Shown piece by piece: positions 1 to 64,000 of a stretch of DNA of 64,000 nt. The stretch's first letter is position 1. Every line of letters starts with the position of its first letter. Under the pieces are notes generated by a model, which was given only the letters and a program-made list of their open reading frames with translations, made no database searches and was not told the DNA's origin. The translations under genes were made by a program, and so were the position numbers. The stretch is from positions 192,001-256,000 of the forward strand of contig CAVXTM010000010.1 in assembly GCA_963764725.1 (NCBI GenBank). Direction: 5' to 3'. This stretch comes from an uncultured Gammaproteobacteria bacterium. Lineage in GTDB: Bacteria > Pseudomonadota > Gammaproteobacteria > JACCXJ01.

Positions 1-744
1 CCTTTCCGGCGCCACCAAAAAGACTACGTTCTCATCGACACGGCAGGGATCCGCCGCCGCGCCAGGGTCTCCGAAGCGATCGAGCAGTTCAGCGTCATCA
101 AGACGCTGCGGGCTATAGAGCGCGCGCATGTCGTCGTTTTGGTCATTGACGCCACGGAGTCGGTCACGGAGCAAGACGCCGCGCTGCTCGGCATGATTGT
201 CGACAGCGGCCGCGGCCTAGTGATCGCGATCAATAAATGGGACGGACTCGGCCCCGACCAACGCGCGCACATTCAAAAGGAAGCCGATCGCCGTTTGCGG
301 TTTCTCGACTATGCGGTGATCCACACTATCTCGGCGCGGCACGGCAGCGGTGTCGGCAATCTCTTCGCCTCTATCGACGAGGCTTACGCTTCGGCGTTCA
401 TCGATGTGCCTCCGGCCACGTTAACGCGCATCGTCGAGCAAGCCGTCGCGCTCAATCCACCCCCTTTAATCCACGGGCGGCGCATCAAGTTGCGCTACGC
501 ACACTTGGGCGGCCACAACCCCCCCCGGATCCTTATCCACGGCAATGGCGGCGAGCATGTGCCGTCTTCTTACCGGCGTTATCTGGAGCGTTCGATTCGC
601 GAGGCGCTGGGGCTTCAAGGTACACCGCTTCGCATCGAGTTTCGCCAAGGCGATAACCCGTTTAAGAGTAGGCACAATCCGCTCACGCGCCGCCAGACGC
701 TCAAGCGCAAACGGCTGCTCCGCCACGTCCGATCGCATGCATGA
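1..744 (+). CDS. der: Ribosome biogenesis GTPase Der (C-terminal part, runs in from window edge)
   Basis: Frame 1 is open from base 1 with DTAGIRR (G3), INKWD (G4), ISA (G5) and the KH-like tail IKLRYAHLGGHNPP...YRRYLE. Confidence 0.95.
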   Translation, partial: PFRRHQKDYVLIDTAGIRRRARVSEAIEQFSVIKTLRAIERAHVVVLVIDATESVTEQDAALLGMIVDSGRGLVIAINKWDGLGPDQRAHIQKEADRRLRFLDYAVIHTISARHGSGVGNLFASIDEAYASAFIDVPPATLTRIVEQAVALNPPPLIHGRRIKLRYAHLGGHNPPRILIHGNGGEHVPSSYRRYLERSIREALGLQGTPLRIEFRQGDNPFKSRHNPLTRRQTLKRKRLLRHVRSHA

Positions 745-1000
745 CGGCCTCATTGAGCGCGCCCGTGCGATCCGGATGGTGACACCGTGCCGCCGTACTT
801 TGCCACTCGCGGCAATCGCTTATGTCGGCGATGACGTGAACGATCTCGGGGCCATGTCGCTGGCCGGCCTATACGCCTGCCCGGCAGATCCTCTACCCGA
901 GGTCAAAATCCGCGCGGATTTTATTTGCACCCAAACGGGCGGTCACGGGGCTCTTCGGGAATTCGCCGAGTTCATTCTCGCCGCGCAATTCAATCCTTAG
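737..1000 (+). pseudogene. KdsC-like HAD phosphatase remnant with internal deletion
   Basis: N-terminal ERARAIRMV joins the C-terminal IAYVGDDVND...GGHGALREFAEFIL. The DxDG motif and the middle of the protein are absent. Confidence 0.65.
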
Positions 1001-1628
1001 CGGCGCCGTTTTTGTCGAACACGTAAATCCAGTCGCGGCCCGCGCAAACCTCCGCGGTATGCCGAAGGTAGGGCCGATAGGGTGCGAAAAGCGCTTCCAG
1101 GCTGGTCGCGTTGAAGCGGAAGCTCCCATCGTTGAGCCCATCGACGCACGTGCCCCATGAGCAGATGGCTTTCGGCAACGCATATTTCGACTGACTGAAG
1201 CTCTTCACCGACTCCGAAACGATCAAGCGCTCAGTGGCCGCCGCAAATAAATTCCCGACCACTTCTTCCACTTTCGGGTGGAACTGAAACAGGCTCACCT
1301 GGCAGATCACGATCTGCGATACCGGAAGCGGTTCCGCCATCAAATTGAAGCGCCGGAGGTTCCGGCCCCGGCGGCTACCCGCTTTGATAAAGGCCGTGCT
1401 TTCATCGAGGCCGCGATAACTTACGGAGGCCGGTAGAAAGGTGCTCAGCGATCCGTCGCCGCAGCAGACATCGAGCACCTCCGCGTCCCGCGGGACCCAG
1501 CGCGCCACCTCCTCGAAGCGCTCGCGCCGGTGGACGTGGTAAACCATGGTCATCAATCCGTGGTAGAGAAGGCTGCTCTTATAGAGGAAGGTCATGGCAG
1601 TGCTCGATTGTTGTCGTTTGGCCGTCAT
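990..1628 (-). CDS. Class I SAM-dependent methyltransferase
   Basis: VLDVCCGDG SAM-binding motif followed by YRGLD. Start is uncertain. Confidence 0.75.
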   Translation of the reverse strand: MTAKRQQSSTAMTFLYKSSLLYHGLMTMVYHVHRRERFEEVARWVPRDAEVLDVCCGDGSLSTFLPASVSYRGLDESTAFIKAGSRRGRNLRRFNLMAEPLPVSQIVICQVSLFQFHPKVEEVVGNLFAAATERLIVSESVKSFSQSKYALPKAICSWGTCVDGLNDGSFRFNATSLEALFAPYRPYLRHTAEVCAGRDWIYVFDKNGAAKD

Positions 1629-1856
1629 ACTACCGTGCTCGGCGCGCAACGACAAATCTTCTAGCGCAAAATGCAGGAATCGCCACAAGTGCGGGACGCT
1701 AGCATTACCCGTTGCGTAATGCCACGGAAATTCCTATCCTTCGACCTAACCGGTAGGAGCGCCGATGTGGGTTCCGGGAATGAGTGCAGATCCTCGATAA
1801 GACCGCCGCTTTCCGCCGTGTACTTTTTATCCATTGCTTTAGCGAAGGAAACCTTA

Positions 1857-2492
1857 ATGATCCGTATCTCCCGATCCGTCATTCGCGTCATGCTGTCGCT
1901 GTTCGTCATGGCTGCCCATGCCGAGCAGCCACCAACCGCATCCGTTCAATCCGAAGCGGCGGAAAAAACTTCACCCTCTTCCTGTATACCTATGAAGGCT
2001 AAACCCATGGTCAAGCTCCACACCAATCACGGCCTCATCGTCATTGCGCTCGATGCGGAGAAAGCCCCGATATCCGCGGAAAATTTTCTCGAATACGTCG
2101 CAAGCGGCCATTACAACGGTACAATCTTTCACCGTGTCATCGGCAACTTCATGATCCAGGGCGGGGGCTTCACCGAAGACATGTCGGAAAAGTCGGCCAG
2201 GGCGCCGATCCAGAACGAGGCCAAGAACGGTCTCAAGAACGATCCATACACCCTCGCCATGGCCCGCACCTCCGATCCGCACTCCGCTTCGTCGCAGTTC
2301 TTCATCAATGTCGGGAACAACGCTTTCCTCAACTATCCGGGGCAGGACGGCTGGGGTTACGCAGTCTTCGGCAAGGTAATCGAGGGCATGGATGTGGTGG
2401 ATAAGATCAAGACGGTGCCAACCGGCGACAAGGCGGGCCACCAAGACGTGCCGACCGATCCGGTCATCATCGAAAAGGCCGAGTGCGCGTGA
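1857..2492 (+). CDS. Cyclophilin-type peptidyl-prolyl cis-trans isomerase, possible signal peptide
   Basis: [33 protein letters not shown] and GYAVFGKV. Confidence 0.93.
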
Positions 2493-2811
2493 TCCAACGG
2501 CGGATGCTCGTCGTTGCACGAGGCCGTGGCGGCTCGACGCGGCGCTAGGCCTCTGCCGCAAAGGTGAGCGGCTTTCCCGGAACCGCCATCGAGATCTGAT
2601 CGCAGCCGCCAAGAATCGCGAGTCCCCAACAGAGGTGCCGCGCGTGCAAAACACCGCGGTCGCGCAGATGCTGGATCGTGGAGAACGATTGATGGCGTGG
2701 ATTAACGAACTCCATTTGACCCCCGATCCGTGGAAGCGCATCGAGTTCGCGATATCGATCGGGCTTCTCTAAAAATCCCTTCGCCCCGCGGGAGAGCAAC
2801 CGTGTTCAAAG

Positions 2812-3752
<941 letters not shown>

Positions 3753-3935
3753 ACCCCTCCTTGCAAAAATACGGGCTTACAGGCCCCAGCAACCGTTCGG
3801 GTTGTCGGTGAGAAAACGGCGCGACGCTCTTTGCTCTCCCACGGGCTTGATGTCCCAAGGGCTGGACGAGCTGCCGCACCGCAACCAAAGGTCTGTGGAT
3901 TGATGCCCACCAGCCCCCACAGTCCGAAATACATT
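3753..3935 (-). ncRNA. Putative IS110 bridge RNA, copy 1
   Basis: Appears identical to 58166-58348, which contains guides matching the target and donor sites. Confidence 0.75.
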
Positions 3936-4048
3936 TTCATTAATTTCTACAAAATAGAACATACAAGGGCGGGGGTGAGGGCATTAAAATGATTGATACT
4001 TGATTTCGATTTCCTCAACTTGCCGGGAAGGGTAGCCATGGGCCAAGA

Positions 4049-4354
4049 ATGCGTGACACAATCAGCGAAACGTCGATGAACCGCACATACCTCTACGGCG
4101 GAGCGCCGACTCAAGTCACATCGGCGGCGGGAGCGAAAGGCGTCATCATCCGCACACGCGACGGTGCGATCACGTTTCGCGTCTATCACGACCGCGACCG
4201 CTTTACGGATTACGAGATCCGGCACGATGAGTTAAGTGTCACGATCGACGCGGATGAGTTGGCTGCGTTCTATAGGGTTTGCGGACATGACATTCTTGAC
4301 CATGATCCGCAGGTGTTGGGGTTGCGCAAGCATACGGAAGATGGTGGGCAATGA
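4049..4354 (+). CDS. Hypothetical protein
   Basis: 101-aa ORF with protein-like composition (FRVYHDRDRFTDYEIRHDELSVTID). No motif recognised. Confidence 0.5.
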   Translation: MRDTISETSMNRTYLYGGAPTQVTSAAGAKGVIIRTRDGAITFRVYHDRDRFTDYEIRHDELSVTIDADELAAFYRVCGHDILDHDPQVLGLRKHTEDGGQ

Positions 4355-4542
4355 GAGAGAATCTGGGCGTGACTGAAGGCTCTACCGTTCAGAGCGCCCT
4401 ACCAGCAGGCGGTGTCGTGGCGTGGCCGCCACGAGGATCGCCGCGTTAGCGTGGATTGCAGAGCTCTCGCGGTTCTCGGGACCTTGGGCATCAGTCTGTT
4501 AACGGCTTGAATTCAAGAGGACTGGTGTGAATAATATCCCGC

Positions 4543-4743
4543 ATGAAATGGAAGCAAGCGATCGAGCGCTGGCGCAAGCTACCGGTGGAGGAGCAGGCCC
4601 GTATCCGCCGTAACCGGATCCCGATGAACGTGGCCGAGAGCATGGCCTTCGAGGGGGAACCGGTGGAACTGGCGGTGCTGCAAGCGGAGCTCGCGTGCTT
4701 CGACACACCCCCCGATACCTCGAAACGCAACTCGGAATCCTGA
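4543..4743 (+). CDS. FicA/VbhA-like antitoxin
   Basis: 66 aa containing SMAFEG, which fits the (S/T)xxxE(G/N) Fic-inhibitory motif. It overlaps the start of the Fic gene. Confidence 0.7.
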   Translation: MKWKQAIERWRKLPVEEQARIRRNRIPMNVAESMAFEGEPVELAVLQAELACFDTPPDTSKRNSES

Positions 4744-5287
4744 GCTACGCCGAGTGCGCGCCGCACCTCGCGCGTAACGCTCTCGCCCTGGAACGGCAAA
4801 TCGAGAGTGGCAAATTCTCGAAATCTATTCTCGACGATGCACTTCTCCTGCAGTTCCAGCGTCTGCTCTGCGGCGATCTCGTCCCGCAGCTAGCCGGCTG
4901 GCGGCGGACCAACGTCACCGTAGCCGCGCATGCGGCACCCGAATTCTTTCGAGTGCCGGCGCTGGTCCGGGAGTACGGACTCGATTTTCAGGCGCGCCTA
5001 TCGAGCCTGGCCAACGTCAACGACGATTCCTTGTTGGAAACGCTGGCCTTCGCCGAGGGACGCGTGCTTTCCATTCACCCGTTCGCCGATTTTAATGGGC
5101 GCGTGACCCGAATTTGGCTACGAGAGGTCCTGCGGCGACTTGACCTTCCTCCAGTCCGACTGGTGCCTGTGCCGTCCGGGCAGACATCAACCAATACCTT
5201 GTAGCCCTTCAGGCCGCCGACCGCAACGATTGGAGTCCGTTGGTTACGATCTGGCGCGAACGCTTTGAGAACGAGGCCGAAGCATGA
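4695..5287 (+). CDS. Fic-domain toxin (one frameshift near 5180)
   Basis: HPFADFNGRVTR Fic motif. The C-terminus continues in another frame as ADINQYLVALQAADRNDWSPLVTIWRERF to TGA 5285-5287. Confidence 0.8.
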
Positions 5288-5450
5288 TCCACGGCCACAG
5301 ACTAGGCGCGCCTCCATTCGACCTCTGCTCCCGAACTTCCGCACAGTCTTGAACTGGTAGCGCCGCTTCGGTTATACGCGACTGGGGGAGGGAGAATGCT
5401 ACTAACTGGGAGGTCCCCATAGTCGATGGTGGAAAAAACTTTGAAGTGAT

Positions 5451-6307
5451 ATGGAAACCGTTATGTGTTCGCATGAACATTTCGCTAAGCACTTCGCTTT
5501 GCTAACCGGACATAACCCTTTTCCGTGGCAGCAGAAACTATTTTCGGAGATCCTGAACGGACAATTTCGTAAGTCCTGCCCAGTGCCGACAGGGCTTGGA
5601 AAAACATCGATCATTGCAATCTGGCTTTTGTCGGTGGCCTATCGTGCTCTTAGCAAAGCAATGCGGAGTTTCCCACGCCGTCTTGTTTATGTCGTCAATC
5701 GTAGAACCGTCGTTGACCAAGCCACTCGGGAAGCGGAAGCTATGCGCGCCGCTCTTCGCGATACTCTGGAGCTACATGAGATTTCGCAGGCACTACAGTT
5801 ACTCCAAACACGAGATGTTGATGTTCCGTTGGCGATAAGCGCACTTCGCGGACAATTCGCTGACAACGCGGAGTGGCGAGATGATCCAGCCCGGCCTGCC
5901 GTGATTGTCGGTACGGTAGACATGATCGGAAGCCGTCTTCTGTTCTCCGGATACGGATGCGGCTTTAAATCTCGTCCACTACATGCCGGCTTTCTCGGTC
6001 AGGGGACCTTGTTGGTGCATGACGAGGCCCATCTGGAGCCTTTCAGGAGCTTGTTTCGGCTATTGAATCGGAGCAGCGGCGATGCCAAGAATTCAACCCG
6101 TTTAGTATCATGGAGCTGACAGCCACCTCGCGTTTTGGTGCTGATGGCGACGACCCGTTGTTCACGGATGCGGACAGATATCACGAGGAGGCACGGAAAC
6201 GAATCGAAGCGGAGAAGGGTATTACATGCCACCTAGTTGACGACGAGAAAAAGATCGCCGACAAGGTCGCTGACTTTGCCAAGGAGTACAGGGATAGTGG
6301 CAAGGCC
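5451..6307 (+). pseudogene. cas3: Type I-G (I-U) Cas3 helicase, N-terminal fragment
   Basis: PFPWQ, PTGLGKT, VYVVNRRTVVDQ, GTVDMIGSRLLFSGYG and HDEAH. After a frameshift near 6040 it reads IMELTATSR. It stops resembling Cas3 after RDSGKA. Confidence 0.85.
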
Positions 6308-7231
6308 AGCCAGGACAAGGTCTTCAGAGGCGGCTACAACGTTGACAGGTTCTCTGACGGTAGCAGCGTCTGTTTGGTCGATAGCGTCGGCTCTCAGGCG
6401 AACCGGATCGAGCCATTGTTCATGAAGAAGAACTACACCGGTCTTGTGCCGCAGATCGTGGTCAAGGCGGGTAGCAAAAACGTGAACCTGCTCGAAGCCG
6501 GCCACCGGGCGGGGGACGCCATCGTTCGCTGTTCCGCATTGCAGAAGGAACTGCAAGACGCCTTCAAGGCCGTCCTGAACGGCAATGCGGAACTGCTGGC
6601 GAAGATCGCACCGACCTCGCTGGTATTCGGCGTCTGGGATTCGCGTGACACCCAAGCGAAGCTGCCCCGCCTGATCGACTCGAAGATCCGAGCATTCAAC
6701 GTTCGTGAGCTGACGCGGTCGGCTCAGTATGTTCCGGCTGCGGAGTATGTCAGTCAAGGAATGCTGGATGAGCCGTCAGACAAAAAGACGAACGACGCCT
6801 ATGCCGAGCGGGGATTCATCCATGTCCCGGCTTCGGGTACACACGGTCGCGTTATCGCAACTGGCGGCATTCGCCGCGATGCTACTCTCCATCTCGCTGC
6901 CCTACGGCTGCTCACAACGGAAGATGATGGTGACAGGACCCTTGCGCTACGCCGCTACATCCTCGGCCTTGCCCTCACGGCGCTCACTTACAACCCCTCG
7001 CGCTATCTCCGCCAAGGCTGCAACCTCGTCAACGACCCGAGCATGCCGACCGAATTCAAGCTCGTCTTCAACGATGGTCAGCGAGAGGATGCTTCCCTGA
7101 AGCACGAGGAGGCCCTGGCCTTTTCGAAGGCGACTGCAACAGCTTTCCGCATCGGCGCTGATCGGGAGGTGGGTTTCGGCCCGGCGCTGGCGAAAAAGGA
7201 TGTGAGCGACGCGAAGAAGAAAACGAAGTAA
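6308..7231 (+). CDS. csb1: Type I-G Cas7 (Csb1) lacking its N-terminus, fused in frame to the Cas3 fragment
   Basis: VCLVDSVGSQANRIEPLF, EAGHRAGDA, APTSLVFGVWDSR and LRQGCNL. Confidence 0.85.
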   Translation, partial: SQDKVFRGGYNVDRFSDGSSVCLVDSVGSQANRIEPLFMKKNYTGLVPQIVVKAGSKNVNLLEAGHRAGDAIVRCSALQKELQDAFKAVLNGNAELLAKIAPTSLVFGVWDSRDTQAKLPRLIDSKIRAFNVRELTRSAQYVPAAEYVSQGMLDEPSDKKTNDAYAERGFIHVPASGTHGRVIATGGIRRDATLHLAALRLLTTEDDGDRTLALRRYILGLALTALTYNPSRYLRQGCNLVNDPSMPTEFKLVFNDGQREDASLKHEEALAFSKATATAFRIGADREVGFGPALAKKDVSDAKKKTK

Positions 7232-7243
7232 GGGGAGGCCGCC

Positions 7244-8889
7244 ATGAGTTTGTATTTCGGCCTCTCGATCCGTTTTCTCGATCAGCGTTTCCATGGGCGG
7301 TGGGACGGCGACGAGCTGGAGTGGCCGCCGTCCCCACTGCGGGTATTTCAAGCGCTGGTTGCTTCCGCGGCACGCATGGACAAGGGGCAATTGACTCCGC
7401 CTTACGTTGCCGCGCTGACGTGGCTGGAGATAAAATCAGAGGAATCGCCACCGATTATCTTAGCACCCCAGGTACCACCACCGGATCTGCCACCTCCCGG
7501 CTATTGCCTCTCCGTGCCCAACAATGCCATGGACATAGTCGCGAAGGCATGGTGCCGGGGGAATTACTCCAACAAGGGGGACGCCAGCCCGGCAACCCAT
7601 CGCACCATGAAAACTGTGCGGCCAACCCACTTGCTCGATGGCAATTTTGTGCACTACCTCTGGCCTCTCTCAGACCCGGTGCCTCAGGAAATACAAAACC
7701 ACACCGAGATACTCACACAAACCGCTCGCAGGATCGTCGTGCTGGGCTGGGGCGTCAACATGGCCGTGGGTGACGGCGCAATTCTGCCCGCGGAGCAGGT
7801 TGACGCGCTGCCCGGTGAAAGGTGGTTGCCAAATGCCACGGTTGCCGATAGAGGGCTGCGTTCCCCCGTGCCGGGCACGCTGGAGGACCTGTCTTTCCGC
7901 CATAAAGGATTTCTGAAACGCTTGGAGGGAAACAGATTCACGCCCCCACCACCGCTGTCCGTATTCGACAAGCTCGACTATCGGCGGGCCATCCAGCCGC
8001 CCAACCGGCCAGTGGCCGCGTTTTCCTTGCTGAAGCTGGACGCAAGCGGTTTCCGGGCATTCGAAACGACGAAATGGGCATTGACTGTCGCGGGGATGAC
8101 TCGTCATGCGACTAGGTGCGCGGCCAAGCGAAGCGGGTGGGCAGAATCAAGGGTTAACGCATTCATACTTGGCCATGCCGAGTCCCCAGGCAGCAGCGAA
8201 CACACGTCTGTCGGAAATCGACGGTTCGCCTATCTTCCCTTGCCGAGTATCGAAGCACGGGGCCAAGGCAAGGCACCCGTGGTTGGCAATGTTCGTCGTG
8301 TCATGTACACCGTGCTCGATGAGGGCTGTAGTGAAGAGATCGCATGGGTTCGCCGGGCGCTCTCCGGGCAGATGCTTGAGCGGAGAAGAGTGCCGACCAC
8401 GTAGGGGGAAGTCAGAAGGGCGTTGCCTTGCTTTCCTTGTTGCCCAATACCGACACAGTCGTTCAGGCTTACACGCGGCCATCGACCACTTGGGCAACCG
8501 TTACGCCTGTCGTTCTTCCTGGCTACGATGACCCGGCACATTATCGTAGGAGGTTGAAGCGCGGCACGAGCGGAGAAGAGCAGAAGCGGCTGCTGAACTG
8601 TCTAAGCGAACGCGTTGGAGGCTTGATCCGCAAGGCTATCGTGCAGGCCGGATTCTCTCAACTACTCGCCGATAACGCCGAGATCGAATGGCGCAAGGTT
8701 GAATATTGGCGGGGTGCTGATCTAGCGGATCGCTACGGCGTGCCTGATCATCTAAAGCGTTTCCCGCGCTATCAAGTTAGAATTCAGTGGCGTAATGAAA
8801 ATAGAAGGCCTGTAAAGATCAATGGACCGATCTGCTTGGGCGGAGGGCGGTTCTACGGGCTCGGGCTGTTAGCAGCAGAATTGGTTTGA
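7244..8889 (+). CDS. csb2: Type I-G Csb2 (Cas5/Cas6 fusion), frameshift near 8380
   Basis: FHGR...EWPPSPLRVFQALVA, LGWG, YLPLPSI, WATVTPVVLPG and C-terminal GPICLGGGRFYGLGL. Confidence 0.88.
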
Positions 8890-9004
8890 TAAGGTGCGGC
8901 GCGTGATCAGAGGTCTAGGTTGCAATTCCAACATTTCGTACGCTTCCTCCGTCATTGCCCGCAAGCGCGCATCAACAGCGGCTTTTCAGGTTCATCTGTA
9001 TTTG

Positions 9005-9374
9005 TTTCGTGGATGCCTACGGACCCGAAGAACGGGCGATGAGTTGGCACTACTATCTGGAGGAAAAGCTTGTGTTTCCCTGCAAGGTGAAATGCATCGC
9101 CGAGCGATCGGTATATCCGCTGAAGAGAGACGAGAAGGTCGATCAGCATAAGGCCACGTCGGTTGACGTATTCGTTACCGAACCCTTCGACTTTGACACG
9201 GAATACGACCGTGCCCTCACGGCGGGCCCCGCGTCTGGATTGCCCGTGCGTTTCGTTTCAATCCCGACGCTGATTAGAATGAAGGAAGCAGCAGCCGGAC
9301 CCCGGGATCTCGACGACATCCAGCACTTGCGCTGGATCTTGAATGATAGGAAGGAGGATGAACCGGGAATATGA
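9005..9374 (+). pseudogene. Chimeric remnant: 'calcium-binding'-family fragment joined to a nucleotidyltransferase-like C-terminus
   Basis: VDAYGPEERAMSWHYYLEEKLVFP followed by VDVFVTEPFDFD...LIRMKEAA...DLDDIQHL. Both families were recognised from memory. Confidence 0.5.
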
Positions 9375-9606
9375 CGATATCGACTGGAGCCTGACGAGCT
9401 GGGAAGGCAGCCGGAGTGCACAGTTGCGTCGATGGTGCTCGCTCACGGTACGCGAGCGGCTGCAGGCGATCGAGGAGATGGCCGAGGTTGCAGCGCGAAT
9501 CGCGGGCTCACCGCGATTGAGGGGGCGTAATGAAGCCACAGACACCCCTGCGTCCGTCGCCGGTGGCGGCAGTGGCGTTCCCGGAGATAATCGGGGTTCT
9601 TTTTAG
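9358..9606 (+). CDS. Small hypothetical protein, likely partner of the nucleotidyltransferase
   Basis: GGAGG RBS, then MNREYDDIDWSLTSWEGSR...LTVRERLQAIEEM. Confidence 0.55.
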   Translation: MNREYDDIDWSLTSWEGSRSAQLRRWCSLTVRERLQAIEEMAEVAARIAGSPRLRGRNEATDTPASVAGGGSGVPGDNRGSF

Positions 9607-9857
9607 AATTGGCCCGGGCGCTTGTACCCCCCGAATCGGCTAAGTCGGGCTAGGGGATCTCAAAGGTGTCCGACTTCCTGGGGGCTGTAAGCTTGCCGTG
9701 CCACTCGCACTATGGAACGTAGCCATGGGTCTAGGCGATACTTGAACTGCACCGGTCGGACATGTGCAGGCCCGGATAGCACCACGAGCATCCCGGTCTC
9801 ACGATTGCTCGGAAGCAGGCCTTACGGTAAAGTAAGGAACAATAATTATTGTAAGGA

Positions 9858-10094
9858 ATGCCCTCGACTCTCACCAGCAAAGGACAGACCACCGTGCCAA
9901 AGGAAGTCCGGGACCACCTGGCTTTGCGGCCCGGGGACCGTATCGAGTTTACCATCGAATCGGATGGCCGGGTGGTGGTCGTCCCGGCGTCGTTCGACGC
10001 GGCGGATCTTGCGGGTGCGTTGCCGCGTCCAAAGCGCGTGGTTTCGCTCGATGAGATGAAGACCGCGATTCGCAAACGCGGAGCCCGGCGGTGA
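9858..10094 (+). CDS. AbrB/MazE-type antitoxin
   Basis: STLTSKGQTTVPKEVRDHLALRPGDRIEF. Confidence 0.88.
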   Translation: MPSTLTSKGQTTVPKEVRDHLALRPGDRIEFTIESDGRVVVVPASFDAADLAGALPRPKRVVSLDEMKTAIRKRGARR

Positions 10095-10190
10095 AGGGCC
10101 TGGACACGAACGTCTTGATTCGCCACCTGGTTCAGGATGACGCCCCACAGGCGCGGCTGGCGGGCCGTTTCATCGCGATGGAATGCTCGC
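10091..10190 (+). pseudogene. VapC/PIN toxin N-terminal fragment
   Basis: GTG overlaps the antitoxin stop. It reads KGLDTNVLIRHLVQDD and runs directly into a CRISPR repeat. Confidence 0.75.
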
Positions 10191-10292
10191 GCGGCGATTC
10201 GCCGCGGCCTCATTGAAGCTGCATGTAGCCGCCGATCAAGTTCATCCGCGCCGCATATTTTCCGCGGCGATTCGCCGCGGCCTCATTGAAGC
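10190..10292 (+). CRISPR. Type I-G CRISPR remnant: one 5'-truncated repeat, one ~37-nt spacer, one full 36-nt repeat
   Basis: ATTTTCCGCGGCGATTCGCCGCGGCCTCATTGAAGC at 10257-10292. Its last 30 nt recur at 10190-10219. It has a CCGCGGC/GCCGCGG hairpin and an ATTGAAGC 3' end. Confidence 0.85.
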
Positions 10293-10353
10293 GTGCCCTC
10301 GCAGGCTAATCCCAGGTTCGGTGGCTTATATCGACAGACAACCGGAGGGCCTT

Positions 10354-11607
10354 TTAATCCCGCACCGGCCCGTCCCAGTCCGGACGCAGAGGCATCCCGC
10401 TGGCACCGTTACCGACCTCGGTCTTGACCGCCAGGATCTGGTTTACGCGGATCCAGTCCCCCACGAAACGCGAGACTGACCCCGCTAAGTAGAGTCTCCA
10501 AACTCGCGCGCGCCCGATCGACGAAGCGGCGACGGCTGCGTCCCACCGGGCTTCGAGATTACGGCACCAGTGTTTCAGTGTGAGCACATAATGCTCCCGA
10601 AAATTTTCGAGATGCCGGGCCTCGAATCCCGCCTGTTGCATCGAAGACAGGACTCTTCCCGCCTCGACCAGCTCGCCGTCGGGGAACACGTACCGGTGTG
10701 CAAAGCCGGAGCGCGGCAAGGCCTCGTTCTGAAACGGCCTGCGGTTGATCGCGTGATTGAGGAAGCGTCCTCCCCGGCGGAGCAACGCGTGAACCTTCCC
10801 AAAGTACTCGCTCATGCGGGCAACCCCAACATGCTCGAACATTCCGACCGAGCTGACGGCATCGAAGGGCCCATCGTCAACATCCCGGTAATCCTGGAAT
10901 CGGATCTCCACGCGATCGGCCACGCCCTCTCTGCGCACCCAGTCCCGTGCATAGTACACTTGTCGATCCGAGACCGTGATGGCGACCACTCTGGCCCGAT
11001 AATGTTTCGCGGCGTGTAGGGCGAGGGCGCCCCATCCGCAACCGATGTCCAAGAGCCGGTCGCCCGGACCGAGCCCCAGCTTGCGGCAGATGAGATCATG
11101 CTTTTTTGCCTGCGCTTGGTCGAGGGGATCCGAATCGGACTCGAACACGGCACAGGAATAAGTCATCGAAGATCCGAGGATGATGCGGTAAAAGTCGTTT
11201 GACACGTCGTAATGATGGGCGATCGCGGCCGCGTCGCTGGCGCGCGAATGGCGGTCCCGTTGTGGCTTCGCCTCCTCAACAGGCGGTGCGACGGGCCTGA
11301 GGTTATGCAGCCCGATCAATTTCAACGCCATCCACCATTGCCGCGGAGAGAGCTTTATGTTCGGCAGCCGCTTGTGCAACTCGACAAACGCGTGGATGTC
11401 GCCTTCGATCTCAACGTCCCCCGCGACATAGGCGCGCGCGAATCCGATTTCCCCGGGAGCAGTCGCGATCCGGCGCAGGGCGTCCTTAGAGCGGATGACG
11501 AGGACTGCCGGCGCTTGGACCGGCCCCATGACGGTGCCGTCATAGGCCCGGACGCCAATCGGAAGGTCTGGACCGAATAGATCATCGATCAATTCCTTAA
11601 TTTTCAT
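10354..11607 (-). CDS. Cyclopropane-fatty-acyl-phospholipid synthase family methyltransferase
   Basis: IAHHYDVSNDFY, MTYSCA, LLDIGCGWG, SVGMFEHVG and YVFPDGEL. Confidence 0.92.
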   Translation of the reverse strand: MKIKELIDDLFGPDLPIGVRAYDGTVMGPVQAPAVLVIRSKDALRRIATAPGEIGFARAYVAGDVEIEGDIHAFVELHKRLPNIKLSPRQWWMALKLIGLHNLRPVAPPVEEAKPQRDRHSRASDAAAIAHHYDVSNDFYRIILGSSMTYSCAVFESDSDPLDQAQAKKHDLICRKLGLGPGDRLLDIGCGWGALALHAAKHYRARVVAITVSDRQVYYARDWVRREGVADRVEIRFQDYRDVDDGPFDAVSSVGMFEHVGVARMSEYFGKVHALLRRGGRFLNHAINRRPFQNEALPRSGFAHRYVFPDGELVEAGRVLSSMQQAGFEARHLENFREHYVLTLKHWCRNLEARWDAAVAASSIGRARVWRLYLAGSVSRFVGDWIRVNQILAVKTEVGNGASGMPLRPDWDGPVRD

Positions 11608-11615
11608 AACAGAGT

Positions 11616-12488
11616 TCAGAGACGCAGTAAGAGTTCTTCAGCCTTGCGGCGCCCGATCTCGATCAGCTCCCGCGCGCGGTGGAATTCGTGAAAGGCGCAG
11701 GCATTGGCGGGGATCTCGATGTAGACATCGGGGGAGTACGCGGCGAGCCTAAAACGAGCTATGACATGTTGCATCATGTCCATCGATCGGCCGGCGATCT
11801 CGATGAGACTCAGATCGCCGGGATCGCGCTGCTCGCGGCGCTGATAGAGCCCTTCGATGTAGCGCGCGATGCGCTGGTGGTAGAAGCTAAAGGGCCTCTC
11901 GGGCGCTGGATCGGCGCGGTTAAGCTGGGGGTCCGGCGTGCCGTTGAGACTGACCGCGACGGTGAGGTCGTTATGATCGTGCAAGGTCGGAGCGATCGGG
12001 ATCGGGTCCAACAACCCGCCATCGACGAGCTGCATGCCTTGATAGTCAAAGGGCGTAAAGATGGTCGGTATGGACATCGACGCTCGCACGGCATCAAACA
12101 AGGGTCCGCGGCGCAGCCACACCTCCTTGTGGGTGCGGAGTTCCGTCGCCACGGCCGTGAAGCTCACCGGTAGATCTTCGATATTGCGGTCGCCGATGAG
12201 ATCGCGCAACAAGTTGATGATCTTCTCACCCTTGAATAGGCCCTTGCGGTCAAACGCGAAATCGAGCAACCGGATCACATCGCCGCGTTCGAGCGCCGTG
12301 ACCCAGCGGGTATAAACATCCAGCCGCCCGGCAGCGTAAATCCCACCTACCAACGCACCTATGGAGGTGCCGGCAATCGAGCGGATATCTAAGCCGTTGT
12401 TCACGAGCGCCTGGATCACGCCGATATGCGCGAACCCGCGCGCCCCACCGCTCCCGAGAACCAGTGACACGGTGCGCGGCGCGCTCAT
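11616..12488 (-). CDS. Patatin-like phospholipase
   Basis: GSGGARG, GTSIG and DGG motifs. Confidence 0.92.
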   Translation of the reverse strand: MSAPRTVSLVLGSGGARGFAHIGVIQALVNNGLDIRSIAGTSIGALVGGIYAAGRLDVYTRWVTALERGDVIRLLDFAFDRKGLFKGEKIINLLRDLIGDRNIEDLPVSFTAVATELRTHKEVWLRRGPLFDAVRASMSIPTIFTPFDYQGMQLVDGGLLDPIPIAPTLHDHNDLTVAVSLNGTPDPQLNRADPAPERPFSFYHQRIARYIEGLYQRREQRDPGDLSLIEIAGRSMDMMQHVIARFRLAAYSPDVYIEIPANACAFHEFHRARELIEIGRRKAEELLLRL

Positions 12489-12533
12489 AACCTGACGCGA
12501 GCCAGCATCGGTGGGCCGCGGGAGATCCTGCGT

Positions 12534-13598
12534 CTAGCGGTGGTAGGGTAGGGATAACTCATGAACCGCATCGACCAGGACCCGGACGTGGTCTGGATCG
12601 ACCTCCGGCTCGATCCCGTGTCCCAGGTTGAATACATGGCCCGCGCCTTGGCCGTAGCTCGCGAGAATCGCGGCCACCTCCGTGCGTATCCGCTCGGGCG
12701 TCGCGAAGAGCACGGCGGGGTCCAGGTTACCTTGAAGGGCGACACGCTGACCGATGCGCCGTCTCGCCTCGCCGATGTCAATGTTCCAATCGAGGCCGAC
12801 GGCATCACAATCGCTCTCGGCCATCGCTTCCAGCCAGCCGCCTGATCCCTTGGTAAATACGATGACCGGGATCCGCTGCCCCTCGTGCTCCCGGCGCAGC
12901 GCGGCCAGCACCTGCCGCAGGTACCGCAACGAGAACTCATGGAAAGCCGCCGCCGTGAGCATGCCGCCCCAAGTATCGAAGATCATGAGCGCCTGAGCGC
13001 CGGCGGCCGCTTGTGCATTGAGATAGTCGGCCACCGCCCGCGCCAGCGTATCGAGCAGCCGGTGGGCGCTCCGCGACCTATCGTAGATCAGGCCCTTAAT
13101 ACGCCGGAAGCCTGTGCTGCTCCCGCCTTCGACCATGTACGTTGCAAGCGTCCACGGACTCCCGGCGAAGCCGATGAGCGGTAGCTTGCCGACGAGCTCC
13201 TTGCGGACGAGCCGGATGGCCTCCATCACGTAGCGCAGATCTTGCTCGGGATCGGGTACCGCCAAGGCGTTGATGTCTCCTTCGGTACGCACCGGACGCG
13301 CGAAGCGCGGGCCGATCCCTTCTCGCACCGTGAGGCCGAGGCCCATCGCATGCGGAATCGTGAGGATGTCAGAGAACAGAATGGCGGCGTCCAGCGGAAA
13401 GCGCGCAAGCGGTTGCAGCGTCACTTCGCACGCTAGCTCCGGTGTCGTGCACAAGGTCATGAAGTCCCCGGCCCGCTCGCGGGTTTCACGATATTCTGGA
13501 AGGTAGCGCCCGGCCTGGCGCATGAGCCAGATCGGTGTAACATCGACGGGTTGGCGCAAAAGCGCGCGCAGCAGCCGATCGTTCTTCAGTGACGGCAT
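12534..13598 (-). CDS. hemE: Uroporphyrinogen decarboxylase
   Basis: [22 protein letters not shown] and FNLGHGI. Confidence 0.97.
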
Positions 13599-13649
13599 CG
13601 AATTTACTACGCGGGTTCGGCTGTGTGAACCGCGCCTATGGCGTTGGGA

Positions 13650-15098
13650 TTATGAAACCAGGGCCGGCAGGTCCGAACTCCCCATCAAGAACCTGTCGAT
13701 CCCGCGCGCCGCCGATCGACCCTCCGCGATGGCCCAAACGATGAGCGACTGGCCACGCTGCATATCGCCCGCGGTGAACACGCCGGGCGCACTAGTCATC
13801 CAATTCTTGTCGCGCAGGACATTGCCCCGCTCGGTGAGCTTCACCCCGAGCTGCTCCAGCATCCCGGGTTTCTCGGGACCGGTGAAGCCCATCGCCAGCA
13901 GCACCAGATCACAGGGCACCTCGAAACCCGATCCAGCGATCTCCTTGAAGCTTGGCCGGCCATTGACTTGTTCGATTTCTACTTGAACAAGTTCCAGGGC
14001 TACGACGTGGTCTCTCCCGTCGCCCTTAAACCGCTTGGTCGATACCGAATAGACCCGTTCGCCGCCTTCTTCGTGCGCGGACGACACCCGGTAAACATTC
14101 GGCCATAGCGGCCAGGGATTGTCTGGGGCGCGCTCTGCCGGGGGTCTGGAGAGAATCTCAAGTTGCTGCACCGAGGCCGCGCCTTGGCGGTGGACGGTGC
14201 CAAGGCAGTCGGCGCCGGTGTCGCCGCCGCCGATGATGACGACGTGCTTAGCGTGCGCCGTAATGAACTCGCCATCGGCCATGACATCCCCTTCACACCG
14301 GCGGTTTTGTTGAGTGAGATACTCCATCGCGAAATGAATTCCTTTAAGATCGCGCCCAGGGACCGGCAGATCACGAGGTGCGCACGCACCGCCGGTGAGC
14401 AGGATCGCATCGAACTCCCGGCGCAGCGCCTCGGCCGAGACATTATGCCCCACATGTGCGTTCGCCCGAAACTGTACGCCTTCCCGCTCGATCTGCCGCA
14501 AGCGCCGGTCGAGAACGCGCTTCTCCATCTTGAATTCCGGGATGCCGTAGCGCAGTAGGCCTCCGATCCGATCGGCGCGCTCGAATACCGTAACCGCATG
14601 CCCGGCGCGCCGCAACTGTTGGGCGGCCGCCAGCCCGGCCGGGCCCGAGCCGACGATCGCGACCCTTTTACCGGTTTCGAGCGCGGGAGGGGCGGGCTCG
14701 ATCCAACCCTCGGCAAACGCCCGATCGATGATCGTGAGCTCGACTGCCTTGATCGTCACCGGATCGTCATTGATACCGAGCACGCAGGCGCCCTCGCAGG
14801 GGGCGGGGCACAGGGTCCCGGTGAATTCTGGAAAGTTATTGGTCGCATGCAAGCGATCTATGGCCTCGCGCCAGAGATTTCGATAGACGAGATCGTTCCA
14901 ATCCGGGATCAGGTTGCCCAAGGGACAACCCTGGTGACAGAACGGGATCCCGCAATCCATGCAGCGCGCGGCTTGCTGCTTGAGCACTTCCTGGGGCCAC
15001 GGCGACATGACCTGACCCCAATCATGGACGCGCTTCTGGATGGGGCGGTACGGTTGCTTCTGGCGCTTGAATTCAACGAATCCGGTCACCTTACCCAT
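13650..15098 (-). CDS. gltD: Glutamate synthase small subunit
   Basis: [21 protein letters not shown] and GGGDTGADC. Confidence 0.96.
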
Positions 15099-18000
15099 GA
15101 GCGGCTTCCATGACTGCCTGTTCTTCCGGTACGCCGGTGGCCTGGGCTTTAACGATGGCCGCCAGCACGCGCTTGTAGTCTTTAGGCATGATCTTCACGA
15201 ATTTTTTCTGCATGGACGTCCAGTTAGCCAGGGCTTGGTGTGCGACCCTGCTCTGGGTACAGCGGGCATGACGGTGGAGCATGTCCTTGATGCAGTCAAT
15301 CTCCGCGGGATCGGCTAAAGGTTCGAGATCGACCATGCCGAGGTTGCAGCGGCGTTCGAAGCCGCCGTCGAGATTCAGCACGTAGGCGATGCCGCCTGAC
15401 ATCCCGGCCGCGAAGTTGCGCCCGGTCCGTCCCAGCACCAGGACGCGGCCCCCGGTCATATATTCGCAGGCGTGGTCTCCGACACCCTCGACCACGGCAA
15501 GCGCGCCGCTATTGCGTACCGCGAAGCGCTCGCCTGCGACGCCGCGTATATAAACTTCGCCGCCGGTGGCCCCGTAGAGTACCACGTTACCGACGATGAT
15601 ATTATCCTCGGCGACCAAGGTGGAATGCCGCGGCGGGTGGAGAATGATCTTGCCTCCCGATAGACCCTTGGCGAGGTAGTCGTTGGCGTCGCCCTCGAGG
15701 GTCATGGTCACGCCGCGCGGCAGGAAGGCTCCGAAGCTTTGGCCCGCCGAACCCGTGAAATGGATGCGTATGGTGTTGTCGGGCAGGCCTTCGGCGCCGT
15801 AGCGGCGCGTGATCTCGTAGCCGAGGAGGGTGCCTACGGTGCGGTTGATGTTGCGGATAGGAAGAATGATGTTGAGCGGTTTTCGCTCCTCCAGCGCCGC
15901 CCGGCAAAGCGGAATGAGTGTTATTCTATCCAGAGATTTGTCGAGCTCGTGATCTTGCTCCCGGATCCTGCGAATCGCGACCTCCGGACCCATCTGCGGC
16001 CGGTGCAGGATCTGCGAGAAATCCAAGCCCTTCGCCTTCCAGTGCACGATGGCCTTCTTCATATCCAGCTTGTCCACCCGTCCGATCATCTCGTCCACGG
16101 TACGGAAGCCGAGCCGTGACATGTTCTCGCGGATCTCCTGGGCGATGAAACGGAAAAAGTTTTCAACAAACTTGGGCTCACCGTTGAACTTTTTGCGAAG
16201 CTCCGGATCCTGGGTCGCGATGCCGACCGGACAGGTGTTGAGGTGGCAGACGCGCATCATGATACAACCCATGACCACGAGCGGCGCGGTCGAGAAACCG
16301 TATTCCTCGGCGCCGAGGAGAGCGGCGATCACCACATCGCGTCCCGTCTTGAGTTGGCCGTCGGTCTGCACCACGATGCGGTCGCGGAGCTTGTTCATGA
16401 CCAATACCTGCTGGGTTTCCGCGAGACCGAGCTCCCAAGGCACCCCGGCATGCTTGAGCGAGGTTACGGGCGAGGCCCCGGTGCCTCCATCGTAGCCCGA
16501 TATCAGTACCACATCGGCGTGCGCCTTGGCGACGCCGGCGGCGATGGTTCCAACGCCAACCTCCGCCACGAGCTTGACGTGGATGCGCGCTCGTGGATTC
16601 GAGTTCTTGAGATCGTAGATGAGCTGGGCGAGGTCCTCGATCGAGTAGATATCGTGATGCGGGGGCGGTGAAATCAAACCGACCCCCGGTGTCGAAAAAC
16701 GTACCTTGGCGATCCAAGGATAGACCTTGTGTCCGGGTAACTGTCCGCCCTCGCCGGGCTTTGCGCCTTGGGCGATCTTGATCTGGACGTCATCGGCATT
16801 AACGAGGTACTCGCTGGTGACGCCGAAGCGGCCCGAGGCCACCTGTTTGACGGCGCTGCGGCGCAAGTCTCCGTTCGCATCGGGTTTGAAGCGCGCGGGA
16901 TCTTCGCCGCCTTCGCCGGTGTTGGATTTGGCGCCCATACGGTTCATGGCGATTGCGAGCGTCTCGTGCGCTTCTTGGCTGATCGAGCCATAGGACATCG
17001 CGCCGGTCGCGAAGCGCTTGAGGATCGATTCCGCCGGCTCCACTTCTTCCAGCGGGATTGGATTTTCCGCCAGCTTGAATTCGAACAAGCCACGCAAGGT
17101 AGCCAGGTTCTCGTTCTGTTCGTCAACTAGGCGGGTGTACTCCTTGAAGACTTTGTATTGTCCGGTACGCGTCGCATGCTGCAGCTTGAAAACCGTCTCG
17201 GGATTGAAGAGATGGTACTCGCCGTCGCGCCGCCACTGATATTCGCCGCCCCAGTCGAGATCGGGTTTCCCGGCCGGACGCTCCGTGAACGCGCGGTGGT
17301 GGCGCAACGCGATCTCCTTGGCGATCACCTCGAGCCCAATCCCGCCGATACGCGACGCGGTCCGGGTAAAGTAGGCATCGACTAATTCCTGCTCTAATCC
17401 CACGGCCTCGAAGATCTGGGCGCCACGATAGGATTGGATCGTGGAGATCCCCACTTTGGATATGACCTTGAGCACGCCCTTGTTCAAGGCCTTGATGTAG
17501 TTTTTCACCGCTCGGGCCTGATCGACGCCTTCCAACAGCCCCTGATGAATCATGTCGTCGAGGGTCTCAAATGCCAAATAGGGATTGATGGCGCCGGCCC
17601 CGTAACCGATGAGCACGGCGGCATGATGAACCTCGCGCGGCTCGCCGGTTTCCACAACCAGGCCCGCCTTGACGCGCGTGCCTTCGCGGACCAGATGGTG
17701 ATGCACGCCGGCGGTCGCGAGTAACGCCGGTATCGGTGCGAAATGCTCGTTGACGCCGCGATCGGAGAGAATGATGTAGGTCGATCCCTCGCCGATGGCT
17801 TGGCTCGCACACGCGCAGATATCCTGCATGGCCCGTGCGAGCCCGCTGCCGCCGTCGGCGGCCGGGAACAAGATCGGAATGGTTACCGAGCGAAATCCAG
17901 GCAGATCGAGGTGGCGGATCTTAGCGAGCTCGCGGTTGTCGAGGATCGGCGTTTTGAGTTTTAATAACCGGCAGCTCTCGGGTCCGGGGGCGAGCAGGTT

Positions 18001-19722
18001 GCCTTCGGGTCCGATGGGGGTCTCGGTCTGGGTGACCAACTCTTCGCGAATACCGTCGAGAGGCGGGTTCGTCACCTGCGCGAAAAGCTGCTTAAAGTAA
18101 TCGTAGAGCAATCTCGGGCGATTCGATAGCACCGCCAGCGCGGCGTCCGTGCCCATCGACCCGATGGGCTCTTCGCCGGTCTTCGCCATGGGCGCCATGA
18201 TGAGCCGCAGATCCTCGTGCGTATACCCAAACGCTTGCTGCCGCCTGAGGACCGTTGCGTGATCGGGTTCGTGCACTTCGGGCGGCTCGGGTAACTGTTC
18301 GAGCGGCACGATGCTCTGCGAGAGCCATGCGCGGTAGGGGTGGGCACTCGCAAAGGTGTGCTTGAGCTCCGCGTCATCGATGATGCGTCCTTCGCGGGTA
18401 TCGACGAGGAAGATACGTCCGGGGTGCAGGCGTTCCTTAATCAAAACGTTTTCCGGTGGAATGTCCAGTACACCCACCTCGGAGGCCATGACCACTATAC
18501 CGTCCTTGGTGACGTAGTAACGAGACGGGCGCAAACCGTTCCGATCAAGCACCGCGCCGATCACTGTTCCATCCGTGAACGCTATGGAAGCGGGCCCGTC
18601 CCAGGGCTCCATCAGGCAGCCGTGGTAGTCGTAAAATGCCTTGCGTTCATCGTTCATCGACTCATGTCCGCTCCAGGCCTCCGGGATCATCATCAGTACC
18701 GCGTGCGCGAGCGGACGGCCGCTCATATGCAAGAACTCCAGCACGTTATCGAAGCACCCCGAATCGCTGCCCTCCTCATCGATGATCGGGAACAGCTTTT
18801 TGAGGTCCTCGCCAAAAAGGGGCGAAGCGCAAAGCGCCTCTCGGGCACGCATCCAATTGATATTGCCTCGCAAGGTGTTGATCTCGCCGTTGTGGGCGAT
18901 GTAGCGGAACGGTTGCGCGAGCGGCCAGGAGGGAAAGGTATTCGTCGAAAAGCGCTGATGCACTAAGGCCAGCGCGGATTCGACGGCCGGATCGACGATA
19001 TCGGGAAACATCGCTTCGATTTGATTCCCGGTCAACATCCCCTTGTAAATCAGTGTGCGGCACGACAGGCTTGGGATGTAGAACATGTCACGCTCGGACA
19101 GATCGGAGCCCCGGACTGCGTGCTCAATGCGTTTGCGGATCACATATAAGCGGCGTTCGAAGGCGGCCTCATCGCCGATCTTCGCCGAGCAGCCGATGAA
19201 CACTTGCTTGAAGCCCGGTTCCACGGCTTGCGCCGAGGCGCCGATGAGCGTGTCGTCGGCGGGGACCGCCCTCCAGCCGAGCACCCGCTGACCTTCCTCT
19301 CTTATGATGGCCTCGAAACGATCGCGGCACACCCGCGCTTGGGCCGGGTCCCGCGGCAGAAAGACCAAGCCAGCGCCGTACTGGCCGAGGGCCGGCAGGT
19401 TTATCCCGAGTGTGGCGCATTCGCGGGCGAGAAACCCGTGTGGTATTTGCAGCAGTATGCCGCAGCCGTCGCCGGTATTGACTTCACACCCGCACGCGCC
19501 GCGATGCATGAGATTTTTTAGGATCGTCAATGCTTGCATCACGATGGTATGGGATTGTCTCCCCTTTATGTCGGCCACGAAGCCGACACCGCAAGCGTCA
19601 TGCTCGAATGCAGGGTCATAAAGACCCTCTTTCGCATGTCCAACCCAATGCATAGCTACGTCACCACCCTGATGAGTTAAAACTCGAATATTACTTACGT
19701 GTTTATTCGAGATCATGGGCAT
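15091..19722 (-). CDS. gltB: Glutamate synthase large subunit (true start may be slightly downstream)
   Basis: [29 protein letters not shown] and [13 protein letters not shown]. Confidence 0.97.
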
Positions 19723-19928
19723 AAGCGCCTAGCGCAGAGATCCGCCTAGGCATGTCTATACGAGCCCCTCTCCGGGTCCTGTCTAGCCACGACCGGCACA
19801 TGAGTATATAACCGCGATTCGGGAGTGTCACGGCGTTCGCGTTAATGCCTTTTCAACCTATGGCTTTTCGATGGTAGCGCGGCGGGGCGACAAATTAGCC
19901 CCTTTCGTGCTCGCTTGAGCGTTGGGAA

Positions 19929-21374
19929 CTACCGCTGCGGCGGGTTTCCCAGCGCTTTCAAGTCGGCGATTCGCCGCGGCCAGGGTTGTTGGGCTTGTAT
20001 CGCCTTGGGTAAGGTTCGCACGGCCGCGCTTGCGGCGCGGCGATCGGGGAACGGACCGAGGACGACGAGGTACCACGCCTGACCCTTGCGCCGGATCGCA
20101 ACCACGCGCGCCCGGCCGCCGAGCTGATGCTGTGCCAGGAACCGTTCGCCGGCAGCCGGATCCCGGATCGCAAGCAGTTGTAACACGTACTGGTCGGGTG
20201 GGGGTGGCCGCGGGAGCGTCAGCACAGGTTCGATCCGGGCGTTTTCTCCGGCCGTGGGTGCGGCGAGGCCGGATTTGAGCCTCGGTTGGCTAATCTTCGG
20301 CGATTGCGGCGGCGCGGCGGCAAGCGGCGCTTGTTTCGGCGGGGAAAGCTCGATCGGCGGCGGATCCTCGGAAGGGAGGCGAAGGAATCGGTCTTGGAGG
20401 GAGTCGACCGCGATAATGACACTCGCCGCGGCGAGCAATGCGGCGACGGTGTTAAGACGCCATTGGTACTTCGCGATGGAACCGAAGCGCGGCGAGGATT
20501 CTTCATGCTCACTCCCGGTGGGCGATGGTTGCTTGACGGTTTGCCGCATGAGGTGATCGATGCGTCCGGGGGATCCGGCGGATCCCCCATGTATTCGCGC
20601 GGCCTCGGTCCCGTCCAGCGGCAGAAAGCTCGCTAAGCCCCGGCGGTTGTAGCGGGCCTCGAGATAGGCCCGCGTCTGCTCGAGGGTAAAAGACGGCATA
20701 TACAAAATATGGACGATAGTCTCTCGCAGGGACTGGAGCTCCGGGGCCTCAAGTATGGTGTTAATGTGCGGCTCACACAGCAAGACAACACGCAACGCGT
20801 CAAGCTTGGAGCGTCCGCGCGCAAACAGGAGCTTGAGCGCATCGGCGGGCAGCTCATGGGCGTCATCAACGAATAACACCGTAATGAGACTACTTTTTTC
20901 ACGCTGACGGAGGATCGCGCCGATCGCCTCGGTCAATGCCTCGCGATCCGCTCCCACCGCGCTGGCGCCGACCGAGGCCGCGAGGTCCCTCAGGAGCGAG
21001 CGGGAGTCGAGCATGGGATTCGCATTAAATCGCGTTACTAACCAGGTGTCCGGCGCCCGCGCTAGCACTTGGTCGGCGAGCGTGGTTTTTCCGCTCTGGC
21101 GCTCGCCGATCACGAGCAGTAGCCGATCGCTGTGGTCGATAAGGTGGCGGATGAGCTCCAGCCGTTGCGTCAAGGCCGGTGTTGTGAAGTAGAACTCCGC
21201 TTCGGGCCCGGGCGACGTTTCTCCAGGGTGGTCCGGAGCAGGCGCTTCGGGGACGCGCACCGCTATGCGCTCACGCGCCGGCCTATCCAGCGCGGCGGTT
21301 TGAATACCGCATTTAGGCGGGGAGGGGCTCCGCACGACATGCGGCGAGTGTATGACGCAAGCAGCCTCTGTCAT
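19929..21374 (-). CDS. AAA ATPase plus SPOR-domain protein (DamX-like), start uncertain
   Basis: [13 protein letters not shown], a TM segment and a C-terminal SPOR domain (YVLQL...WYLVVLGPF...PWPR). It lies after aroB. Confidence 0.8.
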
Positions 21375-22401
21375 AGTCCCCCGTGACGACCGCCTGACCG
21401 ATTTTCTTCAGTAACACGAGACGAAGGGTGCCGTCCAGAGCTTTTTTGTCGACTGCCATGAGACGCAACATCCGATCGGTGGAGAGCGGGCAGCGCACAG
21501 GTAACTCCGCCTGTCGCAGCAGGGACTCGATGCGCCTTAATTCGTCTTCGCCCAGCCAACCGAGCCGCACCGACAGATCCGCGGCCATGGAAAGCCCGGC
21601 CGCAACGGCTTCCCCGTGCAACCAGGCGCCATAGCCGAGGCCGGTCTCGATGGCATGGCCGAAGGTGTGGCCAAGATTGAGCATTGCGCGCATGCCGGAC
21701 TCGCGCTCGTCGGCGGCGACGACCTCGGCTTTGATAGCACACGAGCGCTCGATGACATAACTAAGCGCCGCGGGATCGCGTCCCAGGAGGCGCGGCAGGT
21801 AACTCTCCAGCCACGCAAAGAAATCGCCATCGCGGATGAGGCCGTACTTGATCACTTCGGCCAAACCGGCCCGGAATTCTCTGGGATGTAGGGTGACCAG
21901 CGTATCGATGTCGGCGATGACGCAACGGGGCTGGTGGAAAGCCCCGATCATGTTCTTCCCGAGCCGATGATTCACGCCCGTTTTTCCGCCGACCGACGAG
22001 TCAACTTGGGACAAAAGCGTGGTCGGGATCTGGACAAAATTCACGCCACGCTGATAGCAAGCCGCGGCAAATCCGGTAATATCCCCGACCACCCCGCCGC
22101 CAAGCGCGATCAAGGTACAGCGCCGATCAAAGCGGCGTTCCAGCAGTGCGGTGATGATGCGGTTCATGGTCTCGAGCGTCTTGTATTCTTCTCCGTCGGG
22201 AAGAGTCACGCTGCCGGTATCGTAATCGCTGAGATGCGCCGTCACCCGAGCCATATAGAGCGGCGCCACGGTCTCGTTCGACACGATCATCACCTGCGCA
22301 TCAGGGAGATAGGGGGTGAGGAGCGCGCGCCTATCGATCAAGCCCGCGCCGATGAAAATCGGATAGCTACGCGGGCCGAGCTCTAGGCGCAGGGTCTTCA
22401 T
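21313..22401 (-). CDS. aroB: 3-dehydroquinate synthase
   Basis: [25 protein letters not shown] and NLGHTFGHA. Confidence 0.97.
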
Positions 22402-22922
22402 CGCTGTTCGACGAAATGACGGATCTCGGTGATGACCTGCCTTAGCGTGCGGCCGTCGGTATTGATGACCAGGTCCGCAACCTCGCGATAGAGCGGATCG
22501 CGGTGTCTAAGAAGCTCCTGCAACGTGTGCTGCGGATCCACCGTCTGCAATAACGGACGATTGATATCCCGGCGCGTGCGTGTAAACAGCCGATCGGCCG
22601 AGGCCCGCAAGTACACGGCTATCCCGCGAGTCTTAATACACTCCCGATTGTAGGCATCGATTACGGCGCCACCCCCGGTGGCTAGTACCATGTTTTGCTG
22701 CAGCGTGAGCTCGTCGATGATCTTGCTTTCCCGACGGCGAAAGCCCGCTTCTCCTTCGATGTCGAAAATGAGCGCCACACTGGCTCCGGTCCTTGCTTCT
22801 ATTTCACGATCGCTGTCGTGAAACTCCTTAACCATGGATCGCGCAAGCTGCCGCCCGATGGTAGTCTTACCGGCGCCCATCGGTCCGATGAGAAAGATAT
22901 TACCGGATTGACACGAAAGCAA
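22398..22922 (-). CDS. aroK: Shikimate kinase
   Basis: [23 protein letters not shown] and RPLL. Confidence 0.96.
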
Positions 22923-23059
22923 CGCTTGAGGATCTCGTTGAAAGACTCGGCACGATCACTGTACCGGTTCGTTGGAAACGACGCAAACCGCCCGGATGCG
23001 GCTCATCCCTGAGCCGTGCTGGAACTCTAGATCCCCCCGGGTGGCGCTTGCGGAGGGCG

Positions 23060-25243
23060 TTACCTCAAGCTCAAGGATTCCTTGATGATGCGCGGGGTGA
23101 CGAAGATCAACAACTCGTCCTTGTTGCGCACATTCGCCGAATTCTTGAACAGCGGCCCGACATACGGCAGCTCTCCGAAGAACGGGACCCGTCGTGAATT
23201 GTTGCTATTAGTCTGTTCATAGACCCCTCCTAGTACCACCGTCTCGCCGTTATCGACCAGCACTTCGCTCTGGACGTTGCGAGTATCGATACAGGGGACA
23301 TCCGCGATGGCGCATTGGAAGGGCGCGTCTTTATGGACATTGAGGCTCATGTTGATGCGATCATCCGGGGTAATGTGCGGGGTCACCCGCAGGCTCAACA
23401 CGGCTTTTTTGAAGCTGATGGATGTGGCACCACTCGATGACGCCTCCCTATAGGGGACCTCGGTGCCCTGTTCGATGACGGCTTCTTTTTGATCGGCCGT
23501 GATTACGCGCGGGCTCGAGATGATCTCCCCGCGTCCTTCGGCTTGAAGTGCGGAAAGTTCGAGCTGCAGTAAATAACTCCCAATCTTTCCGATCGCCAAC
23601 CCGATCGCGCCCGCGGGGGTGGAAGCCGTGGGCAGGTCAACGATGAAGTCCTCGAGGTCATCGGTCGAGAACGCCGTCGTTTCGCCGAAATCGGTGTCGC
23701 CTGGCCGCTTACCACCAACCACCACGCCAAAATTATCCGTGGATAACCCGGAATTCTTGCTGTAACCGAATTTAACCCCGAGCTCCTTGGTGAAATCCTG
23801 GTTTGCGATCACGATGCGTGATTCGATCAGCACCTGCCGTACGGGCACATCCAGGGTCGTGATCACCTGGCGCATCTCCGCCAATTTCTCGGCCGTCTCT
23901 TGAATCAAAAGCGTATTGGTGCGCTGGTCAACCGAGACATTACCGCGTTCGGTCAAAAGCTTGTTTTCCTCAGCCTTGAGGAGGGTTGCGAGATCCCCCG
24001 CCTTGGCATAGTTAATCTCGACGAACTCGGTCCTAAGCGGCGCCAGTTCGGCGATTTGCTTTTGTGTCTCAAGCTCGAGTTTTTCGCGCTGCGCGATCTC
24101 CTCTTGCGGTGCGACCATGATGACGTTGCCGGCCTTCCGCATTCCCAGCCCCTTGGATTTTAGGATGATCTCCAGGCCTTGATCCCAAGGCACGTTCTTT
24201 AGCCGCAAGGTCACATTACCGGTCACCGTATCCGAGGCGACCAGATTGAGGCCGGTAAAGTCAGCGATGAGCTGCAATACCGCCCGGACCTCGATGTCCT
24301 GGAAATTCAAGGACAGCCGTTCCCCGGTATAGCCGAACTTCGCCTTCTTCACCGCTTCTTCTTGCTCCTTGGTGAGCGGTTTTACTTCCACCGTGAGGAT
24401 GTTATCGGATTGGTAGGCCAGGTGCTCGTAGTATCCGGTGGGTGTAATGGCCATGCGGATCCCGCCTTCGTAAGCGAAGCTGTCGATTTCTTTCACCGGC
24501 GTTGCAAAATCCAGTACGTCGAGACGCCGATCGAGGCGCTCCGGCAAGCGAGCATCGACAAAATCAATCAGGATCTGATTGCCTTCTTCATGTATATTCG
24601 AGGCAATTGATGCGTCCGACAATACCACCACGACACGCGCCTCGCCCCCCTCGCCACGCCGGAAGTCGATGTCCTTGATATGGGGTCCGCGCAGTGCGGG
24701 TTCCGGCGGGGCTTTCGGTACCTGTGCGGTGGGCGTGGGATGCGCCGCGACGGGCTGTCTTAGGGGCGCGGGCCGCGCCGCTGTTACGGCTGCCGGCGTA
24801 GCACCACCTAGCGTTATCACCACCGCGTTTCCGTCTTTTCTCAACTGGTAGGGAACCAACCGTACCAGGTTCAGTACGACGCGGGTGCGTCCACCCGCCT
24901 CTACGGCACTCACGCTTTGCGCCGGTCCAATTCCGATGGCGCGATGCTTCGCGGATAGGTTTATACGCGTCTCAGGTAGATCGAGGGCGATGCGCGCCGG
25001 GTTATCGATCGTAAAAGTGAGCGGATCTCGCGCTAGGGGATTCGAAAGCTGTAATCGAATTTGCACCTCGTCCCCCGGCAGGGTCGTAAAGGTGACCGCA
25101 TCTAGGCTGTTTTGGGCCGCCCATGCCATGGACGACAGCGTCAACGCCAAGCTCAGCGCGATGCTGCTCCCTACCCTTGACGCCACATCCCGCAACTCGG
25201 TTCCAATCATTTCGTGAATCCCCCAATATCGGTGTGTATTCAT
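23060..25243 (-). CDS. pilQ: Type IV pilus secretin
   Basis: YTGERLSLNFQDI, VPWDQ and the secretin C-terminus ELLIFVTPRII. Confidence 0.96.
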   Translation of the reverse strand: MNTHRYWGIHEMIGTELRDVASRVGSSIALSLALTLSSMAWAAQNSLDAVTFTTLPGDEVQIRLQLSNPLARDPLTFTIDNPARIALDLPETRINLSAKHRAIGIGPAQSVSAVEAGGRTRVVLNLVRLVPYQLRKDGNAVVITLGGATPAAVTAARPAPLRQPVAAHPTPTAQVPKAPPEPALRGPHIKDIDFRRGEGGEARVVVVLSDASIASNIHEEGNQILIDFVDARLPERLDRRLDVLDFATPVKEIDSFAYEGGIRMAITPTGYYEHLAYQSDNILTVEVKPLTKEQEEAVKKAKFGYTGERLSLNFQDIEVRAVLQLIADFTGLNLVASDTVTGNVTLRLKNVPWDQGLEIILKSKGLGMRKAGNVIMVAPQEEIAQREKLELETQKQIAELAPLRTEFVEINYAKAGDLATLLKAEENKLLTERGNVSVDQRTNTLLIQETAEKLAEMRQVITTLDVPVRQVLIESRIVIANQDFTKELGVKFGYSKNSGLSTDNFGVVVGGKRPGDTDFGETTAFSTDDLEDFIVDLPTASTPAGAIGLAIGKIGSYLLQLELSALQAEGRGEIISSPRVITADQKEAVIEQGTEVPYREASSSGATSISFKKAVLSLRVTPHITPDDRINMSLNVHKDAPFQCAIADVPCIDTRNVQSEVLVDNGETVVLGGVYEQTNSNNSRRVPFFGELPYVGPLFKNSANVRNKDELLIFVTPRIIKESLSLR

Positions 25244-25261
25244 GTGTCTACCCCTCCAGGC

Positions 25262-25837
25262 CTACTCTTCTTCGTCCAAAAGCGCCAGGGACGCGGCGCG
25301 TTCCTCCCAGCTGCCCTGCATATCGCCGATGATTTCGCGTACTTCGATTTTATCTTCGGCGATATTGATGATTCTGCCGAAGTTTTTCCCCATGTAATTC
25401 CCTACCTTCACGCGATGGACCGTGCCTTCTTGGTCGAGCACGACTCCCCAGAAATCAGCGCTGTTCTGAAGGGTTCCAACCATGCGTAAGCCGTCTAGCT
25501 CGAAGTTTTCGAGCTCCTCGGGGTTATGGGTTTCAATTTCTTCGATGTATTTTCTTTGCGCGTCGGACACGTTCCTTTCAATGTTGGTGCTGCGTTTCGT
25601 CTCAAAGAACGGCTCAAACGGATCGCGCGCGTCGGCCTCCCCAGATTGGTACAGGTAGCGCTCATAGGGCTTGATCTCCGGAAGAGGGTCGATGGTGCCC
25701 CCTTTGCGGCTCAGGACCTCGGCGACGTAAGCTTGCAGATCACTTAGGTCATCGGATCCGCACCCGCTTAGTAGGAAGGCGGTGGCGACAAGCGCCCCGC
25801 GCATGGTGTACTGGAGAAACTGTTTCTGGTGGCTCAT
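25262..25837 (-). CDS. pilP: Type IV pilus lipoprotein PilP
   Basis: Lipobox LSGC, RDPF, LRMVGTL and GNYMGKNFG. Confidence 0.93.
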   Translation of the reverse strand: MSHQKQFLQYTMRGALVATAFLLSGCGSDDLSDLQAYVAEVLSRKGGTIDPLPEIKPYERYLYQSGEADARDPFEPFFETKRSTNIERNVSDAQRKYIEEIETHNPEELENFELDGLRMVGTLQNSADFWGVVLDQEGTVHRVKVGNYMGKNFGRIINIAEDKIEVREIIGDMQGSWEERAASLALLDEEE

Positions 25838-26472
25838 GATTGCGATGGTTTCGTAGCAGTTGGATTCGGAGTTTGTGGCTGCTGTGCGGCCTCCTCTTCT
25901 TCGCCAAGATAACGGTACGTCTTGGCGATCGATTCCATGATCAAACCGCCCTTATCCTTTGCCTTTATCTTGATGTCATGCTGGGTGACGATGCGTGGTA
26001 GATCAGCCACGCCGCTGACAAACTGTCCGAGCTGGTGATAACTGCCGGTCACGCGAACGTTAATCGGTAACTCGACATAAAACTCGGCCGGTTGCTCGGC
26101 CCCGGGCTTAAACAGCTCGAACTCGAGCCCAGCGCCCAGTCCTTGCTGAGAGATGTCGACGAGCAGCGCGGCGACCTCGGTTTTACTAGGGAGGCGCTTT
26201 AGCATATCGCCAAACGACTGCTTGATATCTTGCAGTTGCTCCTTGAGGGCATCGAGATTCACGACCTTGCTCTGCTTGGTCTCGAAATCCTGCTTGAGGG
26301 TTTGCTCCTTGCCTTCCACCTGTTCGAGCAGCAGGCGCTGATCGTTAATGTCAAGGTACCAGCCGAGGCCTAGCAGAACCAGGCACCCGAACCCAATCAC
26401 CGCCGCCTTCGCTGGCGCCGGCCAGTTGCCGATGTTGTTGGGATCGAGATTTCGAAATTCCGACAATTTCAT
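25834..26472 (-). CDS. pilO: Type IV pilus protein PilO
   Basis: IGNWP, LPSKTEV, EFYVELPI and DLPRIVT. Confidence 0.94.
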   Translation of the reverse strand: MKLSEFRNLDPNNIGNWPAPAKAAVIGFGCLVLLGLGWYLDINDQRLLLEQVEGKEQTLKQDFETKQSKVVNLDALKEQLQDIKQSFGDMLKRLPSKTEVAALLVDISQQGLGAGLEFELFKPGAEQPAEFYVELPINVRVTGSYHQLGQFVSGVADLPRIVTQHDIKIKAKDKGGLIMESIAKTYRYLGEEEEAAQQPQTPNPTATKPSQS

Positions 26473-27059
26473 GACTTTGCTCCCTTGGCATCCGCCCCCG
26501 CATAACTGGACTCCGGCTGCGCGCTTATTTGATCGATGATCAGTGTAAAGTTGTTGAGGCGCCGCCCCTTTTCATCCTTGGTTTCGATGATGTTGAGTTG
26601 AGGCTTTTTAACCCACTTGGATGCCTCGACGTTGCGCATGAAGTTCGATACCCGCGCGTTCGATTCCGCAATCCCCTTGATCGTGATCGCGTTGCTCGAC
26701 TGGGTGATTTCCGTCAGCGATATTCCTTCCGGCAGCGTGCTGACCAGCTCATCGAAGATATGTACGATGATGGGGCGGCTCGTTTGCAGGGTCTCAATGG
26801 CCCGCATGCGGTCAATGAGCCGCTGTTTTTCCTTATCCAGATCGCGGATCTCGGCAATGGTCTTGTCAAGTTTCTTGATCTCGCTTTCCAAGTATCCGTT
26901 GCGCGCTGTTTGGTAATCGATGATGTTCTGGTAAACGACATGCACCAGTCCGATGGCCGCGACAGCGCACGCGGCCGCGATTCCAGTGTTGAGCAAGAAT
27001 TGCTGCTTGCGTTCGCGCCGCCGTTCTTCTCGCCAAGGTAAGAGGTTAATACGTGCCAT
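26469..27059 (-). CDS. pilN: Type IV pilus protein PilN
   Basis: MARINLLPWREE and AESNARVSNFMR. Confidence 0.94.
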   Translation of the reverse strand: MARINLLPWREERRRERKQQFLLNTGIAAACAVAAIGLVHVVYQNIIDYQTARNGYLESEIKKLDKTIAEIRDLDKEKQRLIDRMRAIETLQTSRPIIVHIFDELVSTLPEGISLTEITQSSNAITIKGIAESNARVSNFMRNVEASKWVKKPQLNIIETKDEKGRRLNNFTLIIDQISAQPESSYAGADAKGAKS

Positions 27060-28144
27060 TAATCGAAACTCCGTAACGCTAGACCGAAAGAAGTCATCAA
27101 CGCCGGGGCGTCATTGCCGAGAGCTTGCTCCTTGATCCTTGGAGCGAGCGGCATTCCGGTAAAGGGGTTCGCCACGGTGACGGCAGTTCCACACTTCGCG
27201 GCGATGAGGTCTGTGATCCCTGGTATCGAGGCGCAGCCTCCCGCCAATACCACCTGATCGACGGTCCCCACTTGGCTCGACGAATAGAAGAACTGCAACG
27301 CCCGGTTCACCTCTAGCGCCATCGTCTCCTTAAAGGGCTCGAGGACTTCCGCGATGTAATTCTCCGGTAATCCACCTTGGCGCTTCGCGTGGCCGGCCTC
27401 GTCATAGGACAGGCCGTAGCGGCGCTGAATTTCTTCCGTGAGCTGCTTCCCTCCAAACAACTGTTCCCGCGTATAAATGATCTTGAGATCCCGCAACACA
27501 CTCAGAGTCGTCGTGGTTGCCCCGATGTCAACCACCGCAACTGTATCTCCTTGTTCTAACCCCGCGCCGCCCTTGCGAAGCACATGGCCCACGGCGTTCT
27601 CGAGCGCGAACGCCTCGACATCGACAACTTTTGCGGCCAGGCCGCCCATCGCCAGCGCCGCGACGCGTACCTCCACGTTGTCGCTCCTCGATGCGGCGAG
27701 CAAGACATCGACTTTGTCCGGTTCGGTTTCCGAGGGACCCAGTACCTCGAAATCAAGACTGACCTCTTCGAGCGGATAGGGAATGTATTGATCGGCTTCC
27801 ACCCGGATCTGGTTTTCCATGTCATCTTCGGTCAGTTGAGAGGGCATGGAAATGATCTTGGTGATCACGGCGGTTCCGGAGACCGCACAGGCCGCCGCTT
27901 TGGTCCGCGTTCCGGACTTTTTCACCGCGCGCCCGATCGCCTCGCCGACAAGTTGAACATCCGCTGTATTCCGTTCGGAGACCGAATTAGACTGCAACGG
28001 TTCGACGGCGTAGCTTTCAACCCGGTAATAGCCTTTGCTACCCCCGATTTCCAGCAGCTTCACCGAGGTGGAACTGATATCGATACCGAGCAGCAGCGTA
28101 TTTTTGCGACCAAGAATAGTCATTTTTTTCCTTACATCGATCAA
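27059..28144 (-). CDS. pilM: Type IV pilus protein PilM
   Basis: GIDISSTSVK, DIGA and GLALRSFD. Confidence 0.95.
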   Translation of the reverse strand: MIDVRKKMTILGRKNTLLLGIDISSTSVKLLEIGGSKGYYRVESYAVEPLQSNSVSERNTADVQLVGEAIGRAVKKSGTRTKAAACAVSGTAVITKIISMPSQLTEDDMENQIRVEADQYIPYPLEEVSLDFEVLGPSETEPDKVDVLLAASRSDNVEVRVAALAMGGLAAKVVDVEAFALENAVGHVLRKGGAGLEQGDTVAVVDIGATTTTLSVLRDLKIIYTREQLFGGKQLTEEIQRRYGLSYDEAGHAKRQGGLPENYIAEVLEPFKETMALEVNRALQFFYSSSQVGTVDQVVLAGGCASIPGITDLIAAKCGTAVTVANPFTGMPLAPRIKEQALGNDAPALMTSFGLALRSFD

Positions 28145-28297
28145 TGGTTAGCGGTTGTAAAACGGAACTATTTCATTAAACTTTAGCCCCTCGGTTAGAG
28201 GTGACATGGGTTCCTTAACGAGTCGATCCGACGCGGGAAACGCTTAAGCGCCACTTTTTCTTTCATAATATACCAGTCCAAATTAGTTTGTTTCTCT

Positions 28298-30664
28298 ATG
28301 TTGCGAAATATCTTAAATATTTTCATTGTAACCTTGCTGTTTTCAGTGCTCGCGCTGGGTGCATTACTTACCTACCTGATACCGCGCCTGCCATCGATAG
28401 AGACTTTGAAAGACATCCACTTACAGGTACCACTCAAGGTCTACTCACGTGATCTATCATTACTGGCCGAGTTTGGCGAAACCCGGCGCGCACCCATGCA
28501 ACTCAAGGACTTACCCCAGACACTGATCAACGCCGTGCTGGCCGCCGAAGACGATCGTTTTTTCCGGCATCCGGGAGTCGATTGGCGAGGTATCCTGCGG
28601 GCCGCGATCCAGTTGCTCTTAACGGGAGAGAAGATCCAAGGCGGTAGCACCATTACCATGCAGGTCGCACGTAACTTCTTTTTGACACCTGAAAAGACAT
28701 ATTTACGTAAAATAAATGAGATACTGCTTGCATTGAAGATAGAACGCGGGCTTACAAAAAAAGAGATCCTAGAGCTATACCTGAACAAGATTTATTTCGG
28801 TCATCGGGCTTATGGCGTAGCCGCCGCCGCTCATGTTTACTACGGCATGGATGTGCAAAACTTGGGCCTACCCGAACTTGCGATGATCGCGGGTCTGCCG
28901 AAGGCGCCGTCGAAGCTCAACCCGATTACCGATTCGGAACGCGCCGTTGAGCGGCGTAATTTTGTCTTAAGGCGTATGCGGCATCTGGAGATGATCTCAA
29001 AGCTGGACTATCGCGCCGCGAAGCTCACCAAGGATTCCGCGAGCTTGCATGGACAAGCGGTCGAGATAAATGCCTCCCATCTAGCGGAGATGGTGCGCGT
29101 CTACATGGTGGAGCACTTCGGTAAGCAGGTTTACAACGCCGGCTACCGGGTGGTGACGACGATAAGCGATCGGCTACAGGCCGCGTCTACCCGGGCGCTT
29201 CGGCGCGGTTTGCTGCGTTATGATCAGCGGCACGGTTATCGTGGCCCCGAGCAGCGGCACCCTTCGTCGAATTCCGTGACCGAGGCTGAATGGACCCGGA
29301 TTTTACAAGGATATTCGAGTATCGGGGACTTACGTGCGGCGTTAGTCATCGCCGCGACCGATACATCGATCACGGCGTTTACCTTGGACGCAGGGCTCAT
29401 CACGGTCGATTGGGACGGGCTCGCCTGGGCGAGTAACCGCGCGGGCGCACGGGTGGCGAAACGAGCCCGCGATCTTCTCTCGCCAGGAGATGTGGTGCGG
29501 GTCGAAGCGATCGAGAAGGGCGGGTTTAGATTGGCTCAGGTGCCTGCGGTTGAAGGCGCTTTCGTGGCGCTCGACCCGCGTGACGGCGCAATCTTGGCGC
29601 TTTCGGGCGGATTTGATTTTTCTCAGAGCAAGTTTAACCGGGTGACACAAGCGCGGCGTTTGGCAGGGTCCGGATTTAAACCGTTTATCTACTCGGCGGC
29701 GCTGGCATCCGGATATACGGCGGCAAGCATCGTCAACGATACCCCGTTTGTGTTCTATGACCCGGCGCTCGACCGTGTTTGGCGTCCGGAGAATTACACC
29801 CACAACTACATGGGCCCCATGCGTTTGCGCGAAGCACTAGCGCTATCGCGTAATCTCGTGTCGGTCCACTTGCTGCAAGCGATCGGTGTCAACAAGGCCG
29901 TTAATCATATAAAAAGATTCGGTTTTGACAAGCACTACCTGCCGCGTAACCTCTCCTTGGCCTTAGGTACGGCGGAGGTCACTCCGCTCGAGCTTGCGAG
30001 AGGATACGTCGCCTTCGCGAACGGCGGATTTCGCGTCGATCCATACTTCATCGAGCGTATCGAGAACGACCGGGGCGAGATCATTATGAGCCGCGGATCG
30101 GTGATCCTATGTGAATCATGCGACCAGCAAGCTCCGGTAGTGAGCGCACTAACGGGAACCGCCGAGCGGGGTGTTCGCGTCATCAACGCGCAGAATGCCT
30201 GGATTATGACCTCAATGATGCAGGAAGTAATGCGGACCGGGACGGCGAAAGCGGCCTTGGCCTTGAATAGAACCGACATCGCGGGGAAGACCGGAACCAC
30301 CAATGACCATAAGGACACGTGGTTCTCCGGGTTTAACCAGCAGATCGTTGCGACGGCTTGGGTAGGATTCGATCAGGCCAGATCGCTCGGTCCGAAGGAA
30401 ACCGGTGCGCGGGTCGCGCTGCCGATCTGGATGGAGTTTATGCAGACGGCGCTGGCGGGAACGCCCGATTCCATAGCGCCCGAACCCCCGGGCTTGGTCA
30501 CCGTGCGCATCGATCGCGACACCGGTTTACTGACGAACGCCGGCAATCCACGGGCAATGTTTGAAGTCTTCCGCTTGGAGAATACTCCAAGCGAGCCCGG
30601 CGACGGCCCTGCTTGGGACCGCGGTGCCCCCGATACGGCGGCGCTACCCGAGCAACTGTTCTAG
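28298..30664 (+). CDS. mrcA: Penicillin-binding protein 1A
   Basis: AEDDRF, GGSTITMQVARN, SGFK (SxxK), SRN and KTG. It is divergent from pilM. Confidence 0.95.
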   Translation: MLRNILNIFIVTLLFSVLALGALLTYLIPRLPSIETLKDIHLQVPLKVYSRDLSLLAEFGETRRAPMQLKDLPQTLINAVLAAEDDRFFRHPGVDWRGILRAAIQLLLTGEKIQGGSTITMQVARNFFLTPEKTYLRKINEILLALKIERGLTKKEILELYLNKIYFGHRAYGVAAAAHVYYGMDVQNLGLPELAMIAGLPKAPSKLNPITDSERAVERRNFVLRRMRHLEMISKLDYRAAKLTKDSASLHGQAVEINASHLAEMVRVYMVEHFGKQVYNAGYRVVTTISDRLQAASTRALRRGLLRYDQRHGYRGPEQRHPSSNSVTEAEWTRILQGYSSIGDLRAALVIAATDTSITAFTLDAGLITVDWDGLAWASNRAGARVAKRARDLLSPGDVVRVEAIEKGGFRLAQVPAVEGAFVALDPRDGAILALSGGFDFSQSKFNRVTQARRLAGSGFKPFIYSAALASGYTAASIVNDTPFVFYDPALDRVWRPENYTHNYMGPMRLREALALSRNLVSVHLLQAIGVNKAVNHIKRFGFDKHYLPRNLSLALGTAEVTPLELARGYVAFANGGFRVDPYFIERIENDRGEIIMSRGSVILCESCDQQAPVVSALTGTAERGVRVINAQNAWIMTSMMQEVMRTGTAKAALALNRTDIAGKTGTTNDHKDTWFSGFNQQIVATAWVGFDQARSLGPKETGARVALPIWMEFMQTALAGTPDSIAPEPPGLVTVRIDRDTGLLTNAGNPRAMFEVFRLENTPSEPGDGPAWDRGAPDTAALPEQLF

Positions 30665-30667
30665 TTT

Positions 30668-31288
30668 ATGGCAAGCGGCGCGAACGGTTCACAGAACCGC
30701 AGGCGTGTCGCCGAACTGGCCGCCCGCATCATGGCAGATGAAGGCGTCGAGCATTACCATCTGGCCAAGCGCAAGGCGGCCGATCGGCTGGGTATCAAGG
30801 CAACTCGCGAGGTCCCCGATAACAGCGAGATCGCCGCTCTCCTGAGCGCCTATCAGCGGCTGTTTCAGGCGCAGAGGCAGCCCCGATGGTTGCGCGCGCA
30901 ACGGGAAACGGCACTGGAAGCCATGCGCCTGCTGCGTCGATTCGACCCCATGTTGGCCGGTCCCGTGCTGGATGGATCCGCGGCACGCCAGGCCATCGTG
31001 TGCTTGCACGTCTTTGCCGAAACGCCGGAAGAGGTGAGTTATGTTCTCCTGGAGCATGCGATTCCGTTTACGGTTCATGAACGAACGGTGCGCCAGAATT
31101 CTCGCGAGCGTACAGGATACCCGTGCTTCCGCTTCATGGCAGGCGAAGTCGGTATCGAGTTAGTGGTGTTTCCGCCCATTCTCAAACGCCAGGCGCCATT
31201 GAGTCCGATGGACGGTAAGCCCATGGCGCGCGCCGATTTCGCCTTCGTCGAAGCCCTCGTGCGTCCACCTCGTCAGCGAGGACACTAA
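30668..31288 (+). CDS. Conserved hypothetical protein
   Basis: AARIMA...AKRKAA...LHVFAE pattern, located downstream of mrcA. Confidence 0.75.
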   Translation: MASGANGSQNRRRVAELAARIMADEGVEHYHLAKRKAADRLGIKATREVPDNSEIAALLSAYQRLFQAQRQPRWLRAQRETALEAMRLLRRFDPMLAGPVLDGSAARQAIVCLHVFAETPEEVSYVLLEHAIPFTVHERTVRQNSRERTGYPCFRFMAGEVGIELVVFPPILKRQAPLSPMDGKPMARADFAFVEALVRPPRQRGH

Positions 31289-31300
31289 CCTTAATCTTCG

Positions 31301-33502
31301 GTGCCGGGCCAGATCTTAAGAATCGCCGTTCCCGTGCCGGTCGATCAGGTTTTCGACTACCTACCGCCCTCCGGGGTAGATCTTGCGGCGTTGCAGCCGG
31401 GAATGAGACTGCGGGTACCCTTCGGCCGCAGGTCCGCGGTCGGTATGCTGTTGGCCCTTACGGCCGAAAGTGTCCTTAAAAATCTCCGGCGCGCCACCGC
31501 ATTGCTCGACTCTGCTCCGGTGCTGACCGTGCGGCATTTACGTTTGCTCGAATGGGCGAGCCGCTATTATCGCCATCCGATTGGAGAGGTGATTTTCGCT
31601 TCCTTACCTCTGCTGTTGCGGCAGGATCGTCCGCGCAGGCCAAAGACTCTCGATCTCCGCTGGCGGCTCACGCCTGAAGGCGCCGCGATTGACCCAGATT
31701 GTTTACGCCGGAGCCCGGCCCAAGCCACCCTGATGCAAACTTTACGGCGGCAACCCGAGCGGAAATTGCAGCCTGGCTCGCTCGCGAGCGCAGCTTCCTG
31801 GCGCCGTGCCTTACGCACCTTGGTAGCCAAAGGTTGGGTAGCGCAGGAACCCGCGTCGCTCGCAACGGTCCTTCCCGCGGCCGCGGCCAGACCACCTACG
31901 CTGAACGATGCGCAGGCGTCTGCCGTCGAGCAACTGTGCGCAGGATTGAACCGTTTCGGCGTGTTTCTCTTGGACGGTCTGACCGGTAGCGGGAAGACGG
32001 AAGTTTATTTGCGCGTGATCGAGGAGGTGCTTCGCCGTGGCAGTCAGGCCCTGGTCCTAGTACCGGAAATCGGATTGACCGAACAAACCCTGTTGCGGTT
32101 TCGCGATCGTTTCGCGGCGCCACTCGCAGTCTTGCACTCAGGACGGCCGAGCGGCGCCCGGCTCGACGAGTGGTGGCAAGCCCGCGAGGGCGGGGCGCCG
32201 ATCGTGATCGGAACCCGTTCGGCGGTATGGGCGCCGTTGGCGAAGCCGGGCGTCATCATCGTCGACGAGGAACATGACCTGTCTTTCAAGCAGCAGGAGG
32301 GATTCCGCTATTCCGCCCGGGATATCGCGGTCATTCGCGGCCAACGCGAAAACATTCCCGTGATCCTCGGGAGCGCCACTCCATCGTTGGAATCGCTGTT
32401 CAATGTCCACCGTGGCAAGTACCGGCACCTCCGACTCCGGACGCGGGCAGGGACGGCAACGCCTCCCACGTACGAGGTGGTGGATTTACGCGCTGCGCAA
32501 CTGCGTGAGGGGTTCTCCGCGCCGCTGCTCACAAGGATGCGCGAGCATCTGGATCGCCGCCAGCAGGTGCTCCTGTTCGTCAATCGGCGCGGCTACGCTC
32601 CTCTCATCCTCTGCCACCAGTGCGGATGGACGGCGTGGTGCGAGCGCTGTGATGCGCGCTTGATTTACCACCAGACAGCCAACCGGCTTGAATGCCACTT
32701 TTGCGGGGCGCTAAGTGAACTGAATGCGGCTTGCACGCGCTGCGGCAGCGGCAACCTGCTGAAACTCGGTTACGGGACCGAACGGGTGGTGGAAGCCGTC
32801 AACCGGACGTTTCCCAATGCGCGGGTGCTGCGGATCGATCGCGATATTACCCGCCGGCAAACGGCGTGGCAGACCGCACTGCGCCAGATCCGGGACGGTC
32901 AGGCCGACGTGCTAGTGGGTACACAGTTGCTGTCGAAAGGCCATCATTTCCCGGGCGTGACTCTGGTCGCGGTTGTGGATGGCGATAGCCGCCTCTTCGG
33001 GGTAGATTTCCGTTCGCACGAACGCTTTGCTCAACAGCTCGTTCAAGTCGCCGGGCGGGCCGGCCGCGCCGATGAACCGGGCACCGTCGTGATCCAGACC
33101 CACCACCCGGCGCACCCCCTGTTGCAAGTGCTCGTGAACCAAGGTTACGGCGCGTTCGCTGCCTTGGCGCTCAAGGAACGGGCAGAGGCGCGGCTGCCGC
33201 CGTGTCAGGCCATGGCGCTCATCCGCGCCGAGTCGGAAAGGCCGGAAAAAGCACGAGCCTTCTTAAATGAAGCGCGAGAAATGGCGCTTGATCTCATCGC
33301 GAACGAGGCCGAGCTGCTCGGACCGGTCCCGGCGCCCATGGAACGACTCGCGGGCCGCTACCGCTGGCAATTGGTCTTGCAAACCCGCCATCGCGCCCGT
33401 TTGCAACGCTTGCTCGATGAGTGGCTCCCCGCTATTCGTAGATTGCGTAGCGGGCGCGCGCTACGCTGGTCGATCGACGTCGATCCCCAGGAAACGCTTT
33501 AA
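31301..33502 (+). CDS. priA: Primosomal protein N'
   Basis: GLTGSGKTEVY, DEEHD, SATP, a Cys cluster and QVAGRAGR. Confidence 0.96.
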   Translation: MPGQILRIAVPVPVDQVFDYLPPSGVDLAALQPGMRLRVPFGRRSAVGMLLALTAESVLKNLRRATALLDSAPVLTVRHLRLLEWASRYYRHPIGEVIFASLPLLLRQDRPRRPKTLDLRWRLTPEGAAIDPDCLRRSPAQATLMQTLRRQPERKLQPGSLASAASWRRALRTLVAKGWVAQEPASLATVLPAAAARPPTLNDAQASAVEQLCAGLNRFGVFLLDGLTGSGKTEVYLRVIEEVLRRGSQALVLVPEIGLTEQTLLRFRDRFAAPLAVLHSGRPSGARLDEWWQAREGGAPIVIGTRSAVWAPLAKPGVIIVDEEHDLSFKQQEGFRYSARDIAVIRGQRENIPVILGSATPSLESLFNVHRGKYRHLRLRTRAGTATPPTYEVVDLRAAQLREGFSAPLLTRMREHLDRRQQVLLFVNRRGYAPLILCHQCGWTAWCERCDARLIYHQTANRLECHFCGALSELNAACTRCGSGNLLKLGYGTERVVEAVNRTFPNARVLRIDRDITRRQTAWQTALRQIRDGQADVLVGTQLLSKGHHFPGVTLVAVVDGDSRLFGVDFRSHERFAQQLVQVAGRAGRADEPGTVVIQTHHPAHPLLQVLVNQGYGAFAALALKERAEARLPPCQAMALIRAESERPEKARAFLNEAREMALDLIANEAELLGPVPAPMERLAGRYRWQLVLQTRHRARLQRLLDEWLPAIRRLRSGRALRWSIDVDPQETL

Positions 33503-33643
33503 ATCTATTCGCGCGAGGTGCAGCTCTCCCCTTTGGTAGCCGCACGGGTTGCATACCCCGTGGTGGCGAAATCTAAATTGACTCGCGGACGTTCCAATGG
33601 CATGGGAGGCAAGCTAGAATCCACACTTTTCGCGGGAGTATTT

Positions 33644-35389
33644 TTGAAGAACCTCATCAGAGAGCAGGTGGCCGTGGCGCTCAAGCAATTGGATCTGGGC
33701 GATGCCGACGGCCATTTGGGAAAGCGCGGGGTGCGCTTTGAACGCACCCGCGATACCCGGCATGGAGACTTCAGCGCCAATGTGGCGCTCGTAATTGCTA
33801 AGGACCTCGGTGTGACGCCGCGTGCCCTGGCAGAACGGATCGTATCGGCCCTGCCTGGATCTCCCAGCATCGATCGCGTCGAGGTGGCTGGCGCGGGCTT
33901 CCTCAATTTCTATATCCGGCCCCACTATTGGCTGGGGATTATTCAACAAGTACTCGCGGAGGGCGATGCCTTCGGGCGTAACAGCATGGGCGCCGGCGCG
34001 AAGATCCAAGTCGAGTTCGTTTCCGCCAATCCGACCGGCCCGCTGCACATCGGACATGGCCGGGGCGCTGCCTATGGCGCGGCGATCGCCAATCTGCTCG
34101 AGGCTAACGGTTATGCCCTGCAGAGGGAATATTATGTCAACGATTCCGGCCGGCAGATGGACATCTTGGCGCTCAGCGTGTGGCTACGGTATCTTGAGCT
34201 TTGTGGGGAAGCGGTGGATTTTCCGGCCGGCGCGTACCAGGGCACCTATGTTATCGAGATCGCCCGCGCACTTTGGCGTGAGGTCCAGGCTGGTTGCCAA
34301 TACCCGATTAGCGCCGTTTACGATGGACTGGCGGGGCTAGACGGCGATCCTTTGCTCGATGCTCTCATCGCGCGCGTCAATTCGCTCTTGGGCCCGGCCA
34401 GGTATCGCCGGGTGTTCGATAGTGGATTGAATAGCGTGCTCGCCGGCATTCGCGCCGATCTCACCGAGTTCGGCATACGTTACGACCGATGGTTCTCCGA
34501 GCGCTCGCTAGCGGAGACCCAGGCCGTCGAGCGGGTGATTGCCAAGCTCCAGTCGCTGGGACGAACCTACACCAAGGACGGTGCGCTTTGGTTCAATGCG
34601 GCGGCCTTCGGAGATGAGAAAGACCGTGTCCTGGTGCGCGAGAATGGCCAGACAACCTATTTTGCCTCCGATGTGGCATACCACACAAACAAATTCGAAC
34701 GCGGATTCGATCGCGTTATCAACATTTGGGGCGCCGATCATCACGGTTACGTGCCGCGGGTGAAGGCCGCCCTCGCGGCGCTTGGGGATGATTCGGATCG
34801 CTTGGAGGTCTTACTCGTGCAATTCGCGACGCTCTATCGGGGTAAAGAACGCGTGCAGATGTCAACGCGCTCGGGCGAGTTCGTCACGCTCCGGGAGCTT
34901 GTCGATGAGGTCGGTCGGGACGCGGCGCGGTTCTTTTACGTGACGCGGCGTTGCGAGCAGCATCTTGAGTTCGATCTCGATCTCGCCAAGTCACAGTCAG
35001 CCGATAACCCCGTGTATTATATCCAGTACGCGCACGCACGCATTGCGAGCGTCTTCCGGCAACTGGCCGAACAAGGATGGTCGTGGGACCGGAAGCGTGG
35101 CGAGAACGCGGTAGTGGTCTTGACCGAAGCGCACGAGCAGGGTTTGATCGGTGCCATATCACGTTATCCGGAGATCATTGAAGCGGCGGCGCGGGAGCGT
35201 GAACCGCATCAACTGGCTCAGTACCTGCGGGAGCTGGCGAACGCGTTCCACGGCTATTACAGCGCGCACATGTTCCTGGTCGAGGACGAGTCACTACGTA
35301 ATGCCCGCTTAAACCTCATCGCCGCAACCCAGCAGGTCATCCGTAACGGTCTTGCGATCCTCGGGGTGTCGGCTCCGGAGTCGATGTGA
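33644..35389 (+). CDS. argS: Arginine--tRNA ligase
   Basis: [28 protein letters not shown] and YIQYAHAR. Probable TTG start after GGGAG. Confidence 0.96.
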
Positions 35390-35952
35390 TGTCGCGTCAG
35401 CCTGGCAGATCCAGTAGTAACAGAGGCCGGCAACGGGGCTGGCTTTCATTTCTCACCGGCTTGGCCATGGGGCTGTTCGTGGCGTTTCTCGTGTATCTGC
35501 AATCCCTCACGAACGTTAAGGACGCGCGGCCGGACTTTAAACCAGGCGCCGAATCCACGCCGCAAAATCCGGTAATCAAACCAAAATTCGATTTCTACAC
35601 GATTCTTCCGGAAATGGAGGTCAAGGTTCCGGACTGGGAAGTGGACGCCCCGCCAGTGCCCGCGCCGCAATCCAAACCGGCGCAAGCGCCGTCCGATGGG
35701 CCCTATTTGATCCAAGTAGGTTCGTTCCAGCGATTTCAGGAGGCCGACAAGATGAAAGCCAGGCTGGCACTGATCGGGATCGCCGCCGACATCCAGCGGG
35801 TGACGATCAGCGGTACGGATGTGTGGTTCCGGGTGCGGGTCGGCCCGTTCAAAGACCTCAAGAAACTTCAGGGCACCCGCTCTCGCTTAGCCGAGAACAA
35901 CATCAATTTCATGCTAGTGCGCATGCGTCCGGGCGAATCCGCGGACGGATAA
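35386..35952 (+). CDS. SPOR-domain cell division protein (FtsN-like)
   Basis: TM segment, [10 protein letters not shown] and IQVGSF...WFRVRVGPF. It follows argS. Confidence 0.88.
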
Positions 35953-35971
35953 CGCGCGGCTGGTCCGGATA

Positions 35972-36079
35972 GGGTCTGCTCCTGAAATATAAAAAACTGA
36001 AAAACTGAAATATTCAAGACCAGACCCGTCTGCGGTGCGTTGCGAAATATTAGAAACTGATATTTCAAGACCAGAACCC
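35972..36079. repeat. REP-like inverted/direct repeat cluster
   Basis: GGGTCTGCTCCTGAA (35972) pairs with TTCAAGACCAGACCC (36013-36027) with 2 mismatches. A second TTCAAGACCAGA lies near 36064. Confidence 0.55.
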
Positions 36080-36132
36080 GGCAGCGCGTCAGCGCTGAAA
36101 GAGGTGTGTCAGGCGGAACGGGAGGATCAGGA

Positions 36133-36999
36133 ATGCAATATGCCTTGGTGAACGGTAACCGCGAGGCTGCCAAGCCAAAGCTTGCCGGACTGTGTCTCAT
36201 ATGTGGAAATAAGATGATTGCCAAATGTGGCTCGAAAGTCATTTGGCATTGGGCGCATGAAACGCGAAAACATTGCGACCCGTGGTGGGAAAATGAGACG
36301 GACTGGCATAGGACCTGGAAGGCGTGCTTTCCCGAGCCATGGCGCGAGCAGGTTCATCATGACTCATCGGGCGAAAAGCATATTGCCGACGTCGAGACAC
36401 CAAACGGCACAGTAATCGAGTTTCAGAACTCACCGATACCTCCAGACGAGCTTCAAAGCCGCGAGAATTTTTACGGTCGTATTATATGGATAGTTAACGG
36501 CAGCGGATTTCTCCAGAACTTTCATGTTCTTGGGCGGTTGCCAAAACCCGATGCCGAGTGTGTAAAGGAGATTGTCTTCGTTCGTCAACGGCGCGATTGG
36601 TATGGACGAGCATTCTGGCGAAAGTCTGAAAACCCTCACGCGAAGCCAGAAGAACCGAACATGGTTAAAGTGCATAGTACCGATAAGATCCAAGCGGAGA
36701 TTGACAAGGACTACATCGGCCATCATCTCTACGACTGGCTGAAGCCGCGCGCTGTGTGGCTAGAAGCCAAGGCGCTTATCTATATCGATTTTGGTGGTGA
36801 CCTCTTGTGGCTACTTAGTCGCTACGATGATCGCGGCTTGCATTGCGTACAAGCTGTCCGCAAGACGTCGGTCATTCAACAGCACGGCGGAAGTTATATA
36901 AATGTTGGGAAGACAGCATCTCTGCCTGGTCGCGTTGCGAGGTTGGGTGCTCCAATCGATAACCATGATTGCGACGTGCTACTGAATCTTATTCCATAG
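36133..36999 (+). CDS. CoiA-like nuclease-domain protein
   Basis: CLIC...AKCG...WHWAH...CDPWWENETDWH, HIADV and VIEFQNSPI. Confidence 0.8.
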   Translation: MQYALVNGNREAAKPKLAGLCLICGNKMIAKCGSKVIWHWAHETRKHCDPWWENETDWHRTWKACFPEPWREQVHHDSSGEKHIADVETPNGTVIEFQNSPIPPDELQSRENFYGRIIWIVNGSGFLQNFHVLGRLPKPDAECVKEIVFVRQRRDWYGRAFWRKSENPHAKPEEPNMVKVHSTDKIQAEIDKDYIGHHLYDWLKPRAVWLEAKALIYIDFGGDLLWLLSRYDDRGLHCVQAVRKTSVIQQHGGSYINVGKTASLPGRVARLGAPIDNHDCDVLLNLIP

Positions 37000-37019
37000 C
37001 GTGAGAAATCGTAGACTGG

Positions 37020-37139
37020 TTAGGCGCGCCGTTCGCGCCGTAACCCGGGGATCTTCGAGCCGCAATTCCCGGGTCGCAAACAACGCTCAACCCAGGCTAC
37101 GAGCTCTTCGCTGATGACGTTGGTGTCAACGAGGTACAT
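37020..37139 (-). pseudogene. PIN toxin remnant
   Basis: MYLVDTNVISE overlaps the antitoxin end, after which similarity is lost. Confidence 0.6.
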
Positions 37140-37359
37140 GGTCGCGGAAGCGCGTTTCGATGCGCTCGAAGTCAGCGTCCTCGCCCACGCCGGGGATGCG
37201 AACCAGCACTTCCGCGAACGTTCTTCGACGCGGCCGGAGCAAAGCCTGCGCGAGGATACGGCGATGCTCGGCTTCAGCGCTGGTACCGTGCCGACCGGCC
37301 CGCGCCTTGAGCGCTTGGACGATGTCTTCATCGACGTTGCGGACGATAAGGTTGGCCAT
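37126..37359 (-). CDS. FitA-like ribbon-helix-helix antitoxin
   Basis: MANLIVRNVDEDIVQALKARAGRHGTSAEAEHRRIL. Confidence 0.85.
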   Translation of the reverse strand: MANLIVRNVDEDIVQALKARAGRHGTSAEAEHRRILAQALLRPRRRTFAEVLVRIPGVGEDADFERIETRFRDHVPR

Positions 37360-37485
37360 GGTGGATCTCCTGTCAGAGTCGAGAGCGATAGTGATTGCAA
37401 TGATAGCGCCCTACGATCTCGCGCTCAAGCCGGTTGCGCTCCCTCATCGGGGGTGAGCGGGGCGAACATCCGTGCCCTTGTGAAA

Positions 37486-37887
37486 CTAATCGATCATTAG
37501 GAGGGCGGCGGCCACGTTGCGATCTTCGGATAACAAGATAATGTAGCTGCGGCAAGCGGCCGCCGTATCCATCACTTCAAAGCCGATGCCTGCGCTTAAT
37601 AGACCGGCGGCGATGTTCGCGGGTGGAAAACGCAACCGCGTTCCGGTTCCGAAGAGGACGATTTCGGGTTTGAGCTCGGCGATCGCGGTGAAGTGCTCGA
37701 GCAGCACCTCATCGAAGCGTTGGGGGGGCCAGTCGCGGAGAAGTTGCGTGGGCGTGATGATGAAGCTTTGCGTCAGGGTCTCCTCGTTGACCACGATGGC
37801 GCCCCGCCGATAGGAGCGGATGGCATAAGCGCCGGGAGGACTCTGGAGATCAAGCCGCATCGGGATCCTCGGCGAGATCGCACTCAC
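37486..37887 (-). CDS. Mth938/DUF498-like protein
   Basis: PEIVLFGTG, GIGFEVMDTAAACRSY and EDRNVAAAL. Confidence 0.88.
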   Translation of the reverse strand: MSAISPRIPMRLDLQSPPGAYAIRSYRRGAIVVNEETLTQSFIITPTQLLRDWPPQRFDEVLLEHFTAIAELKPEIVLFGTGTRLRFPPANIAAGLLSAGIGFEVMDTAAACRSYIILLSEDRNVAAALLMID

Positions 37888-38438
37888 ACCGGCGCTGGCC
37901 GCTTATTGAGCTTGCGCTGTAGCGTTCGGCGGTGCATTCCCAGGCGCCGGGCGGCTTCGGAGACGTTGGCTCCGCACTCGACCAAAACACGCTGAATGTG
38001 CTCCCACTCGATGCGATCCATCGAGATCGGGTGCGGCGCAGCCTCGGCGCGGGCGTTGCCGTCGTCGCGGTGGAAGGCCGCCATGATTTCGTCGGCGTCG
38101 GTGGGCTTCGTGAGGTAGTAAGTAGCGCCGAGCTTTATGGCCTCGACGGCCGTGGTAATGCTGGCATAACCCGTGAGCACGACAATCTTCATGTCGGGAT
38201 CTTGCGCCCGGAGCCGGGCCACCAGTTCTAGCCCCGAGGGACCGGGCATACGCAGATCGACCACGGCGTAACCGGGCGCATGCTGTTCGGCCAGCCGTAG
38301 ACCGTCCGCGACGTTGTGAGCGATGAAGATATCGAGGCCTCGCCGGGCCAGCGCATCGCCCAGAACCTCGCAAAACGCGGGATCATCGTCCACCAGTATC
38401 AGGGAAGGCGCTGCAGCTTCGAGCATGGCATCGATCAT
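37884..38438 (-). CDS. regA: RegA/PrrA-type response regulator
   Basis: LVDDD, VVLTGYASITTAVEAIKLGA, EWEHIQRVL and LGMHRRTLQRKL. Confidence 0.92.
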   Translation of the reverse strand: MIDAMLEAAAPSLILVDDDPAFCEVLGDALARRGLDIFIAHNVADGLRLAEQHAPGYAVVDLRMPGPSGLELVARLRAQDPDMKIVVLTGYASITTAVEAIKLGATYYLTKPTDADEIMAAFHRDDGNARAEAAPHPISMDRIEWEHIQRVLVECGANVSEAARRLGMHRRTLQRKLNKRPAPV

Positions 38439-38572
38439 AGCGGCTTCGCGGTCATTAAGGGAATAAGCGACGGCTCGCGTTCTTGTTGTCCGGTCCTTCT
38501 GCTCCGTTTGATATACTGTAAGAGGTGCTTTGGCGCGACTGCTATAACGATCAAAAGTGACCACATTGAGCG

Positions 38573-40381
38573 ATGACGCCTAAATCGGAATACGCCGCTT
38601 CGAAGACCGGCCGGCTTCGGATTGGAGATGACTGGAACGCCATCACGATCATCGCGACCTCACAGACCAATCCCCTCAAGGCCGTGGCCGAGTTCGTAGA
38701 GAACAGCATCGATGCTGGCGCTCGGACGATTACGATCACGCGCGGCCGGGAACACGGGGCGCATTACCTCGCGATCATGGACGATGGCCGGGGGATCGCG
38801 AGAGATCCGGAGGGCCTGCCTGACTTCCGGTACGTGGCGACGCATATTTGCGATTCGATGAAACGCAGGCTCAAGGCAAACGGGGCGGCAGGGATCCAGG
38901 GCGAGTTCGGGATAGGTCTACTGAGTTTTTGGACGGTTGGGGAGGAGCTCACCCTGACCTCGGCGGCCGCTGATGGCCGAACATACACGATGCGCATGAA
39001 ACGCAACGATCCGAGCTATACGGTGACCGCGCGACGGCTGCTTTTTCCCGCCTGCGGCACCGAGCTCACCGTGGCCCCGTTACTGCCCGGGATCCGGCAG
39101 TTCAGTGGCGAGAAGATCCAATGGTACCTCGCCTCTGAGTTGCGCGAGCGGATCCGGCAATCGGGTGTCGCGATCAAGATCGTGGATCGGCACGCCCGCA
39201 AGGAATTCAAGGTTGAGCCCCGGCAATTCACCGGCCGCTTACTGCACGGCTTGCCAGTACCGACCACGGCGTTCGGTCAAGCCTACGTCGAGATCTATCT
39301 GTCGGATCCCGATCCGGCCAAAAAGGTGGGGCTCTATCGCTCAGGCACGCGGCTCATAGAAGATCTGGCCGAGATTGATGCCCTGGCGCGCCCTCCCTGG
39401 ACGGAGAGGACCCTCCAGGGCATCGTGGATGTGCCCTTTGTGCACGTGACGCCGGCGACGCGTATGGGAGTCATTTACGACGATGTCTTTGCCGCTTTCA
39501 TCGAAAGCTTGGGCCCCCTAGAGGAAGCACTCGCTAAGCTCATGGAGGAACAGCGCCGTGCCGAAGAGGAGCAAACGAGTCAACAGATCTTGCGGACCAT
39601 TCAGAAAGCCTTCAAGGAAGCCTTGCTCGCCTTGCCGGTGGAGGAATATGACTGGTTCGAGATCCCCGAGCGCTCCCGCCCGGGCTTGGGGTTACCTGCG
39701 GGTGGGGTTGCTGGAATGAGTCTGCCCGACGGCGCCGAGGAGGCACAGCAGGCGGGCAAGTCCGAAGAACGACAGCGGCACTTCTTCGAGTTCGCTGGTC
39801 CCTTGTTTCAAGTGCGCGTATCACCTGCTTCCTGTGCGGTCGCTGTCGGCCAATCGCGAACCTTCTCTGCCATTGCCCGCGATCGCACGGGCCACCGGGT
39901 CGAGGAGGGCCTCACCTGGTCCTGGGAAATCGTCGAGGGCGAAGGTTCTCTCCAGGATGCCAGGGCCGAGATCGCGACCTTTACGGCCTCGGCCGAGCCC
40001 GGGCTCGTGCGGATCAGGCTGTCCGTCACCCAAGGGCCTATCAGCGGCCAAGCGGAGGCTCTAGTCACGGTAACGGATTCACTATTGCCCGAGACCAAAG
40101 ATAGCTCCGCGAGTCGCTCGGGGCTCCCTGGATATACCTTCCAACGTGCACCGGGTCAACTTTGGCGATCGCGTTTCGATGAGGATCAGAACGTGATCGT
40201 AATCAACAACGGCCATCGTGACTTCGTCTACGCATCGAAAAACAAGGCCCTCAAGCTTCGTTACATCAGCCGATTGTTCGCCAAAGAGCTTGTGTACAAG
40301 AACTTTCCGGGAATTCCGCCCGCTGAGCTCCTCGAACGCCTGATCGAGCTCTCGCTCTACACCGAGGAGAACCTTAAATAG
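38573..40381 (+). CDS. GHKL (MORC/Hsp90-like) ATPase with a C-terminal Ig-like segment
   Basis: EFVENSIDAG, DDGRGI and GEFGIG Bergerat motifs, plus a beta-rich segment VRVSPAS...TWSWEIV. Confidence 0.8.
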   Translation: MTPKSEYAASKTGRLRIGDDWNAITIIATSQTNPLKAVAEFVENSIDAGARTITITRGREHGAHYLAIMDDGRGIARDPEGLPDFRYVATHICDSMKRRLKANGAAGIQGEFGIGLLSFWTVGEELTLTSAAADGRTYTMRMKRNDPSYTVTARRLLFPACGTELTVAPLLPGIRQFSGEKIQWYLASELRERIRQSGVAIKIVDRHARKEFKVEPRQFTGRLLHGLPVPTTAFGQAYVEIYLSDPDPAKKVGLYRSGTRLIEDLAEIDALARPPWTERTLQGIVDVPFVHVTPATRMGVIYDDVFAAFIESLGPLEEALAKLMEEQRRAEEEQTSQQILRTIQKAFKEALLALPVEEYDWFEIPERSRPGLGLPAGGVAGMSLPDGAEEAQQAGKSEERQRHFFEFAGPLFQVRVSPASCAVAVGQSRTFSAIARDRTGHRVEEGLTWSWEIVEGEGSLQDARAEIATFTASAEPGLVRIRLSVTQGPISGQAEALVTVTDSLLPETKDSSASRSGLPGYTFQRAPGQLWRSRFDEDQNVIVINNGHRDFVYASKNKALKLRYISRLFAKELVYKNFPGIPPAELLERLIELSLYTEENLK

Positions 40382-40455
40382 CGCGGGTAGCCGCAACGTG
40401 CGTCATGTCGCGAGGAGAAAAAACGGCCACAGCCAGAAAGGACTCGAGGTGAAGG

Positions 40456-40619
40456 CGACGGCCGTGGTAATGCTGGCATAACCCGTGAGCACGACAATCT
40501 TCATCTCGATCTTGTGCCCGGAGCCGGGCTAGCGCATCGCCCAGAACCTCGCAAAACGCGGGATCATCGTCCACCAGTATCAGGGAAGGCGCTGCAGCTT
40601 CGAGCATGGCATCGATCAT
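40456..40619 (-). pseudogene. Degenerate duplicate of the regA 5' part
   Basis: Near-identical to 38144-38438 but with a 129-bp internal deletion and 3' truncation. Confidence 0.85.
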
Positions 40620-41935
40620 AACGGCTTCGCGGTCATCAAGGGCGTGAGCGGCAAGCCGATTTTGACGCATACACCGGAAGGCCTTCGCTCTTCCAGATCG
40701 AGCGTGCCGCCGAGCCGATCGAGCGTCGTGCGCGCGAGATACAAGCCGAGGCCCAAGCCCTTTCCCGCGGGTTTGGTGGTTACGAAAGGTTTCCCGATGT
40801 GCTCGCGCAACGTTTTGGGCAGGCCGGCGCCATCGTCGTAGACCGTGATATCGAGGCGATCGTCGGTCCACACGGCCTCTACCGCCACGGTTTGCGCCGC
40901 CGCATCTGCGGCGTTGTTGAGCACATTGAGAAGAGCCTGTGTGAGGGTTCGATCGGCGATGATTTGCGCTGCCGGCTGCGGTCCGGAACGCTTCACCCGC
41001 GGCGCGAGCCCGGGATGTAGCTCACGCCATTCGGCGATCAGGTCCTCGAGATAGCGATCGAGATAAACGGGCCGGCCCGCGTCGGCTTGGGCCGCGCCCG
41101 AACGCGCCGCCATGCTCGATAGAATCCCTTTACAGCGCATCACCTGGCTGCGCAATAGCTGAAGTTTTTCCGTGAGCGTCTCGTTGTCCTCATAGTCGTG
41201 TTCCAATTCCTTGGCCAAGATAGCGATCGTCGCGAGCGGGGTTCCGAGCTCGTGGGCCGTTCCGGTGGCCAGCGAGCCCAAGGCCGCTAGTTGGCCGGCT
41301 TCGAGCGCTTTTTCCCGGGCCTGCGCAAGATCCCGGTCGTGTTGGCGCAAGGTGGAGCCCATGCGCGCCACGAAATACGCTACGACCATGGCGCTCAACA
41401 GAAACCCGAGCCACATTCCCCAGACATGGAAGGTAAACTCATGTCCGATCTGGGTGCTCTCCGGGGGATGGACTTCGACGAAAAGCGGGTGCACATGAAC
41501 GAACAAAAGCCCCGTGTAAAAGAGCGCCGCCTCGGCAGCAATGATCCAGGTATAGCGGCGCGGCAACAGGGCCGCGGCGACGATGACGGGCAAAAGTAGC
41601 AAGGATGCAAATGGATTAGCCGAGCCTCCTGTAAACAATAACAGCGCTGCCAGCCCGAGGACATCGACGAGAAGCTGTGTCAAGATGCTGCGCTCCGAAA
41701 CCGGAATCCCCGATTGAAGGGTGCGCCAACTGAAAAACGTGAAACCGCCGAGAGCGATGATTACAATCGCCACGGGCAGTATTGAGGGCGGCATCGCCAG
41801 GATATAATGCGCGGCGATGGCCGCGGCGAGTTGCCCGACGATCACGACGACCCGTACCAGCAATAAATACTGAAGGCAGAGCTTCGACAGCGCGCTGTCG
41901 CGGGGGGCTGGATCGGAGTTGGCGTCTGTAAGCAT
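40616..41935 (-). CDS. regB: RegB/PrrB-type sensor histidine kinase
   Basis: TM region with TGGSANPF, AHELGTPL, NVLNNA, DDGAG and GLGLGL. Confidence 0.92.
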   Translation of the reverse strand: MLTDANSDPAPRDSALSKLCLQYLLLVRVVVIVGQLAAAIAAHYILAMPPSILPVAIVIIALGGFTFFSWRTLQSGIPVSERSILTQLLVDVLGLAALLLFTGGSANPFASLLLLPVIVAAALLPRRYTWIIAAEAALFYTGLLFVHVHPLFVEVHPPESTQIGHEFTFHVWGMWLGFLLSAMVVAYFVARMGSTLRQHDRDLAQAREKALEAGQLAALGSLATGTAHELGTPLATIAILAKELEHDYEDNETLTEKLQLLRSQVMRCKGILSSMAARSGAAQADAGRPVYLDRYLEDLIAEWRELHPGLAPRVKRSGPQPAAQIIADRTLTQALLNVLNNAADAAAQTVAVEAVWTDDRLDITVYDDGAGLPKTLREHIGKPFVTTKPAGKGLGLGLYLARTTLDRLGGTLDLEERRPSGVCVKIGLPLTPLMTAKPL

Positions 41936-42058
41936 CTTTGGAGTCCGAGAACCGGTGCGCCGCGGCCGTTCTTGAGCTGCTGTCAGACCGCACATGTTAT
42001 TCTAGCATTGCCGTTGCCAGAAACCTTATCCGGACAACAAGCCGATTCACTGGCAGAC

Positions 42059-43345
42059 ATGAGCAACAAACCACAGCGCATTGGCAAATACCGTATTGTG
42101 AGGGAGCTATCCCGCAACAGTTCAGCGGCGGTTTTCCTCGCCCAAGATCCCTACGTCGATCGCCCGGTCGCGCTCAAGGTTCCCGCGGCGAGCATTGCGG
42201 AGGCTGCTCCGGAGGAAACCCGGAATCGATTTTTTACCGAGGCGCAAACAACGGCGGCGCTGCGACATCCCAACATCGTGCAAGTATTCGACGCCGGAAT
42301 CGAGGGTGATACTTGTTATATCGCGATGGAGTACGTCATGGAAGGGGCGACGCTTAAAGCGCATTGTACGCCGGATCGCCTGTTGCCGGTGGAGCGTGTC
42401 GTTGAGCTTATTTTTAGATGTGCGAAAGCCCTGGATTATGCGCACGCGAAGGGTGTGTTACACCGCGACATCAAGCCTACCAATCTCTTATTGACCCCTG
42501 AGGGCGAGGTTAAGATCGGCGATTTCGGTATCGCTTACATCAACCGCGGCAACATCAAAGATGGCCTGACGCTGAGCTTCGCGGGCTCGCCAGGCTATAT
42601 GTCGCCCGAGCAGGTCCAAGAGGAGCCCATCTCAGGCCAAACCGATCTCTTTTCCCTGGGCGTGGTCATGTATGAAATGCTGACGGGCCGGCATCCCTTT
42701 TACGCCGAGCGTTTTTCGGAGGTGATCCATCGCGTCGTTAACGAGGATCCCGCGCCGATGAGCGCATACCGGCCCGATACTTCCCCCGTCCTGGAACGTA
42801 TCGTCGCGCGTGCGCTCGAAAAAGCGCCGGCGAACCGCTATAAACGCGGCCTTGATTTGGCTTCGGATCTCGCGGCGATCTTCGGATCTCTATGGGTGCC
42901 CGCACGCGACATATCGCTGAGCGAGCGCTTTCGCGAGCTGCGGCGGCTCGCGTTTTTTTCCGAGTTTAGCGATGAAGAACTATGGACGATTATCCGCGGC
43001 AGTATCCGGCAAGAGTTCTCGGATGATGACCCGATACTGACCGGTGGCGAGATCGAGGGCGCCTTCTATATCATCGTGGAAGGCAGCGCCGTCGTAGTGC
43101 ACGCGAAAAAGAAAATGGCCCTGCTCAACGAAGGCGGTTGCTTCGGGGAAATCGGCAAGATAACCGAGGGCGCACGGGCAGCGGCGATCATAGCGAATCG
43201 CCATTGTTCGGTGCTCAAGATCAACGAAACGATGCTGGAGCAGTTATCACCGGACTGTCAACTGCGTTTTTACCGGCTGTTTATGAAGAGCATGCTCCAG
43301 CGTTTGGCGAGCGTGACCGAATTCGCGCTGAAACATCTGGGATAA
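42059..43345 (+). CDS. Hanks-type Ser/Thr kinase with C-terminal cNMP-binding domain
   Basis: VALK, HRDIKPTN, DFG and SPE, plus C-terminal FYIIVEG...CFGE. Confidence 0.9.
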   Translation: MSNKPQRIGKYRIVRELSRNSSAAVFLAQDPYVDRPVALKVPAASIAEAAPEETRNRFFTEAQTTAALRHPNIVQVFDAGIEGDTCYIAMEYVMEGATLKAHCTPDRLLPVERVVELIFRCAKALDYAHAKGVLHRDIKPTNLLLTPEGEVKIGDFGIAYINRGNIKDGLTLSFAGSPGYMSPEQVQEEPISGQTDLFSLGVVMYEMLTGRHPFYAERFSEVIHRVVNEDPAPMSAYRPDTSPVLERIVARALEKAPANRYKRGLDLASDLAAIFGSLWVPARDISLSERFRELRRLAFFSEFSDEELWTIIRGSIRQEFSDDDPILTGGEIEGAFYIIVEGSAVVVHAKKKMALLNEGGCFGEIGKITEGARAAAIIANRHCSVLKINETMLEQLSPDCQLRFYRLFMKSMLQRLASVTEFALKHLG

Positions 43346-43359
43346 TGAATATACTTCGC

Positions 43360-43460
43360 GGGCGGGTATGAACCCCGCCCTTGACCAAAGGGGAGAGCTG
43401 CGCTTCTCCCCTTTGGAAACCCCATGGCTAAGGTATCCGCGGCAAGACCGCGGGGTATGC
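43360..43460. repeat. Intergenic palindromic repeat with a related partial copy at 33520-33565
   Basis: 12-bp stem CCAAAGGGGAGA/TCTCCCCTTTGG (43385-43416). GCAGCTCTCCCCTTTGG at 33520-33536 is the reverse complement of 43385-43401. Confidence 0.55.
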
Positions 43461-43489
43461 GTTTAATAAATTAATCACTGGCGTTCGCA

Positions 43490-44674
43490 ATGGCCCCGCG
43501 ACTCCCGCGAATCGTCATCGTCTTAGGCCTGGCCGCATTCCTAAACGACGCCGCGAGCGAGATGATCACGCCGCTCCTGCCGGTTTTTCTGGTGACCACG
43601 CTCGGGGCGGGACCGGCAATCGTCGGTCTGATCGAAGGCATCGCCGAGTCGCTGTCGAGTATCCTCAAGCTCGTGTCGGGTTGGCTCGTGGATCGGGGGT
43701 GGAGTACCAGGCGCCTGGTGTTAGGGGGTTACGGGCTCTCGAACAGCGTGCGGCCGCTGCTCGGTCTGGCGTTTGGATGGACTTGGGTACTCGTGCTGCG
43801 AGCACTCGATCGCATCGGCAAGGGGCTGCGCACCTCGCCGCGTGACGCCATGATTGCCGTGAGCGTGGTAGACCGCGGCCGTGCTTTTGGTTTTCATCGC
43901 GGTATGGATCATGCCGGCGCCATGCTCGGAGCGGCGATTGCGTTTGCCTTACTCTATGTGGGTACGGAGCTGCAATCGGTGTTTATGCTCTCCGTGATCC
44001 CGGGGATCGTCGCAATGCTCTTGCTGTGGCGCGTCTTGCCTCAGCGCGTCATCGCGTATCGCACGGAGCACACCCCGCTCAGGTGGCGGGGCCTCGCGTG
44101 GCCACTCCGGGGATTAATACTTTCCTCGGGGGTGCTCGCGCTGGCCACCGTGCCCGAGGCGTTCCTGGTGCTCTGGGCTATCGAGCGCGGTGTGGATAAT
44201 GCGGCGATCCCGTTGTTGTGGATGCTGGCGCATGCCTGCAAGGCTATCCTGGCCTACGCCGCTGGCGATCTCTCCGACCGGCTGGGGCGTGTGGCTGTCG
44301 TTGTGGCCGGATGGAGCGGGCGCATCGCGGTCATGCTGATGATCATAACGCTGGGCGACGGACCGCTCGTGGTCTGGTGCCTCTTCGTTGCATACGGCGC
44401 CGCCCTGGCCTGTACCGAAGGCGCGGAACGGGCGCTCATCGGCGACTATGCGCCGAACCCTCAGAAAGCCACGGCTTTCGGGCTTTATCATTTGGTATCG
44501 AGCTTGTTCGCCTTGCCGGGCGCGGTCGGCTTAGGGTTATTGTGGGAGTGGTGGGGCTGGAACGCCGCGTTGGTGACCGCGGCCGTGGTGACCGCGGTCG
44601 CGGCGGGGGTTTTTTTAACACTCGTTTCTCGGATGTCCGTATCGGCACGAGCGGGATTACACGATGCGGGTTAG
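43490..44674 (+). CDS. MFS transporter
   Basis: Multiple TM helices, DRIGKGLRTSPRDA and GDLSDRLGR. Confidence 0.9.
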   Translation: MAPRLPRIVIVLGLAAFLNDAASEMITPLLPVFLVTTLGAGPAIVGLIEGIAESLSSILKLVSGWLVDRGWSTRRLVLGGYGLSNSVRPLLGLAFGWTWVLVLRALDRIGKGLRTSPRDAMIAVSVVDRGRAFGFHRGMDHAGAMLGAAIAFALLYVGTELQSVFMLSVIPGIVAMLLLWRVLPQRVIAYRTEHTPLRWRGLAWPLRGLILSSGVLALATVPEAFLVLWAIERGVDNAAIPLLWMLAHACKAILAYAAGDLSDRLGRVAVVVAGWSGRIAVMLMIITLGDGPLVVWCLFVAYGAALACTEGAERALIGDYAPNPQKATAFGLYHLVSSLFALPGAVGLGLLWEWWGWNAALVTAAVVTAVAAGVFLTLVSRMSVSARAGLHDAG

Positions 44675-44679
44675 AAACT

Positions 44680-46353
44680 CTACGGAATCGGATCACCGTG
44701 ACGGGCATGGATGAATCGATTCATGAGCCCGCGCGTCGAGCCGTCGTGATCGGTGCCGATCGCTTGCGTTTCTAACTCGGACGCGACACGCGTGGCAAGC
44801 TGTTTACCGAGCTCGACACCCCATTGATCGAAGGAGTTGATCCCCCAGATCACGCCTTCGACGAAGGTCTTGTGCTCATAGGCAGCGATCAACGCGCCCA
44901 AGGTCTCGGGGGTCAATCGTTCGTAAACCAAGGTGTTGCTCGGTTTGTTCCCGGGGAACACCTTGTGCGGTAGCAAAGACTCAATGTTGGAGGACGGGAG
45001 CCCCGCTGTCACCATCTCGGCAAGCACCTCGTCCTCGTTCTTGCCGCGCATCAACGCCTCGGATTGAGCGACGCAGTTCGCGAACAAGAGCTCCTGCTGC
45101 CGGCCGATGCGGTAGTAGCCCTGCAAGGGCGTCATGAAATCCACCGGCACGAACACGGTGCCCTGGTGCAGGAGCTGGAAGAAAGCGTGCTGGCCGTTCG
45201 TCCCGGGGGCGCCCCAGAGGACCGGCGCCGTGGCGTAGTCGATCACTTGTCCGCCCGTGGTGACGCGCTTACCGTTGCTCTCCATCGCGAGTTGCTGCAA
45301 ATAGGCAGGCAAAAGCTCCAGGTGCTGGTCGTACGGTACCACGGCATGCGTCTGCGCTCCGAAGAAATTGGTATACCAGATCGAGAGCAACGCAAGCAAC
45401 GCGGGCAAGTTATGCTCGAGCGGAGCCGTTCGAAAGGATTGGTCCATCTGATATGCGCCTTCGAGGAGTTGCTCGAACCTATCCATCCCGATGCCGAGCG
45501 CGATCGGCAGACCGATCGCCGACCAGAGCGAGAAGCGTCCACCGGCCCAGTCCCAAAACTCGAAAACCCTGTCGTCATGGATCCCGAAGCGCCGGGTGGC
45601 CTCGAGGTTGGTCGACACGGCGAGGAAGTGGCGGCCGACAGCCGCGGGATCCCCGATGCGATCGAAAAACCAGCGCTTGGCGGCTTCGGCGTTGGTAAGG
45701 GTTTCGAGTGTCGTGAAGGTCTTGGATGCGATGATGAATAAAGTCGAGCCCGGATCGAGCTGCTCGAGGACCTCGCCGAGATCGGCCGGATCGATGTTGG
45801 AAACAAAGTGCACGCGCATGTCGCCTTTGCGGTAGGGTCTTAGCGCACGCGTCGCCATGAGCGGGCCGAGGTGTGAGCCACCGATCCCGATGTTGACAAT
45901 GTCCGTGATCGAGCTGCCGCCATGACCGCGGTATGCACCCGCATGGACCGCCTCGGTAAAGCTACGCATCTTGGCCAGCACCGCGCGAACGGCCGGCATG
46001 ACATCTTCGCCGTCCACGTAAACGGGCGTATCGGAGCGGTTGCGTAGGGCGGTATGTAGTGCCGCCCGCTGCTCGGTGCTGTTGATCCGTTCGCCGCGAA
46101 ACATCCTTTCGATGGCCTCCGGCAGGCCCGCGGCGCGCGCCAGCGCCGTGAGGAGGGGTAGCGTATCCGCGGTGATGCGGTTTTTTGAATAGTCGAGCAA
46201 CAGCGGCCCCGCCTCGATGGAAAACCGGTTGCAACGGCCGGGATCCTCGCGAAACAAGTCCCTTATCTGTAGCGGCGATATCGCTTGCCAATGTTGCGCA
46301 AGCGCCCGCCAGTGGGGGGTGGAGGGGAGAGGCGGAATTGCATGACTGGACAT
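44680..46353 (-). CDS. pgi: Glucose-6-phosphate isomerase
   Basis: IGIGGSHLGP, SKTFTT, QQLAMESNGK and FDQWGVELGK. Confidence 0.97.
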   Translation of the reverse strand: MSSHAIPPLPSTPHWRALAQHWQAISPLQIRDLFREDPGRCNRFSIEAGPLLLDYSKNRITADTLPLLTALARAAGLPEAIERMFRGERINSTEQRAALHTALRNRSDTPVYVDGEDVMPAVRAVLAKMRSFTEAVHAGAYRGHGGSSITDIVNIGIGGSHLGPLMATRALRPYRKGDMRVHFVSNIDPADLGEVLEQLDPGSTLFIIASKTFTTLETLTNAEAAKRWFFDRIGDPAAVGRHFLAVSTNLEATRRFGIHDDRVFEFWDWAGGRFSLWSAIGLPIALGIGMDRFEQLLEGAYQMDQSFRTAPLEHNLPALLALLSIWYTNFFGAQTHAVVPYDQHLELLPAYLQQLAMESNGKRVTTGGQVIDYATAPVLWGAPGTNGQHAFFQLLHQGTVFVPVDFMTPLQGYYRIGRQQELLFANCVAQSEALMRGKNEDEVLAEMVTAGLPSSNIESLLPHKVFPGNKPSNTLVYERLTPETLGALIAAYEHKTFVEGVIWGINSFDQWGVELGKQLATRVASELETQAIGTDHDGSTRGLMNRFIHARHGDPIP

Positions 46354-46645
46354 CGGGCTACCTCAATCGCAATGGAGTATCGACCTTAGGAAATTTGTTC
46401 GCATTATCCCGCGCTTTCGGCACAATTCCATCTCATTGGGCCATAAAGTGATCCGATGCCCAGCCGGCGCAAGAAATACGTGAAAAAAGTGTTTGAATTC
46501 CTTTATGCTAGGCGATGCAATCAGGTAACAGGTCAAGGCCAACAATAACCTCAATCCGCTGCCGGCGATTACCTCCTGCTGCTCCCGGACACTACGTCGT
46601 ACAACTGGTGCTAATGACAAGACAAAAGGCGAAGAACGTTTGCCC

Positions 46646-47929
46646 ATGACAGAACCCACGATCACCTGTCCGAACTGCAAGACCGAGATCAAGCTGACAG
46701 AGTCGCTTGCGGCTCCGCTTATCGAGGCGACCCGCCGCGACTACGAGCAGCGCCTGGCCAAGAAGGACGTTGACATTGCCACTCGCGAGACATTGCTGCG
46801 CGAACATGAGGAGGCTGTCGCCAAGGCGAAGGAAACGATAGACGACCAAGTCGCCGAGAAATTGCAACAGGAGCGTGCGAAGATCGCGATAGATGAAGCT
46901 AAGAAGGCAAGACTTGCCCTGGCGGCCGACCTTGGCCAGAAAACCAAGGAAATCACTGAGCTTCAAGAAATCCTGAATCAGCGAGAAGCGAAGCTTGCCG
47001 AGGCCCAGAAAGCCCAAGCCGAGCTTATCCGAAAGAGCCGCGAGCTGGACGACGCTAAGCGCGAGCTCGACCTGACAGTCGAGAAGCGTGTTCAAGAGGG
47101 GCTTGGCGCCACTCGCGAACAGGCGCGCAAGGAGGCCGAGGAGCAACTTAAGTTTAGGGTGATGGAAAAGGAACAAACCATCGCCTCGATGCAGAAGCAG
47201 ATCGAAGAGCTTAAGCGCAAGGCCGAGCAAGGGTCACAGCAACTTCAGGGCGAGGTGCAGGAACTCGAGCTCGAATCTTTACTGTCCGCAAGGTTTCCGC
47301 GCGACACGATCGAGCCCGTGCCCAAGGGGGAACATGGCGGCGATGTACTGCATCGGGTCGTCGGGCCGCTCGGCCAGGTATGCGGCACAATCCTGTGGGA
47401 ATCAAAGCGTACCAAGAACTGGAGCGACGGCTGGCTCGGGAAACTTCGCGAAGACCAAAGGGCCGCGAAAGCCGAAATCGCCATCATCATCAGCCAGGTT
47501 CTACCGAAGGATGTTGAATCGTTCGATTGGATCGATCACGTTTGGGTGGCGCATCCGCGCGTTGCCATGCCTGTCGCGGCGACGCTTCGTCAATCCCTTG
47601 TGGATCTCGCGATGGCGCGCCAAGCAGCCGAAGGCCAGCAGACCAAGATGGAGATGGTCTATCGGTACCTCACCGGTCCGCGTTTCCGCCTTCGCATGCA
47701 GGCCATCGTCGAGGCGTTCTCCTCCATGCAGGAGGATCTCGATCGCGAGAAGAAGGCTATCACGAAGCAGTGGGCCAAGCGGGAAGAGCAGATCGACCGC
47801 GTGATGCAGGCGACGGTTGGCATGCACGGAGACCTGCAGGGGATCGCGGGCAAGTCGTTGCAAGAGATTGAGGGGCTGGAATTGAAGGCGCTTGAAGCTA
47901 GTAAAACCTTTGAGGAGCCGCTCGGCTGA
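46646..47929 (+). CDS. DUF2130-like coiled-coil protein
   Basis: ITCPNC, a long coiled coil, GSQQLQGEVQE and ILWESKRTKNWS. Confidence 0.85.
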   Translation: MTEPTITCPNCKTEIKLTESLAAPLIEATRRDYEQRLAKKDVDIATRETLLREHEEAVAKAKETIDDQVAEKLQQERAKIAIDEAKKARLALAADLGQKTKEITELQEILNQREAKLAEAQKAQAELIRKSRELDDAKRELDLTVEKRVQEGLGATREQARKEAEEQLKFRVMEKEQTIASMQKQIEELKRKAEQGSQQLQGEVQELELESLLSARFPRDTIEPVPKGEHGGDVLHRVVGPLGQVCGTILWESKRTKNWSDGWLGKLREDQRAAKAEIAIIISQVLPKDVESFDWIDHVWVAHPRVAMPVAATLRQSLVDLAMARQAAEGQQTKMEMVYRYLTGPRFRLRMQAIVEAFSSMQEDLDREKKAITKQWAKREEQIDRVMQATVGMHGDLQGIAGKSLQEIEGLELKALEASKTFEEPLG

Positions 47930-47939
47930 CCTCGCCTAA

Positions 47940-48077
47940 GGAAGCTCTGAGACTATATAAGGTAGATAGGCGAGCGACGAGCGAGCATGCGCCGACGCGG
48001 GGAGCGGCCCATGGACGGCCGCGCTTTGAGGAGCGAGGAATGCAGGTGGGCTGCGCAGTAACTTTTGCAGAGCTTCC
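47940..48077. mobile_element. Putative 138-bp MITE
   Basis: Perfect 10-bp terminal inverted repeat GGAAGCTCTG/CAGAGCTTCC flanked by CTAA and ATAA. Confidence 0.5.
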
Positions 48078-48081
48078 ATAA

Positions 48082-48888
48082 TCAGCGCTTAGGAACCAGC
48101 GCCACGACGCGGACCGGCCCGCCAGAGCCGCCTTCGATCTTCATCGGCAGAGCGATGAGCGTCGCACCACGCGGGGGAAGCGCTTCCAATCCCGTGAGAT
48201 TCTCTAACCCCGGAACATTCTTTGCCGCGGCGATCCGGTGAACGATGAAATCCTGAGAGCGCCCATAGTCGATCGAGGCGGTGTCCACTCCGAGTGCCGC
48301 GACCCTGCGTGCTTCGACCAACAGGCGTGCGGCCTTTCCCCCAAAACTCGGGAAACTGAGCCTCGCGCCGGCACCGCGCCGATCGTCGCCGAGATAATGC
48401 TTGCGGTCGGGCCAGAAACGGCTCCAACCCGTTCGCAACAAAACGATGCTCCCTGGCGCGATGACGCCGTGCGCGCGCTCGAAATCAAGCACGTCTTGTC
48501 GCGTGAGTCGATAATCGCGGTCGCCGATCGTCTTACGCGCGATGTCGATCACGATTGCCGGAGCGATCAGTTGTTCCAGAGGCAGGGCTTCCAACGTGCG
48601 TTTGCCTTGCGCGAAATGGATCGGCGCGTCGATATGGGTGCCGCCGTGCTCAGGGGCGCAGAAGGCGTTAGCGCTATAAAAATAGCCCGCGGGCGTATCA
48701 CCGTAAGCGAGGCGTGTGAGCTCGAAATGCATCGGTGCGGTGGGCCAATAGATCGTGTCTGTGTTAAACGGGTGGGTGAGGTCGACCAGCCGATAGGCGC
48801 GTGCATCGAATGCCTGTGCCTCCGGCGCGAGCATTCCGGCCAGTAACGCGACAAGGTAGGAAAGCTCTTTACATCGAACGCCGTTCAT
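48082..48888 (-). CDS. Cyclase (kynurenine formamidase-like) family hydrolase
   Basis: HGGTHIDAPIH, LLRTGW, GLENL and LPMKIEGGSGGPVR. Confidence 0.9.
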   Translation of the reverse strand: MNGVRCKELSYLVALLAGMLAPEAQAFDARAYRLVDLTHPFNTDTIYWPTAPMHFELTRLAYGDTPAGYFYSANAFCAPEHGGTHIDAPIHFAQGKRTLEALPLEQLIAPAIVIDIARKTIGDRDYRLTRQDVLDFERAHGVIAPGSIVLLRTGWSRFWPDRKHYLGDDRRGAGARLSFPSFGGKAARLLVEARRVAALGVDTASIDYGRSQDFIVHRIAAAKNVPGLENLTGLEALPPRGATLIALPMKIEGGSGGPVRVVALVPKR

Positions 48889-49023
48889 AAGTAGACCCCA
48901 AGTCGTTACACGCGATTAAGCAATCTTGCATTGTCTTATCATTAATCCGTTTTCAATACCACCGGGCGTGCTCCCGGACGGCTCAGCTAGGGCGGTTAAC
49001 TAACCCGGAAAAGGTCGGAATTG

Positions 49024-49344
49024 CTATTCATAGTGCAACGCAAGCCACACGGTTTTTTCATCGTTATCGGTCCACTCAACGCGGTGGCGCCGATGCGCGG
49101 GAATGAGGACATAATCGCCGGGGCGCAGCTCGGTGATCTCCGCTTCGCCCTCGAATAGTAGGCCGGCACGCCCGCTCAAGAGTACGACCCACTCATTGCG
49201 ATCTTGGTCATACCATCGACCAGGCGGTGTCGCCTGTCCTGAAGAGACGATCCGTTCGAGCTGAAACCGCGCTCCTTCCAATAACATCTCAAACAACTCT
49301 TCCGACATCGTGTCCGGGATCCGGTTATACAAATTACGAATCAT
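49024..49344 (-). CDS. Cupin-domain protein
   Basis: ERIVSSGQ, WYDQ...EWV and IPAHRRHRVEWT. Confidence 0.85.
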   Translation of the reverse strand: MIRNLYNRIPDTMSEELFEMLLEGARFQLERIVSSGQATPPGRWYDQDRNEWVVLLSGRAGLLFEGEAEITELRPGDYVLIPAHRRHRVEWTDNDEKTVWLALHYE

Positions 49345-49549
49345 GGGTATTTTAAGAGTTCAAAGTTTTGCGATGACATTAGCATGCGCTACCCCCTATC
49401 GTGAATCAGCGTGCTGACTAGCAGGACGGCTAACTTACAAAAAAAAGGGGTTAAAATACGCGAACCTAGTACAATGTTCGAATAAACGATGTAAGTAAAT
49501 CGCGATAAGATCGAAGAACGAGGTAAGAACTGAGACAGACTTTGCAGCC

Positions 49550-52500
49550 ATGAATAATCAGTTCTTCGAAAGGCCCATTCTCAACTCTCCCTACGAGTAC
49601 CCGTCTCGTTACTGGGAGCTCGATGAGCAGGGCCAGCCGACTCAGAGAATCATCGAGCGCCGCCGCCGCGCCGAGTTCATCACGCCGATTCCGAAGCCGA
49701 AGAAAGCGCAAGGGTTCGGCTGAACAAACGTCCTTTCGTCTTCGACGAAGGCAAAGGACTCTCCACCGCAGAAGCAGCAGTACGACCACACAGCCATCAT
49801 CAATTCGAGTTCGCCAGCAGGTGGACCAGTGGCGGCGCTTGCCGAATCCCAACGACTGGCGCGTAACCCCGGAGACGGCGCGCCTGCTTCAGCACTGGCG
49901 GCATCACAAATTCAGCAGCATCCGTCCGTTCTTCTGTCAGATCGAGGCGGTCGAGACCGCCATCTGGCTGACCGAAGTCGCACCCCAGGCGGGCAAGGTG
50001 GGCGAGGGTTTTCTTGAACACCTGGCCAATGCCAACAACGACGCCAACCCGGAGCTCATGCGCCTCGCGCTGAAGCTGGCCACCGGTGCCGGCAAGACCA
50101 CGGTCATGGCGATGCTCATCGCCTGGCAAACCATCAACGCGGTGCGGCGACCGCAGAGCAAACGCTTCACGCGCGGCTTTCTCGTCGTCGCACCGGGCCT
50201 CACGATCAAGGATCGCCTGCGCGTCCTGCAACCGAACGATCCGGACAGCTACTACCAGAGCCGCGAACTGGTTCCGGGCGACATGCTGGACGACGTGAAC
50301 CGCGCCAAGATCGTCATCACCAACTATCACGCCTTCAAGCTTCGCGAGCGGATCGATCTTTCCAAGGGCGGACGCTCGCTGCTCCAAGGGCGCGGCGAAG
50401 AGCTGAACACCCTCGAAACCGAGGGCCAGATGCTCCAGCGGGTGATGCCCGATCTGATGGGCATGAAGAACATTCTCGTGCTCAACGACGAAGCCCACCA
50501 CTGCTATCGAGAGAAGCCGGGAGCCGATGACGAGGAAGATCTGAAAGGGCGACGACAAGAAGGAGGCCGAGAAGAACAACGAAGCCGCCCGTCTCTGGAT
50601 CTCCGGCCTTGAAACCGTCAATCGCAAACTCGGCGTCGCACGCGTGATCGACTTGTCCGCGACGCCGTTCTTTCTGCGCGGCTCAGGCTATGCCGAGGGC
50701 ACGCTGTTCCCGTGGACGATGAGCGACTTCTCGCTGATGGACGCCATCGAGTGCGGCATCGTCAAATTGCCGCGCGTGCCGGTGGCCGACAACATTCCCG
50801 GCGCGGAGATGCCGATGTTCCGCAACCTCTGGGAACACATTCGCTCGAAGATGCCGAAGAAGGGGCCGAGGCAAAGCCAATACGCTCGATCCACTGAGCC
50901 TGCCGCCGCAACTCCAGACAGCACTCGAAGCCCTTTACGGTCACTACGAAAAGACCTTCGCCTTTGGGAGAAGGCCGGAATTCGCGTGCCTCCCTGCTTC
51001 ATCGTGGTCTGCAACAACACCTCCACCTCCAAGCTGGTATACGACTTCATCTCCGGCTTTCACCGGCAGAACGATGACGGCTCTAGCACTCTTGGTAAAC
51101 GGGCGCCTCGCGCTGTTCCGCAACTTCGACGAGCACGGCAACCCGTTCCCGCGGCCGAACACACTGCTCATCGACAGCGAGCAGCTCGAATCCGGCGAGG
51201 CGCTGGATGACAATTTCCGCGCTATGGCCGCCGATGAGATCGAGCGCTTCCGCCGCGAGATCCTCGAACGCGGCGGCCAAGCTCGCCGATGAACTGCAAA
51301 AGGGGAAAGAACTCGATGATGTGACACTGCTCCGCGAAGTGATGAATACCGTCGGCAAGTACGGCCAGTTGGGCGGATCGATTCGTTGCGTCGTTTCCGT
51401 CTCGATGCTCACCGAGGGCTGGGATGCCAATACCGTCACCCACGTGCTCGGCGTGCGCGCCTTCGGCACCCAGCTCCTGTGCGAGCAGGTCATCGGACGG
51501 GCGCTGCGCCGCCAGTCCTACGACCTGAACGAAGAAGGTCTCTTCAATGTGGAATACGCCGACGTGCTCGGCATTCCCTTCGACTTCACCGCCAAGCCGG
51601 TGGTCGCGCCGCCACAACCGCCGCGCGAGACCATCCAGGTCAAGGCGGTGCGGCCCGATCGCGATGCGCTCGAAATCCGCTTCCCGCGTGTCGAAGGCTA
51701 TCGCGTCGAGTTGCCCGAGGAACGGCTGACCGCCGAGTTCAACGAAGACTCCGTGCTCGAACTGACGCCGGATCTGGTCGGGGCCACCGAAACGCAGAAA
51801 CTCCGGAATCATCGGCGAGACGGTGGACCTCAATCTCGTGCATACCGGCGACGTGCGGCCGTCGCAGGTCGCTGTACGAGCTGACGTCGCACCTGGTGCT
51901 GACGCAAGTGGCGCGACGCCCGGCGAAGACCGCAAGCTGCACCTGTTCGGCCAGCTCAAGCGCATCGCCAAGCAGTGGCTCGACGGAGTATTTGGTTTGC
52001 AAAGGCGGTACCTATCCTGCGCAGCTCAAGTACAAGATGCTGGCCGACATGGCCTGCGAGCGGATCATGGCGGGAATCACGCGCGAGTTCGATCGGCGAG
52101 CGCCCCATCAAAGCCGTGCTCGATCCCTACAATCCCACCGGCTCCACGAGCACACGTCAACTTCAACACGTCAAAGCCGGATCGCTGGGAAACCGACTCC
52201 CGCCGTTGTCACATCAACTGGGTCGTGCTCGACAGCGATTGGGAGGCCGAGTTCTGCCGCGTGGCCGAATCGCACCCGCGTGTCCGAGCCTACGTCAAGA
52301 ACCACAACCTCGGTCTTGAAGTGCCTTACCGTTACGGCTCGGAGACGCGCAGGTACCTGCCCGACTTCATCGTGCTGGTGGACGACGGGCACGGCGAAGA
52401 CGATCTCCTGCACCTCATCGTCGAGATCAAAGGCTACCGGCGCGAGGACGCCAAGGAAAAGAAATCCACCATGGACACCTACTGGGTGCCTGGCGTTAAT

Positions 52501-52638
52501 CATCTCGGGACACATGGCCGCTGGGCTTTTGCCGAGTTCACCGAGGTCTATCAGATCGAGGCCGACTTCGAAGCGAAAGTCAAAGCCGAGTTCAATAAGA
52601 TGATCGAAACGTATACCGGTCGAATCGGCCCGGAGTAA
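49550..52638 (+). CDS. Type III-like restriction endonuclease/helicase (Res), many frameshifts as assembled
   Basis: Starts MNNQFFERPILNSPYE. Fragments carry ATGAGKT, NDEAHH, SATP, MLTEGWD, QVIGRALR and PDF...EIKG. Confidence 0.88.
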
Positions 52639-52732
52639 TCTAGTCAATCAAATAGCAGCAACACGCATCAGGAGGCATCATGGCCAATACGCTACCGTTG
52701 GACAAAATGTCGCCTGGAAGAACGGCTCCAAC

Positions 52733-53023
52733 ATGAACAGAAACGAAACATTGAAACTCCTGCAAACCCACAAGCCGTACTTGGCCCGGGAGTTCGGCGT
52801 TACCGCTTTGGCTCTGTTCGGCTCCATCGCGCGCGATGTCGCGGGCGCGAACAGCGACGTGGACATCCTGATCGCCTTCGATGGCCCAGCGACATCAAAG
52901 CGTTATTTCGGTGTCCAGTTCTATCTGGAAGACCTGCTGGGCCGCCCTGTGGATCTGGTGACGGTAAAGGCACTGCGTCCGGAGCTGCGCTCCCACATCG
53001 AGCGAGAGGCCATCCATGTCTAA
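52733..53023 (+). CDS. Minimal nucleotidyltransferase (MNT) antitoxin
   Basis: LFGSIARD...SDVDIL (GSx10DxD) and VDLV. Confidence 0.92.
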   Translation: MNRNETLKLLQTHKPYLAREFGVTALALFGSIARDVAGANSDVDILIAFDGPATSKRYFGVQFYLEDLLGRPVDLVTVKALRPELRSHIEREAIHV

Positions 53024-53375
53024 TGGAGTGCGGGGCGAGCGCGAGTGGCGTTTCTACGTAGACGACATGATCGTCTTCGCGGAAAAGGTTCTGTCTTACA
53101 CCAACGGATTGGATCAATCCAGTTTCGTTGCCGACGGGCTCACCTACGATGCCACCCTGCGCAACCTGGAGCTGATCGGCGAGGCGGCTACCCACATCCC
53201 CGACGCGGTGCGCGCCGCTCATCCCGACATCCCGTGGCGGCTGATCATCGCCACGCGCAACCGCCTGATCCACGCCTACTTGGGCATTGACGACGATACG
53301 CTCTGGAGCATCGTCCAGGACGACATCCCTGCGTTCCTGACGGCCTTGCAGAAGCTCAAGCAAGCCCACCAGTGA
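53016..53375 (+). CDS. HEPN/DUF86 toxin
   Basis: RNLELIGEA and RNRLIHAY (Rx4HxY). Confidence 0.92.
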   Translation: MSNGVRGEREWRFYVDDMIVFAEKVLSYTNGLDQSSFVADGLTYDATLRNLELIGEAATHIPDAVRAAHPDIPWRLIIATRNRLIHAYLGIDDDTLWSIVQDDIPAFLTALQKLKQAHQ

Positions 53376-55246
53376 TGTGACCGCAACAACGGATAGCTCT
53401 CCATGGCTAGAAACAAATCGGACACCAAGAAGACCGTCGAAACCCTCAAGCACGACGAGGCCACGCGCAAAAACATTCCGACTGCTGAATATCAGTCGGT
53501 GATGCAGAAGCACGAGCAGGCCCCCGTCCGCGTGACCTACGAGCGCGGTGCAGCCGGGCTCGACGATGCGAAAGAGCAGCGCAACCGCGACCTCGATCCG
53601 CAGCTCGTCTGGCGCGGCAAGGACGAGCAGGACTGGAGCGACCTCGTCGTCCACGCCCCGCCGCTCTACATCCAGGAGAAGGTACACCCCAAGGTGCTCA
53701 TCGACGACCTGCTCAAGCAGACTCGCGAGCAGCGCGCGCAAGAAGTCGGCGCGCAGTTCGATCTCTTTGGCGACTTCAACGGCATCCCCGAGGGCGTGGA
53801 CAAGACCGAGTTCTACCAGCACGACCAGAACTGGTCGAACCGCATGATCCTCGGCGACAGTCCTACAGGTGATGGCGAGCCTCGCCGAGCGCGAAGGACT
53901 GCGCGGCAAGGTGCAATGCATCTACCTCGACCCGCCCTACGGCATCAAATTCAACAGCAACTTCCAGTGGACTACCACCAGCCGCGACGTGAAGGACGGC
54001 AAGGCCGACCACATCACCCGCGAGCCAGAGCAGGTCAAAGCCTTCCGCGACACCTGGCGCGACGGCATCCACAGCTACCTCACGTATCTGCGCGACCGGC
54101 TGACCGTGGCGCGGGATTTACTGACGGATTCGGGTTCGATCTTCGTGCAGATCGGGGATGAGAATGTGCATCGCGTGCGGGCGGTGATGGATGAGGTGTT
54201 TGGGGACGAGAACTTTATCGTTGCAAATCGACTTCGCCACAACGACGAGCCAAACCTGCGCAATTCGTGTCGAGTATTTCAGACCACATCCTTTGGTATT
54301 GCAAAGGACAGATTGCAGACGAAATATCCGGGAGCTGTAGCTTTCGAAGGATCGTGAGAGGCAGGAAACATCTTCGTTTCGCGCTTTACGAACACGATTT
54401 CGTAATCTCACGCAATCCTGCAAACGAGAATGCTCGGCTGTCGGTATTTGGTGATCTTCACTTCTCGGTCCGGCGGGGAGTCCTCAACGGCGACCATTCC
54501 GTCTGGTTTGGCCACGACTTTATCCCGAACTGCCGGCGGAGTGGAAGACCAGCTTGGTCGGCTTAGAAAGGTTAGGGAAAGCCCATCGACTTGGTCTACG
54601 TGGCAAGAATGCCTTCTACAAGAGATACTTCGACGATTGGCCATTTTCCCCAATGCCAAACGCTTGGACTGGACACTCAATCCGGAGGGCTCGGTGTTGA
54701 GAGCAGGATCTATGTCGTTCAGACGAACTTTAAGGTAATAGAGCGCTGCATCCTGATGACCACCGACCCCGGCGACCTTGTCCTCGACCCGACCTGCGGT
54801 TCCGGCACCACCGCCACCGTCGCCGAGCAATGGGGCGGGTCGCCGCTGGATCACGATTGACACCTCGCGCGTGGCACTGGCGCTTGGCCCGGGCTCGCAT
54901 CATGGGTGCGCGCTATCCGTATTACCTGCTGACCGATTCGCGCGAAGGCCAGATCAAGGAAGCCGAAGTGACCCGCACCGTGCCGTCCTCGCAAGCGGTC
55001 CGCGGCAGCATCCGCCACGGATTCGTTTACGAGCGTGTGCCGCACATCACGCTCAAGTCCATCGCCAACAACGTGGAGATTGACGTCATCTGGGATAAAT
55101 ACCAGGCCATCCTCGAACCTCTGCGCGAGCAACTCAACGAAGCTCTTGTAGGATAATGGTATGGACTCCTCCCCTCCCTAACGGCATCGTGATGTGCCAA
55201 AGTGGAGGATGTAACAACCACTTGAACAGAAGAGGAGAAGTCCGCT

Positions 55247-56270
55247 ATGAACGTTACAACAATCGGGTTAGACATTGCAAAGAATGTCTTTCAGGCACAC
55301 GGTGTGGACGGGAAGGGGAAGGTCGCGGTGCGCAAGTCGCTCAGGCGAGGGCAGGTCTTGGCGTTCTTCGCCAACCTCGACCCTTGCGTGGTAGGGATCG
55401 AAGCCTGCGCCGGCGCACACTACTGGGCGCGGGAGCTGGGGAAGCTCGGGCATACGGTCAGGCTCATCAGCCCGCAGTTCGTCAAGCCCTACGTGAAGGG
55501 GAACAAGAATGACAAGAACGACGCGGAGGCGATCTGCGAGGCGGTGGGGCGCCCGAACATGCGTTTTGTGCCGGTGAAGAGCACCGAGAGCCAAGACATT
55601 CTGGCGCTGCACCGGGTACGCAGTGGGTTGGTAAAGGAACGCACCGCGCAGGCAAACCGGCTGCGGGGTTTGTTAGGCGAGTATGGCATCGTCATCGGTC
55701 AGGGCTTGGCGCAGGTACGCAAGCGCCTGCCGGAGATCTTGGAAGACGGCGAGAACGGCCTGAGTGGCTTGGCGCGAGAGCTGTTTGCCGATCTCCACCG
55801 GCAGGTCCTGGAGCTGGACCGGCAAGTGGGGGCCTACGGCGTCAAGCTCCAAGGGCTCTACCATGCGAGCGAGGCGTGCCAGAGGATTGGCCGGATGCCG
55901 GGGGTAGGGCCGATCACGGCGACGGCGGCCGTCGCCTCGGTCGGTGATGGTCGAGCGTTCGAGTCCGGGCGGCAGGTCGCGGCCTGGGTGGGGCTCGTGC
56001 CGCGGCAGGATTCGAGCGGGGGCAAGCCCAAGCTCCTGGGGATCAGCAAGCGGGGCGATACCTACCTGCGCACTCTGCTCATCCACGGGGCGCGGTCCGT
56101 GGTGAAGGCGGCGGCCAAGAAGACCGACGCCCAGAGCCGGTGGATCAACGACCTCGTCAAACGGCGCAACAAGAACATCGCAGCGGTGGCGGTGGAAAAG
56201 AGCTCGGGCGATCTGGGCGCTCCTGAGGCGAGACGAGGGTTACCGCGCGCGGGTTTCGGTTGACGCGTAG
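55247..56270 (+). CDS. IS1111-type recombinase (small frameshift near 56197)
   Basis: IGLDIAK, EAC, KNDKNDAEAI and GLVP...SSGGK. The true tail ARAIWALL...TAG 56270 is in another frame. Confidence 0.9.
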
Positions 56271-56279
56271 CACGCGAGG

Positions 56280-56515
56280 CCACAGGGTTTTTCACCTTCC
56301 ACCCAGTTGCGAAGCATCTTTCGAAGCGATGGCAAAGCGGTCAGACCGGTGTTTTCAGCAATCCGCTCAGCGCATGGGCCTTCGAGGCCGGTAGGATGAT
56401 TGAGATGAAGACACGCGGATATTCCATCGGGGCCAGAGGCATCGCAAGCCTCATTGACAGGCCGGATATATGGGAGCAACTGCGCTCACCGACCGCTGCA
56501 ATCAAAGCGAAAAGA
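56280..56515 (+). ncRNA. Putative seekRNA/bridge RNA of the IS1111-type element (ends approximate)
   Basis: CTCAGCGCAT (56366-56375) and GTAGGAT (56391-56397) match the two halves of the REP target and flank a hairpin inside an outer stem. Confidence 0.72.
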
Positions 56516-57111
56516 TGCTTGCAAATCGGGAGGAGTCCATATATGGGCTGAGGCACGAAGCCCATCAATCGCGACCGATGGGCTTCGTTCTTGCTCAGCC
56601 CATCCTACCAAGACGTTCAAACCCTTCGAAGAATGGGAGATTCCACGCGAGGTCGATGCCAAATGGCCGGACGCAGCCAAGAAGCTCCATGCCCAATGGT
56701 GGGAACAACGCATCGCCCGCCAGCGTGAGATCGATGCGTCGATCGCCGCCAAGGCCGAGTTCGAATACCTCTACGACAAGCCCTACGACAACAAGAAGAT
56801 AGTTCGCGTGGCCGGGCCGTTCACCGTCGAGAGCCTTTCCCCGCACCGCATGCTCGGCGTGGACGAGAACGACGAATTGATTGATCGCGTCGCCGAACCC
56901 GGCGCTGACTACAGCGCCAAGCAGTCTTTTCCCCAGATGATCCTGGAAAACCTCAAAACCGCCGGCGTCCAGCAAGCACATAAGGAAGACAAAATCACCT
57001 TCACCGCGCTTACGCCGTGGCCCGGCGATCTGGTCTGCGCCGAAGGCCGGTATGTCGAAACGCACCCCTCACCCCAACCCTTGTATGTTCTATTTTGTAG
57101 AAATTAATGAA

Positions 57112-58157
57112 ACGGGCTATCCACTTAACGCAAGTCACCGCTATATGTTGGGGTCCGGGCTGTTGACGATTTGGCGGTAAGACACTGGCGGCGTCGCCAC
57201 GGCCTGTTGCATCAGGCGGTAGAAGAGAAGCCCGCGGGAGCGAGAGGTGCGCCGGTTGAAGCGAAACGTGTATTCGTCGAGGTAGTAGTCGAGGTACCTG
57301 CCACTTACCGCGCCTTGGTGAGTTCCGAGCAGCCAGCGTTTGAGCAGAGAGGCGATGCGGTGGACACCGGGCATCAGGACATGGGCCGGGTCTCCGCTGT
57401 CGGAGAGATTCGTCTTGATGCGCGTATATCCAGACTTCGTCATGTCGTTGTACCCGCCCCAGGCGTCGGTGAGAACTTCCGAACCGGGCTCAATGCTCTC
57501 GCGCACGAAAGGGACGAGATTGGCGCCGGAGGCGTCGGCCACACGTCTCATGCGCACGCGTCCAAATCCCTTCGGTTCGTGTAGTTCGACGGCGATGACC
57601 ACAATCTCCTTTCGTTCTGCTCCACGGCCACGCTTACCGCCTTTTTCGCTGCCTCCTACGAGCGTCTCGTCCACTTCAACGCGACCATGAAGCCGCTCGC
57701 GCCCAGCTCGCACCATCGCGCGTCGCAGCTTATGCAACCAGGTCCATGCCGTTTGATAGCTTCCCAACCCCAGAACCCGCTTCAGGCCGAGAGCGTTGGC
57801 TCCATGCTTCTGACTCGTCACAAACCATATCGCCGCCAACCATGTCTTCAACGGGATACGCGTTCGCTCGAACATCGTACCTGCCGTGACCGAGATCTCT
57901 GCACCGCAATCCCGACAATGCAGGTAACCTCGTCCCGTGATCCAGGGCGCACCGCTGGACCCACAGCGTGGACAGTGGTAACCCGCTGGCCAGCGAAGGC
58001 CCGCAAGATACTCGCGACAGCCCGCATCGTCCTCGAAAAAATCATTGAACTCGCCGAATGTCCGAGGGTAGTCGGACCCGCCGACTGGCCCTTCCCCTGT
58101 CCCCATGGGTAGCAAACACTAGATGTTGTGGTGACTTGCGTCAAGTGGATAGCCCGT
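57112..58157 (-). mobile_element. IS1595-family element
   Basis: 28-bp TIRs ACGGGCTATCCACTT(A/G)ACGCAAGTCACC. The 8-bp TSD TTAATGAA (57104-57111, 58158-58165) is confirmed by the empty site in IS110 copy 1. Confidence 0.93.
57141..58115 (-). CDS. IS1595-family transposase
   Basis: CPRC/CRDC zinc ribbon, VEVDET, TDAW and YLDEYTFRFNRR. Confidence 0.93.
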   Translation of the reverse strand: MLPMGTGEGPVGGSDYPRTFGEFNDFFEDDAGCREYLAGLRWPAGYHCPRCGSSGAPWITGRGYLHCRDCGAEISVTAGTMFERTRIPLKTWLAAIWFVTSQKHGANALGLKRVLGLGSYQTAWTWLHKLRRAMVRAGRERLHGRVEVDETLVGGSEKGGKRGRGAERKEIVVIAVELHEPKGFGRVRMRRVADASGANLVPFVRESIEPGSEVLTDAWGGYNDMTKSGYTRIKTNLSDSGDPAHVLMPGVHRIASLLKRWLLGTHQGAVSGRYLDYYLDEYTFRFNRRTSRSRGLLFYRLMQQAVATPPVSYRQIVNSPDPNI

Positions 58158-58165
58158 TTAATGAA

Positions 58166-59296
<1,131 letters not shown>

Positions 59297-59680
59297 CTTT
59301 GAACACGGTTGCTCTCCCGCAAGGGGCGAGGGAGAAAAGCGGAGCGCCGCCCAAGGCTTGGAACCCTCTCCACCCAGTGGGGGGAGAGGGGAGGGTGAGG
59401 GGGGCGGAGTAGAAAAACGCGCCGCCATCTTCATCGGTCCGGAATTCGGTACCGTCACCCGCCCCGATCTGGTGGCCGCCGCGCGTGAGGCCGGCGATGC
59501 CGACTTTGACGTGCTGATCGCCTGCGCCTTCAACTACGAGGCACACGCGACCGAGTTTAGCAAGCTCGGCCGTATCCCCGTGCTCAAGGCGCGCATGAAC
59601 GCCGACCTCCACATGGCCGAAGACCTCAAGAACACCGGCAAAGGCAATCTGTTCGTGATCTTCGGTGAACCGGATGTGGA

Positions 59681-60120
59681 AGTGGCTAGTGAAGAGTGGT
59701 TAGTGGATAGTGACGAGAAGAGAATCGCGCCTTATGAAATCTTTAAGCTCGTTTCGGGAGTTGATAGTCTGGCGGAAGTCAATCGACTTGGCCGTGAGGA
59801 TTTACGCGACTACTCGCAGCTTTCCCACCGAGGAGAGATTTGGGATTACATCGCAAATGCGGCGGGCGGCGACCTCCATTCCGGCAAACATCGCCGAGGG
59901 ACAGGCGCGAAAAACGACGGGGGAGTTTCTGCAGTCGCTTGGCGTTGCGCGAGGATCTCTGGCGGAGCTGGAAACCTTTCTGACATTGTCCGAAAGATTG
60001 GAGTTTCTCACCAAACCGGACTCCGAGAGCTTACTCAACGCCTGCGCCGAGATCAACAAAATGCTCCACGCGCTCATGAAATCCTTATCGACTCTCCACT
60101 AGCCACTAACCACTATTCAC
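59681..60120. repeat. Inverted heptamer tandem repeats enclosing the four-helix-bundle gene
   Basis: AGTGGCT-AGTGAAG-AGTGGTT-AGTGGAT-AGTGACG on the left and CCACTAG-CCACTAA-CCACTAT-TCAC on the right. 59689-59712 pairs with 60097-60120 at 22/24. Confidence 0.85.
59734..60102 (+). CDS. Four-helix-bundle protein (23S rRNA IVS protein / TIGR02436-like), nested in +1 frame inside mod
   Basis: SFRELIVWRKS, FPTEERFGITSQMRRAATSIPANIAEG and ARGSLAELET. Confidence 0.92.
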   Translation: MKSLSSFRELIVWRKSIDLAVRIYATTRSFPTEERFGITSQMRRAATSIPANIAEGQARKTTGEFLQSLGVARGSLAELETFLTLSERLEFLTKPDSESLLNACAEINKMLHALMKSLSTLH

Positions 60121-60541
60121 AAGTCACTGTCCACGGCGTCGATATCTTCCACCCGCAGACCGGCGAAGTCCGCAGCGACGGCCCCGAAGGCATCGCCTGC
60201 TGGTTCATCGACACCGACTACAACGAAGAGAGCTTCTTCGTCCGCCACGCCTACTTCCTCGGTGCCAACGATCCCTACAGCGCCCTGAAAACGACCCTCA
60301 AAGCCGAGATCAACGACGAGGCCTGGGCCACCCTCAACAGCGACACCTCCCGCGCCTTCGACAAACCGAAGTCCGGGCGGATCGCCGTAAAAGTCATCAA
60401 CCACCTTGGGGATGAGGTGATGAAGGTGTTCCGTGTTTGACAAAGTCCATATTGCATTGTTCTTGCGTAAAATGGATCGGCTATTGGCGATATATTGCCC
60501 AAATAATTTTAAAGACCCTTACCACATTTCACTCGACAACT

Positions 60542-61291
60542 ATGGCTAGGCAGCGGCATCTAACTCACGCACCGATTACCGAGGCACTGATCAACCTTCA
60601 CGTAGAACATCGAGGTGGCCTTTCGTTTACGGCGCTCCAAGACGCGTTCAGTACTTTGGACTTCGGGTATTACTTAAAGGGGCCAATTTCCCTCGGGACT
60701 TTTGGCTTCAAACTTACAACCGATGGTCAGCAGCCGCAGACGACAGCAGATGCCACACAAATAGGACTGCGATTACATTCGTCGGATGAAAAATACGTCG
60801 CACAATGCCGGCTCGCAGGATTTACGTTGAGCCGTCTGCCGCCGTATGAGGCATGGCCGATGTTGGTTCAGGAAACGAAACGTGTCTGGTCGGTCTACAG
60901 GGACCGATTGGCCCCATTACGCGTGACTCGTGTAGCCACCCGCTTTATTAACAATCTACAACTTCCACTGGAGCACGGGGCGTCATTTCAGACGTATTTA
61001 CAAAAATTTGCGGACCTTCCGGATGAAGCGCCACAGGCGGTTGCTTCGTTTTTTCAGCGCTTTCAATTGGTGGATGTCGCGAGTAATGCCTCTGTAAACT
61101 TGACTCTGGCGCTCGAATCGATGTCACCAGGCAGACCAGCGCCGGTGATTCTAGACGTTGACGCGTTCAGTTTTACGGACTTGGACCCCATGGACGATAA
61201 ACTTTGGGTGATTCTTGAGCACCTGAGGACGCTGAAGAACAACAGTTTTTTTGGTAGCTTAACTGAGCGAGCAGCGGAGTTATACGGATGA
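60542..61291 (+). CDS. TIGR04255-like protein
   Basis: LTHAPITEA, RVATRFIN, VILDVD and LRTLKNNSFFGSLT. Confidence 0.75.
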   Translation: MARQRHLTHAPITEALINLHVEHRGGLSFTALQDAFSTLDFGYYLKGPISLGTFGFKLTTDGQQPQTTADATQIGLRLHSSDEKYVAQCRLAGFTLSRLPPYEAWPMLVQETKRVWSVYRDRLAPLRVTRVATRFINNLQLPLEHGASFQTYLQKFADLPDEAPQAVASFFQRFQLVDVASNASVNLTLALESMSPGRPAPVILDVDAFSFTDLDPMDDKLWVILEHLRTLKNNSFFGSLTERAAELYG

Positions 61292-61836
61292 GTTTAGCCA
61301 TTGCAATTGGTGATTCGCGTCTAGCTTGGGAGTTTGACTATGAACCCATTACAGACAGTAGTCGCGAGATTCAGCGGGCGTGGGCGCAGAAAAGAAATTA
61401 CCTGCAAGGAAGCGCGTCAGATTGGTTTCCGACTACAGAAGCAGCTCTTGGTAACATTAAAAAAGAGTGTGGCAGGACGGACTGGGACGGCAGTGGCGCG
61501 ATTCCAGTGAGTGATCAAGTGATCGATCTTGCGGCGGAAATTGTAGGATCGTTGTTTACGATACTGCCCCGAGGCACACCGGCGCCTGATCTCATACCGG
61601 AAGCTGACGGGGAGATTTGTCTAAGCTGGTCCATTGATGCCAGCCGGTTATTTTCATTGAGCGTGGGCGCGCACGACAAGATCAATTTCGCTGGTCAGTT
61701 CGGCAAGGAGGGCGGTATTCATGCCTGGCAGCCGATTGATGCGACGAGTCGCAGCAGTCTTGAAAAATCTCTTCAAGACGCTGCTCGGTACATTGGGCGT
61801 CTCTACGCGCCGGCTACCATTAACCGTAAGTCCTGA
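61288..61836 (+). CDS. Hypothetical protein, translationally coupled to the TIGR04255-like gene
   Basis: ATGA overlap. Contains DWDGSGAIP and PEADGEICLSW. Confidence 0.7.
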   Translation: MSLAIAIGDSRLAWEFDYEPITDSSREIQRAWAQKRNYLQGSASDWFPTTEAALGNIKKECGRTDWDGSGAIPVSDQVIDLAAEIVGSLFTILPRGTPAPDLIPEADGEICLSWSIDASRLFSLSVGAHDKINFAGQFGKEGGIHAWQPIDATSRSSLEKSLQDAARYIGRLYAPATINRKS

Positions 61837-62249
61837 CGAGAAAATAAGTAGCTTTGTGTTTCGTTCTGATCAAGTGGTCAAGAAAAGCCAGACGATCCAT
61901 TATTCGCGTCTGAATGCCACGGCCCAATCCCGAGACTGGTCGGCGGGAAACGTCAGTATGCCGCTCGCAGCATCTAACAGAGGCCCAGGTCTGGGAGATT
62001 TGCTCGTTGCACTTTGATTCCCACGCGCCAAAGCCTGCTATAGGTCGTGGCGTTGGCCCCGCTGGAGCCGTGTTTCAGGTCGATTTGCATTTTGACGCCG
62101 ACGGTAAACCGTACCGGGAGCACGCTAACATAATTGGATGGCGTGACTCGGCGAATACCCCGTATGACGAACAGAAGCATTTTTGGATGGACTAGGCTCA
62201 ACGAATGGCACCCCACTTATCCTACGTGTCGCGCTTCAGGTCTGATTGA
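61760..62249 (+). pseudogene. Hypothetical toxin-like protein, frameshift near 61912 and TAG at 62193-62195
   Basis: VSPDEKISSFVF joins MPRPNP...ETSVCR...HANIIGW. Start and end are inferred. Confidence 0.5.
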
Positions 62250-62545
62250 TTTCCGCGTCGCCGACAGCTTGACTGAACTCATCGGTGGGGGTCAGAAGGC
62301 GGTCAAGACCTTGCTGTTCGATCTGAAAATGGAACACGCCAATTTAGGCGCGATCCTTACATTTATTCGGACCGTAAGGTTTCATTCGACCGATGGCGCG
62401 ACCATGCGGTCAAGTAAGTGGACCGATTGCTCTGGCATCTGCGGGCAGTCTTCCCCGTTTGTCCAAGAGCTTTTGCACGAGCCTAGACGCTTAAGAAGTG
62501 AACATGCGCCCTGGAAATTCTAGGGATCTAATAGCGGATCACCGA

Positions 62546-62896
62546 TCATTGGGCGGCTTCCCAGGCGGCATAACCGCCCGCCAGCGAAACCACATTGGTG
62601 TAGCCCATGCGCTGCAGGGTGTGAGCTGCCAGGGCCGAGCGCCCGCCGCTTTGGCAATAGACCAGGGTCGCGGTCGCTGGATCTTGTAGTTGCGGCAGCG
62701 AGCCGATCCTGAATTCCAGTATACCCCGAGGAACATTGATCGCGCCCGGAATGGCACCGCGCTGAAACTCCTCCGGTTCGCGTACATCGAGAATTACGGT
62801 ATTCGCGGGTTGCAGTAATTCACCCGCGCTTTCGAGCCCGACCTCGCGGATCTCTTGTTTAGCCGCTTGCACAAGCATCTGAGCGGTGACAGACAT
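62546..62896 (-). CDS. Rhodanese-domain protein
   Basis: LDVREPEE, YCQSGGRS and LAGGYAAW. Confidence 0.92.
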   Translation of the reverse strand: MSVTAQMLVQAAKQEIREVGLESAGELLQPANTVILDVREPEEFQRGAIPGAINVPRGILEFRIGSLPQLQDPATATLVYCQSGGRSALAAHTLQRMGYTNVVSLAGGYAAWEAAQ

Positions 62897-63185
62897 GGCG
62901 TGCCTCCGTAGAAAAAGTTTTAAGCCCTAACCCAACGCTGTCGTATCCCATGGTGCATCGGGCGAACGGACATCATGGTACGCGGACGTTTGGGAAAAGG
63001 ACATCGCGAACGGCGGTTGCCGGGCACTGGCAGCGCTGAGCTATCTAAATTGACTCCTAAGAAAGTGGTTTAAGTACGTATTAATAATTCCTTATATCAA
63101 AGTGATATAGGTCTTATTTAAAGTTACTCACTCCATCGAAAATCGCTGTACCGATCCGCTCATATTTTGTTATCTTTAGGCACCA

Positions 63186-64000
63186 ATGAAGATTAGTCAC
63201 ATCAAGCTCTCCGGATTCAAGTCCTTCGTCGATCCGACCACGCTGCATCTGTCCAACAATCTTACCGGTATCGTCGGTCCCAACGGTTGCGGTAAATCGA
63301 ATATCGTCGATGCGGTGCTTTGGGCGATGGGCGAGATCTCCGCCAAACACTTACGCGGAGACTCGATGGCGGATGTCATCTTCAATGGTTCCAATAGCCG
63401 CAAACCCGTCGGTCAGGCCACGGTCGAACTGGTGTTCGATAACTCCGAGGGCGGCTTTCTCGGCCAATACGCGGGGTACGCGGAAATCGCCATCAAACGG
63501 CAGGTCACCCGCGATGGCGGATCGGATTACTTTCTCAACGGCGTACGTTGTCGGCGGAAAGACATTACGGACCTGTTTCTAGGCACGGGGCTCGGCTCGC
63601 GCAGCTATGCCGTCATCGAGCAGGGGATGATTTCCCGGGTTGCGGAAGCCAAACCAGAGGAGTTGCGGGTGTTCATGGAAGAGGCGGCCGGCATCTCCAG
63701 ATACAAGGAACGCCGGAAAGAGACCGAGGCTCGGATCCGCGACGCTAAGGGCAATATTGGTCGGCTCACCGATATCCGCGACGAGTTGGAAAAGCAGAAT
63801 CTCCAAGCTCCAGCAGCAAGCGCGCGCCGCCGAGAAGTTTCAGCGCTTGAGAGACGAGGAACGGCGGTTGCGGGCGGAATCGATAGCACTTACCTACCGC
63901 CGGCTTGAGCGCGAAGGCGACGAACACCGCTTGGTGACTCAAGCGCGGACGTTGGCCGTGGACGCCGCGATGGCGCAACTTCGTGAGATCGAGCTCGGGA
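63186..64000 (+). CDS. smc: Chromosome segregation protein SMC (N-terminal part, 1-bp frameshift near 63798)
   Basis: [26 protein letters not shown] and [10 protein letters not shown]. It continues as [14 protein letters not shown] in another frame. Confidence 0.93.

Follow-up and report, generated by a model that had tools for sequence, protein, structure and literature searches.

A PF05635 cassette in a predicted β-hairpin turn of a type III-like mod gene: one insertion site and an open host reading frame

How can a complete gene, enclosed by inverted repeats, reside within another protein-coding gene without destroying the reading frame of its host? The question is raised by positions 59681 to 60120 of a 64,000-nt stretch of DNA from an uncultured gammaproteobacterium (the window). 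A sequence-only reading had seen here an intron-like or IVS-like (intervening sequence) mobile cassette within a mod gene, which would spare its host by RNA-level removal, by ribosome bypass or by tolerated dual coding. The feature so described is confirmed. We consider it probable that it is an IVS-type PF05635 cassette which occupies the turn of a β-hairpin of Mod, is translated through, and moves between mod alleles at one and the same site; in the present genome the host has since decayed.

The cassette and the remains of its host

The cassette ends in inverted heptamer arrays (Table 1). The 24-bp stem with two mismatches, read directly from the sequence (59689-59712 with 60097-60120), is confirmed by a repeat search which delimits inverted arms of 44 nt (59681-59724 and 60085-60128, 80% complementary). 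It is equally evident in an RNA fold in which a terminal stem, 59676-59715 with 60095-60134, encloses the whole cassette. The minimum free energy of the fold is -179.8 kcal/mol (z -5.67), and equally good folds were obtained in 0 of 100 shuffles. The terminal helix of 24 pairs is retained in 11 cassettes, and six of its pairs show double compensatory changes. The insert of about 440 nt, which had been placed between the mod segments FGEPDVEV and QVTVHGVDIFHP, is indeed present, but the paired arms extend into DVEV and QVTVH, both of which had been counted as mod. The QVT codons, into which the 24-pair helix extends, are for this reason part of the element.

At the left junction (59676-59686) the window has six differences within 11 nt when compared with G003, a genome of the same genus. 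These create complementarity to 60122-60134 and a longer stem. The junction reads GTGGAAG in the window and in two further filled loci (L104, L105), and ATTACGG in G003 and L132. The clustered changes look like a templated correction of a quasi-palindrome.

Table 1. Features of the res-mod locus and of the nested cassette (positions in the window).
Feature	Position	Strand	Remarks
res, split into several frames	49623-52638	+	ORF list; ResIII (Pfam) on the first piece, 49623-50609
Upstream mod fragments	53427-57053	+	53427-55144 in frames 3,1,2,3,1,2; then 56619-57053
N6_N4_Mtase motif region of mod	53869-54354	+	Pfam
First IS110-family gene interrupting mod	55247-56263		Pfam
IS1595-family transposase gene inside mod	57141-58115	-	Pfam DDE_Tnp_IS1595
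Second IS110-family transposase gene inside mod	58349-59296	+	Pfam DEDD_Tnp_IS110, Transposase_20; ends 125 nt before the left flank
mod left flank of insert	59421-59684	+	tblastn of intact homologue; 23 synonymous vs 3 non-synonymous codon differences to G003
Left arm	59676-59724	+	GTGnnnn-type heptamer array; mod-frame reading VEVASEEWLVDSD
Inserted stretch vs empty-site homologues	59685-60119	+	435 nt, i.e., 145 stop-free mod-frame codons
Four-helix-bundle (4HB) gene	59734-60102	+	PF05635, 122 aa, frame +1 relative to mod
Right arm	60085-60134	+	nnnnCAC-type heptamers complementary to left arm; mod-frame reading PLATNHYSQVTVH
mod right flank	60120-60440	+	C-terminal 106 codons and stop; 29 synonymous vs 7 non-synonymous differences to G003

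The 4HB gene starts with an ATG at 59734, which is aligned with the start codon of eight relatives, and ends with a TAG at 60100-60102 inside the right arm; a GTG at 59710 is an alternative upstream start. The mod frame, to which this gene is in frame +1, is free of stops from 59268 to 60440, i.e., across the entire cassette, and the stem-bounded piece 59689-60120 has a length of 432 nt. Both properties are as the sequence-only reading had them. The cassette is the only PF05635 match in the whole genome. Between 59300 and 60500 no Rfam family, and in particular no Rfam intron, was detected, nor a sigma-70-like promoter or a terminator-like site. Transcription of the 4HB gene probably depends on the mod transcript.

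PF05635 is a very large family without an assigned function. The 122-aa protein matches its profile over positions 1-105 of 106 with E 1.5e-38 and 131.7 bits, far above the curated cut-off of 33.8, and is thus a member of the PF05635/TIGR02436-type family. With nine relatives as an alignment AF2 predicts four helices (residues 11-27, 32-58, 62-88 and 94-121) at a pLDDT of 92.9. A profile of nine 4HB sequences finds in the PDB 2GSC, the solved Xanthomonas protein, at E 4e-38, and 2RLD at 7e-14. The predicted fold is a four-helix bundle related to the solved S23p; Pfam, AF2 and PDB matches agree on the complete ORF that had been proposed. Apart from PF05635 Pfam reports for this ORF only a bAvd-like match of 31.1 bits, below the respective cut-off of 40 bits, and no nuclease, recombinase, splicing or homing-endonuclease domain. 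PADLOC models do not match the protein. None of the eight RVT_1 matches in the genome, i.e., no reverse transcriptase, is located on contig C10, the contig of the cassette.

The locus order, res followed by mod, is type III-like, and both domains, ResIII and N6_N4_Mtase, are present. Residues 758-1105 of an intact homologue map on 59421-60437 (tblastn). One continuous mod frame does not exist: three IS elements and several frameshifts interrupt the gene. Both mod and res are dead here, and mod is a pseudogene. The earlier view of the host as a protein-coding mod gene missed the IS elements and frameshifts upstream. Because mod and res have already decayed, the open host frame across this particular cassette is a relic, and as mod is dead nothing needs rescue in this genome. 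Of the nested pair the 4HB gene alone is still intact.

The C-terminal 106 residues of Mod are 85-93% identical across genomes labelled as more than 10 phyla (L021-L100), including Pseudomonadota, Chloroflexota, Planctomycetota, Acidobacteriota and Verrucomicrobiota. Such a distribution argues for a very wide horizontal transfer of the system. Between res and mod the window has a HepT-like ribonuclease gene (53016-53375, +; PF01934, E 2e-27), a toxin-type add-on at the joint of a restriction operon. Directly 3' of mod are two overlapping ORFs on the plus strand, 60437-61291 and 61288-61836, with 284 and 182 aa, which belong to no Pfam family; the latter has a weak match to PDC-M32A (E 0.0021), the sole PADLOC match of the pair. 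Window and G003 show no synteny 3' of mod, and the post-mod ORFs have no DNA match in the G003 stretch which was compared. The mod gene of G003 (L020) contains a further in-frame patch, IPAKAGIQKEAKDWTPASGGVTD, which resembles a translated palindromic repeat. A second in-frame patch of this kind, PSPPSGGRGEGEGGG, is present in mod of both G003 and the window; in the window it contains a 13-nt inverted repeat, 59364-59376 and 59378-59390.

Empty and filled alleles at one codon

The sequence-only reading had suggested an alignment of mod homologues in order to define the empty site. With the 106-residue right flank of Mod as query a homologue is found in 13 of 61 related genomes. Eight close and six distant homologues in these genomes have a short loop only, i.e., they are empty; G003 is filled at the same codon, and 652 codons of its mod, as far as the contig reaches, can be read without a stop. 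In a DNA alignment with eight empty loci the empty site is clear: ...GAC ATC ACG / ATC CTC GAT GGC GAC GAC GGC AAG ATC / CGC GTT AAG GTT AAC GGC... The insert of 435 nt stands in place of a loop of 24 nt, a net gain of 411 nt. This loop is the predicted turn of a β-hairpin in the C-terminal domain of Mod.

A scan with one genome per species yielded 600 candidate stretches of which 589 encode a relative; the best 80 of the 589 were kept. Both flanks are present in 77 of these best 80 loci: 70 are empty and seven are filled at the same codon. The empty loop has 24 nt in 60 of the 70 cases, and in the other ten, which range from 21 to 54 nt, no remnants of heptamer arms were found which might be taken as excision scars. 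Genomes flagged as unpublished (G001, G005, G008, G009, G012, G154) underlie the empty calls L004, L007, L008, L010, L011, L015 and L017-L019 as well as the copy L104. The DNA alignment and the gaps in the tblastn matches to empty-site homologues thus bear out that an IVS-like cassette was inserted. A target duplication is absent from the DNA alignment with the empty loci. A nucleic-acid hairpin as a landing pad is unsupported, the consensus fold of 18 empty sites having only -2.6 kcal/mol.

How old is the cassette in relation to its hosts? One cassette type, type A, is shared by the window, G003, L104 and L132, a metagenome contig. These cassettes are 94.5-97.9% identical at the nucleotide level. 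The mod flanks of the same carriers are only 86-89% identical, with differences at 31-36% of third positions, a divergence as large as between any two members of the family. Between window and G003 the similar tract extends from about 59687 to about 60142 and comprises the arms and all between them. Because the cassette is 94.5-98% identical and the flanks are 86-89% identical, a recent spread to one fixed site is indicated. Judged by these identities the mod alleles are older than the cassette they carry, and the alignments argue for repeated arrival, or copying, at this site. Mobility as proposed before is in this respect supported, i.e., as a spread among mod alleles. Cassettes of older types show less conservation than the flanks around them.

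Alternatively, a single ancient insertion might have been inherited vertically with mod, with no ongoing mobility and with a frame which in the window, the gene being dead, is open by an accident of composition. All Mod insertions have site, orientation and frame in common, as would be expected, and the -1 frame is the one which is easiest to keep open in G+C-rich DNA. Against this stand the type-A cassettes, nearly identical between flanks which differ by 11-14%, and the converse situation, in which flanks of equal relatedness (91-93% identical at the protein level) carry cassettes with proteins that are 54-57% identical. Further, the empty loops are uniform and have no arm remnants, and the host frame is open far more often than in the shuffled and free-standing controls described below. 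We regard a purely vertical history as very improbable.

The open host frame: chance, selection and translation

We examined 14 filled Mod loci as DNA: the window, G003, L104, L105, L022 (which is identical to L102), L027, L040, L048, L068, L071, L077, L130, L131 and L132. An open host frame together with an insert length divisible by three (3n) is found in ten (window, G003, L104, L022, L040, L068, L077, L027, L071 and L132), a proportion which overstates the number of events and its significance because the filled loci share ancestry, being of three or four cassette types. The inserts in these ten have 435 nt (four loci), 462 nt (four loci), 531 nt and 246 nt. L040, L077 and L132 have an uninterrupted host frame over at least 999 codons upstream, and their mod is intact. 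In the shortest insert, L071:2755-3000, a central part of the 4HB gene (216 nt, 72 codons) is deleted, and nonetheless the host frame continues without a stop over at least 1000 codons. L131, truncated by the end of its contig, starts inside the insert, and what is present of it is open. The host frame is broken in three of the 14 loci: L048 has a frameshift, L105 has 462 nt with one stop, and L130 has decayed in both frames. A predominance of broken host frames, which would have spoken against the cassette sparing its host, is thus not observed.

Two controls address chance. In 2000 synonymous-codon shuffles per 4HB gene the host frame remained open in 2.4-19.8% depending on the cassette, with a mean of 1.4-2.8 stops; the other frame was open in none. 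The second control draws on 151 genomes, sampled evenly from the same class. A PF05635 gene is present in 29 of them, and 24 of the 29 loci were analysed, weaker or stop-containing matches being omitted. The -1 frame, i.e., the one which corresponds to mod, is open in three of the 24 genes (L102, L104 and L113), and all three are inside ORFs open for 602-738 codons. The nested L105, with its single host-frame stop, also belongs to this sample. All 20 free-standing PF05635 genes have at least one stop in the -1 frame. At the 13 loci with a G+C content of at least 0.5, the nested ones included, the mean is 2.8 stops, and the +1 frame is open in one of the 24 genes of the class-wide sample. That openness and 3n length should exceed chance had been put forward as a check, and the outcome is ten of 14 filled loci against none of 20 free-standing ones, with 0.02-0.20 of the shuffles open. 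The direction of the excess is clear; gene callers and the protein search are biased towards open frames.

What is under selection? In the flanks 70 of 594 nt differ between window and G003. Of these differences 59 are at host third positions, and 52 codon differences are synonymous versus 10 non-synonymous. In the insert only 20 of 435 nt differ, none of them between 59815 and 59943. Read in the host frame, the insert has four synonymous and 13 non-synonymous differences, read in the 4HB frame nine and six. Over 11 cassette pairs the synonymous to non-synonymous counts in the core of the 4HB gene are 231:154 in the 4HB frame and 26:351 in the host frame; in its 3' part they are 124:187 and 17:317, and in its first 22 codons 34:72 and 32:72, respectively. 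Clearly, flanks and 4HB frame are under purifying selection. In the filled alleles the right flank of Mod has retained 81-100% aa identity. From the synonymous and non-synonymous patterns it follows that in filled alleles the downstream part of Mod is under selection and that the host-frame peptide is merely kept open; because the right flank is conserved, ribosomes must reach it. A special case is the start of the 4HB gene: in its first 22 codons 12 of 22 third positions are variable, compared with 51 of 53 in the core. This constraint on the first 66 nt falls outside a read-through model, and it may reflect a short conserved host-frame segment or a requirement of translation start. In the AF2 model of the host frame helices are predicted over this region at a pLDDT of 65-79.

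How then would the host cope? Of the three mechanisms which had been proposed, tolerated dual coding is the one the data fit, with open frames of 3n length. A PF05635 gene within inverted heptamer arrays would have been placed in the β-hairpin turn of a widely transferred, type III-like Mod. The host gene would survive as the cassette has 3n length, is stop-free in the -1 frame and is translated through. The two arms would be read as strands which lengthen the host hairpin, and the interior would form an additional, mostly unconstrained excursion of some 110 residues. From the same mRNA the 4HB protein would be made in the +1 frame, starting at its own ATG. The cassette would move, or be copied, between mod alleles and always to the same site; in the present genome mod and res have since decayed through frameshifts and three IS insertions. 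We infer translation of both frames, as well as the mode of cassette movement, from the patterns described. An AF2 model of the C-terminal 343 residues of Mod with the insert (alignment of 50 sequences, mean pLDDT 73) has two 17-residue strands, 83-99 and 232-248, which extend over host strands and arm peptides at a pLDDT of 72-87; the interior, 146-191, is below 50. With the strand pairing deduced from DSSP, the predicted arm strands are consistent with a lengthened hairpin. A Foldseek search of the Mod C-terminal domain against the PDB gave nothing at E ≤ 0.001.

Rescue at the RNA level is a competitor: the stem would be cut from the mod mRNA like an IVS from 23S rRNA, or the ribosome would hop across it, and Mod would be made without the insert. 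A long terminal stem conserved with compensatory changes speaks for it, as do the rRNA IVSs, which harbour the same gene family and are excised by RNase III (PMC4990558). According to that paper, excision from rRNA is not followed by ligation. Excision could thus not restore the mod mRNA, since it would leave two fragments and no restored frame; RNase III may still cleave the stem, which would lower Mod expression. If the insert were removed, stops in the host frame would be neutral, as they are in 20 of 20 free-standing cassettes. If it were bypassed, the skipped insert would tolerate stops and any length, yet an open frame and a 3n length are found in ten of the 14 filled loci. The internally deleted L071, which keeps the host frame, argues in the same direction, as does the absence at the locus of an Rfam intron or any other RNA family. 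Among RNA runs the highest word share was 0.18; X1, X4, X10 and X11 yielded nothing but contigs, most of them from related alleles which are empty, and joints which skip 453-526 nt are indistinguishable from empty alleles of other organisms. Because insert length and openness are conserved although they would be neutral in an insert that is cut out or skipped, read-through is favoured, and an RNA-level rescue appears quite unlikely.

Other hosts and a possible function of the nested gene

A search of 1.84 billion representatives with the 145 aa which the insert encodes in the host frame retrieves 57 clusters (E ≤ 0.001). In 19 of the 57 the match continues from the insert into the right flank of Mod, and 17 of these 19 also match the left flank. 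Ten clusters consist of left flank and insert without the right flank and are cut short by the contig end, by a stop or by a frameshift; at least two of these ten, P0012 and P0057, visibly leave the frame. When compared with G003, flank identity varies from 22 to 92%, and insert identity is steady near 30-40%. The junction peptides are alike throughout, GEPD(V/I)x-VxSxxW(L/I)VxS ... PLxxTxH(Y/W)(S/T)-QVT(V/I)xG, with a low-G+C variant, VFSxQFLVFS ... The protein search detects exclusively hosts which read the -1 frame; the class-wide DNA sample covered both alternative frames.

Among 30 long hits Pfam identifies seven N6_N4_Mtase proteins, two methylases of the Eco57I/MmeI type, one DUF559 and one partial PF05635; 18 match nothing, and one cadherin match is spurious. 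P0052, which is Eco57I-like, and P0055, which is MmeI-like, contain the same arm peptides within different host proteins. In L113:729-2696, a DUF1156 DNA methylase, a PF05635 gene is nested at 1459-1842 in frame +1, and the host reads the -1 frame. Thus the identifiable hosts, i.e., N6_N4 Mod, DUF1156, Eco57I-like and MmeI-like, are all DNA methyltransferase genes.

Some loci deserve a remark of their own. Further along, L113 has a second arm-like patch, gene-less and read in frame, EEREVRGSAADSHSSLLSPRSS. A free-standing cassette of the same family is located between carA and carB (L109:1480-1881), and its repeat arms read into the end of carA, RDSGLGTRDSGLG. P0009, a protein of 552 aa of no known family, contains a solo arm-hairpin peptide, VDSGQWLVVS...SSLTTNY, directly ahead of a read-through cassette; it may be a further host protein.

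The restriction to methyltransferase genes invites the idea of a domesticated module, in which the 4HB protein is an accessory or regulator of the restriction-modification system and nesting was selected for this function. Purifying selection on the 4HB frame is in line with it, as is a 4HB gene which is intact here despite a dead mod, and relatives such as Avd are described as accessory proteins of other systems (PMC10053308). On the other hand, 70 of 77 homologues from the best 80 loci do without the cassette, L071 has lost the 4HB gene and mod is still open, the same cassette design occurs between unrelated genes, carA and carB, and no PADLOC model covers the 4HB protein. The methylase bias may just as well reflect hosts which are large, dispensable and horizontally mobile. 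Domestication therefore seems unlikely to us.

Compared with this, a mobile cassette which is translated through at one site of Mod remains the preferred reading, and it can be extended. PF05635 cassettes may constitute a mobile class which colonises hairpin tips, be it rRNA tetraloops or protein β-turns. In the methylase lineage a stop-free -1 frame would have evolved, with arms which double as β-strands and about 370 nt of dual coding, and the 4HB protein would either promote same-site copy-and-paste or tune the restriction-modification host. We advance this generalisation as a tentative one, with more doubt than confidence.

Long overlapping genes are rare in bacteria and mostly attributed to overprinting. 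Here, a complete and conserved gene arrived ready-made inside another, and the pair persists over many phyla with both frames intact. For the PF05635 family this provides a repeatable genetic context, DNA-methylase genes that belong to defence systems. A simple experimental handle is at hand in one enzyme with both filled and empty alleles. For annotation, nested loci should be called as two genes and not as a split or frameshifted mod.

Comparison with known mobile elements

The IVSs of 23S rRNA reside in helix 9, 25 or 45 of the 23S gene. Like the cassette, those of Leptospira, of Coxiella burnetii and of Xanthomonas (S23p) contain a gene for a PF05635 protein within complementary arms which form a long stem, and the complementary ends of the cassette do form a stable stem-loop. 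Both take the place of a hairpin tip, an rRNA tetraloop there and a protein β-hairpin turn here. In rRNA the stem-loop substitutes a tetraloop, and IVSs are described as sporadic, horizontally spread and located at conserved sites (PMC4990558). The cassette differs in that its host is a protein-coding gene, its arms are translated and the host reading frame is conserved; it is located in the mod coding sequence and not in an rRNA helix, and 59300-60500 is devoid of Rfam matches. A literature search, with subscription journals and supplements outside its range, found no report of the heptamer arms or of a coding gene with a PF05635 cassette inside it.

A likeness of PF05635 to Avd of diversity-generating retroelements has been described (PMC10053308). 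The two share a related helical-bundle fold family, and the bAvd-like score of the 4HB protein is below the cut-off; the adjacent reverse transcriptase of such retroelements is missing, contig C10 being free of RVT_1.

Rickettsia palindromic elements (RPEs) are palindromic selfish DNA inserted in frame in coding genes and translated within the host protein (PMC10969869). The cassette shares the in-frame insertion with an open host frame, 435 nt without a stop. RPEs, however, have about 150 bp, no separate gene and multiple copies per genome. The cassettes have 435-531 nt and a complete gene in another frame, and the present one, with its 122-aa gene and the one PF05635 match in the genome, is neither gene-less nor multi-copy. 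Unlike RPEs and other intragenic MITEs, it is found nested in DNA-methylase genes only.

With inteins and the introns of homing endonucleases the cassette has in common the occupancy of one fixed site in diverged alleles, a host which is spared, and an insert younger than its hosts (94.5-97.9% versus 86-89% identity). In contrast to these, it possesses no splicing domain, no endonuclease and no ribozyme or other Rfam intron, and the protein apparently retains the insert. Provided that the insert is translated, the cassette would represent a third route by which a mobile element can live inside a coding gene, beside introns, which rely on RNA splicing, and inteins, which rely on protein splicing.
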